From positions 1-41,127 of the IMG/VR virus record IMGVR_UViG_3300046049_000082: DNA of 41,127 bases; one strand, given 5' to 3'. This document shows positions 1 through 41,127 of this stretch, piece by piece; the stretch's first letter is position 1; every line of letters begins with the position of its first letter. The stretch is from a virus. Lineage: Duplodnaviria > Caudoviricetes. The notes beneath the pieces were generated by a model. That model was not told where the DNA came from, searched no databases, and saw only the letters and a program-made list of their open reading frames with translations. Both the position numbers and the translations under genes were made by a program.

Positions 1-42
1 GTGTCTTCCGTCAGGAGTACCTCGCAGAGTTCGTCGACGAAA
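1..42. repeat. Terminal direct repeat, left copy (circular assembly overlap)
   Basis: GTGTCTTCCGTCAGGAGTACCTCGCAGAGTTCGTCGACGAAA at 1-42 is identical to 41086-41127 and lies inside the terminase ORF. Confidence 0.97.
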
Positions 43-632
43 CTGGGGGTGTGTTTGAGGACCTCGACGAGCGGCTGTTCACCGCCGACTACGATCTTGA
101 GACGGCGACAGGCACCGAGCCATACGCCCACGGGTGGGATTTTGCCCGCCACCAGGACTACTTCGTCGGCGTCGTCCTCGATGCCGACGGCGACGTCGTC
201 GACTATCATCGCTCGCAAGGCGACGCGTGGCCGCAGATTCAGCGGACCATCGAGCGTGTCGCCAACGAGTATCCTGGCCCGGTCGCGCTGGATGCCTCAC
301 GGGATAACAAGGTGGTCGCCGACCTCAGCGACTCACTCGGCCGCGGCCGCGTCGAGCCGGTTACGTTTTCGCCGAAACGGAAACGCGAGCTGATCGAGGA
401 CCTCATCGCAACCGTCGAGGCCGGCGAACTGACGGCGCCGGACATCCCACAGCTGCGACACGAACTCGAGATCTTTGAATACGACGTGACGCCGAGCGGG
501 ACGGTGCGGTACGATGCGCCGGAGGGGTTCCACGACGACATCGTTGACGCTCTTGCGTTAGCCGTCACAGCGCGTGCTGGTAAACGAAATCAGCCTGAAA
601 TCCGGCGGCGGACAGCACGGAGCAACCTCTAA
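1..632 (+). CDS. terL: Terminase large subunit, C-terminal nuclease part (continues from 40452 across the junction; about 421 aa in total)
   Basis: Frame across the junction reads RVFRQEYLAEFVDETGGVFEDL...; RNase H-like motifs GWDFA..D and HDDIVDALALA; directly upstream of the portal. Confidence 0.93.
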   Translation, partial: VFRQEYLAEFVDETGGVFEDLDERLFTADYDLETATGTEPYAHGWDFARHQDYFVGVVLDADGDVVDYHRSQGDAWPQIQRTIERVANEYPGPVALDASRDNKVVADLSDSLGRGRVEPVTFSPKRKRELIEDLIATVEAGELTAPDIPQLRHELEIFEYDVTPSGTVRYDAPEGFHDDIVDALALAVTARAGKRNQPEIRRRTARSNL

Positions 633-635
633 TCC

Positions 636-2213
636 ATGAGCACGAGCGACGACATTGACCGCGTCGAGATCGATACCAGCGACCAGTCGCGTGGCCGCCT
701 GCGCCGAGCGTGGGACACGCTGCAGGACACCGTCCGTCAGCCTGTCGAGACGGTCACCCGCAGCACGACCCTCCAAACCGCCTCGGGCGATGTCGAGGAC
801 ATCGACCCGCCGGAGGACATCGACGAGTTCGTCGAGCTGTACTACGAGGTCAGCCCAATCCGGAAAAACGTCAACGAGTTTGTCTCGGACGTCACGGCGC
901 CAGGCATCCGCGTCCAGAGCCCCGACGACGCGACGGAGGCGTACTTCCACGGCGGCGATGACGCTCCAGATGCCGCCCCGGAGGGTGGCTTCCTTTCGGA
1001 GTGCTTCGTCTTCGACGAGCGCCGGCAGCCGTTCGGCAAGGGCCTCGAGCTCTCCGTTCGCGACCGCTGGGTGCGCGGCACGGTCCTCGTTGAGTACCTG
1101 AAAGACGACCCAGAGGACGAGGACAGCATCATCACGGGCTTCAAGTTCATCCGCCCGGAGACGGTCAGCGCCCGCACCTACGACAACAGGACCCAGCTAG
1201 TCAAGCCGGACGACACCGACGCGGCCGACATGACGACAAAGCGCGACGAGGCGGCGGCGTACGTCCAGTTCGACGAGGAGTCCATTCTCGGCCGGCGGAC
1301 GGGCCGTGACCTGTTCACTGACGACGACACGTCAATCCCACTCAGCCAGAATGACGTCCTGAAGCTCGTCCTCGATCAGGACATCGGTGGCGACAACCCG
1401 GAGGCGGGCGTCTTTGGCGAGTCGATTATTCGGGCGTGCAAGGACGACGCCGACGCCTACCGAAATATCAAGACCGACCTGCGGAAAGCCATCCGCGGGA
1501 AGGCATGGGGCATCTGGACACTCCAGATGACGCCCGAAGTGCTGGACCTGGGCGATTCCTACGAGGTAATCGAGTGGAATCAGGACAACGTCGACAGCGC
1601 CGAACGGGAAGTGGACGACCTCGGCCCGGGCGACGCTCTGATGACCGAGGCCAACATCGACCTTGAGCGTCACGATGGCGATGTCCCTGATTTGGAGTGG
1701 GCGCTCAAGCGGTATGCCCGCGACATCATCGACCCGCTGCCGGCGCCGTTCTACAAGCACTCGAACGCGACCGACATCAACCAGTTCGTCACCAAGGACC
1801 AGCAGGAGGATTACCAGGAACTCATCCGCGACGCGCGGGGCTACCAGGCCGCCCAATGGGAGACGGCGTTCCGCGAAGTCGCCCGCCGGCACGATGATTT
1901 GCAGGCCGACGGCCTGACGGTCACCATCGAACCCGACGAAGATGCCTCGCCCATCACGTCGCTGGATGAGGGCACCATCGACAAGATCGCCACGTTTGCC
2001 GAGGCGCTGGACACACTGTCGGGGCAGCTCCCGGCAACGGACGTCTTCGGCGAGGCGACCATTCGCGAGCTCGTGGCGATGCTCCCCGAAAACGCGGAGG
2101 TTCGGGAGACGCTTGCCGACCACGGTCACAAGGACGACGGCGATAGTGAGCAGGCCGAACAGGTCGCCGAACAGTTCGACCGGCTACTCCAGACCAACGG
2201 CCACGACGAATGA
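636..2213 (+). CDS. Portal protein
   Basis: 525 aa acidic ORF directly after terL; the ...FGESII... segment and size fit a portal; assigned mainly by synteny. Confidence 0.8.
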   Translation: MSTSDDIDRVEIDTSDQSRGRLRRAWDTLQDTVRQPVETVTRSTTLQTASGDVEDIDPPEDIDEFVELYYEVSPIRKNVNEFVSDVTAPGIRVQSPDDATEAYFHGGDDAPDAAPEGGFLSECFVFDERRQPFGKGLELSVRDRWVRGTVLVEYLKDDPEDEDSIITGFKFIRPETVSARTYDNRTQLVKPDDTDAADMTTKRDEAAAYVQFDEESILGRRTGRDLFTDDDTSIPLSQNDVLKLVLDQDIGGDNPEAGVFGESIIRACKDDADAYRNIKTDLRKAIRGKAWGIWTLQMTPEVLDLGDSYEVIEWNQDNVDSAEREVDDLGPGDALMTEANIDLERHDGDVPDLEWALKRYARDIIDPLPAPFYKHSNATDINQFVTKDQQEDYQELIRDARGYQAAQWETAFREVARRHDDLQADGLTVTIEPDEDASPITSLDEGTIDKIATFAEALDTLSGQLPATDVFGEATIRELVAMLPENAEVRETLADHGHKDDGDSEQAEQVAEQFDRLLQTNGHDE

Positions 2214-3124
2214 GTGCGGTCGCCGACGCGGTCCCGGCCCATCGCCGTGATCCGACAGGCACGGCAACGATTCGAGACCGCTACGCCCGACGCCTTCGCG
2301 GCGGCTTCGCGGACATCAACACGCTGATTCGCGAGGGCGTTCGCGAGCGGGATGTCTTCGGCCTTCAAGTCGACACGCTGCAGGACGACCTGCCGCCGCT
2401 GGCGCGCTTTGACCGCGACGCCCGCAAGCGCGACCTCTTCAACGAGTGGCTCCAGGAGCGCCTCAACGAGGACGTTCTGACGGTCATCGAGCGGGACGGC
2501 AACCGGTTCATCGACGCCGCCTACCGCCGCGGGCTGGAGGACGCCGACCGCTTCGTCGAAGCCGGCGACATCGGCACCGGGGCGGGCGAGGTCGCGGCCT
2601 CCCTTGACGTGCCGGTCCACGAGCGCGCAGTCAAGGACCTGTATGCCCGCAACTTCCAGGCGCTCAAGGACATCTCGGCCGGGGTGGGCCGGCAGGTCGG
2701 CGGGGAGCTGGCCGAGGGACTGGCAGCTGGCGAGAACCCGACAAAGGTCGCTCGCCGTCTCACCGACCGCGTCGACAGCATCGGGAAGACGCGGGCGACG
2801 GTGCTCGCTCGGACGGAGATTATCAACGCACACAGCGAGGCGGCGTTGACCCGCTACGAGCAGCTGGGCGTCGGCGGCGTGACGGTCCAGGCCGAATGAC
2901 TGACGGCTGGCGACAGGCGCGTCTGTCCCATCTGCCAGAATCTCGAGGGCAGAACGTGGACCATCGAGGAAGCCCGCCAGGAGACGGTAACGCTCACTGA
3001 GGATGACGTGGCCGACGCGGTCCCGGACGGGCGGTCGGCATCGTCGTTCACCGGTAAGTTCCCCGTCAAGCCGCCGGCCCACCCGCAGTGTCGCTGTACG
3101 CTTCTCCCAAATGTGATATCATGA
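2210..3124 (+). pseudogene. Head morphogenesis protein (SPP1 gp7/Mu gpF-like) interrupted by an in-frame TGA at 2897-2899
   Basis: RATVLARTEII motif; after the TGA the same frame continues LTAGDRRVCPIC...PPAHPQCRCTLLP to a TGA at 3122-3124, the typical C-terminal motifs of this family. Confidence 0.85.
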
Positions 3125-3291
3125 ACGCAGTACTACCACTCGACGTATCGCCGGTGACATCGTGGCGTCCGTGCGAGAGTTGCGGCGTCAAGCGCGTCCG
3201 GTATCGGGTGCGGTTTGACCCACCTGGCCAGGCCCGCGTCACCCACCGCCTGTGCGATAACTGCGCCGACGCGATTCGGCAGGGAGCATGA
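3121..3291 (+). CDS. Small zinc-finger protein (CESC...CDNC)
   Basis: ATG overlaps the upstream TGA (ATGA); two CxxC pairs in 56 aa. Confidence 0.6.
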   Translation: MNAVLPLDVSPVTSWRPCESCGVKRVRYRVRFDPPGQARVTHRLCDNCADAIRQGA

Positions 3292-3352
3292 CGCAAGAGG
3301 CTGGGCCGCGCGGCAACCCAGCGGCGAACATCCATAGCCGCGCTATAGGAAT

Positions 3353-4648
3353 ATGAACACGGGCCCCACTATCGACCCCGAGCGCCAGCGGACGCTTGAC
3401 GACAACATCGAACTGCACCAGCTCAAGCGCCTCATCCTGGATTCGACCGACGCCTTCGGGAAACTCGTCGCCGATGCAACGGAAAACGAACTCGACATCG
3501 CCACTCAATACGACTTCTCGCCCGAGCGGGGCCGTCTCTTCCGGAACGGGTCGCGCGCCTTCCCACACTACAACACCGTCTCGCAGTTCAGCGACGACGC
3601 CGACGTGTGGACGCTCCAGCCTGACGCCGGCGACAGGATGCACATCAGATCTGCCGAGAGCGTCACCTACACGGTCAATTACGTCCTCCAGCTCTCGCAG
3701 GCGTTCGAACTCAACCAGTCGCTTACGAACGGGGACGTCCTTCGGTGGGCTGCCTACAATGGCACCGACGGGTGGGTCGCCGAGCAACGCGGCGCCGACC
3801 ACGCCGACGACCAGATCGACGTCATTGAGTCGCGTGGTGGCGCCGAAACCACACTGGCCACGGACGTCACCCTCGCCCAGCCGGTCACCGATTGGACGCG
3901 CTACGAACTCCGGTATAACTGGTACAATGTCGGGAACCAGCGCTGGGTCCAGACATATACCGACGACGGGACGCAGGTCAATTCGGAACTCGTCACGACG
4001 AGTAATGACGGCGAGCGTGGACCAGAGACGGCCAATCTCAACATCTGGTGGGAGATCCAAGCGGCCGACACCACCACGAATCTCGAACTCCGCGTCGGGA
4101 GTGGCGGCGCGATCACGCTTGGGTCGCCCCAATCACTGACCCGCGACAAAACCCAGCTCGTCCAAGTGACGGTTGAGGGAACGAACGGCGCTTGGGAACC
4201 CGTGTATGCGATTCGCCTTGCCCCGGACAATCCCAATGTCAACGCCGCATTCTCCCAACTCGACGTCCTCGACTACGCCGCCAGCGCCGACCTCGAACTC
4301 GTCGTCGCGTCGGTCGCCGCCAGCAAGACCGACGCCAGCGGCTGGAGCGTCCCCGAGTACCATCATGCCGCCAGTTCGGCGATTGAATCAACGACGAACA
4401 TCTCGGAGGTGCCCAACGGGTCGGGGGTCCAGACCGACCTTGGGACGAGCGAGGAGTTCGGCGGCCACACCGTCGCCACCGCCGCGAAGATCGATGGCGG
4501 CATCGGCTCGGAATCGGTCGGAACGGCCAACCCCGTCCGCCAAGAGAAGAAGGCGGTCCTTGGGTCGGACGTGCTCGTCGTCCTGGCGCGGACGGACTCC
4601 ACCGGCAGTCAACTGAGTTTCGTCTGGGGCGTCGACCAAAACTGGTGA
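3353..4648 (+). CDS. Uncharacterised beta-rich protein in the head module (possible minor virion protein)
   Basis: 431 aa acidic, Thr/Trp-rich ORF; position in the head module. Confidence 0.6.
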   Translation: MNTGPTIDPERQRTLDDNIELHQLKRLILDSTDAFGKLVADATENELDIATQYDFSPERGRLFRNGSRAFPHYNTVSQFSDDADVWTLQPDAGDRMHIRSAESVTYTVNYVLQLSQAFELNQSLTNGDVLRWAAYNGTDGWVAEQRGADHADDQIDVIESRGGAETTLATDVTLAQPVTDWTRYELRYNWYNVGNQRWVQTYTDDGTQVNSELVTTSNDGERGPETANLNIWWEIQAADTTTNLELRVGSGGAITLGSPQSLTRDKTQLVQVTVEGTNGAWEPVYAIRLAPDNPNVNAAFSQLDVLDYAASADLELVVASVAASKTDASGWSVPEYHHAASSAIESTTNISEVPNGSGVQTDLGTSEEFGGHTVATAAKIDGGIGSESVGTANPVRQEKKAVLGSDVLVVLARTDSTGSQLSFVWGVDQNW

Positions 4649-4657
4649 GCCACCAAC

Positions 4658-5434
4658 ATGACAACCTATGATACCTTCGCCGACGGCATCGGCATCACGG
4701 TCCTCGAATCGGACCGTGGCACCGTCGACAACGTCCAGGAGAACAGCCCCATCAGCATCCACGGCGTGGCCATCCCAGAAAATACCATCCTCGAGGGGGG
4801 CCAAGGCGTCCCGCACGTCTACACGCCGGCGGCGGCCGAGGAAGCGGCCGAGGTGCTGGCCGAGCAAGTCGACGACCCCGACGCGACGGTCCACATCGTC
4901 AAGAACTTCCACGATATCGAGGGGCAAGCCGGTGCCGACGACATCATCGGCGAGGTGACTGCAGCCTCCTATAGCGAGGGCGTGGGCGTGCTATTCGGTG
5001 CCGAAATTACCGACGAGGCGACGGCACAGAAAATCGACCTCGGGTACCTAGACGTATCGCCGTCCGTGGCGCGATCGCTAGGTGACATCGACGAGACGGT
5101 GGATGCTCGCATTGTTGAAGAGGTGGCTGGCTTCCGCGACATCGCCGTTGTGGGGCAAGGCCAGCCCGGCGCCGACGTGAACGTCGGGTCGAACCCGGCC
5201 ATCGAGGCGCTCAGTCGGGCGGCAGTGGGCGACGTCCTCGGCGACGGGTCTGACGACCCGGGGGACGCGCCAGACGACGACCCTGACCCACCGATGACAG
5301 TTGACGACGCAAAGGAGACCATCGCCGAGGAATACGACCTCGACGTGGCCGAACTCGAAGACCGGCTGGAGACAGCCGAGGACCCGGCCCCCGACACCGA
5401 CGAGAACACGATCGTCCTCGTCGAGTCGGAGTAA
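4658..5434 (+). CDS. Putative prohead protease with acidic scaffold-like tail
   Basis: IHGVAI...KNFH...IIGEV...LDVSPS pattern (candidate His/Ser catalytic residues); upstream of the scaffold and capsid genes. Confidence 0.6.
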   Translation: MTTYDTFADGIGITVLESDRGTVDNVQENSPISIHGVAIPENTILEGGQGVPHVYTPAAAEEAAEVLAEQVDDPDATVHIVKNFHDIEGQAGADDIIGEVTAASYSEGVGVLFGAEITDEATAQKIDLGYLDVSPSVARSLGDIDETVDARIVEEVAGFRDIAVVGQGQPGADVNVGSNPAIEALSRAAVGDVLGDGSDDPGDAPDDDPDPPMTVDDAKETIAEEYDLDVAELEDRLETAEDPAPDTDENTIVLVESE

Positions 5435-5503
5435 CGACCGTTCTCCAGGCCCGATGACGCGGGAGCCCCCGCTGAGGTCCTGGACTGCAACCACCTGATA
5501 CCC

Positions 5504-6013
5504 ATGAGCAACCACACGGTGCAGCTTCCAGAGGGCATGACCGCCGACGACGCGCGGGACGTGCTTCGGGAGTACGCACGAACGGACGACGCACAGATCA
5601 CGAACAACGACACGCTGGCGGCCCTCCGCGAGGAGGTCAAGGAGGCCAAGGAGGCCTTCGCGGCCGTCCTGGCCGAGGAGTCGCCCCAGTCGGCAGACAC
5701 GCTCGCCCGGCAGGACATGGATGCGCTGACGGAACCGTTCCGCGACGACGAGGGCGACATCGATGTCGACACGCTCCGCCAGGAGCCGGAGACCAAGTCC
5801 GGCGCCGGCGGCAGCGGTGGCGACGACCCCAGCGACGACCCTGATCCGGATACGCTGTCGCTGGACGACAAAGAAGAACTGCAGCGCCTCGACCGCAAGC
5901 GGCGGACGTTCCGCTCGCGCGGCATCGACGGCCGAGCCGACACGCTCGAGGCAGAAATGTGCGAGCTGGCCGGCATCGAAGACTTCGACACCCTCGAACA
6001 GGAGGTGCTCTAG
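5504..6013 (+). CDS. Putative scaffold protein
   Basis: Acidic, helical 169 aa ORF between the protease and capsid genes. Confidence 0.5.
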   Translation: MSNHTVQLPEGMTADDARDVLREYARTDDAQITNNDTLAALREEVKEAKEAFAAVLAEESPQSADTLARQDMDALTEPFRDDEGDIDVDTLRQEPETKSGAGGSGGDDPSDDPDPDTLSLDDKEELQRLDRKRRTFRSRGIDGRADTLEAEMCELAGIEDFDTLEQEVL

Positions 6014-6433
6014 ATGTCTGGGAACAACGGACTTGGCGACGCGACCACGGGCGACGGCTACGCCGCCCGCACGGTCGAAGCCAACGAAAGCATTAGCGCC
6101 GGCGACTTCGTCGCACTCGATCAGACGGCCAGCGACAATAACGTCCCGCAGATCGTCCAGCTAGACAACGGCGACACCAACGAGGACCAGCTCGCCGGCG
6201 TCGCCAAGGAGGACTTCTCCAATGGCGACATCGGCACCGTCCAGACGGACGGCTGGGTCGTCGGGAACGTCGAAACCGGGATCTCGATGGGCGAGCGGCT
6301 CGGCTCCGGCGGCACGGCTGGCCGCGCGACCTCCGAGAACGGCGGCCAGGCCCTCGCGTGGAGCAACGAAGGCGGCACCGACCAGACCGGGACGAACCTG
6401 GGCGGCAACGAAGCGGAAGTCTACCTCGGGTGA
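6014..6433 (+). CDS. Capsid decoration/cement protein (DUF2190-like)
   Basis: A.E.I.AGD.V...LAGVA...V...G pattern; 139 aa; directly upstream of the major capsid gene. Confidence 0.65.
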   Translation: MSGNNGLGDATTGDGYAARTVEANESISAGDFVALDQTASDNNVPQIVQLDNGDTNEDQLAGVAKEDFSNGDIGTVQTDGWVVGNVETGISMGERLGSGGTAGRATSENGGQALAWSNEGGTDQTGTNLGGNEAEVYLG

Positions 6434-6439
6434 TACCAC

Positions 6440-7279
6440 ATGGCAATTACTGCAGCTGACGTCATCAGCAACACCGACGTGCGAGCGGTCCTCGAAGAGC
6501 GCACGCAGGAGATGTACCAGTTCCGTCGCGCCTACCGCGACCACGACGCGACCGGCATCAACGACAGCTCGTTCAACTTCCCGCAGGCGGACGACGACGT
6601 CCGCGACGCGATGGACGAGATCGGCGAGGAGGCCAGCTACCCGCGCGGGGAGCTGAACTACTCGAACGTCACGGCCAACTACACCAAGGACGGCTTCGAG
6701 ATCGCCGTCTCGGACGAGGCCATCTCGGACAACGTCTTCGATCTCGTCATAGACGTGACCGAGGAGATGGCTGTCGCCGCCGAGTCGGAGCTCGACAGCC
6801 GGGCGTGGTCGCTGATGGACCCCAACGACGGGAACAACCTCAACAGCGACAGCCCAATCGGCACCGACGGCACCGACCTCAACTACGCGGCCGTCGTCGA
6901 CGCCTACACCGAGCTGCTCGAAGACGAGCTCCGCCCGAGTGACTTCGAACTCCTCACGTCGGCGGACGGCTTCGGCGATCTCGCAACGGACGACAACTTC
7001 ACCCACGCCACCAGCCAGGGCGACCAGACGGTCCGCCAGGGCACGCTGCAGGTCGGCTTCGGTGTGCCGATCGTCCCGACGAACACGGGCGACCTCGCCG
7101 ACGACGAGGCCAACATGGTCGACACGGGCCTGTACGGCTACGAGTCGACCCGGTGGGACCAGGAGGTCACCAACTACCGCGAGGAGAAGCACGACCGCGA
7201 CGTGTTCAAGATCCGCCACCGCAAGGACTTCGTCGTCATGAAGTCCGAGGCGGCCATCCACATCCAGGGCGGCGTGTAA
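6440..7279 (+). CDS. Major capsid protein (HK97 fold)
   Basis: EIGEEASYP, KDGFEIAVSDEAI, FGVPIV and C-terminal R.DFVVM..EA motifs; 279 aa; synteny. Confidence 0.88.
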   Translation: MAITAADVISNTDVRAVLEERTQEMYQFRRAYRDHDATGINDSSFNFPQADDDVRDAMDEIGEEASYPRGELNYSNVTANYTKDGFEIAVSDEAISDNVFDLVIDVTEEMAVAAESELDSRAWSLMDPNDGNNLNSDSPIGTDGTDLNYAAVVDAYTELLEDELRPSDFELLTSADGFGDLATDDNFTHATSQGDQTVRQGTLQVGFGVPIVPTNTGDLADDEANMVDTGLYGYESTRWDQEVTNYREEKHDRDVFKIRHRKDFVVMKSEAAIHIQGGV

Positions 7280-7281
7280 GG

Positions 7282-7605
7282 ATGCCCCACCGGCTGCACG
7301 TCGCGCCGGTCACCAGTTCCAGCCAGCTCCAGCGAGCGCTGTCGCCAGGACAGGCCGACGACTACGGCACGCTCGACGGCGAGACACTCGTCGTCGAGGA
7401 CGCGGCGACGGCCGAGCGGCTAGTCGAGCGGTATCCGAACGTGAGCTGGACCGACGACTCCAATGACGCCCCTACCCCCGACGAGCGCAGTGTAACGCGC
7501 GGGACGGTCGAGGCCGACAGCGCGAGGTACGACTGTGGCGTGAACGGGTGCTCGCGGTCGGTCGACAGCCCGAGTGAGACCTGCTGGCAGCACGAGGAGG
7601 ACTAA
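7282..7605 (+). CDS. Hypothetical protein with C-terminal Cys/His cluster
   Basis: ATG 2 nt after the capsid stop; CGVNGC...CWQH. Confidence 0.65.
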   Translation: MPHRLHVAPVTSSSQLQRALSPGQADDYGTLDGETLVVEDAATAERLVERYPNVSWTDDSNDAPTPDERSVTRGTVEADSARYDCGVNGCSRSVDSPSETCWQHEED

Positions 7606-7608
7606 CTC

Positions 7609-8013
7609 ATGGCAACCACAGTCGGGACGACGCCGACGGATGTCCACTTCGAGATTGACACCAACCTGTCGAATTCGGATATCAGCGATGTGCTGTCTCG
7701 TGTCGAGCGGGACATTGACCGCGCCTACTCGTCGGGCACGGGCGACTTCGACGGCACCCAGCACCGGATCGACTTCGAGGCGGCGCTGGCGGCGCTGCGC
7801 ATCGCCGAGGGCAACGCCCCCGACGCGGAGTCCCGCACCGCCGCGGAGGTCTCCAGTGGCCGGACGAGCGTCACGTACGACGCCTCGACGGTTGACGCCC
7901 TCCGCCAGCGCGTCCGCCGGCGCGACCCCGGCAGCGAGTTCGGGACGCCGGCCAGCGTCCGGCGGGACACCGACCGCTACGTGACCAGCGCGACGCCCGG
8001 AAACGACACGTAA
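7609..8013 (+). CDS. Putative head-tail adaptor
   Basis: 134 aa; SSGRTSVTY motif typical of adaptors; synteny. Confidence 0.6.
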   Translation: MATTVGTTPTDVHFEIDTNLSNSDISDVLSRVERDIDRAYSSGTGDFDGTQHRIDFEAALAALRIAEGNAPDAESRTAAEVSSGRTSVTYDASTVDALRQRVRRRDPGSEFGTPASVRRDTDRYVTSATPGNDT

Positions 8014-8041
8014 CCGAAACCACACCACAACACCCCCAGAG

Positions 8042-8413
8042 ATGGCTTCGTTCAATCTTACTGCAACCGGCTTCGACGATGTGCTAATACTCTTCGATGA
8101 CATCTCGACACAGTTTGATGGCGACTCGGTGTACCTCGTCGGCCCGACCGTCGAGTACGCCGTCTACGTCGAGCTGGGGACCAGTAAGATGGAAGCCCGC
8201 CCGTTCGTTCGGCCTGCCGCAGAGCGGGTGCAGTCCGATTTCGGTCTCGTCTCGCAGTTCATCGACGGCAGCGTCCTCGAGGTCGGCGAAGAGGGGCTTA
8301 TTGAAGCCACTGCACTCGCCGTCGAAGCTGAAATCGTCCGCATCATCACAGAAAAGGGGTTGATTGATACCAACACGATGCGGGCCTCGGTCACCACCAA
8401 ACAGGTATCCTGA
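8042..8413 (+). CDS. HK97 gp10-like neck/tail-completion protein
   Basis: EYAVYVELGTSKMEARPFVRPA and IDTNTMRAS motifs. Confidence 0.85.
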   Translation: MASFNLTATGFDDVLILFDDISTQFDGDSVYLVGPTVEYAVYVELGTSKMEARPFVRPAAERVQSDFGLVSQFIDGSVLEVGEEGLIEATALAVEAEIVRIITEKGLIDTNTMRASVTTKQVS

Positions 8414-8414
8414 C

Positions 8415-8762
8415 ATGCACGGGCCAACACGCCGCCTCATCAAGCAACTGGGGGAGACGTACACCGTCCGGAACGCCGACGGGAACACGTCTGGCCGCTC
8501 CACGCCATCGTACGAGGACGATGGTAGCGTGACGGCGGTGATAGAGCGCCGCAGCGCTCCGGAGGTGCACATCGATAGTGACGGGAGTGAAGTGCGGACG
8601 GACACCGAGCTCCGGGTCGTCGGGGATGCCACGATCCGTGAGGCTGGCGATGTGGACGGCTATCCGAGCCAGCTGGTGCATCCAGACGGCTACACCTACG
8701 AGGTGAAAGCCGTATATCCAGAGGACAGCGGCGTAACCGTGCTCTCAGTGGAGCGAACCTAA
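8415..8762 (+). CDS. Putative head-closure protein
   Basis: 115 aa beta-rich ORF from the ATG at 8415; LGETYTV...DGYTYEV; synteny. Confidence 0.6.
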   Translation: MHGPTRRLIKQLGETYTVRNADGNTSGRSTPSYEDDGSVTAVIERRSAPEVHIDSDGSEVRTDTELRVVGDATIREAGDVDGYPSQLVHPDGYTYEVKAVYPEDSGVTVLSVERT

Positions 8763-8764
8763 CC

Positions 8765-9253
8765 ATGGAAGACGTCAGCGATGACCTCGTATCATTCCTC
8801 AGGTCACGGTTCAACACCAGCGTCGTCTCGGTCTCATTTACGACCACCGACATCGACCATGCGGATTACGATGGCCCGAACGCCTATCCCCAGATCGCGG
8901 TTGTCTCCGAGGACCCTGTGGTCCCGGGCGGCGGCCAAACGCAGTTTACGGGGATCGATGGCGGGGGTGGTGGCCCGATTCAGGACGTCGTCGTTAGCGT
9001 CTTGGTCGACTGCTGGGGCGGGCCCGAAGACGCTGACGCCTACCAGGGCGTCGACGTTCACCCAGACTTGGTCGCAACAGAGCTCGCGACCGAAGTCTGG
9101 CGGCGATGTCTCAACGCATCGACGGACAATCCACCAGATGGATATGAATGGATCAGTGCCGAGCCGCCGCGGGATGCTGACGACACTGAGCGGAACACCG
9201 TCCACTACCGCCAGCAGGTCGTGTGTCGCCTCAAATACACGTGGACACCCTAA
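8765..9253 (+). CDS. Putative tail terminator
   Basis: 162 aa; YPQIAV...VLVDCW pattern; upstream of the tail tube gene. Confidence 0.6.
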   Translation: MEDVSDDLVSFLRSRFNTSVVSVSFTTTDIDHADYDGPNAYPQIAVVSEDPVVPGGGQTQFTGIDGGGGGPIQDVVVSVLVDCWGGPEDADAYQGVDVHPDLVATELATEVWRRCLNASTDNPPDGYEWISAEPPRDADDTERNTVHYRQQVVCRLKYTWTP

Positions 9254-9261
9254 CTACCATC

Positions 9262-9462
9262 ATGCACGTACGGACTGAAAACGACGCTCTCATCGAGCTG
9301 TATAACGACGACGTGGTGCCGCCCGAAGACGAGCGCACCGGCAGCAAATCGGACTATCGGCTCACATTCAGTGAGAACAACCTCGCACAGTGCAAGCGCG
9401 AGGTCGGCACGGCTTACCTCAAGCACTACGACACCATCCACCGGCACGACGCCGGCGACTAA
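9262..9462 (+). CDS. Small hypothetical protein
   Basis: 66 aa ORF filling the gap in the tail operon. Confidence 0.55.
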   Translation: MHVRTENDALIELYNDDVVPPEDERTGSKSDYRLTFSENNLAQCKREVGTAYLKHYDTIHRHDAGD

Positions 9463-9471
9463 CATCCAACG

Positions 9472-10713
9472 ATGAGTCCAACAGCAAGCGATACCCCTGA
9501 CAGTGGACAGCTCCCGGGACGCTACGAGTGGGTCGTCGAACCCAACCGTGGTGACTTCCCAACAGACCCGAGCTTCAACCGGTTCAGTGACATCATCCGG
9601 TCGTTCGAAGCCAGTCCCGGCGCACAACTCGGCCGGCAGGACGCCCTCGGCACTGCCGACGCGATCGACCACAATCGCGGTGACGAAGACCCGTCAGCGA
9701 GCATTGACTATGACCTGCAGCAGTTTTTCACCGACGGCAGCGGTACGCCGGTCGACGCAAGTGGCTACGGCCTCCTGCGAGACGACTACAACCGGCTCAC
9801 AGGCACCCTGCACATCGAGGCCCGACGCGAGTACCCTGGCGGGAACGACAGTGCTGGCGTCCGGGAGTACGTCGTCGTGCGCGGGGCGGCCGTCGACACC
9901 GTCGGTGCCGACCTCGACCCTTCCAGCGAGGACCCGATCCTCATGTCGCTGGAGTTCCAGCCCGCTCGCGTCCGCAGCTACCTCATTCATCAACCGTCGT
10001 CCGGCACGACGCTCGACATCACGTCGACCGACGGCAACGACACGATGGACATCACCATCGAAGATGAGGGCGCGAGCACGGCTGAGACGATATCGCTGAA
10101 CGGAACGACAACGGTCACTACGGCGTCGTCGTTCAGTGATGTTGATGTGGTTCATCTCGCGTCGGCGGCGGCTGGCGACATTACCATCACAGACGGCAAC
10201 GGGACCACGCTGATGGAGCTCGAAGGCGGAAGCACGTACTCGGACGATAATAACCCCGTCGACGGTGACCGAGGGCTCGCTCCGCTCGGTAGCGGGAGTC
10301 GAGCGTCGGCGATCGGGTCGACGTACGAACACTTCGTCGGCGATCGGTTCGAACGCCCCAGCGGCTCCTCGGTTCGCCCCCGTGTCAACTCCGCTGGTTG
10401 GACGGTCGAGAACAATGTCGGCACCTCCTCGCTGCAGGGCACCCGAGCACCGGCGGTTGACGAAGCCACCCGGTCAGTGACGGTAGAGGGAGATATCGGC
10501 GGCAAGTTCGTGAACCACAACTCGATGATGGAGGCGCTTCAGAAGGTTCAGGACACCCTTGAGCACGAACTCGACGGCGGCACGGTCACCTTTAACAACA
10601 CGGTGCCGACTGACTCCGCAACCGAAACGCGAGAGGCTGACCAAGGCGTTGCGTCGATGAGTGAGACGTTGATGGCCAGCGGCGACCCGGCGATTACCTT
10701 CAGCACCAGCTAA
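9472..10713 (+). CDS. Major tail (tube) protein
   Basis: 413 aa acidic Thr/Ser-rich ORF upstream of the chaperone and tape measure genes; no sheath gene seen. Confidence 0.75.
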   Translation: MSPTASDTPDSGQLPGRYEWVVEPNRGDFPTDPSFNRFSDIIRSFEASPGAQLGRQDALGTADAIDHNRGDEDPSASIDYDLQQFFTDGSGTPVDASGYGLLRDDYNRLTGTLHIEARREYPGGNDSAGVREYVVVRGAAVDTVGADLDPSSEDPILMSLEFQPARVRSYLIHQPSSGTTLDITSTDGNDTMDITIEDEGASTAETISLNGTTTVTTASSFSDVDVVHLASAAAGDITITDGNGTTLMELEGGSTYSDDNNPVDGDRGLAPLGSGSRASAIGSTYEHFVGDRFERPSGSSVRPRVNSAGWTVENNVGTSSLQGTRAPAVDEATRSVTVEGDIGGKFVNHNSMMEALQKVQDTLEHELDGGTVTFNNTVPTDSATETREADQGVASMSETLMASGDPAITFSTS

Positions 10714-10715
10714 CC

Positions 10716-11114
10716 ATGGCTGACGAGACACCAGCGTCGATTACGAGCCTCGCTCATGAGCGGGGTGAGGACGGCAAGCCACTTCCAGTCACGCGGACGG
10801 CGACGGTCGACGGGCGGGGAGAGTTCGCCGTTGAGGTCTATCCAGCGACAAGTGGCAAGCGGAACACGTGGCAGCGACGGCTTGAGGAGGAGGGCGAGGA
10901 ACTCACTGAGGAGACGGAGGCGGAACTCCTCGAAGAGTTCGCCGCCCACGACCCAGCGGATTTCAACAATGCAGAAACGTGGATGGACGTTCGGCCAGCA
11001 ATCACGGACGCGCTTGGCGAGGTCATTCTTGCCGAGCTGTTCGACGTTCCACAGGACGAGTTCTTCGAAGCGCTGGAGGACTGGTCTGCTGAGGCAGCGA
11101 GTGAGGGAAACTGA
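10716..11114 (+). CDS. Tail assembly chaperone (gpG-like)
   Basis: Lies between tail tube and tape measure; ends in slippery G GGA AAC just before the TGA. Confidence 0.8.
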   Translation: MADETPASITSLAHERGEDGKPLPVTRTATVDGRGEFAVEVYPATSGKRNTWQRRLEEEGEELTEETEAELLEEFAAHDPADFNNAETWMDVRPAITDALGEVILAELFDVPQDEFFEALEDWSAEAASEGN

Positions 11115-11359
11115 GTCCGGTCGAGCTTCGAGCGGCGTTCGACGCATGGGCGCACGCCCACGCCAACCTCACATATCAGGAGCTCGCCACGTACACGCAG
11201 CAGGAGATCGTTCGGTTGCAGCTCGGCTGGCTGATTCGGGAACGACCCGGTGACAACTCCGAGGAGTCATCGCCGGGGGTGATGCGTCGTCGGTCGCAGT
11301 TCCGCGACCGGCATCGAGAGCAACGGAGCGAAGTCTTTGGGGACCTCGGCATCCAGTGA
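11105..11359 (+). CDS. -1 frameshift extension of the tail chaperone (gpGT-like)
   Basis: X XXY YYZ heptamer GGGAAAC at 11105-11111; the -1 frame is open (LSPVELRAAFDAWAH...FGDLGIQ) to a TGA at 11357-11359. Confidence 0.8.
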   Translation, partial: GKLSPVELRAAFDAWAHAHANLTYQELATYTQQEIVRLQLGWLIRERPGDNSEESSPGVMRRRSQFRDRHREQRSEVFGDLGIQ

Positions 11360-11360
11360 A

Positions 11361-11660
11361 CTAACTGTCCGCTTGGTCCGGTAGTTTCTCTCGGACGACC
11401 TCGCGCTTGCTTCGAGCGATATAGGCTCCACCGAGGTAGCAAACCACGATCAAGCCAAACAGCCAATTTATCGTCACCTCTGGCGACGACGCCGCGAACA
11501 GCCCGTACAGCACCGACCCAGCAATTGCGGCAATAATCGGGATGTACACCCCGATGTTCAGTAAATACCGCTCTCTGGTCATCCGCGTGTCCCCGCAATG
11601 TGGGCACTGCTTCGCTTTGGGCTGAATGGCCTCCGCACAGTTCTCACAGCTGACCGACAT
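11361..11660 (-). CDS. Zinc-ribbon membrane protein (moron-like, antisense to the tail operon)
   Basis: CENC...CPHCG followed by two hydrophobic helices. Confidence 0.75.
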   Translation of the reverse strand: MSVSCENCAEAIQPKAKQCPHCGDTRMTRERYLLNIGVYIPIIAAIAGSVLYGLFAASSPEVTINWLFGLIVVCYLGGAYIARSKREVVREKLPDQADS

Positions 11661-11723
11661 GCCCGCGCAGTCGCGGCCTATACCTAAAGAGGTTGACCAC
11701 GTTTCATCTCTCCAATAACCACC

Positions 11724-14093
11724 ATGGTACGGAACCCGTTTGCTGACGAACAGGTAGCCGTCGCCGTCAGTGGTGACACCGACGGCTTTCAGAACTCAAT
11801 CAGCGCCGCGGCCGATGAGCTGTCGACCCTTCGATCCATCGCCGGCGGGGCCGGCGCGGCACTTGCTGCCCTTGGCGTTGGCGGGTTTGCAGTCGCGACG
11901 AAATCGGCTGCCGACTTTGAGCAGGCCCTCGTCGGTGTTGAGAAGGTCACCACCGCAGAGACAGCGCGAGCACTGAACAGCGAGTTGCGGGATATGGCCG
12001 AAACCGTCCCCCTTGCGCAGTCGGAACTTGCTGGCATCGCCGAACAGGCGGGTCGACTCGGCCTCGAAGGGACTCAGAACATTCGTCGATTTACCCGTGT
12101 CACCGGCGAGATGGTGACGGCGACCGATTTAACCGCCGACCAGGCGGCCAATGCGTTCGCCCGGCTGACCGAGTTAACCGACATCTCAACCGACCAGGTC
12201 CGGGAACTTGGAAGTAGTGTAAACTCCCTGTCAAATAATATGGCTACTTCCAGCTCAGAAATCGTGGAATCAATGTTGCGGTCGTCGGCTGCGTTGTCAT
12301 CGCTCGGTGTTCAAGTTGAGGATCAACTGTCAATCGCTAGTGCATTAAATGAGGTCAGTGAGAGTGCAGCTCGGGCGGGGACGAGGTTGAAGCGAGTCGC
12401 CCAAGAACTTCAGGACCCGCGGAACGTCGAAGACTTCGCGAGCGCACTGGGCGTGTCGGCATCGGAGTTCGAACGGATGCGGCAGGAGAGCCCGGCCGAG
12501 CTCATCAAAACACTGGCTCGGACGCTCGGCGAGGGAGGCGACGCGGCTGACATCCTTAAGCAGAACCTTTCATCGGTGAGCCGACAGGCTCTGGGGGCCC
12601 TGGCGCAGAACCTCGAGTCTGTTGAAGATGCCCAGGGGAGGGTGAACAGCGAATTCGAGGAAACATCGTCACTGAGCGGGGAGTTTCAGACCGCAACGGA
12701 CACCTTTAATTCTGAACTGCAGCTGACGAAGAACGCACTCCGCAATATTGCTATCGGGACCGGCGAACGGACCCTTCCGGCACTCACGGATCTGCTCGAG
12801 ACGACCCGCGGCGGTATTCAAGCATTCGATAAGTTGAACGAGAAGACGGATGGGCTGGCAGGGTCGTTGGGGCTGACGACAGCGGCTATCGGCGGGACCG
12901 GGCTTGCGCTGGCGGCGTTTGCCAGCGGTCCGGTCGGGTTGGCTGCAGCCGCGATCGCAGCACTCGCCGCGGTGGCTGTTAGTGACTTCGGCGAGATTCG
13001 AACAACGGCCGTCCGGACGTCAAGCGATATCGCCGCCTCGTATGCGCGGGCTATAAGTGAGGTGTCAGGTCGAACCGACAGCGAACTCGCAAAGACACTT
13101 GCATCCTGGCGCGGCTTCAAACGCGCCCTTGCACAAGGATTCGACGTGATCGGGATTGGACTCGCGACACTCGTTGACTCCTTCGCGACGGCGGCACAGA
13201 TCATCGGAAACACTGCGGCGGGTATCAAGGAATCCATTGATCTCCTCGCAGAAGGCGAACTCGAAGCAGCGAACGAACGGCGTCGGGAGATGGTTGAGGA
13301 AAATGAAGAGATCCAGGGGTCATTCGCGGATCGCGTCCGGCAACGCGGCACGCGCGGCCGGCGTCGTCGACAGCGTCGGTTGAGTGGTAGCTCTGGAACA
13401 CCGCCCGACACACGCGCCGACTCTGGAGAGTCGCCTGAACAGGCGACTGCTGCTGCCGCAGAATCTGTGTTCAGTGCTGCTGGTGAGTCCTCCAAACAGT
13501 TCGCTACCAAGACCGACGCAGCTGCTGACGGAGCCGACGCATTCGCGTCGTCGGCCCAGCAGGCAGCTGAGCAACTCTCGACGTCCGAGCAGATTATCAG
13601 CGATGCGGAGCGAAATGCCGAGAAGCTTCGGGAGCTCGGGCTTGAGGACCGAGCGAAAGAACAGGAAGACCGTGCAGAAAGCGTCCGAGAACTCAGCAGG
13701 AGCATGCAGCGGAGTGTAGTGAAAGACCAGCTGGAGTCGGGGAAGTCCCCCGACGAGATCTTCGGCGGGGGGGACGGTGGTGGCGCCGGCGATGCAGTGG
13801 CTGCTGGGAGTGGCGGCGGGGGTGGCGCATCCGGATCGTCTCCCCCCGCGTGGACATCGAAGCTGAACACGACGCTGGGGTCGCTCCAGTCGTCGATCGA
13901 GAAGCTGACGGCGACGGCAGTCGTGGCGGACGCGGTTGAGCAAGCAATCGATGGCGCGACGCTCTCACTGTCAGGGACGCTCGAGCTTGAGGACGATGTC
14001 GCGACGCTCGACGATGTCGACGCCCGCATCAAACAAGACGCGCAGCAGAATGGCCGACGTGTCCGTGACCTCGGCATTGGGAATATCCGATGA
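11724..14093 (+). CDS. Tape measure protein (TP901-like)
   Basis: AADFEQAL.GVEKV, ELAGIAEQAGRLG and AARAGTRLK motifs; Ala-rich helical 789 aa. Confidence 0.92.
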   Translation: MVRNPFADEQVAVAVSGDTDGFQNSISAAADELSTLRSIAGGAGAALAALGVGGFAVATKSAADFEQALVGVEKVTTAETARALNSELRDMAETVPLAQSELAGIAEQAGRLGLEGTQNIRRFTRVTGEMVTATDLTADQAANAFARLTELTDISTDQVRELGSSVNSLSNNMATSSSEIVESMLRSSAALSSLGVQVEDQLSIASALNEVSESAARAGTRLKRVAQELQDPRNVEDFASALGVSASEFERMRQESPAELIKTLARTLGEGGDAADILKQNLSSVSRQALGALAQNLESVEDAQGRVNSEFEETSSLSGEFQTATDTFNSELQLTKNALRNIAIGTGERTLPALTDLLETTRGGIQAFDKLNEKTDGLAGSLGLTTAAIGGTGLALAAFASGPVGLAAAAIAALAAVAVSDFGEIRTTAVRTSSDIAASYARAISEVSGRTDSELAKTLASWRGFKRALAQGFDVIGIGLATLVDSFATAAQIIGNTAAGIKESIDLLAEGELEAANERRREMVEENEEIQGSFADRVRQRGTRGRRRRQRRLSGSSGTPPDTRADSGESPEQATAAAAESVFSAAGESSKQFATKTDAAADGADAFASSAQQAAEQLSTSEQIISDAERNAEKLRELGLEDRAKEQEDRAESVRELSRSMQRSVVKDQLESGKSPDEIFGGGDGGGAGDAVAAGSGGGGGASGSSPPAWTSKLNTTLGSLQSSIEKLTATAVVADAVEQAIDGATLSLSGTLELEDDVATLDDVDARIKQDAQQNGRRVRDLGIGNIR

Positions 14094-16000
14094 CTTGGAC
14101 GCTGGAGCTCGAAGATCCCGACGGGACGACAACAACCATCGCGAACGACGAGATTCTCAAACAATCGCCGAGAGTGCGGCATGAGCAGCTGGCGGTCTCG
14201 GAGTGGAACGTTCGAGTTCCGTATCGCGAGTCGCTGGAGTCTCATCGGCACGCTGAAGCGTTCCTCACGTTCCAGAATGAAGTCATCATGCGTGGTCCGG
14301 TGACCACCGTCTCAAGCGCTGATGGCGAAAGTGCCACCACGGTTCGGGGAAAGGACTTTGTTGATGAACTCCGCAGGAGTTGGGGGGATCGGCCGAACGG
14401 TCTCGTGTACGAAGTCACCCAGCAAGAAGGCTGGAAAGCGATCCAGGATCTATACGCCAAGTCGTTCTTCGATTCATACACCACGAACGTTGTGCAGCCG
14501 TCCCCGGCGACGGTCGATACCAACAAGTCCATCCAGTCGGCGGATACGACGAGCGAGTTCAGCTCGGTGTGGAGTCCGGCTGCTACCGACCCATTCACTG
14601 CGACCAACGACGGGCTTGAACTTACCCAGACCGGCTTCTTCAAAGAGGCAGAGAACGCGTCCGGGACCACTGCCGGGGAGGTCTCGGATGGCGATTACAG
14701 CAACGGCGCCGGAGAATCGCTCTCCGACCTCAACGACAATCTGTCATTCAGCTTCACACTGGACCACACGATTCCGGCTGCTGATGTCGGGTTCGCCGTC
14801 CGTTTGGATACGCTGGACGGCGACCATCCGCCGTTTGACCTGACGGTCGATGGAGAGGTCGTGCAGGGAGTCACGGCAGGCGCGATCGGAAGCGGCTTGG
14901 ACTGGTTCGGAGATGGCTCCCGCGGCATCTCCAGCGATCTCTCGCCCGGCTCGCACACCGCTGAACTGGATTGCACCGGCACTGGCGGTGGTCCGATGGA
15001 CGTCGACTGCCTAAACGTGTTCGACGGCCGCTACTCCTACAACTTCGACAACTCGGTCAACGCAAATGGGTATCTTGCGGGCCCGGAGCCCTTCCCGGAT
15101 GCGGCAGAACTCGCGGCCACAGAGGCACGTTCGGAGTGGAACATCACCGAGGCCACCGTCACGATCACGGCAAACGATACAACGGGGAACCAGCGCCTCC
15201 AGGTCAATCTCTCCGGAGCGTACAAGCCAACTGACGGCACCGAGAATAACACCGAATCTATCACCGTCACGAACGCTGGGGCGTCGTCGACGGCGACCAC
15301 CCGGCTGCGGCTGTCTCGATTCGGAAGTCAGTCCGGGTCGTCACCGACACAGGGTGTGAATCCACAACGAATCACGAGCTACGACCTTCAAGTCGATACG
15401 AACGACTTGGCCGTCATCGAGGATGAGACGTACAAGGGTTCGTTCTTCAACGTCTGGCAAGACCTCCACCGCGATTCGAACATGACCGCGGTCGCCGAAT
15501 ACACAGACACCAGCCGCGAGCTCACGAGTCTGGAGCCGGGCGACCAGACGAACAGCCAGTCCTGGACGCGGCTCGATTACACCCGAGAGTACGATATCGG
15601 TCGGTACGGCAATCGCATCCAGGCCATCGGCGGCGAAAGCGGCGGAAGCCGTGCCACTGCGTCGGTCACCGACGATGGCGAAGTCTCACGCGTCGGCGAG
15701 ATCATCGAAGGCGAGCCAGTTGTGAGAACGTCGGTGACCGACGAGAACGTGTTGCTGGCGGCAGCTCGCAACCGGCTTGCTGGCCTGATTGAGCAAGATC
15801 GTCTCGCTGGTGAGATAGTGGTCGTGCCGACGTCGGTTCCGCCCGGCTACGCATACACCGTCGAGCCATTCGATAACACCGATGTCGCGCTTCTGTCCGT
15901 CCAAATCACCGGCAACCGAGCAACCCTGCAGTTTCGGGAAGCCGAAACGATCGCCACCGCAATTGCTGATGTCCGCGAGACCGCCCAGAACAACTCCTAA
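14090..16000 (+). CDS. Baseplate hub/tail tip protein
   Basis: 636 aa after the tape measure gene; YGNRIQAIGG motif in the C-terminal part; beta-rich central insert. Confidence 0.65.
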   Translation: MTWTLELEDPDGTTTTIANDEILKQSPRVRHEQLAVSEWNVRVPYRESLESHRHAEAFLTFQNEVIMRGPVTTVSSADGESATTVRGKDFVDELRRSWGDRPNGLVYEVTQQEGWKAIQDLYAKSFFDSYTTNVVQPSPATVDTNKSIQSADTTSEFSSVWSPAATDPFTATNDGLELTQTGFFKEAENASGTTAGEVSDGDYSNGAGESLSDLNDNLSFSFTLDHTIPAADVGFAVRLDTLDGDHPPFDLTVDGEVVQGVTAGAIGSGLDWFGDGSRGISSDLSPGSHTAELDCTGTGGGPMDVDCLNVFDGRYSYNFDNSVNANGYLAGPEPFPDAAELAATEARSEWNITEATVTITANDTTGNQRLQVNLSGAYKPTDGTENNTESITVTNAGASSTATTRLRLSRFGSQSGSSPTQGVNPQRITSYDLQVDTNDLAVIEDETYKGSFFNVWQDLHRDSNMTAVAEYTDTSRELTSLEPGDQTNSQSWTRLDYTREYDIGRYGNRIQAIGGESGGSRATASVTDDGEVSRVGEIIEGEPVVRTSVTDENVLLAAARNRLAGLIEQDRLAGEIVVVPTSVPPGYAYTVEPFDNTDVALLSVQITGNRATLQFREAETIATAIADVRETAQNNS

Positions 16001-16009
16001 CACCCACTT

Positions 16010-16465
16010 ATGGACTACACATGGACCATCACTCGGAAGAACGCCTCGGACATTACCGCTGGTGCGAACATTGCTGACGGGCCGCCGACGATCACGCGCG
16101 GCCAGACTGCCAGTGTCGAGTTCCTCTTCCAGCCTGAAACGACGTCGACGACAGCGTACGGTGCGATGCTCGACTACTTGGATTTCGCCGATGCCGCAGA
16201 TTACGGGCTTACTGAGGCGAACATCCCGTGGTACCGCGAGCAAGTCCCGTCGCGGGCGGACGTTGACTCGCTCGTGGTGCAGATCGAACCGAGCAGCCAC
16301 CTCTCGTCGCTTGATGTCCCCGGGTTTTGGGGACTCGTGACCGGGGGTGAGGACTCCCGGGAGACGTCGGTGAGTCACGAGCAACTGGTCCTCGAGCTGT
16401 ATGTGCTTGCGGATGCAGCACAGTACGCCGACCACACTGCGATTGAGAACGACCTCTCGGCGTAA
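16010..16465 (+). CDS. Minor tail/baseplate protein
   Basis: 151 aa acidic ORF; synteny. Confidence 0.55.
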   Translation: MDYTWTITRKNASDITAGANIADGPPTITRGQTASVEFLFQPETTSTTAYGAMLDYLDFADAADYGLTEANIPWYREQVPSRADVDSLVVQIEPSSHLSSLDVPGFWGLVTGGEDSRETSVSHEQLVLELYVLADAAQYADHTAIENDLSA

Positions 16466-16537
16466 TTCCTCCCTCTTTAGCCAAGGAGGAGGTCAGGTCA
16501 CTCCGAGCTCACTCCCTCACGACATGAAAAGGTAGCT

Positions 16538-16624
16538 ATGCCAGAACTCAACGCGACTGCCCCGACCGTACCGCTTCAAATTGACCAAGGCGACGACGAG
16601 ACCTACGAGGTGTACGTGCAGTGA
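16538..16624 (+). pseudogene. 28-codon ORF resembling the N-terminus of a BppU-like protein (remnant)
   Basis: MPELNATAPTVPLQIDQGDDETYEVYVQ*; LQIDQGDD parallels FIIKEGDS of the next gene; its stop overlaps the next GTG. Confidence 0.4.
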
Positions 16625-16947
16625 GTGACTTCATCATTAAAGAGGGCGACAGCGACCCCGCCATCGAGGCGACGCTCCAGCGGGATGGGTCAGCCTACGA
16701 CCTCTCAACCGCCCAGCGTGTTGACATCGTCATCGGGGCGTTGCGCGACCCGCCGGTTATTGATGCCCAGGCGACGGTCACTGACGCGGCGAACGGCGTC
16801 GTCGAGTACGCCTGGCAGTCGGGCGACACCGACCAGCCGGGCACCTACCGGACCGAATGGGTCGTCACGACGGCCTCTGGTGCCGAGGCGACGTTCCCCG
16901 ATGCCGGCTACAAGACCGTCACAATCCAGCCAGAGGTGCAGCGCTGA
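16621..16947 (+). CDS. BppU-like baseplate upper protein (N-terminal domain)
   Basis: FIIKEGDS.P.IEATL...YDLS...DAANGVVEY.W..GDT..PG.YR.EW.VT...TFP. Confidence 0.8.
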   Translation: MSDFIIKEGDSDPAIEATLQRDGSAYDLSTAQRVDIVIGALRDPPVIDAQATVTDAANGVVEYAWQSGDTDQPGTYRTEWVVTTASGAEATFPDAGYKTVTIQPEVQR

Positions 16948-17144
16948 TGGCAAACACGGTGGCGGTGACGGCCTCGGAGGCGACGGTCTCGGCGGCACGA
17001 ATCAGGCGCTGTGCGACGCAGTTCGTCGTCCGGAGCGGCGAGTCGCGGACCGTCGACGGGACCGAGCGGCGGGCGCTAATGCGGCTGGAATCGGATGCGT
17101 CGGTGGCACTGGCGACCGACAGCGAATTCATCTTCGGGTGTTAA
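16947..17144 (+). CDS. Small hypothetical tail-region protein
   Basis: ATG overlaps the upstream stop; 65 aa. Confidence 0.45.
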   Translation: MANTVAVTASEATVSAARIRRCATQFVVRSGESRTVDGTERRALMRLESDASVALATDSEFIFGC

Positions 17145-17146
17145 AC

Positions 17147-17662
17147 ATGGCAAACGACAGCAAAATCAAGACTGATAGCAACGACAACATCGTCCTCGAA
17201 CTCGCGTCGGGCGAGACGGTGGTGGTCGATCCGAACGGCCTCCGGGCCGGCGGCATCAACCTCGGGAAGGGCGTCAAGGACGACAGTGACGCGCTGGCCG
17301 CGGCACTCGCAGCCTCGGGCGGCCTCAAATTTTCGTCGGGCGCCATCGCGGTTGAACCCGCGGACATCGCCGGCGCGCTCCTCTCCGACGACGGCAGCGA
17401 CACCCTCGCGGTCGACGAATCAAGCATCGACCACGACAGCATCGACCAGGCGACGGTCACCCCCGATGACCACCACGCCCAAGATCATCAGTCGCGCCAC
17501 GGCGCCGGCGGCGCTGACGAGCTGGCGACGGCGCTGCGATACCAGCCAGAGTCCGAGCCGTCGACGCCCACCTCGGGCGTGGTCCGGTGGTACGATTCGA
17601 CGGCTGATGCGTTCAAAGCAAAGTTCGACGACGGCTCAACGGTCACGCTTGCGGAGAAATAA
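17147..17662 (+). CDS. Tail fibre-related protein
   Basis: 171 aa from the ATG at 17147; HQSRHGAGGADEL motif and P.TP.SG..WY segment typical of fibre proteins. Confidence 0.6.
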   Translation: MANDSKIKTDSNDNIVLELASGETVVVDPNGLRAGGINLGKGVKDDSDALAAALAASGGLKFSSGAIAVEPADIAGALLSDDGSDTLAVDESSIDHDSIDQATVTPDDHHAQDHQSRHGAGGADELATALRYQPESEPSTPTSGVVRWYDSTADAFKAKFDDGSTVTLAEK

Positions 17663-17665
17663 CCC

Positions 17666-19315
17666 ATGGCGAACTTAGGCTCAACCGACACCCCGGCAGC
17701 GGCACAGTCACTCGATCTTCCGAACGGGTACAGCCCGGCATTCGAAGAAGACAGCGGCGATCTCGTCATCAACGACTCGAACGGAAACACGGTCTTCCGG
17801 TGGGACGACACCAACGGGCAGTTCCAGTTGGCGGCACCGCTGGACGCCGATGGCAACGACGTGACAAATGTGGGAGCGCTCGGTACAGACGAGCTAAACA
17901 ACAGGATACAGGTCACCGAGGGCGACGACCTTGTCGACATCATCAACAACCAGGCATCGTCGGGTGACCTCATCGAGTTTGACGGCAGCCAAACAACGTT
18001 CACCGTCTCGTCGACACTCACCCCACCGACTCGGATCGAACTGCGGGCTGGCGCCCGAGACAACATCGTCATCAAGAAAGGCTTCGACGGCACCCTGATC
18101 GAGGCCGACGACGAGAACGTCTACAAAGGCATCGAGTTCAACTGTAACAAAGCCAATCATACGGGCGACGGCGTCGTCGACGCCGCCAACGACACCCAGC
18201 GCATCCGATTCGTCGACTGCACCATCAAGGACGCTGCGGGTGACAACCGCGTCCACGACGGTCACAAAGCCCACCGCTACATCAATACCAAGATCCAAAA
18301 CGCTGACGGCTGGGGGCTCGTCAACACGGAGACGGGAGCGGGATCCGTCTCGGGGCGGCGAGTGCGGTTCGACCAGGACTCGGAGATACGGGATAACGGG
18401 TCGGGCGCCGTGCGGTGGGAAGCGAAGACGTTCGACGACAAATACTTTTGTCGCGTCCAGGGCAACGACGGGCCGGCGTTCGAGTTCGCCGCCAGCGGCG
18501 TCGCCCACGACAACATCGAGATCGGCGGGGACATCGTCACCGTGGGCGACCCGACGATATTCGTCTCTGCGGGAAGCGTCCGCGGGCTACGGTTGACGGG
18601 CCACATCCAGCACGACAGCGGTACGCAGACCGTCACCCACACGTCGCCGCTCGGCACGGTCCACGTCGAGTCGACGAGCCAGGATTCGTCGGTGGTGTTC
18701 GCGGGGTCGCTCTGGGAGGTGAGCCGCGACGACAGTTCCTATATGAGCAACCAGTCGGCTAACAACGTCTTCCTGTCGATCATGAGCGGTGAGCCCCGAG
18801 GCGCGGGGACGTTCGACGGGTCGCTTCAGGTCGCCGTGTCCGAGCCCCACAACTGGGTTAACACCGTCACGTCGTGGAACATCTCTCGGGGGCTGGGCTT
18901 CGACGTGGTGAACGACCAGCTCGTCAACCTCAAAGGCCGCGCCACCGAGTTCCCCGACGAGATCAAAGTCGGGGATGGCAACACCATAGAGGAGATAACG
19001 ATGCAGGGCCGCATCACCCGACTCCTCCATCAGGACGCCACGGGGACGACGGAGGCCGCGACGGGATACGACGAGAACGACGACACGTGGCACCTCTACG
19101 ACCGCGTCAATGGCGGGTCGCCGTTCAAGGCCCACCGCATCGACGGCGGATTCGGACAAGACGGTTTTGAGGACCTTCGGGGCCAGACAGGGAACTGGGA
19201 CGGCGAGATCCGCAACCACGACGGGACAGGAAGCGGAAACCCAAAGGGCGCCGCGCAGTGGGACGGCACGAACAACAACTGGATTAGCCTGATCGACGGC
19301 GCCACGTTCACTTGA
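17666..19315 (+). CDS. Tail fibre/receptor-binding protein with a probable beta-helix domain
   Basis: 549 aa; last gene of the tail module; IEFNCNKANHTGDG and repeated short beta-strand patterns. Confidence 0.7.
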   Translation: MANLGSTDTPAAAQSLDLPNGYSPAFEEDSGDLVINDSNGNTVFRWDDTNGQFQLAAPLDADGNDVTNVGALGTDELNNRIQVTEGDDLVDIINNQASSGDLIEFDGSQTTFTVSSTLTPPTRIELRAGARDNIVIKKGFDGTLIEADDENVYKGIEFNCNKANHTGDGVVDAANDTQRIRFVDCTIKDAAGDNRVHDGHKAHRYINTKIQNADGWGLVNTETGAGSVSGRRVRFDQDSEIRDNGSGAVRWEAKTFDDKYFCRVQGNDGPAFEFAASGVAHDNIEIGGDIVTVGDPTIFVSAGSVRGLRLTGHIQHDSGTQTVTHTSPLGTVHVESTSQDSSVVFAGSLWEVSRDDSSYMSNQSANNVFLSIMSGEPRGAGTFDGSLQVAVSEPHNWVNTVTSWNISRGLGFDVVNDQLVNLKGRATEFPDEIKVGDGNTIEEITMQGRITRLLHQDATGTTEAATGYDENDDTWHLYDRVNGGSPFKAHRIDGGFGQDGFEDLRGQTGNWDGEIRNHDGTGSGNPKGAAQWDGTNNNWISLIDGATFT

Positions 19316-19423
19316 TCGGTCGTTGTGAGCGCAACTGACCGCTCCGGCGCTTGAGAACCCGACCGGTCTGACATATCTAAACGATGACCAGCACCAGCTA
19401 CCAACAGCACTCGCGGAGGACCG

Positions 19424-20173
19424 ATGCGGATTAGCCGTCTGTGGCGGTCGCTCTCCCCGGCGCACGATCCCGACGACGCCGGCGACAAGGAGGCCGACCA
19501 GGATGACGACAGCAGCGACGAGATCGACGTCCAGTGGCCGCCCGAGCCCGACCCCATCCCGTGGCCCTCACGGCCTGACGACCCGACGAACACCATCGAG
19601 GTGCGGCTGTTCCACGCCGACGCCGACCTGGGCCTGCAGGCCTGCCGGCAGACGGCGCCGCACCTCGCGTGGGCGCTGCTCGACGCCTGGGGCGAGCGCT
19701 TCGGGCTGGACGTCGACGTGAGCGTCCGGGGCGAGCCGGTGCCCGATGAGCACGCCGACCCCGAGGCGTTTGACTCGTGGATCTGGACCGACGACTGCGA
19801 GCTGGCCAAGGACGCGAACATCCTCATCATCGATTCGGGGTCGGTCGCCGCCGGGGGCTACTCGGGGTTCATCAACGGGCCCTCATATTTTGAGGGCTGG
19901 GGCTTCGACCCCGACGATGTCGACACTGAGGGCCGGCCGCAAGTCATCCCCTACGGCGGCGACGAAGCGAGAGAGGGCGTCAACCGCGTCATCCACGAGA
20001 CGCTGCACTGCCTCGGGCTCTCGCACGCCAACGGCCGCCTCTGGGAGCTGTCCAAGGTCGAGTGGTTCGGCGATGAGTATTTGCCGCCGCTGTTAACCGG
20101 CTACGAGAACCACGGCTGCTACACCATTCGACTGTGCGAGGAGAACCGCCGCGCCCGGCCGTCGGTCCAGTGA
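19424..20173 (+). CDS. Zinc metalloprotease (metzincin-type motif)
   Basis: VIHETLHCLGLSH matches HExxHxxGxxH. Confidence 0.75.
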   Translation: MRISRLWRSLSPAHDPDDAGDKEADQDDDSSDEIDVQWPPEPDPIPWPSRPDDPTNTIEVRLFHADADLGLQACRQTAPHLAWALLDAWGERFGLDVDVSVRGEPVPDEHADPEAFDSWIWTDDCELAKDANILIIDSGSVAAGGYSGFINGPSYFEGWGFDPDDVDTEGRPQVIPYGGDEAREGVNRVIHETLHCLGLSHANGRLWELSKVEWFGDEYLPPLLTGYENHGCYTIRLCEENRRARPSVQ

Positions 20174-20454
20174 GCGACAAGCGCCTCGAGGCTGGTGACG
20201 AGCCGCTGCTGGAGACCGTCAACAGTGTCTCGTTCAACGAGGCCCACGGCTTCCTGGAGGGCGTCGCGACCGGCTACCTCGCCGGCCGGACGGGGCATGA
20301 CGGGCTGGCCGTCGCGACGACGATCGTCGCGCTCGGGTGGCCCGCTCGAGGCCCCATCGGTCTGCGGACCCTCCGTCGGGAGCCGTGGTGGGCGCTTGTC
20401 GGGCTGGTCGTCGGCGTCGCGGTCGGCGAGCGGGCTGCTTGTTCGGCATCGTAG
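20170..20454 (+). CDS. Small membrane protein (holin-like candidate)
   Basis: GTG overlaps the protease stop; 2-3 hydrophobic Gly-rich segments. Confidence 0.6.
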   Translation: MSDKRLEAGDEPLLETVNSVSFNEAHGFLEGVATGYLAGRTGHDGLAVATTIVALGWPARGPIGLRTLRREPWWALVGLVVGVAVGERAACSAS

Positions 20455-20516
20455 CCGGCGCTCCTCGCTGTTTTGGAGTGTCGGGAGTACACTGCAAGCG
20501 AGGTGAGGAGCGACAG

Positions 20517-21329
20517 CTATCGGCGTTGGAGTACTTCGTGGAGACGCCCGGCGTTCTCGGGGCTGGGCGTGGCGTCGCGTCTCTCCCAGTGAGCAACGGC
20601 GCTCGGAGAAACGCCGACCGCGTCCGCAAGGTCGGCTTGCGAGAGGCCGCGCTCTTCGCGGGCCGCTGCGAGGTCGCTCCCGAGCGGGACGGTTTCGGGG
20701 TCCCTCGGCTCGGCGGCGGGATCATGGTCGCCATCTTCATCCTCATCTGCCTCGTGGTCGCCGCGGATGGCAAGGCGCTTCGCGCGGGCCCACGACCCAA
20801 ACCGCCGCTGATAGGTGTTCGCGTTGGGGACTCCCTCGGCGTCGTCCATTTCAGCCGCCGTCGGCGGCTTCAACTGTTTCGCTGTAAGCTCCCGGATGTA
20901 CTCAAGCAGTTGCTCGCGCGAGTACTTCGGGGTCTCGTCATGTGGCTTTGTGACGCTGAGCTCAGCAGCTTGCAACGCATCATTGAATGACCCAAAGCGA
21001 CGCGAAAACGTTGAACCGCTAATGTTGAGCCGCTCTTGTATTTCACCCCATCGTGGCGGCCGACCTAATTCGTCTGCGAAGTCCCGAAGCTCATCCAGCA
21101 GTTCCTCTTCGGTGTAGACCCGTCCGTCGTCCCTCCGCCTGGCCCGCTCTTCGACGGCCTCGGCTGAGAAGCCCGCCTTCTGAAGTGCCTGCTCCCACGA
21201 GTCGAACCGACGACGGTATGTCACCTTGTGCGGGGCGTCCGGTTCGTCCTGAAGATCGGCTTGCATCGGCGGGCGACCCTCCTCGCCGAGGTCCCGCAGC
21301 CACTCCAAGAGTTCCTCCTCACTATACAT
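20517..21329 (-). CDS. Protein with three homing-endonuclease-associated (HNH_repeat-type) repeats and a C-terminal XRE HTH
   Basis: Three units of Y(S/T).E(E/Q)LL..(L/I)R.....(R/K)PP........RRF(G/D)S(W/F)..A; C-terminal LAAAREERGLSQADLADAVGVSPSAVAHWER. Confidence 0.85.
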   Translation of the reverse strand: MYSEEELLEWLRDLGEEGRPPMQADLQDEPDAPHKVTYRRRFDSWEQALQKAGFSAEAVEERARRRDDGRVYTEEELLDELRDFADELGRPPRWGEIQERLNISGSTFSRRFGSFNDALQAAELSVTKPHDETPKYSREQLLEYIRELTAKQLKPPTAAEMDDAEGVPNANTYQRRFGSWARAKRLAIRGDHEADEDEDGDHDPAAEPRDPETVPLGSDLAAAREERGLSQADLADAVGVSPSAVAHWERRDATPSPENAGRLHEVLQRR

Positions 21330-21341
21330 TGGCCCGGTCGT

Positions 21342-21854
21342 TTATCCACGAAGCTGTTCGGTCCGCGTGAGCGTTGCCTCTGCGGCCTTGAGTTTCGCTT
21401 CGATACTGCCCTTCTTGCCACGGAAGTTCCCGACCGAGATGTCCATCAGCGTCGCGGCATTCTGCTCGTCCCACTCAACATCCAGTACGAGCGCGACGAA
21501 CTCTCGTGGGCTGAAAACCGTCTCTTCCTGTATCTGTCGAATCTCGGCTCGGATGTTCTCAACCACGAGCCAGCCGAAGTCATGGGCGAGATCGTAGACC
21601 TCGGGCTCCTCGGTCGGGTCGACACCGGTAAGCGGCACCAGCTCGTCGCGGTCGAGATTGCCACGCTGGAACTCGTAGGTGATCCCGTCCCACGAGAACG
21701 AACTCTCGGGGTTATCGTTGGCGGCTTCAAGCGCGTCGAGGGCTTCGAACTCGTCGAGAGCAGCATCGTAGGCCTCAGCTTCGACATCCCCGCGAACGCG
21801 GTCGTTCAGGTGCTTGTACACGAGCTCGGCGTCGGCGCGTGACATCTCGGCCAT
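21342..21854 (-). CDS. Hypothetical protein with C-terminal HTH (sigma-4-like)
   Basis: FSPREFVALVL...EQNAATLMDISVGNFRGKKGSI. Confidence 0.6.
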   Translation of the reverse strand: MAEMSRADAELVYKHLNDRVRGDVEAEAYDAALDEFEALDALEAANDNPESSFSWDGITYEFQRGNLDRDELVPLTGVDPTEEPEVYDLAHDFGWLVVENIRAEIRQIQEETVFSPREFVALVLDVEWDEQNAATLMDISVGNFRGKKGSIEAKLKAAEATLTRTEQLRG

Positions 21855-22136
21855 TCATACCATCTCCACGTCGTGAGCAGCGATACCACCGTTCTTTTCG
21901 TAGGCCGGGTAGTCGCCGGGCTCTTCGCTGTCCGGCCGGAGCGTGTGCTCCATCACCTCGGCCTTGAACACGACCGGCTCCTCAATCGTCGGCATAAGCT
22001 CACCGTACTCTCGGGCATCGTTAACGTTGTCCATGAGGAACACCTTCCCACCGGCACGCGGCGGCTGAAGGCCGCTCTCTTGGATACTGTCAACGTTCGA
22101 TTCGTCGGTGACGTGGAACATCGTTTGGGTCGTCAT
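21855..22136 (-). CDS. Small ADP-ribosyltransferase-fold (Tpt1/KptA/DarT-like) protein
   Basis: FHVT...NVDSI.ESGL......VFL......A..Y motif order matches the NAD-binding core of this superfamily. Confidence 0.55.
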   Translation of the reverse strand: MTTQTMFHVTDESNVDSIQESGLQPPRAGGKVFLMDNVNDAREYGELMPTIEEPVVFKAEVMEHTLRPDSEEPGDYPAYEKNGGIAAHDVEMV

Positions 22137-22149
22137 TGTCTTCCACCTA

Positions 22150-22212
22150 CTATCCTCTATGCGGGGATAGATAATAAACCTTTCCCTACAAAGACGTAGG
22201 GTAAAAGAGGGC
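22150..22212 (-). promoter_or_regulatory. Promoter/operator of the leftward ART-like operon
   Basis: AT-rich core GATAATAAACC (TTTATTAT on the minus strand) flanked by inverted repeats CTATCCTC/GGGGATAG and CCCTAC/GTAGGG. Confidence 0.5.
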
Positions 22213-22259
22213 TGTCTATCGCTCGGCGGCGTCCGTCCACCGGACGACCCGTTCGTCAG

Positions 22260-22391
22260 TCATTGGCTGGAACCTCCAGAGGCTGCCCGCGACCGGCGTC
22301 GGATGTACTCGTCCCACGAGACAGCGCCGAACGCATCGACGACGAGCGCACGGTAAACGTCCTGCTCGCTCGCATGCGAGTATCGGCTCAT
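22260..22391 (-). CDS. Small hypothetical protein
   Basis: MSRYSHASEQDVYRAL...; start and stop overlap neighbouring ORFs. Confidence 0.45.
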   Translation of the reverse strand: MSRYSHASEQDVYRALVVDAFGAVSWDEYIRRRSRAASGGSSQ

Positions 22392-22585
22392 GCGCGGGCC
22401 TCCCACTCGACGGCGCTGGCCGACCGCGAGAGGGGGACGACTGCCGGCAAGCCGCGGACCCGCTCGTGGATGTAGCAGGCGGCCGCCGGGAACGCCGGCG
22501 AGCAGCCGCGGTCGCAGCGCAGGTGGTAGTCGGTCGGTGCATCTTTGGCCGTGGGCGTCGAACGCCCGTGTGCTTCGGTCGACAT
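22388..22585 (-). CDS. Small hypothetical protein (Cys/His)
   Basis: 65 aa; first ORF of the leftward unit; ends overlapping the next ATG. Confidence 0.45.
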   Translation of the reverse strand: MSTEAHGRSTPTAKDAPTDYHLRCDRGCSPAFPAAACYIHERVRGLPAVVPLSRSASAVEWEARA

Positions 22586-22659
22586 GGTTCAATCCGAAGC
22601 GCGGTCGGGCGTGTTCCAGCACGCCCCGGCCAACTTCTGACCGGCGTCCCGCGCTTCGT

Positions 22660-22785
22660 AATACCATCTACGCAGAGCTTCCATATAAAACTATGCTTTA
22701 CATAGTGCATAAACTTCTGTATCACACTATTTATATCATACCAGCACAAATTACGGAGCGTGGTGAGCTATGCAAAGCATACCAA
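22660..22785. promoter_or_regulatory. Divergent AT-rich promoter/operator region
   Basis: TATA-like CATATAAAA and TTTATATC; TATGC/GCATA palindromic half-sites at 22692-22711 and 22769-22781. Confidence 0.6.
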
Positions 22786-23030
22786 TGCCTAATGAGGACT
22801 TCGACCCCACAGAGGATTGCGAGCGCGTCCTTGACGTCTTCAAAGACGGACGCGACAATGGCGATCCGTGGGGAAGAGCCACCCCTCGGTACATCATTGA
22901 CGAGACGGGCATGGAGAAGCCAAACGTCGAATACCACCTGCGCCGGCTGAACGACGCTGGGTGGGTGCAAAAGATTGCGCGCGGACTCTATGAGTTCGTC
23001 GCCGACCCGCGGGAAGACCAAAACAGATGA
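22770..23030 (+). CDS. Winged-helix regulator (phiH1 repressor-like)
   Basis: GRATPRYI..ETG......YHLRRL..AGWVQKIARGLYE. Confidence 0.75.
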   Translation: MQSIPMPNEDFDPTEDCERVLDVFKDGRDNGDPWGRATPRYIIDETGMEKPNVEYHLRRLNDAGWVQKIARGLYEFVADPREDQNR

Positions 23031-24823
23031 AAGCGCAGACCGAACTCGACCCCGAAAACGAGAGCATGAGCACCGTCACGCTCGGCGACATCCAGTTCGA
23101 TCCCGTCGACACGCAGGACTTCCGCCTCTCCGTCGAGGGGACGTCAGGTACCGGGAAGTCGAATACGCTCGCCGTCATCCTGGAGGACCTCGCTGACGTC
23201 TCGATCCCGACGCTGATCATCGAGCGCCTCGGCGCCCTCTCCACGGCCCGCCTCGAGGACGAGGACATCGTCGTCGTAGGCGCCCGCGAGGAGGAGGGCG
23301 TCGACCTGGCGGTCGCCCTCAAGGACCTCGACCAGCTGGGCTCGTGGGTCCTCGATCGCGGGATGAAGACTCTCCTCGACGTCAGCACATACGCTGAGTA
23401 CGAGGAGAAGAGTTCCAGAGTCCACGAGGCCGCCGCCCGCGCAGCGAGGTCCCTGAACGACCGGGCCCACGAGAAGTACCGCGCGGGGGACCGGACGAAG
23501 TCGCTGCTTGTCGTCGACGAGGCGCACTACCTCGCGCCGAAGAACTCCGCGCCCGAGCCCGAACTCGACGAGCACGTCAAACGATGCCGCGGCCAGCTCA
23601 TCAAGGCAGCGACCGAGGGGGGCAACAAGGGGATCTCCATCGTCGTCGGCTACCAGCGGCGGGCGTTCCTTCACAACGGGATGATCCAGCTCTGTGACGA
23701 CTACATCGCCCACAAGCCGGGTGACGAGGACGTCGACCGGACGGCGGACGCGCTCCGCTGCTCGGAGGACGAGCTCGCGAACCTACAGACGGGCGAGATC
23801 CTCGCGCGCGGCGAGTCAATCACCGACGGCGACCTCGTGGGCCCGACGAAGGTCCGGAAGCGCCAGTCACCGGACCCCCGCGAGGAGTCTTTCGAGCTCC
23901 CAGAGACACCCGAGCAGCTGAGCGACGTCCTCGAGGATATCCAGGAGGAGGTCGAGGCCGAGCGCGAGCGCCGCAGCGAGCGCGAGGACGAAGTTGAACG
24001 CCTTCGTGAGGAGAACGAGCGGCTGCGCGAGGAGAAGGCGGATCTGGAGGAGGAGCTCGCCAACGTCGACAAGCTCTCGGACGCGATGGAGCGGCTGGTC
24101 GGCTCCGGGAACGGCGGCGTCGACGCCGGCGCCGGCGCTGCGGCCGAGGTCGGCGAGGGCGTCCAGGAGCTCCAGAGTCGCGTCGGCGAGCTGAAGCAGA
24201 AGCGCGACCGCCTCCAGGAGGAACTCGACGACGTCCAGGCCGAGCGTGACGAGCTCGCCGAGGAGAACGAGGTGCTCCAAGAGCGCGTTGCCGATCTTGA
24301 GGCGGACGTCCAGGAGCTACGGTCCGCGTTCGAGGGCGCGCGCGAGGACATCGCCGCGCTCGTCGAGACGTTCGACGTCGACGTCAACCTGGCCTCGGCA
24401 GCCGAGGGGGGCACCACGACCAATAACACCGGCGCCGAGCCGGCCGCAGCGCCGGCGCCGGCGGAGGGGTCGATCATGGCGGAGTTCCAGGAGGAGGCCA
24501 TCGACCGGATCATAACGATAGTCGGGGGCCTGAGCGAGCGCCAGTGCCGCCTCCTGAAGTACATCGAGGCGCACGGTCAGACACTCAGTAGCCAGAAGGC
24601 GTGGGCGCAGCGGACCCTCGGGCTGTCAAGCGACCCGAGCGGCACCCACTACGAGGACATGAGCGAGCTCATCGACCAGGAGTTCGTTCGGAAGAACAAA
24701 GACGGCTCCATTGCGCCGAACGTCCGGGGCCGCGTCAAGGACGAGCTTGGGGACTACGACGTCGACGACGCAACCATCGAGGAGACGTACCAGCAGGTAC
24801 TGGCGGAGCTGGCGGCGAACTGA
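23027..24823 (+). CDS. HerA/FtsK-like (DUF87-type) ATPase with coiled coil and C-terminal helical/wHTH-like domain
   Basis: Walker A GTSGTGKS, Walker B LLVVDEAH, GISIVVGYQR; heptad-rich central region. Confidence 0.82.
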   Translation: MKAQTELDPENESMSTVTLGDIQFDPVDTQDFRLSVEGTSGTGKSNTLAVILEDLADVSIPTLIIERLGALSTARLEDEDIVVVGAREEEGVDLAVALKDLDQLGSWVLDRGMKTLLDVSTYAEYEEKSSRVHEAAARAARSLNDRAHEKYRAGDRTKSLLVVDEAHYLAPKNSAPEPELDEHVKRCRGQLIKAATEGGNKGISIVVGYQRRAFLHNGMIQLCDDYIAHKPGDEDVDRTADALRCSEDELANLQTGEILARGESITDGDLVGPTKVRKRQSPDPREESFELPETPEQLSDVLEDIQEEVEAERERRSEREDEVERLREENERLREEKADLEEELANVDKLSDAMERLVGSGNGGVDAGAGAAAEVGEGVQELQSRVGELKQKRDRLQEELDDVQAERDELAEENEVLQERVADLEADVQELRSAFEGAREDIAALVETFDVDVNLASAAEGGTTTNNTGAEPAAAPAPAEGSIMAEFQEEAIDRIITIVGGLSERQCRLLKYIEAHGQTLSSQKAWAQRTLGLSSDPSGTHYEDMSELIDQEFVRKNKDGSIAPNVRGRVKDELGDYDVDDATIEETYQQVLAELAAN

Positions 24824-25093
24824 TGCTGCGGCACGCTGCCGAGCTGCGACAACTGAGCCAGGCCAAAGAGGCGATGCTCAATGGGGGAGAGGTACCGCTG
24901 CTAGTACGAAGAGTGCAGCTGGGAGGAAGCGGCGCCGTCGCAGGGGGCTGCGGGGAGGCTAATCACTTTCGGCCACGGTGTCCCGACTGGCCACGCGGAG
25001 ACCTATATGGAGCCCGCCGGAGGCGAAGTCAACGCCTGATCCGACTGCCGGCGATACATCCACAAGCGGTATCGACCGAACGGTTACTCCTGG

Positions 25094-25144
25094 TGTACTA
25101 CACTGTACCCCAATCTATAAGTACATGGGGTACAATGTACTACA
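25094..25144 (+). promoter_or_regulatory. Promoter with flanking operator repeats
   Basis: TGTACTACA at 25094 and 25136; inverted TGTACCCCA (25104) / TGGGGTACA (25126) enclosing TCTATAAG. Confidence 0.7.
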
Positions 25145-25158
25145 TGAGGCGAAGAAAG

Positions 25159-25560
25159 ATGAGCGAACTCACCTACGAAGTTGAGAAGCACCTCAAGCTT
25201 AAGAAGACAACTGGCCCCGACATCTACGAAACCAAGCCGATCCGTCAAGGCGACTACGGGGACTTAACCGACCGCGAGCGCCAGCTCAGCGTCGACGTGA
25301 GACTCTACGGCGAGCTGCCCGACGACGCCAAAGAAGGCGACATTTACACCGCGTGGGAGTTGCTCCCCGACGGCCATCAGACGGCCGAGCAGCGGGACCA
25401 AGACGCGCTCGATGAGGCTCAAGAGACGGGCGAGGAGGTCATTATCACCAGCGCGACCATTGGCTGCAACGACGACGACCGAGAGTGCAACCTCGACCGC
25501 GTTGCCCGCGTCGCCACTCCCGAAGGCGACATCGAGAAACGGCGGACGCACACCTACTAA
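25159..25560 (+). CDS. Hypothetical protein (possible leaderless start at 25144)
   Basis: Acidic 133 aa ORF after the TATA box; the upstream in-frame extension looks non-coding. Confidence 0.7.
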   Translation: MSELTYEVEKHLKLKKTTGPDIYETKPIRQGDYGDLTDRERQLSVDVRLYGELPDDAKEGDIYTAWELLPDGHQTAEQRDQDALDEAQETGEEVIITSATIGCNDDDRECNLDRVARVATPEGDIEKRRTHTY

Positions 25561-25563
25561 CCA

Positions 25564-25875
25564 GTGAGTCGAAAAACCCTCAAACTCCCCGAAGAAGAGT
25601 ACGACCGTCACAACGAGCAACGCAAAGAGATGGGACTATCGTGGCCCGAGTACATCGATGGCCAAGCCCCCGACCTGGAGGAGACGCTACGCGAGGTAAT
25701 ACGCGACGAGATGAGTCGCGCCGAATGCGGTGTTATCGACTGCGATGAGGACGCCGAGTTCCAAAGCGTCATCCGCAACACGGGCGACGACCGCCTACTC
25801 TCTCAGCGATTTTGCTACAATCACAAACAGGAGTGGTCGGGCTACATCGTCGAGTCCGAGCGTATCAGTGGATAG
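25564..25875 (+). CDS. Ribbon-helix-helix regulator with C-terminal Cys/His domain
   Basis: RKTLKLPEEEYDRHNEQRKEMGLSWPEYI; CGVIDC...FCYNH. Confidence 0.6.
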   Translation: MSRKTLKLPEEEYDRHNEQRKEMGLSWPEYIDGQAPDLEETLREVIRDEMSRAECGVIDCDEDAEFQSVIRNTGDDRLLSQRFCYNHKQEWSGYIVESERISG

Positions 25876-26033
25876 CCTTCTTTTTGAAACTCTGGGTCTG
25901 TAACGACCGACCTGCGGAGCCGGATAATGGCTGATTTGGAGGGCACCGACCACTGCGGCCACAAGGATTCGGAGCGGCCGTCTCGCGTTCACTGGAAGCC
26001 ATTTTAATAGCCCGTCCGTCTACATGTGGAGCT

Positions 26034-27104
26034 ATGCTGTGGGACGAGTCGGTATTCCGGGACGGGTGGTTGCCGCAGCGCCTCGAGGGCCGCGACGACG
26101 AACAGGAGCAGCTGGCCACTGCTCTGCGGCCAGCGGTCCAGGGCGAGCCGCCCGCCGACGTCGTCATCTCGGGGCCCAGCGGCGTCGGGAAAACCGCGCT
26201 CGCGAAGTGCCAGGTCGACGACCTCCGCCTTGAGGCCGACGTCTGCTCGACGCACGTCCAGTGTCTCGGCCAGTCGCCGGGCTCGATCTGCCGCGATCTT
26301 GTCCGGGAACACCCTCGTGGCGGCGACCCCAGCCACACCACCTCCGTCGACGATGTCCGCGACGAGCTCGCGACGATCACAGAGCGCCCCTACGTAGTCG
26401 TCCTCGACGAGGCGGACGACGTCTGCCGGACCGAGCTGCTTGGGTGGCTCGAGGAGATCGACGCCGTCGCGACGATCGCCATCTGTCACGATGTCGACGA
26501 GTGGCTCGGCCACCTCGACGCCGCGACCGCCAGCGGCCGACGGCACATCCCCCTGAAGACCTACTCCGTCGACACCCTCGCATCCATCCTCGAGCAGCGG
26601 GCCGATTTAGGGCTCCGACAGGGCGCCGTCGACCGTCGCCTCCTGGAGCAGATCGCCCAGCGCTGCGCCGGGGTCGCCCGCGCCGGCATTCAGACGCTGT
26701 ACGAGGCCGCCAAGCGAGCCGATGCTGACCGTGCCGACGAAATCCGGGGCGAAGACGTTGCCCCCGCCGCTCAGTCAGCCCGGCGCCGGATTCGCGCTGC
26801 GAACCTGTCGTCCCTCCCCGTCGGTCACCTGCTTGTCTACCACCTGATTCAGCAAGCTGGCGGCGGACAGATCTCGGCGAGCGTCCTGGCCGAACGGTAC
26901 GACGATGTCGCTGCCGCCGCGCTCCAGGACCACCCCGTAACGCCGGCAGCCCCGGCGACGCGCCGCCGGTACCTCTCGAAGCTCGAGGACTATGGGCTGA
27001 TTTCGTCGGAGGGCGAGAACCGACACAAGTCCTACCTGGCGCTCGATCCCGACCTCGAGGTGCCCGACGCTGTGGCATTCGGCGTCGGGGTGCCCGAGGC
27101 TTAA
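26034..27104 (+). CDS. cdc6: Orc1/Cdc6-family AAA+ ATPase
   Basis: VFRDGWLP..L.GRD.E, Walker A GPSGVGKT, Walker B VVVLDEAD, Y....L..IL.QR; C-terminal wHTH RRYLSKLEDYGLI. Confidence 0.93.
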   Translation: MLWDESVFRDGWLPQRLEGRDDEQEQLATALRPAVQGEPPADVVISGPSGVGKTALAKCQVDDLRLEADVCSTHVQCLGQSPGSICRDLVREHPRGGDPSHTTSVDDVRDELATITERPYVVVLDEADDVCRTELLGWLEEIDAVATIAICHDVDEWLGHLDAATASGRRHIPLKTYSVDTLASILEQRADLGLRQGAVDRRLLEQIAQRCAGVARAGIQTLYEAAKRADADRADEIRGEDVAPAAQSARRRIRAANLSSLPVGHLLVYHLIQQAGGGQISASVLAERYDDVAAAALQDHPVTPAAPATRRRYLSKLEDYGLISSEGENRHKSYLALDPDLEVPDAVAFGVGVPEA

Positions 27105-27143
27105 CCAACACCGATGGACGCACCGCCTCCGTTGTTGGTTAAG
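27100..27143. terminator. Inverted repeat at the cdc6 stop
   Basis: CTTAACCAACA...TGTTGGTTAAG, 11-bp perfect arms. Confidence 0.5.
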
Positions 27144-27183
27144 ACCGTCCGGGCGCTGCCGCGCTGGGGGCGAGACCCGGTGT

Positions 27184-27240
27184 AAATCCTACATCGCGCT
27201 GGACTCAGACCTCGAGGTCCCCGATGTCGTCGATTTTAGC
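27184..27240 (+). pseudogene. Remnant 3' end of a second cdc6 allele
   Basis: Translates KSYIALDSDLEVPDVVDF versus KSYLALDPDLEVPDAVAF at the cdc6 C-terminus (from 27027). Confidence 0.75.
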
Positions 27241-27269
27241 CGCCTTGACCTACCCAAGAAAGCGTCACG

Positions 27270-27491
27270 TCACTCCGTTGCTTCGATGACTAGCGACCCT
27301 TCTTCATAGTCCGCTTTAAGCGTCAGGTCGTCCCCGTCTTCCCAGTCGAGGACATCAAGCATTTCTGGCGGAATGGTCAAGACCGTGCTGCCCCCCGAAA
27401 TCCGGAGGGTCCGTGCCCCCGTCACGGTTTTTTCTTCTGGATTAAATTGGACCCGATGTCCCATATCCGGGAGTACTTCGGGTGTGCTCAT
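27270..27491 (-). CDS. AbrB/MazE/SpoVT-family DNA-binding protein
   Basis: RTLRISGGSTVLTIPPEMLDVLDWEDGDDL; start at 27491 or 27464. Confidence 0.85.
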   Translation of the reverse strand: MSTPEVLPDMGHRVQFNPEEKTVTGARTLRISGGSTVLTIPPEMLDVLDWEDGDDLTLKADYEEGSLVIEATE

Positions 27492-27577
27492 AGGTGCTAT
27501 GAATGTCAGATATAGACTGGGTAGATAAATACTTAGTGGGATAAGATTCAAGTGCTATCCCGTATACAAACCTGAAC
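27492..27577. promoter_or_regulatory. Divergent promoter/operator between two AbrB-like genes
   Basis: AT-rich; imperfect 15-nt tandem AGATATAGACTGGGT/AGATAAATACTTAGT; GTGCTAT occurs twice. Confidence 0.6.
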
Positions 27578-27766
27578 ATGGAATCTGACTTTGAATCTGA
27601 TTTAGGTCCGATTGGTTCCCGGAAGCTCCGGACATCGGGCGGGAGTTTGGTGGTTACCATCCCGCCAGCAGCACGGTTTCAGGCAGGGGTACAGGAAACC
27701 GACGACTTGCAGATTTCGGTGCCTGAGCAAGGCACGATAGTACTTCGACAAATTTCTGATGAGTGA
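27578..27766 (+). CDS. AbrB/MazE/SpoVT-family DNA-binding protein
   Basis: RKLRTSGGSLVVTIPP. Confidence 0.85.
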   Translation: MESDFESDLGPIGSRKLRTSGGSLVVTIPPAARFQAGVQETDDLQISVPEQGTIVLRQISDE

Positions 27767-27833
27767 CCAGTCTCGCGTTCATTGGACACCTATTCAAATA
27801 CCTTCGAGTCCTCGGGTAGACTCGATGCCCACC

Positions 27834-27888
27834 GAGACATCGCCGCCAGCAGGTGCCTCGTCCGCGTTCGAGTCGCGGAGGCGGTCTT
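27834..27888 (+). ncRNA. tRNA-like unit 0 (minimal T-arm element)
   Basis: TCCGCG-TTCGAGT-CGCGGA at 27861-27879; imperfect closing stem GAGAC..CGCC / GGCGGTCTT. Confidence 0.4.
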
Positions 27889-28021
27889 AGCACTCCCGAC
27901 CCGTACCCACATGAAGATGATGAATCCCCGGGCGAGCTTGAGCCTCTTCCGGGGCACTACCAACCAACAAACGCATGCCCACATACCGAACACATCCACA
28001 TTGTTATACGGCCGCTGAACT

Positions 28022-28113
28022 GGCCGCTGAGTCGGTAGGATCGGCTTATCGACGTTCTCGAGATCTGCCGCCGGCAGGTGCTTTCCCCGGGTTCGAGTCC
28101 CGGGCGGCGGCCT
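28022..28113 (+). ncRNA. tRNA-like unit 1
   Basis: GGCCGCTG pairs with CGGCGGCC; T-arm CCCGGG-TTCGAGT-CCCGGG; internal hairpins but no canonical D arm or anticodon arm. Confidence 0.65.
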
Positions 28114-28180
28114 TCGGGCGATTGGGAGCGTGCCCTTCGCGTCCACGGGGCACTGGCACACGCTCCCAGTCGCCCACTGC

Positions 28181-28452
28181 GGCCCCAACCTCCCAGCCGC
28201 GTAACGTTCAAACGACGCCGTCGAAAGGCGCCGTCGTGGGTTGCTTCGGTATCGTCACTGTTGACACCGATCCTCTGGATCACGTCCGCCGACGCAGCAC
28301 CTCACGTCGTTGTTCCCCACCCACCCCCACTCCGACACGATGTGAGACGCGACCTCGTCCCTACGTTTCGCTCGACAACAGCCGGCCGTCGATACGGCGG
28401 TCGGCCCACTGGTCAGCTGGCTGGGCTGCGGGTTCGACTCCCGTCGGGGCCA
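28181..28452 (+). ncRNA. tRNA-like unit 2 (272 nt; tRNA-like ends enclosing a large domain)
   Basis: GGCCCC/GGGGCC acceptor-like stem; T-arm GCGGG-TTCGACT-CCCGT; long-range CCCAGCC (28192) / GGCTGGG (28419). Confidence 0.6.
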
Positions 28453-28485
28453 CTCAGGGAGCCGCGAAGCCCTCGCGGCGTCCCT

Positions 28486-28582
28486 GGCCGCGTGACGACT
28501 GCTACGGCTGCGTCTGTGCGAAAGGGGCGCGGCCTACGGCAGCGGGTCATAACAAATCGGGGTTCGACTCCCCGCGCGGTTT
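28486..28582 (+). ncRNA. tRNA-like unit 3
   Basis: 7-bp GGCCGCG/CGCGGTT; T-arm CGGGG-TTCGACT-CCCCG; one long interrupted hairpin replaces the D and anticodon arms. Confidence 0.7.
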
Positions 28583-28749
28583 TGGGGCCGAACGTAGGAG
28601 CGTTCAGGCCGTTTGGAGGCATACAAACTCGCGTAACCCCGCGGGTGATTCCATGATCCTGCCCCGGCGGTACAGCGACTCTGATTGTGCCCCTTCTCTG
28701 TGGGAACTGCCGGGACGCCCGAAAACACCCGAAGAACCGGCATCGACTC

Positions 28750-28920
28750 GGCCTGATAGCTCACTGGTAGAGTGGGAGAGTAGCGCCACCCCACGTAGAG
28801 TACCCCCACGGTCGACCTCGGGCGGCGCACCCGAGATCAAGGTGCCGTGGTGTGGTAGAGCGGCCGGGGTCCCACCCGGCGGCGCATCGCAACGTCCCGG
28901 TTCGAGTCCGGGTCAGGCCA
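28750..28920 (+). ncRNA. tRNA-like unit 4 (171 nt; canonical acceptor, D and T arms with a large insert)
   Basis: Perfect GGCCTGA/TCAGGCC plus discriminator A; TA; D-arm GCTC-ACTGGTA-GAGT; T-arm CCCGG-TTCGAGT-CCGGG. Confidence 0.8.
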
Positions 28921-29019
28921 TTCGGAATCGGTTGACAGATAGCCACTGCCCACCCGAGCGACCGCCTCACCAAAGCAGTTCGCTTGGGTGGGTGGCTGGC
29001 CCCCGACGTACCCCAAACT

Positions 29020-29979
29020 ATGGATTCGCCAGAGACCAGCCGGGAGAAGAACCCCGACACTGATACCAGCACCGACTACAGTCGCTCGGCTGATAGTCCT
29101 TCGGCCAGCGAGCGGTCGCTCGACGAGCTCGTCGACGCGATCGACGCCGAGACGCTCGAGGCCCGCCGCAGCCGCACCTCGACGACCGACCGCGAAGAGA
29201 TGCCACACTGTCCCGAGTGCGGCAGCGTCAAGCTCCACCACAAGACCGGTGGCCCCAGCGGGACCCGCAAGCCCGGCGCCTACCGCTGTGACGGCTGCAA
29301 CGCCCACTTCGACGAGCCCGTGCCGACCGACGCCGACGACCAGGAAGTCAGGACCGACGGTGGTCACGAGGTGACCGACGTTACCCGCCTCAACAAAGCG
29401 GTCAAACAGATTGGAATCGTCCGCGCGTCGGTCTCTCGTAGCAGGCGTCTGGATCAGGACGGCGCTCTCTTGACGGCTCAGTATCTGGTCCGCGGGGTCA
29501 AAGACGAGCTTAACGACCCCACCACACCCCATGGCCCCGATGCTGACGACCCACACACCGCGACCGACGGCGGGCACCCGCCGGGGGACGCTCCGGCCGG
29601 GAACAGGACGGACCCGAGCGGCGCGGCGGCCACCTACTACGTCGTCGACGAGGCGCGGCCGGCCGTCGTCGACGGCCCGCTCCCGATGGCGCGGGCGAAG
29701 GTACTCGCCAACGAGTACGGCCCGGATCATATCGTCGCCGAACGTAGCGCCATCCAGCTACTCGAGAGCGCTAGCAACACGACCGTCCGCTGGGAAACTG
29801 ACGAGGATGTCGACGTCGTCACCGACGGCGGACGCCGCCTCGCGCGCCGGGATCTCGTCGACGCCGTGCAGGCCGACGCCGGCGTCGGCGACCAGGGCCC
29901 CGGCGGCGGCTGCCCGCACTCCGACGACGAACTGCCGTGCTGGGACTGCCTGACCGACGGCGAGGGAGGATCGCAATGA
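29020..29979 (+). CDS. Modular hypothetical protein with a zinc ribbon (CPECG...CDGC) and several TDGG motifs
   Basis: ATG at 29020 directly after the RNA island; acidic composition. Confidence 0.65.
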   Translation: MDSPETSREKNPDTDTSTDYSRSADSPSASERSLDELVDAIDAETLEARRSRTSTTDREEMPHCPECGSVKLHHKTGGPSGTRKPGAYRCDGCNAHFDEPVPTDADDQEVRTDGGHEVTDVTRLNKAVKQIGIVRASVSRSRRLDQDGALLTAQYLVRGVKDELNDPTTPHGPDADDPHTATDGGHPPGDAPAGNRTDPSGAAATYYVVDEARPAVVDGPLPMARAKVLANEYGPDHIVAERSAIQLLESASNTTVRWETDEDVDVVTDGGRRLARRDLVDAVQADAGVGDQGPGGGCPHSDDELPCWDCLTDGEGGSQ

Positions 29980-30260
29980 TCCCCGCCGGCGCCATCGCCA
30001 TCGCGAAGGCCGCCGAAGTCGCCCACCGGGTCCACGCCCGCGCGACGCGGTCGTGCCGGCTGTACGCTGATGACGTCCCCGAGCCCGAGAGCATCGACGG
30101 TGAGGCGGCGGTCATCTGCACGGGCGACGGGCGCGCGGTGTTTGTCCCGGCCGACGTCGAGGACGACATCCGTGAGTGGCTGGACGGCAGCCCCATCTAC
30201 GATGTCGACGGCGCCTGTATCGAGACGGACCTTGTTGTCGGCCTTGAGGAGGTGCGGTGA
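29976..30260 (+). CDS. Hypothetical protein
   Basis: ATGA overlap, preceded by GGAGG. Confidence 0.6.
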   Translation: MIPAGAIAIAKAAEVAHRVHARATRSCRLYADDVPEPESIDGEAAVICTGDGRAVFVPADVEDDIREWLDGSPIYDVDGACIETDLVVGLEEVR

Positions 30261-30261
30261 G

Positions 30262-30753
30262 ATGGCTCAGGCCACGAGTGCTCGGCAGTGGCGCTTCGAC
30301 GACGACACCGCCTCCTTGCCGCGGCCCCTCCCCGAGTCGTGGGCCCGCAACGGCGACACGGAGCCGCTGGACGGCGGCCGGCGTCGTGCGTTCGCCATCA
30401 TGTACCGCGTCGGCCGCGAGTTCGAGTGGACCGTCCGCGAGGGCAAGCCGTTTGAGGGGCCACATCGCGACCGGGAAGCCGTCGAGTTGCTGTACGTGAC
30501 CGCCGACGGCGAGGAGGCCGCCGCCCGCATCTCCCCTGCGACGCGCATCGAGACCGGCGTCCGGCCCCAGCTGGTTACGTCGCGGGCCGCCATCGAGCCG
30601 GGCCAGCTCCAGGATGCGAGCCGCACGTGCTGGCCGTTTTACCGGGCCCTGGTCGGTGCGCTGTACGACGAGTCGGGCGACCCCGAGGACGTATTCGACG
30701 CCTGGCGGTCCGGCGACTCGTCGGCTCTTGAGGAGGTGAGTAACCGTGTCTGA
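30262..30753 (+). CDS. Hypothetical protein
   Basis: ATG preceded by GGAGGTG; operon-like spacing. Confidence 0.65.
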   Translation: MAQATSARQWRFDDDTASLPRPLPESWARNGDTEPLDGGRRRAFAIMYRVGREFEWTVREGKPFEGPHRDREAVELLYVTADGEEAAARISPATRIETGVRPQLVTSRAAIEPGQLQDASRTCWPFYRALVGALYDESGDPEDVFDAWRSGDSSALEEVSNRV

Positions 30754-31153
30754 CTCCGGTCAAAGCTCAGGCGGTATCGACCGGCTGCCGTCTGACCCAT
30801 CGAGGGATAACTACGCTTCCGACTGCGACATTCCGGGTGAACAGAGCGACGATCTCCCCGACCACATCGACTACTGTACCTGCACGAACCACACCGGAGT
30901 CTGTCAGAATTGCGGCTACAAAGTTACTGTCGGTCCATCCGAGGTCGAATACGGTCACGCGCGAGCGAATAACCGCGGGCCGAACGAGGATGGCATTCGA
31001 CGGGACTGCATCCATCGTCCACTTCAATGTAATACCGGAGAGCCGCACGCTTGGGACGGCTACGACAAAGAGGAGTGGAGCAGCAACGGGGCTGCGACCG
31101 ACGGAGGCCGGTCACTTGCACCGGACACTGAGCGGGAGAGAGGCGATTCATGA
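30746..31153 (+). CDS. Cys-rich hypothetical protein
   Basis: GTG after GGAGGTGA; CQNCG and other Cys/His residues; ends with ATDGG. Confidence 0.65.
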   Translation: MSDSGQSSGGIDRLPSDPSRDNYASDCDIPGEQSDDLPDHIDYCTCTNHTGVCQNCGYKVTVGPSEVEYGHARANNRGPNEDGIRRDCIHRPLQCNTGEPHAWDGYDKEEWSSNGAATDGGRSLAPDTERERGDS

Positions 31154-31254
31154 CGGGGGTCGGCGCCATCTTCGCCGGCATCCTTGCCGGCTTTGGGATC
31201 GGCTTCGCAGCCGGCACGATCCTCGCTGGGGCCATCTGGGAGGGAATGGGATGA
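31150..31254 (+). CDS. 34-aa single-TM Gly-rich micropeptide
   Basis: MTGVGAIFAGILAGFGIGFAAGTILAGAIWEGMG*; ATGA overlaps at both ends. Confidence 0.6.
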   Translation: MTGVGAIFAGILAGFGIGFAAGTILAGAIWEGMG

Positions 31255-32306
31255 CCCCCGAGCAGATGCGGCGGCTCGCCGCCCTCGTCGACGACCTCGA
31301 GATGGACGGCTACCAGGTCACGGACGCCGAGCTCCTGGCCCGTCGCGACGATCCCGTCGCCGCGGTCGAGCTGTCCCTTTCCGAGCGCGACGGCGAGGCG
31401 ACCGCCGCCCCCGGCGCGACGCCGGCGGCGAGCGGAATGTCAGCCTTCCCGGGTCGGGTGCCGGCGAGTGACACCGAGGCTGCCGTGACAGAAGAGGTCG
31501 ATGACCCGCAGGAAGACGACGGTGACGCGCCGGAGGACCGAGAGGAGGCTGTCGAGCTGACCGACGCCGAACAGGACGTCGTCGATGTCCTCAAGGACGA
31601 CGGAGAGCTCCCCAGCTTAGACATAAAGCGCCGCACCGAGCGCGGCAAGTATACACACAAGCTGCTCTCCCGGCTCAGAGACAGAGGCGTACTTGAGCAC
31701 CGGAAGGATCCAGCGGACCGCCGTCGACACCTTTATAGCCTCGCGCAGGACGGCAGCGGCGGCGAGATGGCGGGCGGGGGTCACGAGGCCCCGGCCACGA
31801 ACAACAGCGGGGCCGACGACCTGACGCCGGCGGTCCGACCGCTCGACGGCGACGAGTGGGCCGCCATCTCAGAGCTCGACCAGCACGACCAGGCGGCGAC
31901 GGACGCGATGCAGACGTCCGGATTCGCCGCCGACGATGCCGAGGCCGACGATGAGCGCCGTTCCGACCCGTGGGTGTGCTCCTGTGGAGTCGCCTGCGAG
32001 GATCGACTTGAGTGGAACATCCACCGGACAGAGGCCCACGGGGTGCCCCAGAAGCACCACAACTCCCTTACGCAGGGCGAGTTCCTCGAGCGCGTCCGAA
32101 ACTCCGACTCGGTCACGGAGCTGGCAGCGTCGCTCAACGTTGGAACAGAGAAAACACTCCGGATGCTCGGGATCTACGGCGTCGAGTACGTCGGCGGCAG
32201 CCTGCCCGACGATCCGACCGCGAGCGCCGATCTGCTGCAGCTCGGGCCTGAGGCTGGGCCCGGTGAGCGGCAGCGGGCCGGAGCGGAGGTGTCGCCCGAT
32301 GCCTAA
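31251..32306 (+). CDS. MarR-like wHTH plus C2H2 zinc-finger protein
   Basis: LTDAEQDVV..L...LSRLRDRGVLE.RKDPADRRR.LY; CSCG...H...AH. Confidence 0.75.
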   Translation: MTPEQMRRLAALVDDLEMDGYQVTDAELLARRDDPVAAVELSLSERDGEATAAPGATPAASGMSAFPGRVPASDTEAAVTEEVDDPQEDDGDAPEDREEAVELTDAEQDVVDVLKDDGELPSLDIKRRTERGKYTHKLLSRLRDRGVLEHRKDPADRRRHLYSLAQDGSGGEMAGGGHEAPATNNSGADDLTPAVRPLDGDEWAAISELDQHDQAATDAMQTSGFAADDAEADDERRSDPWVCSCGVACEDRLEWNIHRTEAHGVPQKHHNSLTQGEFLERVRNSDSVTELAASLNVGTEKTLRMLGIYGVEYVGGSLPDDPTASADLLQLGPEAGPGERQRAGAEVSPDA

Positions 32307-32703
32307 CCAGATATTCCACTGCCCGACGTGCGGCCAGTGGTCGACCTGCGTCTACCGCTGCAACCGCCAGCACGCCGGCCGCGAGTGCGGCGCCGACCTC
32401 GCCGGGGCTGGGCCCGTCCGCCAGTTTCGGTACCCGAGTGACTTCGGCCGTCGCGACGACGGCCTTGTTGAGGTTCGGTTCCGGCGCATCTGCTGTCGCT
32501 GCGGCGCCGAACGGTTCGTCGCGACCGACTACGAGGACGTCGCCGTCGTCATCCGTTACCCCTGTACTGAGTGCGAGGCGCCGACGAAGCATCGGCCGAC
32601 CGACGCGGCCGTTCGCTACCGTGTCGTGCAGCTCGGCCTCGAGGACGCACAGCCTGACGACCGCGACCGGGACCAGACCCCCACCGTTTCAACTCCAGCA
32701 TGA
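32299..32703 (+). CDS. Multi-CxxC zinc-finger protein
   Basis: CPTCG, CCRCG, CTEC; preceded by GGAGGTG. Confidence 0.65.
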   Translation: MPNQIFHCPTCGQWSTCVYRCNRQHAGRECGADLAGAGPVRQFRYPSDFGRRDDGLVEVRFRRICCRCGAERFVATDYEDVAVVIRYPCTECEAPTKHRPTDAAVRYRVVQLGLEDAQPDDRDRDQTPTVSTPA

Positions 32704-32879
32704 GCACGACCGATAACTCCCCCGACCCACGTACGGACCCCGAGGCCTTCATCCGCGACGAGTTCGACGGCCTCAAGCACGTCCTCGAGGCCATCGCAAA
32801 CGGCGGCTTCGACGAACTATCTGACGACGCGGCGGCCATTCTCGGGATTCTCGGTCAGGACGGAGGTGAGACGGCGTGA
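32700..32879 (+). CDS. Small acidic hypothetical protein
   Basis: 59 aa; ATGA and GTGA overlaps. Confidence 0.55.
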   Translation: MSTTDNSPDPRTDPEAFIRDEFDGLKHVLEAIANGGFDELSDDAAAILGILGQDGGETA

Positions 32880-33022
32880 GCACCGATGCAATTCGGCCGG
32901 AGCGACCCGATGTCAACGAAATTCGTGAAGCTGCCCGCTACGTCGCTGATGCGTTCGACGGCGAGCCGGCCGGCGAACTTGCCGAAATCTACCTCGAATC
33001 AACGGAGGAAACCAGCTCATGA
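32876..33022 (+). CDS. Small acidic hypothetical protein
   Basis: GTG after GGAGGTGA; 48 aa; overlaps the 3' end of the integrase. Confidence 0.5.
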   Translation: MSTDAIRPERPDVNEIREAARYVADAFDGEPAGELAEIYLESTEETSS

Positions 33023-34236
33023 ACGGCGTCCATATCGATGTCGTCGGGGTGGTCGCGGAACCCGCGCTTGGTTTTGATGAGCTTCTCGCGGGCAGCAGCG
33101 TCGTCGGCCTCGATGAGCGAGTCGTCGAGGATGTCCATCGCTCGCTCGATGAGTGCGTGAGCCTCCCGGTCGACGGCCTGGTTGCACTCGGCACAGAACG
33201 ACCGATGCGGGTCGACGGTCGCCGAGCAGCGAGGACAGGGTTGCGATCTGGGCGTCGTCGGTTCGTCGGCCGCCTTGACATCGACGCCATGGGCGCGGGC
33301 GATCTCGCGGTCGGTGTCTTCGCCGAAGACCTGAATGTAGCGAGCCGCGGCGTCGGAGCCGCGGACCCAGCCGTGGTGGTCCTCGATATGGGCCTGGTTG
33401 ACGTTCCGGCGGGCGAGGTAGGCGGCCGAGGACTTCCGGAAGTTAGTTGGCGTGACGGGTTTGGTGACGCCAGCGCGGTCGGCGGCCGAGTTCAGCGCCT
33501 TGTAGAACATTTTATCGGAGATGCGCTCTGGGGTGCCGAGTTTGCTCCAGAGCGGGTCCGTGCCGTCGTCACCGGGATGTTCGGCCAGCCAGTCGGTCAG
33601 GTACTTGACGGCGGGTACGAGGAGGACGCTCCGGCGGTTCTGCTTGCCCTCGACGGTGAGTTTCATCCCGTGGTCGTGGTCTTGACAGCCCCGAACCTCG
33701 AGGTCTTTCAGCTCGCCGCCGCGGAACCCGCCGTCGAAGGCGACGGCGATCAGCGCCCGGTCGCGGGTGTTCTGGGCCGCCTGAATCATCGGCGCGACGT
33801 CCTCGTCCCACAGGAGAATGTCCCGCGGGTCCGGCGTTTTGTCGTAGCTATTCGAGTAGGTCGTTGGAATCCAGGCGATGCTCGCTGGTGGGTCCTCGTC
33901 GCCACGTGGGCCGATGACGATGCCCCCGAAGCGGTTGAGGATAGCCCGCATATCCCGGTTGGATTCCTCGTTCTCGTACTCGGTGTCGATCCAGTCCTTC
34001 AGATCTGCGGCCGCCTCGCGGTCCTCCAAGGCATCGGCGAGAGCGCCGTGCCGCTCGGCCATGATGATGACCGACCGCAGGAGCTTCTTGTGGCGCGCCG
34101 CCGAGAGGTCCTGCGGTCGGCGGCGGTCCAAGGCATCGTCCAGCTCCTCGATGACCGCGCGGTCGTCGGATGCGATCTCGTCGTTGGTCTGGAGGCGGTC
34201 TTGCAGGCGCTCGATTGCCTCGGTGTCGGTGGTCAT
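32989..34236 (-). CDS. int: Tyrosine integrase
   Basis: RDRALI...GFRGGEL, GKQ, FRKSSA, HHGW, ARY catalytic motifs; C-terminal CPRC...CAEC ribbon typical of haloarchaeal integrases. Confidence 0.93.
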   Translation of the reverse strand: MTTDTEAIERLQDRLQTNDEIASDDRAVIEELDDALDRRRPQDLSAARHKKLLRSVIIMAERHGALADALEDREAAADLKDWIDTEYENEESNRDMRAILNRFGGIVIGPRGDEDPPASIAWIPTTYSNSYDKTPDPRDILLWDEDVAPMIQAAQNTRDRALIAVAFDGGFRGGELKDLEVRGCQDHDHGMKLTVEGKQNRRSVLLVPAVKYLTDWLAEHPGDDGTDPLWSKLGTPERISDKMFYKALNSAADRAGVTKPVTPTNFRKSSAAYLARRNVNQAHIEDHHGWVRGSDAAARYIQVFGEDTDREIARAHGVDVKAADEPTTPRSQPCPRCSATVDPHRSFCAECNQAVDREAHALIERAMDILDDSLIEADDAAAREKLIKTKRGFRDHPDDIDMDAVHELVSSVDSR

Positions 34237-34239
34237 GCA

Positions 34240-34378
34240 GCCAACGTTGACGCCAACGGGCAAATAACTTTGGCTGTGAACGTTTGGTCCAAATCCCTCC
34301 CCTGGCTTTCTACCAAATGTTCAACGCCAACAGCGAGTAGTTCACAATCGGGCGGTTCTGCCGGAGGTACGTTGGCGT
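34240..34378. other. Candidate attP
   Basis: Non-coding region next to int; tRNA-3'-like core CAAATCCCTCCCCTGGC (34290-34306); ACGCCAAC repeats at 34250, 34324 and inverted at 34371. Confidence 0.6.
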
Positions 34379-34601
34379 GACGCCGTCGCGCTCCTACGAG
34401 GGTCCGGCCGTCGACATGACCGGCCAGCACATCTCCGAAGCGCCGTACTGGCAGGACAACGGCGAAACTGTCGACGTCGTCGACGACCGCCTTGACGCCG
34501 GCGGCGAGACTCGCGTCGAAGACGTTCCCTCCCCCGGCGGACATGAGCGGCACCCGGACGCGACCGGGCAGACGACGCTCGACGAGTGGGGTGGTGCCTG
34601 A
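34377..34601 (+). CDS. Hypothetical protein
   Basis: GTG after GGAGGT; ends in QTTLDEW, a motif seen in haloviral proteins. Confidence 0.55.
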   Translation: MTPSRSYEGPAVDMTGQHISEAPYWQDNGETVDVVDDRLDAGGETRVEDVPSPGGHERHPDATGQTTLDEWGGA

Positions 34602-34918
34602 TGGCGGGCGCCAAGCAGTGGCGCGTCGAGTGCCCGCACATCGACGGGCGGCCGAGCGAGACCTGCATGGCCTCCGAGATCACGGCCAACAACAAGGGTC
34701 ACTGGGCCCGCGAAAATCGGGTCCCCGACGGCGTTGACGCCAGCGACCTCGGCGACGTGCTCGAGCAGGCCGACAACGACGCGGTCGTCGTCTGTAACTC
34801 CTGTCGGCGGGTGCTGGTTCTCGGCGACGAGTTCGAGGTCGTCTACGGCCCGGATCCGCACTACGCGGAGCTCGGCTATCCTGGCGACCCGCACTCCAAT
34901 GGAGGTGTGTGGTCGTGA
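34601..34918 (+). CDS. Cys-containing hypothetical protein
   Basis: ATG overlaps the upstream stop; CNSC. Confidence 0.6.
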   Translation: MAGAKQWRVECPHIDGRPSETCMASEITANNKGHWARENRVPDGVDASDLGDVLEQADNDAVVVCNSCRRVLVLGDEFEVVYGPDPHYAELGYPGDPHSNGGVWS

Positions 34919-35145
34919 GCTGTCCGATTTGCGAGTCCGACACACTCGATTCGAGCGAGCCGCTGCCTCGACTCCTCGATAAATACTGGCCAGAGGACGG
35001 CCACCCCGACTATCTCGGTCTCAAACGCAAGCTCGAAGCCGAGTACGATCTCGGTCAACTCACGGTCATTACTATAAAAACGCATATTGACGAGCACGTC
35101 GCCTACACCTTTAGCGGATCGACGAACGGAGGGCAGTCCCGATGA
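34915..35145 (+). CDS. Small zinc-binding protein
   Basis: CPIC...HIDEH; GTGA overlap. Confidence 0.6.
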   Translation: MSCPICESDTLDSSEPLPRLLDKYWPEDGHPDYLGLKRKLEAEYDLGQLTVITIKTHIDEHVAYTFSGSTNGGQSR

Positions 35146-38100
35146 GCGACTCGATCTTTGACCAGATCGGGACGCTTGCCGAGCGCCTTCGCGACCGACT
35201 CGGCCGAGAGGTCGGGAGCTGCCACACCTGCGGGAAACCCACCCGGTCACATCAACTGGGGGCGTACGTCCAATGTCACTCCTGCCATCAAGACGGCGAG
35301 CACATAATGTTAGCAGACGGCGGGCGCACATCCGACGACCGCCGCGAGGATGTCGAGCGCTATGTCGAGAACCACCCCACCGCCAACCGCTGGGAAGTGC
35401 TCGGGCAGCTCGGGCTTGGCCCGGCACATGAGGACCTGGTCGACGACGTCCTCGAAGCGCACCGCGACACCGCCGACGAGGACGTCATCGTCGACTCCAT
35501 CCCAGCAAAGAATCACAACGAAACCTGCGCGAACCCGCACTGCTACGAGCCACGAATCAACGATCACGCCGACTCCCTCTGTGCGAAGCACTACCCCGGC
35601 GACCCGCCGGCGGGTGCCGGGCAGGCTACCATCGACGACGTCGACGACAAGGGCGCCGAGTCTGACGCGCCCGACCGGAGCGACGATGCCGGCGACCGCG
35701 ACTTGCTCGCGGAGGCCCGCCAGGTTCTCGAAGTCGACCCGGACGCCGACGTCGTCGACCCAGCCACCGCTGGCGTCGACGGGGCGGACATCTCCGCGGC
35801 CGCCATCATGGGCGGCGACTCGCCGCTCGCAAATGACGACCAGCCCGCGCCGTCGACGGACGCCCCCGATACCTCCCGCGGCGTCGCGACGTCGACCAGC
35901 GTTTTGCCGCTGGCCCAACTCGAGGCGCTGTCGCCGGCTGCACGGCGCCGGGCGGCCCGCAAGCGCGGCCTACAGTGGCCCGACACCGACGAGGTTCGCG
36001 ACCGCCTCCAGGAGACCATCTTCGAGGTCATCCGCCACGAGGACAAGCGCGTCGTTGACGCGCCGACCAGCGCCGGGAAGAGCTACACGATCGACTCGAC
36101 TCGCTGGGGGGCCCGTGACGACCTGACCGACGACCAGCCAGTCGTCCACATGCTGCCGACGCGAGACGCTCGCGACGAGGCCGCCGCCGTCGCTCGCGAC
36201 GAAGGCGGTGAGCACTTCGTCTTCCGTGCCCGCCACGAGGCCTGCTCGGTCGCCGCCGGCGACTACGACCCGCAGCCGGATGACGACGAGGACCAGGACA
36301 CCGACCAGGACCTCGAGTTGACCATCGACGGCCAGCCAGCCTCCGAGTGGCTCCAGGAGATCTGCGACGGTCGGGGCGTCGCCTTCTCCGATGCCCACCG
36401 ATGGCTTGAGGAGCACAACGACCAGGGCGTCGAGCTGCCATGCGCCCACGACGGCACGTACGACGGCGGGTGCGACGGCATCCTCCAGTGGGAGGACTGG
36501 CGCACCAACGACTACCCGCTCGTTATTGCGACCCACAACTTCGCGCACGTCCCCGGCCTGCGGAACCGGACGAACATGGTCATCGACGAGGAGCCCGACT
36601 TCTCGCACGACCTCTCGACCGAGCGGGTCAAGCAGGCCGTCGCCGCGTTCCTCGAGGAAGTCAACGCGCCGGTCGACACCTGGGAGGAGTTCTGGAGCGT
36701 CGCGACCGCCGACAAGTCCGGCCATCGGCTCGCCGAACTCGTCGAAAACGAGTCCGTCGACGCGCTCGCCCGCAAGCAGGGGCTCGTCCCCTCCGAGTAC
36801 GACGCTCCCCATCTCGAGGATCTCAAAGAGTGTCTCGAGCGCCGGCCGCCGCGCGAGTGGTACTACTCCGACGCGAGAGCACACACGCTGGCCGGACCAC
36901 TTGCGCAGGCCATCCTCACGAGCGAGCAGCGCGCCGGCCAGCGCCGCGTCGGGAAGGTCCGGTACGAGCCGGTCCGCCTTGACGCCGGCGCCCACGACGA
37001 CGACGGCTGGAATCAGGAGTGGCTCACCGTCGTCTTCGATTCGCGGAACGAACTCCGGCAGGCGTGGTCAACGCCCGACGTCGGGCTGGCCCGCAGCGTG
37101 ATCGGCCTAGATGCCCACCCCGCGATGCCGCTTTGGCAGCTCCAGGCCCATCCCGACATTCGGCGTCGGACGGTTCTGGACCGCGAGGAACGCCGGCTCT
37201 GGCGGCGCTTCGAGCGCGGGCTCCGGGTCGTCCAGGTGGGCGACGCCACCCGCCCGCTGGCGAGCGGGCGCTATTTCGATGTCCAACGGACCGAGGCCAC
37301 GATCGGCCATCTCCGCGACCGGTACGGCTCGGACCTCCGGACCGGTATCACGGCCAGCGCCGTTGAGGAGGACCTCCAGCAAATCCTCCATGCCAACGGC
37401 GCCCACGACGCCGAAACGATGCACTTCGGCGAGGAAAAAAGTCGCAACGACTTCGCCAACGAGGCCGTCGGCTACGTCCTCGGCGCCCTCGATCCCGGCG
37501 ACGGCATGGTCATGGACGTCGTCGCCGCGCTCGACCTGGACGCCGAACCCGAGCGCTCGGACCCCGACGACTGCGAGCTCGAGTCCAACGCCGACTGCCC
37601 CGAGTGCGAGGGCGACGGCTGCCACGAGTGTCACGGCACCGGTCGCAAGCGGGCCCGCGGCCGGGAGTTCGTCGGCGCCGACGCCGAGACCGCCCAGGCC
37701 ATCCTCGCCAGCGTTCGCGAGGCCCACGTCGCCCAGTCCGCTGGCCGATACGCCCGCACCCCCGACGACCCCGACGCGACGGCCACGGTCTACGTCGAAA
37801 CCGACGCCATGCCGCCGGGCTTCGCCGACGTCCAAGTGCCCGGAACGGTTCAGACCTGGACTACCAAGCAGTCCGCCGTCCTCGAGGCGCTTCGGGAGGC
37901 CGACCGCGCGGTTTCCGCTCGGGATCTTGCCGAGCAGGCCGACGTCTCGAAACAGCATGCCTACGAAACGCTCGAGCGGGCCGTCGAGTTCGACGTCGTC
38001 GACTGCATCAAGGGAGCCGGTCGACACGGAGCGACGCTCTACGCTGACGATGGGATGCCGACGTCCGGCGTCGTCGACCTCAAGACCGATATCGTAAACG

Positions 38101-38249
38101 ACCACGTACGGGACCCTACCTATACGTGGTCGTTGGCGATCCGACCTCCTACCAACGAGGGGGCGGCGACCAACGGGGGTGATGCTCAAGCAACTGGCTG
38201 CGACGGCGACGTCGCGGACGGTCATGACCCCCCCGACGCCGCCAACTAA
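35142..38249 (+). CDS. Large helicase-like replication protein (SF2-like motifs, zinc fingers, C-terminal HTH)
   Basis: DAPTSAGKS (Walker A-like), VIATHN, VIDEEP (Walker B-like), IGLDA, QSAGR; CPECEGDGCHECHGTG; VSARDLAEQADVSKQHAYETL. Confidence 0.7.
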   Translation: MSDSIFDQIGTLAERLRDRLGREVGSCHTCGKPTRSHQLGAYVQCHSCHQDGEHIMLADGGRTSDDRREDVERYVENHPTANRWEVLGQLGLGPAHEDLVDDVLEAHRDTADEDVIVDSIPAKNHNETCANPHCYEPRINDHADSLCAKHYPGDPPAGAGQATIDDVDDKGAESDAPDRSDDAGDRDLLAEARQVLEVDPDADVVDPATAGVDGADISAAAIMGGDSPLANDDQPAPSTDAPDTSRGVATSTSVLPLAQLEALSPAARRRAARKRGLQWPDTDEVRDRLQETIFEVIRHEDKRVVDAPTSAGKSYTIDSTRWGARDDLTDDQPVVHMLPTRDARDEAAAVARDEGGEHFVFRARHEACSVAAGDYDPQPDDDEDQDTDQDLELTIDGQPASEWLQEICDGRGVAFSDAHRWLEEHNDQGVELPCAHDGTYDGGCDGILQWEDWRTNDYPLVIATHNFAHVPGLRNRTNMVIDEEPDFSHDLSTERVKQAVAAFLEEVNAPVDTWEEFWSVATADKSGHRLAELVENESVDALARKQGLVPSEYDAPHLEDLKECLERRPPREWYYSDARAHTLAGPLAQAILTSEQRAGQRRVGKVRYEPVRLDAGAHDDDGWNQEWLTVVFDSRNELRQAWSTPDVGLARSVIGLDAHPAMPLWQLQAHPDIRRRTVLDREERRLWRRFERGLRVVQVGDATRPLASGRYFDVQRTEATIGHLRDRYGSDLRTGITASAVEEDLQQILHANGAHDAETMHFGEEKSRNDFANEAVGYVLGALDPGDGMVMDVVAALDLDAEPERSDPDDCELESNADCPECEGDGCHECHGTGRKRARGREFVGADAETAQAILASVREAHVAQSAGRYARTPDDPDATATVYVETDAMPPGFADVQVPGTVQTWTTKQSAVLEALREADRAVSARDLAEQADVSKQHAYETLERAVEFDVVDCIKGAGRHGATLYADDGMPTSGVVDLKTDIVNDHVRDPTYTWSLAIRPPTNEGAATNGGDAQATGCDGDVADGHDPPDAAN

Positions 38250-38301
38250 CACTAACGGCGACGACGATCCGGGCGACGACGCGGACGTCGACGCCCGCTC
38301 G

Positions 38302-38550
38302 ATGAGCGACAGCGCTGTCGATCGATCGGCGTCGATGCCCGAGGATATCCCACCGAGCTGCCGATGCGTTCTGCAAGCACTCCGGTACTACGGCCCCGAG
38401 CTGTCTCGCCAGGAGCTCCTCGAGAAGACCGGCCTCCCCGAGCGGACGCTCGATGAGGCGCTGGATCGCTGCGACTCTCGCGGCTATCTATCTCGCGCCC
38501 GGAAACCTGGGGACATCAGGCAAACAACTGCAACACTCACAGATAACTGA
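38302..38550 (+). CDS. Small HTH regulator
   Basis: VLQALRYYGPELSRQELLEKTGLPERTLDEALDR; start uncertain. Confidence 0.65.
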   Translation: MSDSAVDRSASMPEDIPPSCRCVLQALRYYGPELSRQELLEKTGLPERTLDEALDRCDSRGYLSRARKPGDIRQTTATLTDN

Positions 38551-38643
38551 CTGTTTTTATCCCCTCCGCTCCTTCGGGTCAGATAACACTGTTCGTCCGC
38601 CCGTCGTTCACAGCGGCGGTCGGCCAACAGCGTCGCGTCTCTT

Positions 38644-39171
38644 ATGTCAGTCCAGACAACCCAGCAGCGGCGCTACGAGTGCTCGCTCAAGGGGTGCGAC
38701 GCCGAGCGCACTCGGACGTCGAGCGTCGAAGGGTCGTACTGCTCGCGAGACTGCGCTGACCGAGCCCACGGTCGGGCGCTGCTCCAAGATATCAAGCAGG
38801 ATCATTGCTATTGCTGGAGCTGCTTTCGACAGCGCAAGCGCGTCGAGCGACCGACCGACGAGGCACTCCGCGGACTGGGGGCAGTCACGGCCGATGCCCT
38901 CATTGGGTACGAGTCGCCGACCGCAGCCGTCGAGCGGGGCGATTACGGCCTCGAGTGCGAGTGCGGCGCCGTCGACCACGATCTCCCGGACTGGGGCCAG
39001 CGGTCGGCGGGCCCGTGGGAGTGGTTCTTGCAGCTCGCCTCGGAGGAGCTCGTCGACGACGGCCGTCGCGACGACGCCGTCGACGCGGCCACGCTGGCCG
39101 ACGAACTCTGGGCCGGTGGCGACGAAGACGTCCCGCTCGAGCTGGCGGTCGGCCGCGCCCTCGAGGCTTGA
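38644..39171 (+). CDS. Cys-rich hypothetical protein
   Basis: YCSRDC, CWSC, CECG. Confidence 0.65.
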   Translation: MSVQTTQQRRYECSLKGCDAERTRTSSVEGSYCSRDCADRAHGRALLQDIKQDHCYCWSCFRQRKRVERPTDEALRGLGAVTADALIGYESPTAAVERGDYGLECECGAVDHDLPDWGQRSAGPWEWFLQLASEELVDDGRRDDAVDAATLADELWAGGDEDVPLELAVGRALEA

Positions 39172-39242
39172 TACATGCCATGCCAACGAAACGTAACTCC
39201 CTACGAAACGAAGCGAGCTGTCTCGCCAGAGCAATAATCCCC

Positions 39243-39473
39243 ATGTCTGATGATTCCTCGTCGCGCTGGTTTGCGAAGTTGATGGCGGGTGCGCTGTTCG
39301 GCGTCTGGACGATTCTGGTGCTCGACATCACGTCGGTCCAGCCGCCCGACTGGCTGCTTATGCCGATGACCGCGCTGCTGTTTCTGATCATCGGTCGGCT
39401 CTGGAACATCGAAGTCGAGAAGGTCGGTCTGCCGGGACTCTTCAGCACTGGCAACCGAGACGAAAACAACTAA
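39243..39473 (+). CDS. Two-TM membrane protein (holin-like candidate)
   Basis: 76 aa with two hydrophobic helices and a charged tail. Confidence 0.6.
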   Translation: MSDDSSSRWFAKLMAGALFGVWTILVLDITSVQPPDWLLMPMTALLFLIIGRLWNIEVEKVGLPGLFSTGNRDENN

Positions 39474-39475
39474 AA

Positions 39476-39577
39476 ATGGCCGACACCTGCCCGCGCTGCG
39501 GGTACGAAACAGAGCACTACCCCGACTACGACCGTCGCGACTGCCTGAAGTGCGGGCGGCGACTTCCGAGAAATTGA
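39476..39577 (+). CDS. 33-aa CPxCG zinc-finger microprotein
   Basis: MADTCPRCG...DCLKCGRRLPRN*; not in the supplied ORF track. Confidence 0.6.
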   Translation: MADTCPRCGYETEHYPDYDRRDCLKCGRRLPRN

Positions 39578-39580
39578 CCC

Positions 39581-39757
39581 ATGGGCTACACGTTCACCTG
39601 CGACGGCTGCGGCGGCCGACACGAACACGCCCCGCCGTTCATGGGCGAGTTCCGAGAATCGTATCTAAAGACCGCCCCGACGGTCTTCGCTGACCTGTAC
39701 GAGCCTGGCGAAACCGTCACGCTCTGCGAGCCGTGTTGTGAGAAATTGCTACTATGA
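39581..39757 (+). CDS. 58-aa zinc-finger microprotein
   Basis: CDGCG...LCEPC; ATGA overlap with the HNH gene. Confidence 0.6.
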   Translation: MGYTFTCDGCGGRHEHAPPFMGEFRESYLKTAPTVFADLYEPGETVTLCEPCCEKLLL

Positions 39758-39969
39758 GCGGATGTACTTGCTGTGGCGAGCCCGCGCTTCGAACTGAACA
39801 GCACCACGTCGATGAGCAGCGAGGCAACAACGAGCCGGACAATCTCACGGACCGCTGTGTCCGCTGTCATCATAGCCGGGCTCACGAGAACGACCGGCGA
39901 GTCGACAACTACAGCCAGGAGAAATACGCCCCGGCGAGCCCGTCGATGGGCCCGCCAGGAGGCGTCTGA
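39754..39969 (+). CDS. HNH endonuclease (packaging-associated)
   Basis: CTCC...HHVD..RGNN...NL...CVRCH...H; directly upstream of the terminase genes. Confidence 0.75.
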   Translation: MSGCTCCGEPALRTEQHHVDEQRGNNEPDNLTDRCVRCHHSRAHENDRRVDNYSQEKYAPASPSMGPPGGV

Positions 39970-39993
39970 CGAAACACCTCATGGAGCGCTAAC

Positions 39994-40455
39994 ATGAGTG
40001 AGTCCGAGGAGTGCGGCGACTACGGCGGAATTAACCGACACGACGAGCCGTGTGGCCGGGCCGCCGGTTGGGGCACCGAGTTTGACGACGGGAAGTGCCG
40101 ACAGCACCGGGGGACGTCGCCGGACGGCTCCTCGCATGAGGGCAACGACTGGGCGTCGACGCACGGCGCCTACTCAGACTCGTTCGTCCAAAACTTCCTT
40201 CGCGACGAGGAGATCGACCGAGTCGAGCAGTTCGAGAAGCTCGCCAGCTCGGTCGAAGGAGCTCAGGCGGTCGCCCGGACGGCAGCCGGCATCGCTCTCG
40301 AGCAGTTCCGGCGAACGGGTGATGAGCGCTTCCTTCGTCGGTACGAATCTATCTGCGATACGTTCGAGATTGCACCCACTGACGAACTGGAACTCTCTGG
40401 CGATGTCGACCTAACCGGCGACGTCGTCGTCGACTTCGAGGACGCTGATACATGA
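39994..40455 (+). CDS. terS: Terminase small subunit
   Basis: C...PC.R.AGWGT....GKCRQHRG...GN..A.THGAYS; ATGA overlap with terL. Confidence 0.75.
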   Translation: MSESEECGDYGGINRHDEPCGRAAGWGTEFDDGKCRQHRGTSPDGSSHEGNDWASTHGAYSDSFVQNFLRDEEIDRVEQFEKLASSVEGAQAVARTAAGIALEQFRRTGDERFLRRYESICDTFEIAPTDELELSGDVDLTGDVVVDFEDADT

Positions 40456-41127
40456 GCTCAAGCTCCTCTCCCCCATCCCAGCCGACCACTCGGCTCGCAT
40501 TTGATCCGTACGCCGAGCAGCAGGTGGTCCTGGACTCGGATGCGCGGTTCCGGGTCGTCGCTGCCGGCCGGCGTTCGGGGAAGACGATCATGGCCGCCGC
40601 GGAATCGGTTCGCCGAGCACTCGAGTCCGACGGCGACTGGCACGGGTACTGGGTCGGCGCCGAGCATCACCACGCCGAGACGGCGTTCAAACTGTTCGAC
40701 AGCGCGCTCCCAGATACCCTCGTCGAGCGGCGCAATCGATCACCGCCGCGGCTGATCGAGTACCCGAACGGCGCGGTTCAGGAGTTTCACACCGCTGGCG
40801 GCGGTGACCTCGTCTCCATTGGGCTTGACTGGGCGGTCTGCGACGAAGCGGGCAAGACCTTCCCGGAGCGGACGTGGACCCAAGAGCTCCGACCAGCGCT
40901 GTCGGACCGGCGGGGGGAGGCAATGTTTATCTCGACGCCTGACGGCCGGGACTGGTTCTTCCGGCGCTACCAGCGGGGCCAAGGCGACGATCACGCCGAC
41001 TGGGCGAGCTGGTCGTGGGAGACGTACGCCAACCCACATGTCTCCGACGACGAGGTTGATGACGCCCGAGGCAGCGTCCCAGACCGTGTCTTCCGTCAGG
41101 AGTACCTCGCAGAGTTCGTCGACGAAA
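40452..41127 (+). CDS. terL: Terminase large subunit, N-terminal ATPase part
   Basis: Q-motif; RFRVVAAGRRSGKT Walker A; WAVCDEAG Walker B; FISTPDG coupling motif. Confidence 0.93.
   Translation, partial: MSSSSSPPSQPTTRLAFDPYAEQQVVLDSDARFRVVAAGRRSGKTIMAAAESVRRALESDGDWHGYWVGAEHHHAETAFKLFDSALPDTLVERRNRSPPRLIEYPNGAVQEFHTAGGGDLVSIGLDWAVCDEAGKTFPERTWTQELRPALSDRRGEAMFISTPDGRDWFFRRYQRGQGDDHADWASWSWETYANPHVSDDEVDDARGSVPDRVFRQEYLAEFVDE
41086..41127. repeat. Terminal direct repeat, right copy
   Basis: Identical to 1-42. Confidence 0.97.

Follow-up and report, generated by a model that had tools for sequence, protein, structure and literature searches.

What does a haloarchaeal virus encode in 1.2 kb that holds no recognisable gene? 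The question is raised by a 41,127-nt window, the whole stretch of DNA analysed here, which is a complete virus record with direct terminal repeats. Because the record encodes terminase, portal, major capsid and tape-measure proteins, an Orc1/Cdc6, an integrase and acidic proteins, its gene content identifies it as a temperate haloarchaeal tailed virus. The viral Orc1 is 38–40% identical to Orc1 of BJ1 and ChaoS9. The gene-free island lies 5' of a zinc-ribbon ORF (ATG at 29020), in the following context:

26034–27104: Orc1/Cdc6 gene.
27270–27551, minus strand: AbrB/MazE-like gene (PF04014), leftward member of a divergent pair, outside the RNA.
27578–27766, plus strand: AbrB/MazE-like gene (PF04014), directly 5' of the array.
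27793–27800, plus strand: TATA-like TTCAAATA, candidate promoter judged from sequence.
32989–34263: tyrosine integrase gene, 4 kb from the island.

The AbrB/MazE-like pair may act as a lysogeny switch. The TATA-like sequence had been pointed out in a first-pass annotation of the locus and is present; read-through from the upstream AbrB-like gene could drive transcription instead.

That annotation proposed one transcript cut by host enzymes into several RNAs. A polycistronic array of tRNA-capped RNAs is our best reading too, because homologues covary, RNA contigs lie on the array and Haloferax t-elements are processed in this way; the same RNA contigs also cross predicted cut sites, which counts against it. 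On balance we lean towards an array that host RNase P and tRNase Z cut into stable tRNA-capped RNAs, which in turn would bind host proteins.

The island appears to be non-coding, as none of its overlapping ORFs looks haloarchaeal. The D+E content is 0.03–0.13 in all 11 tested ORFs that overlap it, against 0.16–0.23 in nine viral genes, so the earlier statement that it holds no credible acidic ORF stands. A 362-aa ORF at 27975–29063 was rejected as a gene (D+E 0.08, without a Pfam or PHROG match).

Five T arms occupy the island instead of genes. Their loops, at 27867, 28092, 28433, 28563 and 28901, are all on the plus strand with stems of 5–6 bp, exactly where GTTCGA(G/C)TC hairpins had been annotated. 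In the whole 41,127 nt, counting both strands, no other TTCRANN loop is closed by at least five pairs; requiring at least four pairs gives seven matches genome-wide, five of them in the island. A stricter GTTCRANYC test finds five in the island, where the units span 1.1 kb, and none in the remaining 39,886 nt. Among 5000 dinucleotide-shuffled islands, 4944 had no such match, 55 had one and one had two.

Four upstream segments starting with GGCC (28022, 28181, 28486 and 28750) were said to pair with the strand that follows a T arm, and they do so when the units are folded alone. The remaining T arm, at 27867, for which no such segment had been noted, also has an acceptor helix, of 6 bp from 27842. 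The GGCC start itself is shared by four units here but not by the homologues of unit 5, which begin GGAT, GGAC, AGAT and GGAC. From 5' to 3' the island reads:

27842–27886, plus strand: unit 1, a 45-nt mini-tRNA with 6-bp acceptor, 6-bp T arm and loop at 27867–27873.
27849–27856, plus strand: mini D-hairpin GCAGGTGC of unit 1.
27887–28021, plus strand: weakly structured spacer, made up of one hairpin plus an A/C-rich linker.
28022–28113, plus strand: unit 2, long fold from 28022, with 8-bp acceptor and two hairpins.
28067–28112, plus strand: unit 2, mini fold, with 7-bp acceptor, GCAGGTGC at 28074–28081 and 6-bp T arm.
28114–28180, plus strand: spacer hairpin of 17 bp (z = -5.6).
28181–28452, plus strand: unit 3, 6-bp acceptor and T arm capping a multibranched domain of ~230 nt (z = -3.4).
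28453–28485, plus strand: spacer hairpin (z = -5.0).
28486–28582, plus strand: unit 4, 7-bp acceptor (two terminal G.U) and T arm over a single long, irregular hairpin (z = -2.3).
28583–28749, plus strand: inter-unit structured RNA without a T arm, with nested helices and a three-way junction.
28750–28920, plus strand: unit 5, full tRNA core, discriminator A28920.
28941–29000, plus strand: long hairpin that closes the island, after unit 5 and before the ATG at 29020 (z = -3.5 for 28921–29019).

Folded alone, each unit gives an acceptor and a T arm, with z-scores of -1.1 for unit 1, -2.8 for unit 2 (short form -1.7), -3.4 for unit 3 and -2.3 for unit 4; the three spacer hairpins range from -3.5 to -5.6. 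When the 1.2-kb island is folded whole, the acceptor helix has a probability of 0.04 in unit 5, 0.0 in unit 1 and about 0.3 in units 3–4. Most acceptor helices are improbable in that fold, and therefore thermodynamics alone is no proof of the units.

The acceptor and T helices measure 6+6 bp in unit 1, 7+6 (or 8+6) in unit 2, 6+5 with one mismatch in unit 3, and 7+5 in units 4 and 5, so that units 1–3 depart from 7+5 geometry. All five units nevertheless present a helix of ~12 bp, formed by acceptor and T stem, with a consensus T-loop, as in processing signals of the t-element or mascRNA type. Only unit 5, along with its homologues (5/5), has the tRNA core features U8, A14, G15–Y48, G18G19, T-loop, 7-bp acceptor and discriminator. 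A canonical 7-nt anticodon loop and an encoded CCA had been reported absent, and we agree: the loop of unit 5 has 6 nt, units 1–4 have no anticodon-type arm, and no unit encodes CCA.

As that annotation expected, tRNA and RNA family searches are blank. ARAGORN finds 0 genes and no tmRNA in the virus sequence, and an Rfam scan of the island gives nothing at the gathering score and no tRNA (RF00005) row at E up to 10. The best sub-threshold match is mascRNA (RF01684) on the mini form of unit 2 (28067–28111; 25.9 bits, cut-off 42.5); the end of unit 4 reaches 20.6 bits in the same family. We rejected a decoding tRNA identity given the ARAGORN and RF00005 results, the absence of a 7-nt anticodon loop carrying U33 and the lack of anticodon conservation.

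Unit 5 is the most tRNA-like element, and it carries most of the comparative evidence. Its parts are:

28750–56/28913–19, plus strand: acceptor.
28759–62/28858–61, plus strand: D-stem.
28764–28851, plus strand: D-loop insert of 88 nt with two helical domains.
28863–28880, plus strand: anticodon-type arm of 6 bp with a 6-nt loop.
28881–28895, plus strand: variable region of 15 nt.
28896–28912, plus strand: T arm.

The D-stem pairs with a distal GAGC, which places the insert in the D-loop, after A14; in the modelled fold its first helical domain possibly holds a kink-turn. The first-pass annotation had the D/anticodon half replaced by unrelated inserts, which is wrong for unit 5, where the D-stem, D-loop GG, anticodon-type arm and long variable region are all kept. 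A blastn search led to a Halorussus vallis plasmid that carries a homologue (E 2e-11), and further homologues lie on an Actinarchaeum plasmid, a Halomarina oriensis contig and an IMG/VR virus. Four other loci that match the unit-5 motif (L143, L146, L148 and L149) were excluded from the alignment because they lack a T stem or a matching 5' half.

The five sequences carry five different acceptor stems, yet 94.9% of cells are paired, with 100% pairing in the acceptor, D-stem, anticodon-type stem and T-stem. Both sides have changed in 15 of 35 pairs, against 6.1 +/- 1.7 after shuffling (0/500 shuffles as high) and 1–4 pairs in slid controls, in a set of five related sequences gathered partly via motifs of the unit itself. 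Related sequences can beat shuffles; the pair-counting measures are more robust, and the slid control agrees with them. Covariation among homologues, which the annotation had suggested looking for, is thus found in this family. The positions U8, A9, A14, G15, D-loop GG, T-loop and A73 are kept in 5/5 sequences, most of the 15-nt variable region is invariant, and the insert measures 88, 88, 89 and 88 nt in four members and is absent in the fifth. Two homologues exceed the RF00005 cut-off (48.2 and 38.7 bits). The loop at the anticodon position is unconserved, ranging from 4 to 31 nt among homologues, and a 96% identical relative differs in it at two sites; all listed unit-5 changes (4/4) fall at unpaired positions.

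These data bear on whether the array is a decaying cluster of tRNA pseudogenes. Unit 5 is tRNA-derived, no unit has a canonical anticodon loop and large tRNA arrays do occur in haloarchaeal mobile elements, all as decay would predict. Decay does not predict compensatory changes across the stems and insert of unit 5, nor invariant non-tRNA sequence, a constant insert length and variants confined to loops. For unit 5 the pseudogene reading is largely refuted, and for the locus we consider it very improbable. Homologues without compensatory changes, a known Rfam family and a conserved protein were among the findings named beforehand as fatal to the proposal, and none of these three emerged.

Could unit 5 instead be an intron-containing gene, spliced to a decoding and possibly frameshifting tRNA? 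Archaeal tRNAs do carry introns in the D-arm, and removing the insert in silico leaves a cloverleaf of 80–83 nt that ARAGORN recognises in 4/5 homologues. The anticodon it reports is not valid in three of them and is Ala(agc) in one, the fifth receiving no call. A strict bulge-helix-bulge giving a 68–100-nt product occurs in none of the 5/5 homologues, the anticodon-position loop varies between close strains, and an RNA contig of 342 nt (below) still contains the insert. We therefore give splicing even less credence than pseudogene decay.

The units might also be attP relics, that is, duplicated 3' halves of host tRNAs. The virus does encode a tyrosine integrase, and the Halorussus array lies 3' of a tyrosine recombinase gene. 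But each unit has its own covarying 5' strand, the viral integrase is 4 kb distant, and the last 35 nt, compared with 217 tRNA 3' ends of other haloarchaea, share exact matches of at most 11–18 nt, inside the T arm. This origin is barely credible. Because its core is invariant, its anticodon-position loop is unconserved and insert removal yields no valid anticodon in 3/5 homologues, the sequence comparison identifies unit 5 as a tRNA-derived, non-decoding RNA. It is a natural experiment in which a tRNA core tolerates an 88-nt domain in the D-loop.

Units 1 and 2 are much smaller. Unit 1 is a mini-tRNA of ~45 nt, and unit 2 probably is one as well. Starting unit 2 at 28022, as first annotated, gives a fold that does form and is 5.6 kcal/mol lower than the mini fold but buries the GCAGGTGC motif; the rival 46-nt fold from 28067 has seven Watson–Crick pairs. 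We favour the short fold as the conserved one because it matches unit 1 and the phage mini-tRNAs described below, and the RNA might switch between the two folds. Unit 1 and the mini fold of unit 2 share the order GCCGCC, GCAGGTGC, 6-bp T arm, in which GCAGGTGC forms a two-pair hairpin that retains a D-loop-like GG.

A search of viral contigs for GCAGGTGC before a T-loop gave at least 120 loci; among the matches listed, 52 lie in tRNAs, 21 are stemless and 47 are non-tRNA T arms. Also among the matches listed, 12 of 20 distinct compact forms have an acceptor of 6–8 bp stacked on the T arm, a helix that was not part of the query, whereas the GCAGGTGC motif was. These 12 are units 1 and 2 plus 10 phage sequences in about three lineages. 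At the seven loci checked, no Rfam family covers the mini-tRNA-like sequence. The motif also occurs in larger units, at locus L147 and on the Halorussus plasmid.

Units 3 and 4 and the inter-unit RNA have a narrower range. Homologues of units 3 and 4 were found only in halite runs, and a comparison of both with plasmids gave short chance matches only. The 28583–28749 segment is, according to its modelled fold, a separate structured RNA. Its hairpin at 28629–28644 shows two double compensatory changes, and imposing it lets 7/7 paired changes in halite run X14 keep pairing, against 2/9 in the unconstrained fold; the hairpin was picked from those X14 changes, unlike the 28597–28682 helix, whose pairing two further changes preserve. 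One change in run X10 disrupts a peripheral pair. An exact pattern of the segment matched 0 viral contigs. Resemblances to cobalamin riboswitch, hammerhead and box C/D motifs found no Rfam support and were rejected.

Such domains raise the alternative that the cargo consists of catalytic RNAs or base-pairing guides (a ribozyme, a modification guide or a CRISPR decoy), with the tRNA parts as mere handles. The large multibranched domains fit this, as do the possible kink-turn in the insert of unit 5, its invariant single-stranded variable region and the C-rich 19-nt loop in the domain of unit 3. Against it, the island has no match to Rfam ribozyme, sRNA-guide or CRISPR-repeat families at E up to 10, and no antisense match longer than 16 nt elsewhere in the viral genome. 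We regard catalytic or guide cargo as improbable.

Array sequence is present in RNA libraries from halite. Part of the window is carried by 14 halite runs, three of them RNA, and we examined alignments in 5/14; X10 and X11 have identical contigs and depths and were counted once. In X10/X11 RNA, 3.6 kb of sequence carries two contigs, both within the array; orc1 carries none, although it is covered in the DNA run from the same sample (X3). The 342-nt contig aligns to 28583–28920 with one unaligned letter before and three after, that is, from the base following unit 4 to the discriminator of unit 5. An X3 DNA contig with all 11 listed variant letters of this RNA contig aligns on to 28926. The ends of the RNA contig fit tRNase Z cuts and CCA addition, a weak hint only, as contigs cannot prove ends and the CCA is our inference.

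Some contig spans count against complete processing. The 342-nt contig reads through the predicted cut site at 28750, a 287-nt contig spans the 3' end of another unit and enters unit 4, and a contig in RNA run X14 spans 28181. Because X14 also covers orc1, DNA carry-over is possible in that run. All of these contigs attest sequence and show neither ends, strand nor level.

Outside this genome the units recur in changing company. At least four unit families are seen, and arrays of 2–4 units of mixed families occupy intergenic gaps on a Halorussus plasmid (mini, second family, unit 5 and third family in a 590-nt gap), a Halobaculum plasmid (mini, second and third families) and a Halomarina contig (third family and unit 5). 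The third family stands by itself in HATV-3 and genome G046; in G046 a mini unit follows one gene later. Relatives in the halite runs likewise reshuffle array modules. A related viral contig in run X3 shares 27842–27878 of unit 1, and unit 4 is shared with relatives in which it has other neighbours. One relative with a 91% identical orc1 has the core of unit 1, other units, unit 4, 28583–28749 and unit 5, after which the 28453–28485 hairpin appears a second time; another continues from 28687–28745 into a different tRNA-like start. The units are unannotated or, in HATV-3 and two plasmids, mis-annotated as protein starts, and tRNA finders miss them.

In the genomes searched the units are rare. 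At E 0.001, blastn of the island matched 6/401 Halobacteria genomes. One match is a true unit-5 homologue; we discarded the other five, four of which look like chance matches in coding sequence and one of which is a T arm at a contig end. A unit-5 model found 1/151 genomes (a training sequence) and 0/80 in a second set, and a companion-family model 3/151 (two training sequences and one new) and 0/80; with 18–35 candidates scored per genome by the unit-5 model and the set of 80 lacking a positive control, these counts indicate rarity rather than absence. Blastn against phages gave matches of T-arm length only. A tandem T-arm pattern, present in 225/301 genomes, mostly reflects chromosomal tRNAs with inverted repeats or real tRNA arrays, and was set aside. 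Matches from a metagenome scan were also rejected as relatives: 104/120 loci were called bacterial tRNA-Cys, and the remaining 16 are mostly truncated or att-type tRNA-Cys ends.

Searches by neighbouring proteins gave no close relative with the array, either among viral contigs (AbrB, Orc1 and the ORF at 29020) or, by Orc1 alignment, among genome contigs; close Orc1 relatives are encoded on contigs of 10–48 kb. The array is absent from 11 loci of distant Orc1 relatives and from within 5 kb of orc1 in BJ1, ChaoS9, Humcor1 and HJTV-4. Comparison of seven carriers gave no protein that all of them encode.

This scattered occurrence between genes bears on the main rival reading, pure cis punctuation, in which cleavage by RNase P and tRNase Z serves the neighbouring mRNAs, by uncoupling or stabilising them or by leaving them leaderless, and the excised RNAs are idle. 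Several mobile elements carry single units between genes, mini units follow stop codons at loci L139 and L330, arrays often lie near an operon head beside a divergent regulator, and the ATG of a plausible gene lies 1–6 nt after the discriminator in 5/26 units (a count without a chance control). For such a role one cut mark would be enough, yet here five units occupy 1.2 kb without a gene, each at least 99 nt from the nearest acidic-ORF start codon, and the length (88/88/89/88 nt) and structure of the unit-5 cargo are conserved. We think a purely cis role unlikely, though it deserves more weight than any other rival.

For the array as a source of tRNA-capped RNAs, we envisage the following steps. 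A promoter located at 27790 or farther upstream would give a single precursor. Cleavage 5' at each acceptor start and 3' after each discriminator is a step we hold with reasonable confidence; addition of CCA to the released units is plausible, and we hold it less firmly. The mini units 1 and 2 would serve mainly as cutting marks, units 3–5 would act as tRNA scaffolds, shielding their cargo domains and presenting them, and the pieces between units (28583–28749 and the hairpins) would be released with defined ends. Early in infection the products may then act in trans: instead of guiding by base pairing, they would bind host proteins that recognise tRNA shape or kink-turns and serve as decoys or scaffolds for them. 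Candidate targets are tRNA-modifying toxins, defence enzymes, and translation or maturation factors. We favour host proteins as partners because the seven carriers share no protein, the viral genome holds no antisense beyond 16 nt and conservation is mostly structural; the trans role is the least certain step and is offered tentatively. A broader version, in which a shuffled, modular library of tRNA-scaffolded RNAs is matured by host RNase P, tRNase Z and CCA enzyme into effectors that act against host defence or redirect translation, is speculative and on present evidence rather unlikely. If true, it would do with RNA what the anti-defence islands of phages do with small proteins, and its mini-tRNA cutting mark would be one that bacterial phages also have.

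The closest known system is the t-element of Haloferax volcanii, a tRNA-like element upstream of 5S rRNA. Two reports describe how, in vivo, RNase P and tRNase Z free an RNA placed between two t-elements, as in engineered t-element–crRNA–t-element cassettes (PMC4326828, PMC4946936). Both systems have tRNA-like units that flank cargo in a haloarchaeal transcript; t-elements are substrates of the two enzymes, as the array units would be, and the t-element is of a small kind like units 1 and 2. The array differs in being natural and viral, with five units in tandem from several unrelated families, and in placing cargo both between units and within the tRNA fold.

In MALAT1 mascRNA and menRNA (RF01684) a tRNA top half is likewise a processing handle that releases another RNA, as it is in the TMERs of gammaherpesviruses. 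Those mascRNA-type elements are eukaryotic, with one unit per transcript and no large D-loop insert, and the array scores far under their cut-off (above). Engineered tRNA scaffolds and polycistronic tRNA-guide arrays have cargo in or between tRNA folds that RNase P and RNase Z set free, and in mitochondrial tRNA punctuation the same two activities release RNAs from between tRNAs. Such systems use real tRNAs or are man-made, whereas the array consists of non-decoding units evolved in mobile elements. By analogy, it is likely a natural version of the tRNA-scaffold trick used to express RNAs.

If this reading is true, archaeal mobile elements naturally use tRNA folds both as scaffolds and as cutting marks, with several stable non-coding RNAs per transcript; in Haloferax such use is known mainly from one rRNA element and engineered cassettes. 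Homologues in a cultured virus and strains, together with Haloferax genetics and purified enzymes, make direct testing feasible. In line with the first-pass annotation, the literature we searched, which covers few subscription journals, does not describe arrays of this kind from archaeal viruses or plasmids. Of the candidate RNAs in the searchable part of one survey (PMC10690425), just two give Halobacteria as hosts, and both come from pleolipoviruses; its collection might overlap with the array.

Two other tRNA mimics were considered and rejected. Unit 3 resembles tmRNA in its layout (acceptor, short linker, long helix into a large domain, then T arm), but pair 3–70 is C-G in units 3 and 5 instead of G3.U70, and neither ARAGORN nor RF00023 makes a call. 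Archaea are not known to have tmRNA. Y RNAs (YrlA, RF02553), which act with Ro60, are also non-decoding tRNA mimics with D and T arms in mobile elements; in them a loop closes the acceptor stem and Ro60 is encoded next door, whereas the acceptor ends of the array are free. RF02553 has no match in the island, and the virus has no TROVE gene. Among five other carriers, one has a TROVE gene, on a different contig from its unit, and haloarchaeal Y-like units that adjoin a TROVE gene do occur.

Single units resembling the t-element, a tRNA-like processing signal of Haloferax, are scattered between genes in a Halorussus plasmid, HRTV-27 and a Halobaculum plasmid (loci L156, L158, L138, L142 and L326; L numbers denote stretches from other viruses, plasmids or genomes). 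Because several of them end 1–6 nt before a start codon, their placement suggests that tRNase Z generates leaderless mRNAs at these sites. Two further families of tRNA-capped RNAs occur in haloarchaeal plasmids and viruses. One, of 143–185 nt, is found in two plasmids, HATV-3, Halomarina and genome G046, with no member in the window; in HATV-3 and the Halobaculum plasmid it overlaps annotated protein starts. The other, of 173–181 nt, is common to the Halorussus and the Halobaculum plasmid.

Members of the two families
L138:8178-8321, L139:4048-4231, L141:4007-4162, L144:3166-3310, L330:1501-1669: 143–185-nt family
L138:7822-8002, L139:3872-4045: 173–181-nt family

Within the window, the C-rich loop of unit 3 (28317-28326) and the terminal hairpin's 3' strand (28986-28995) share 10 nt of complementarity, so a long-range alternative pairing between them is possible. 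Elsewhere in the window, the minus-strand gene at 20517-21329 encodes a protein that has three repeats of the HNH-associated type, followed by an HTH at its C-terminus, and is probably the viral repressor.

In haloarchaeal genomes (L190–L198), large tRNA arrays end in 2–5 repeated non-tRNA units whose acceptor stem is closed by a loop, and a TROVE/Ro60 gene follows immediately (for example, L195:3500-3960 and L195:4139-5668). These units, which score 31 bits with the Rfam Y RNA model YrlA (below its cut-off of 69), are likely archaeal Y RNAs.

Bacterial phages also contain intergenic mini-tRNAs, of 45–50 nt, for which no Rfam family was found among the loci checked. One type II hammerhead and one gut-2 RNA lie less than 1 kb from such mini-tRNAs.

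Phage mini-tRNAs and neighboring RNAs
L203:1989-2037, L248:1988-2034, L268:1992-2039, L005:2482-2522 and 3381-3421: mini-tRNAs
L203:2639-2707, L248:1237-1284: type II hammerhead and gut-2 RNA

In many haloarchaeal genomes, an inverted-repeat element containing a T-arm copy or its complement often lies 3' of chromosomal tRNA genes. A low-GC phage encodes a tRNA-shaped gene (L149:2990-3148) whose anticodon loop is odd and whose variable arm is very long, ending in a short motif shared with unit 5; the gene scores 26.9 bits with the unit-5 model.
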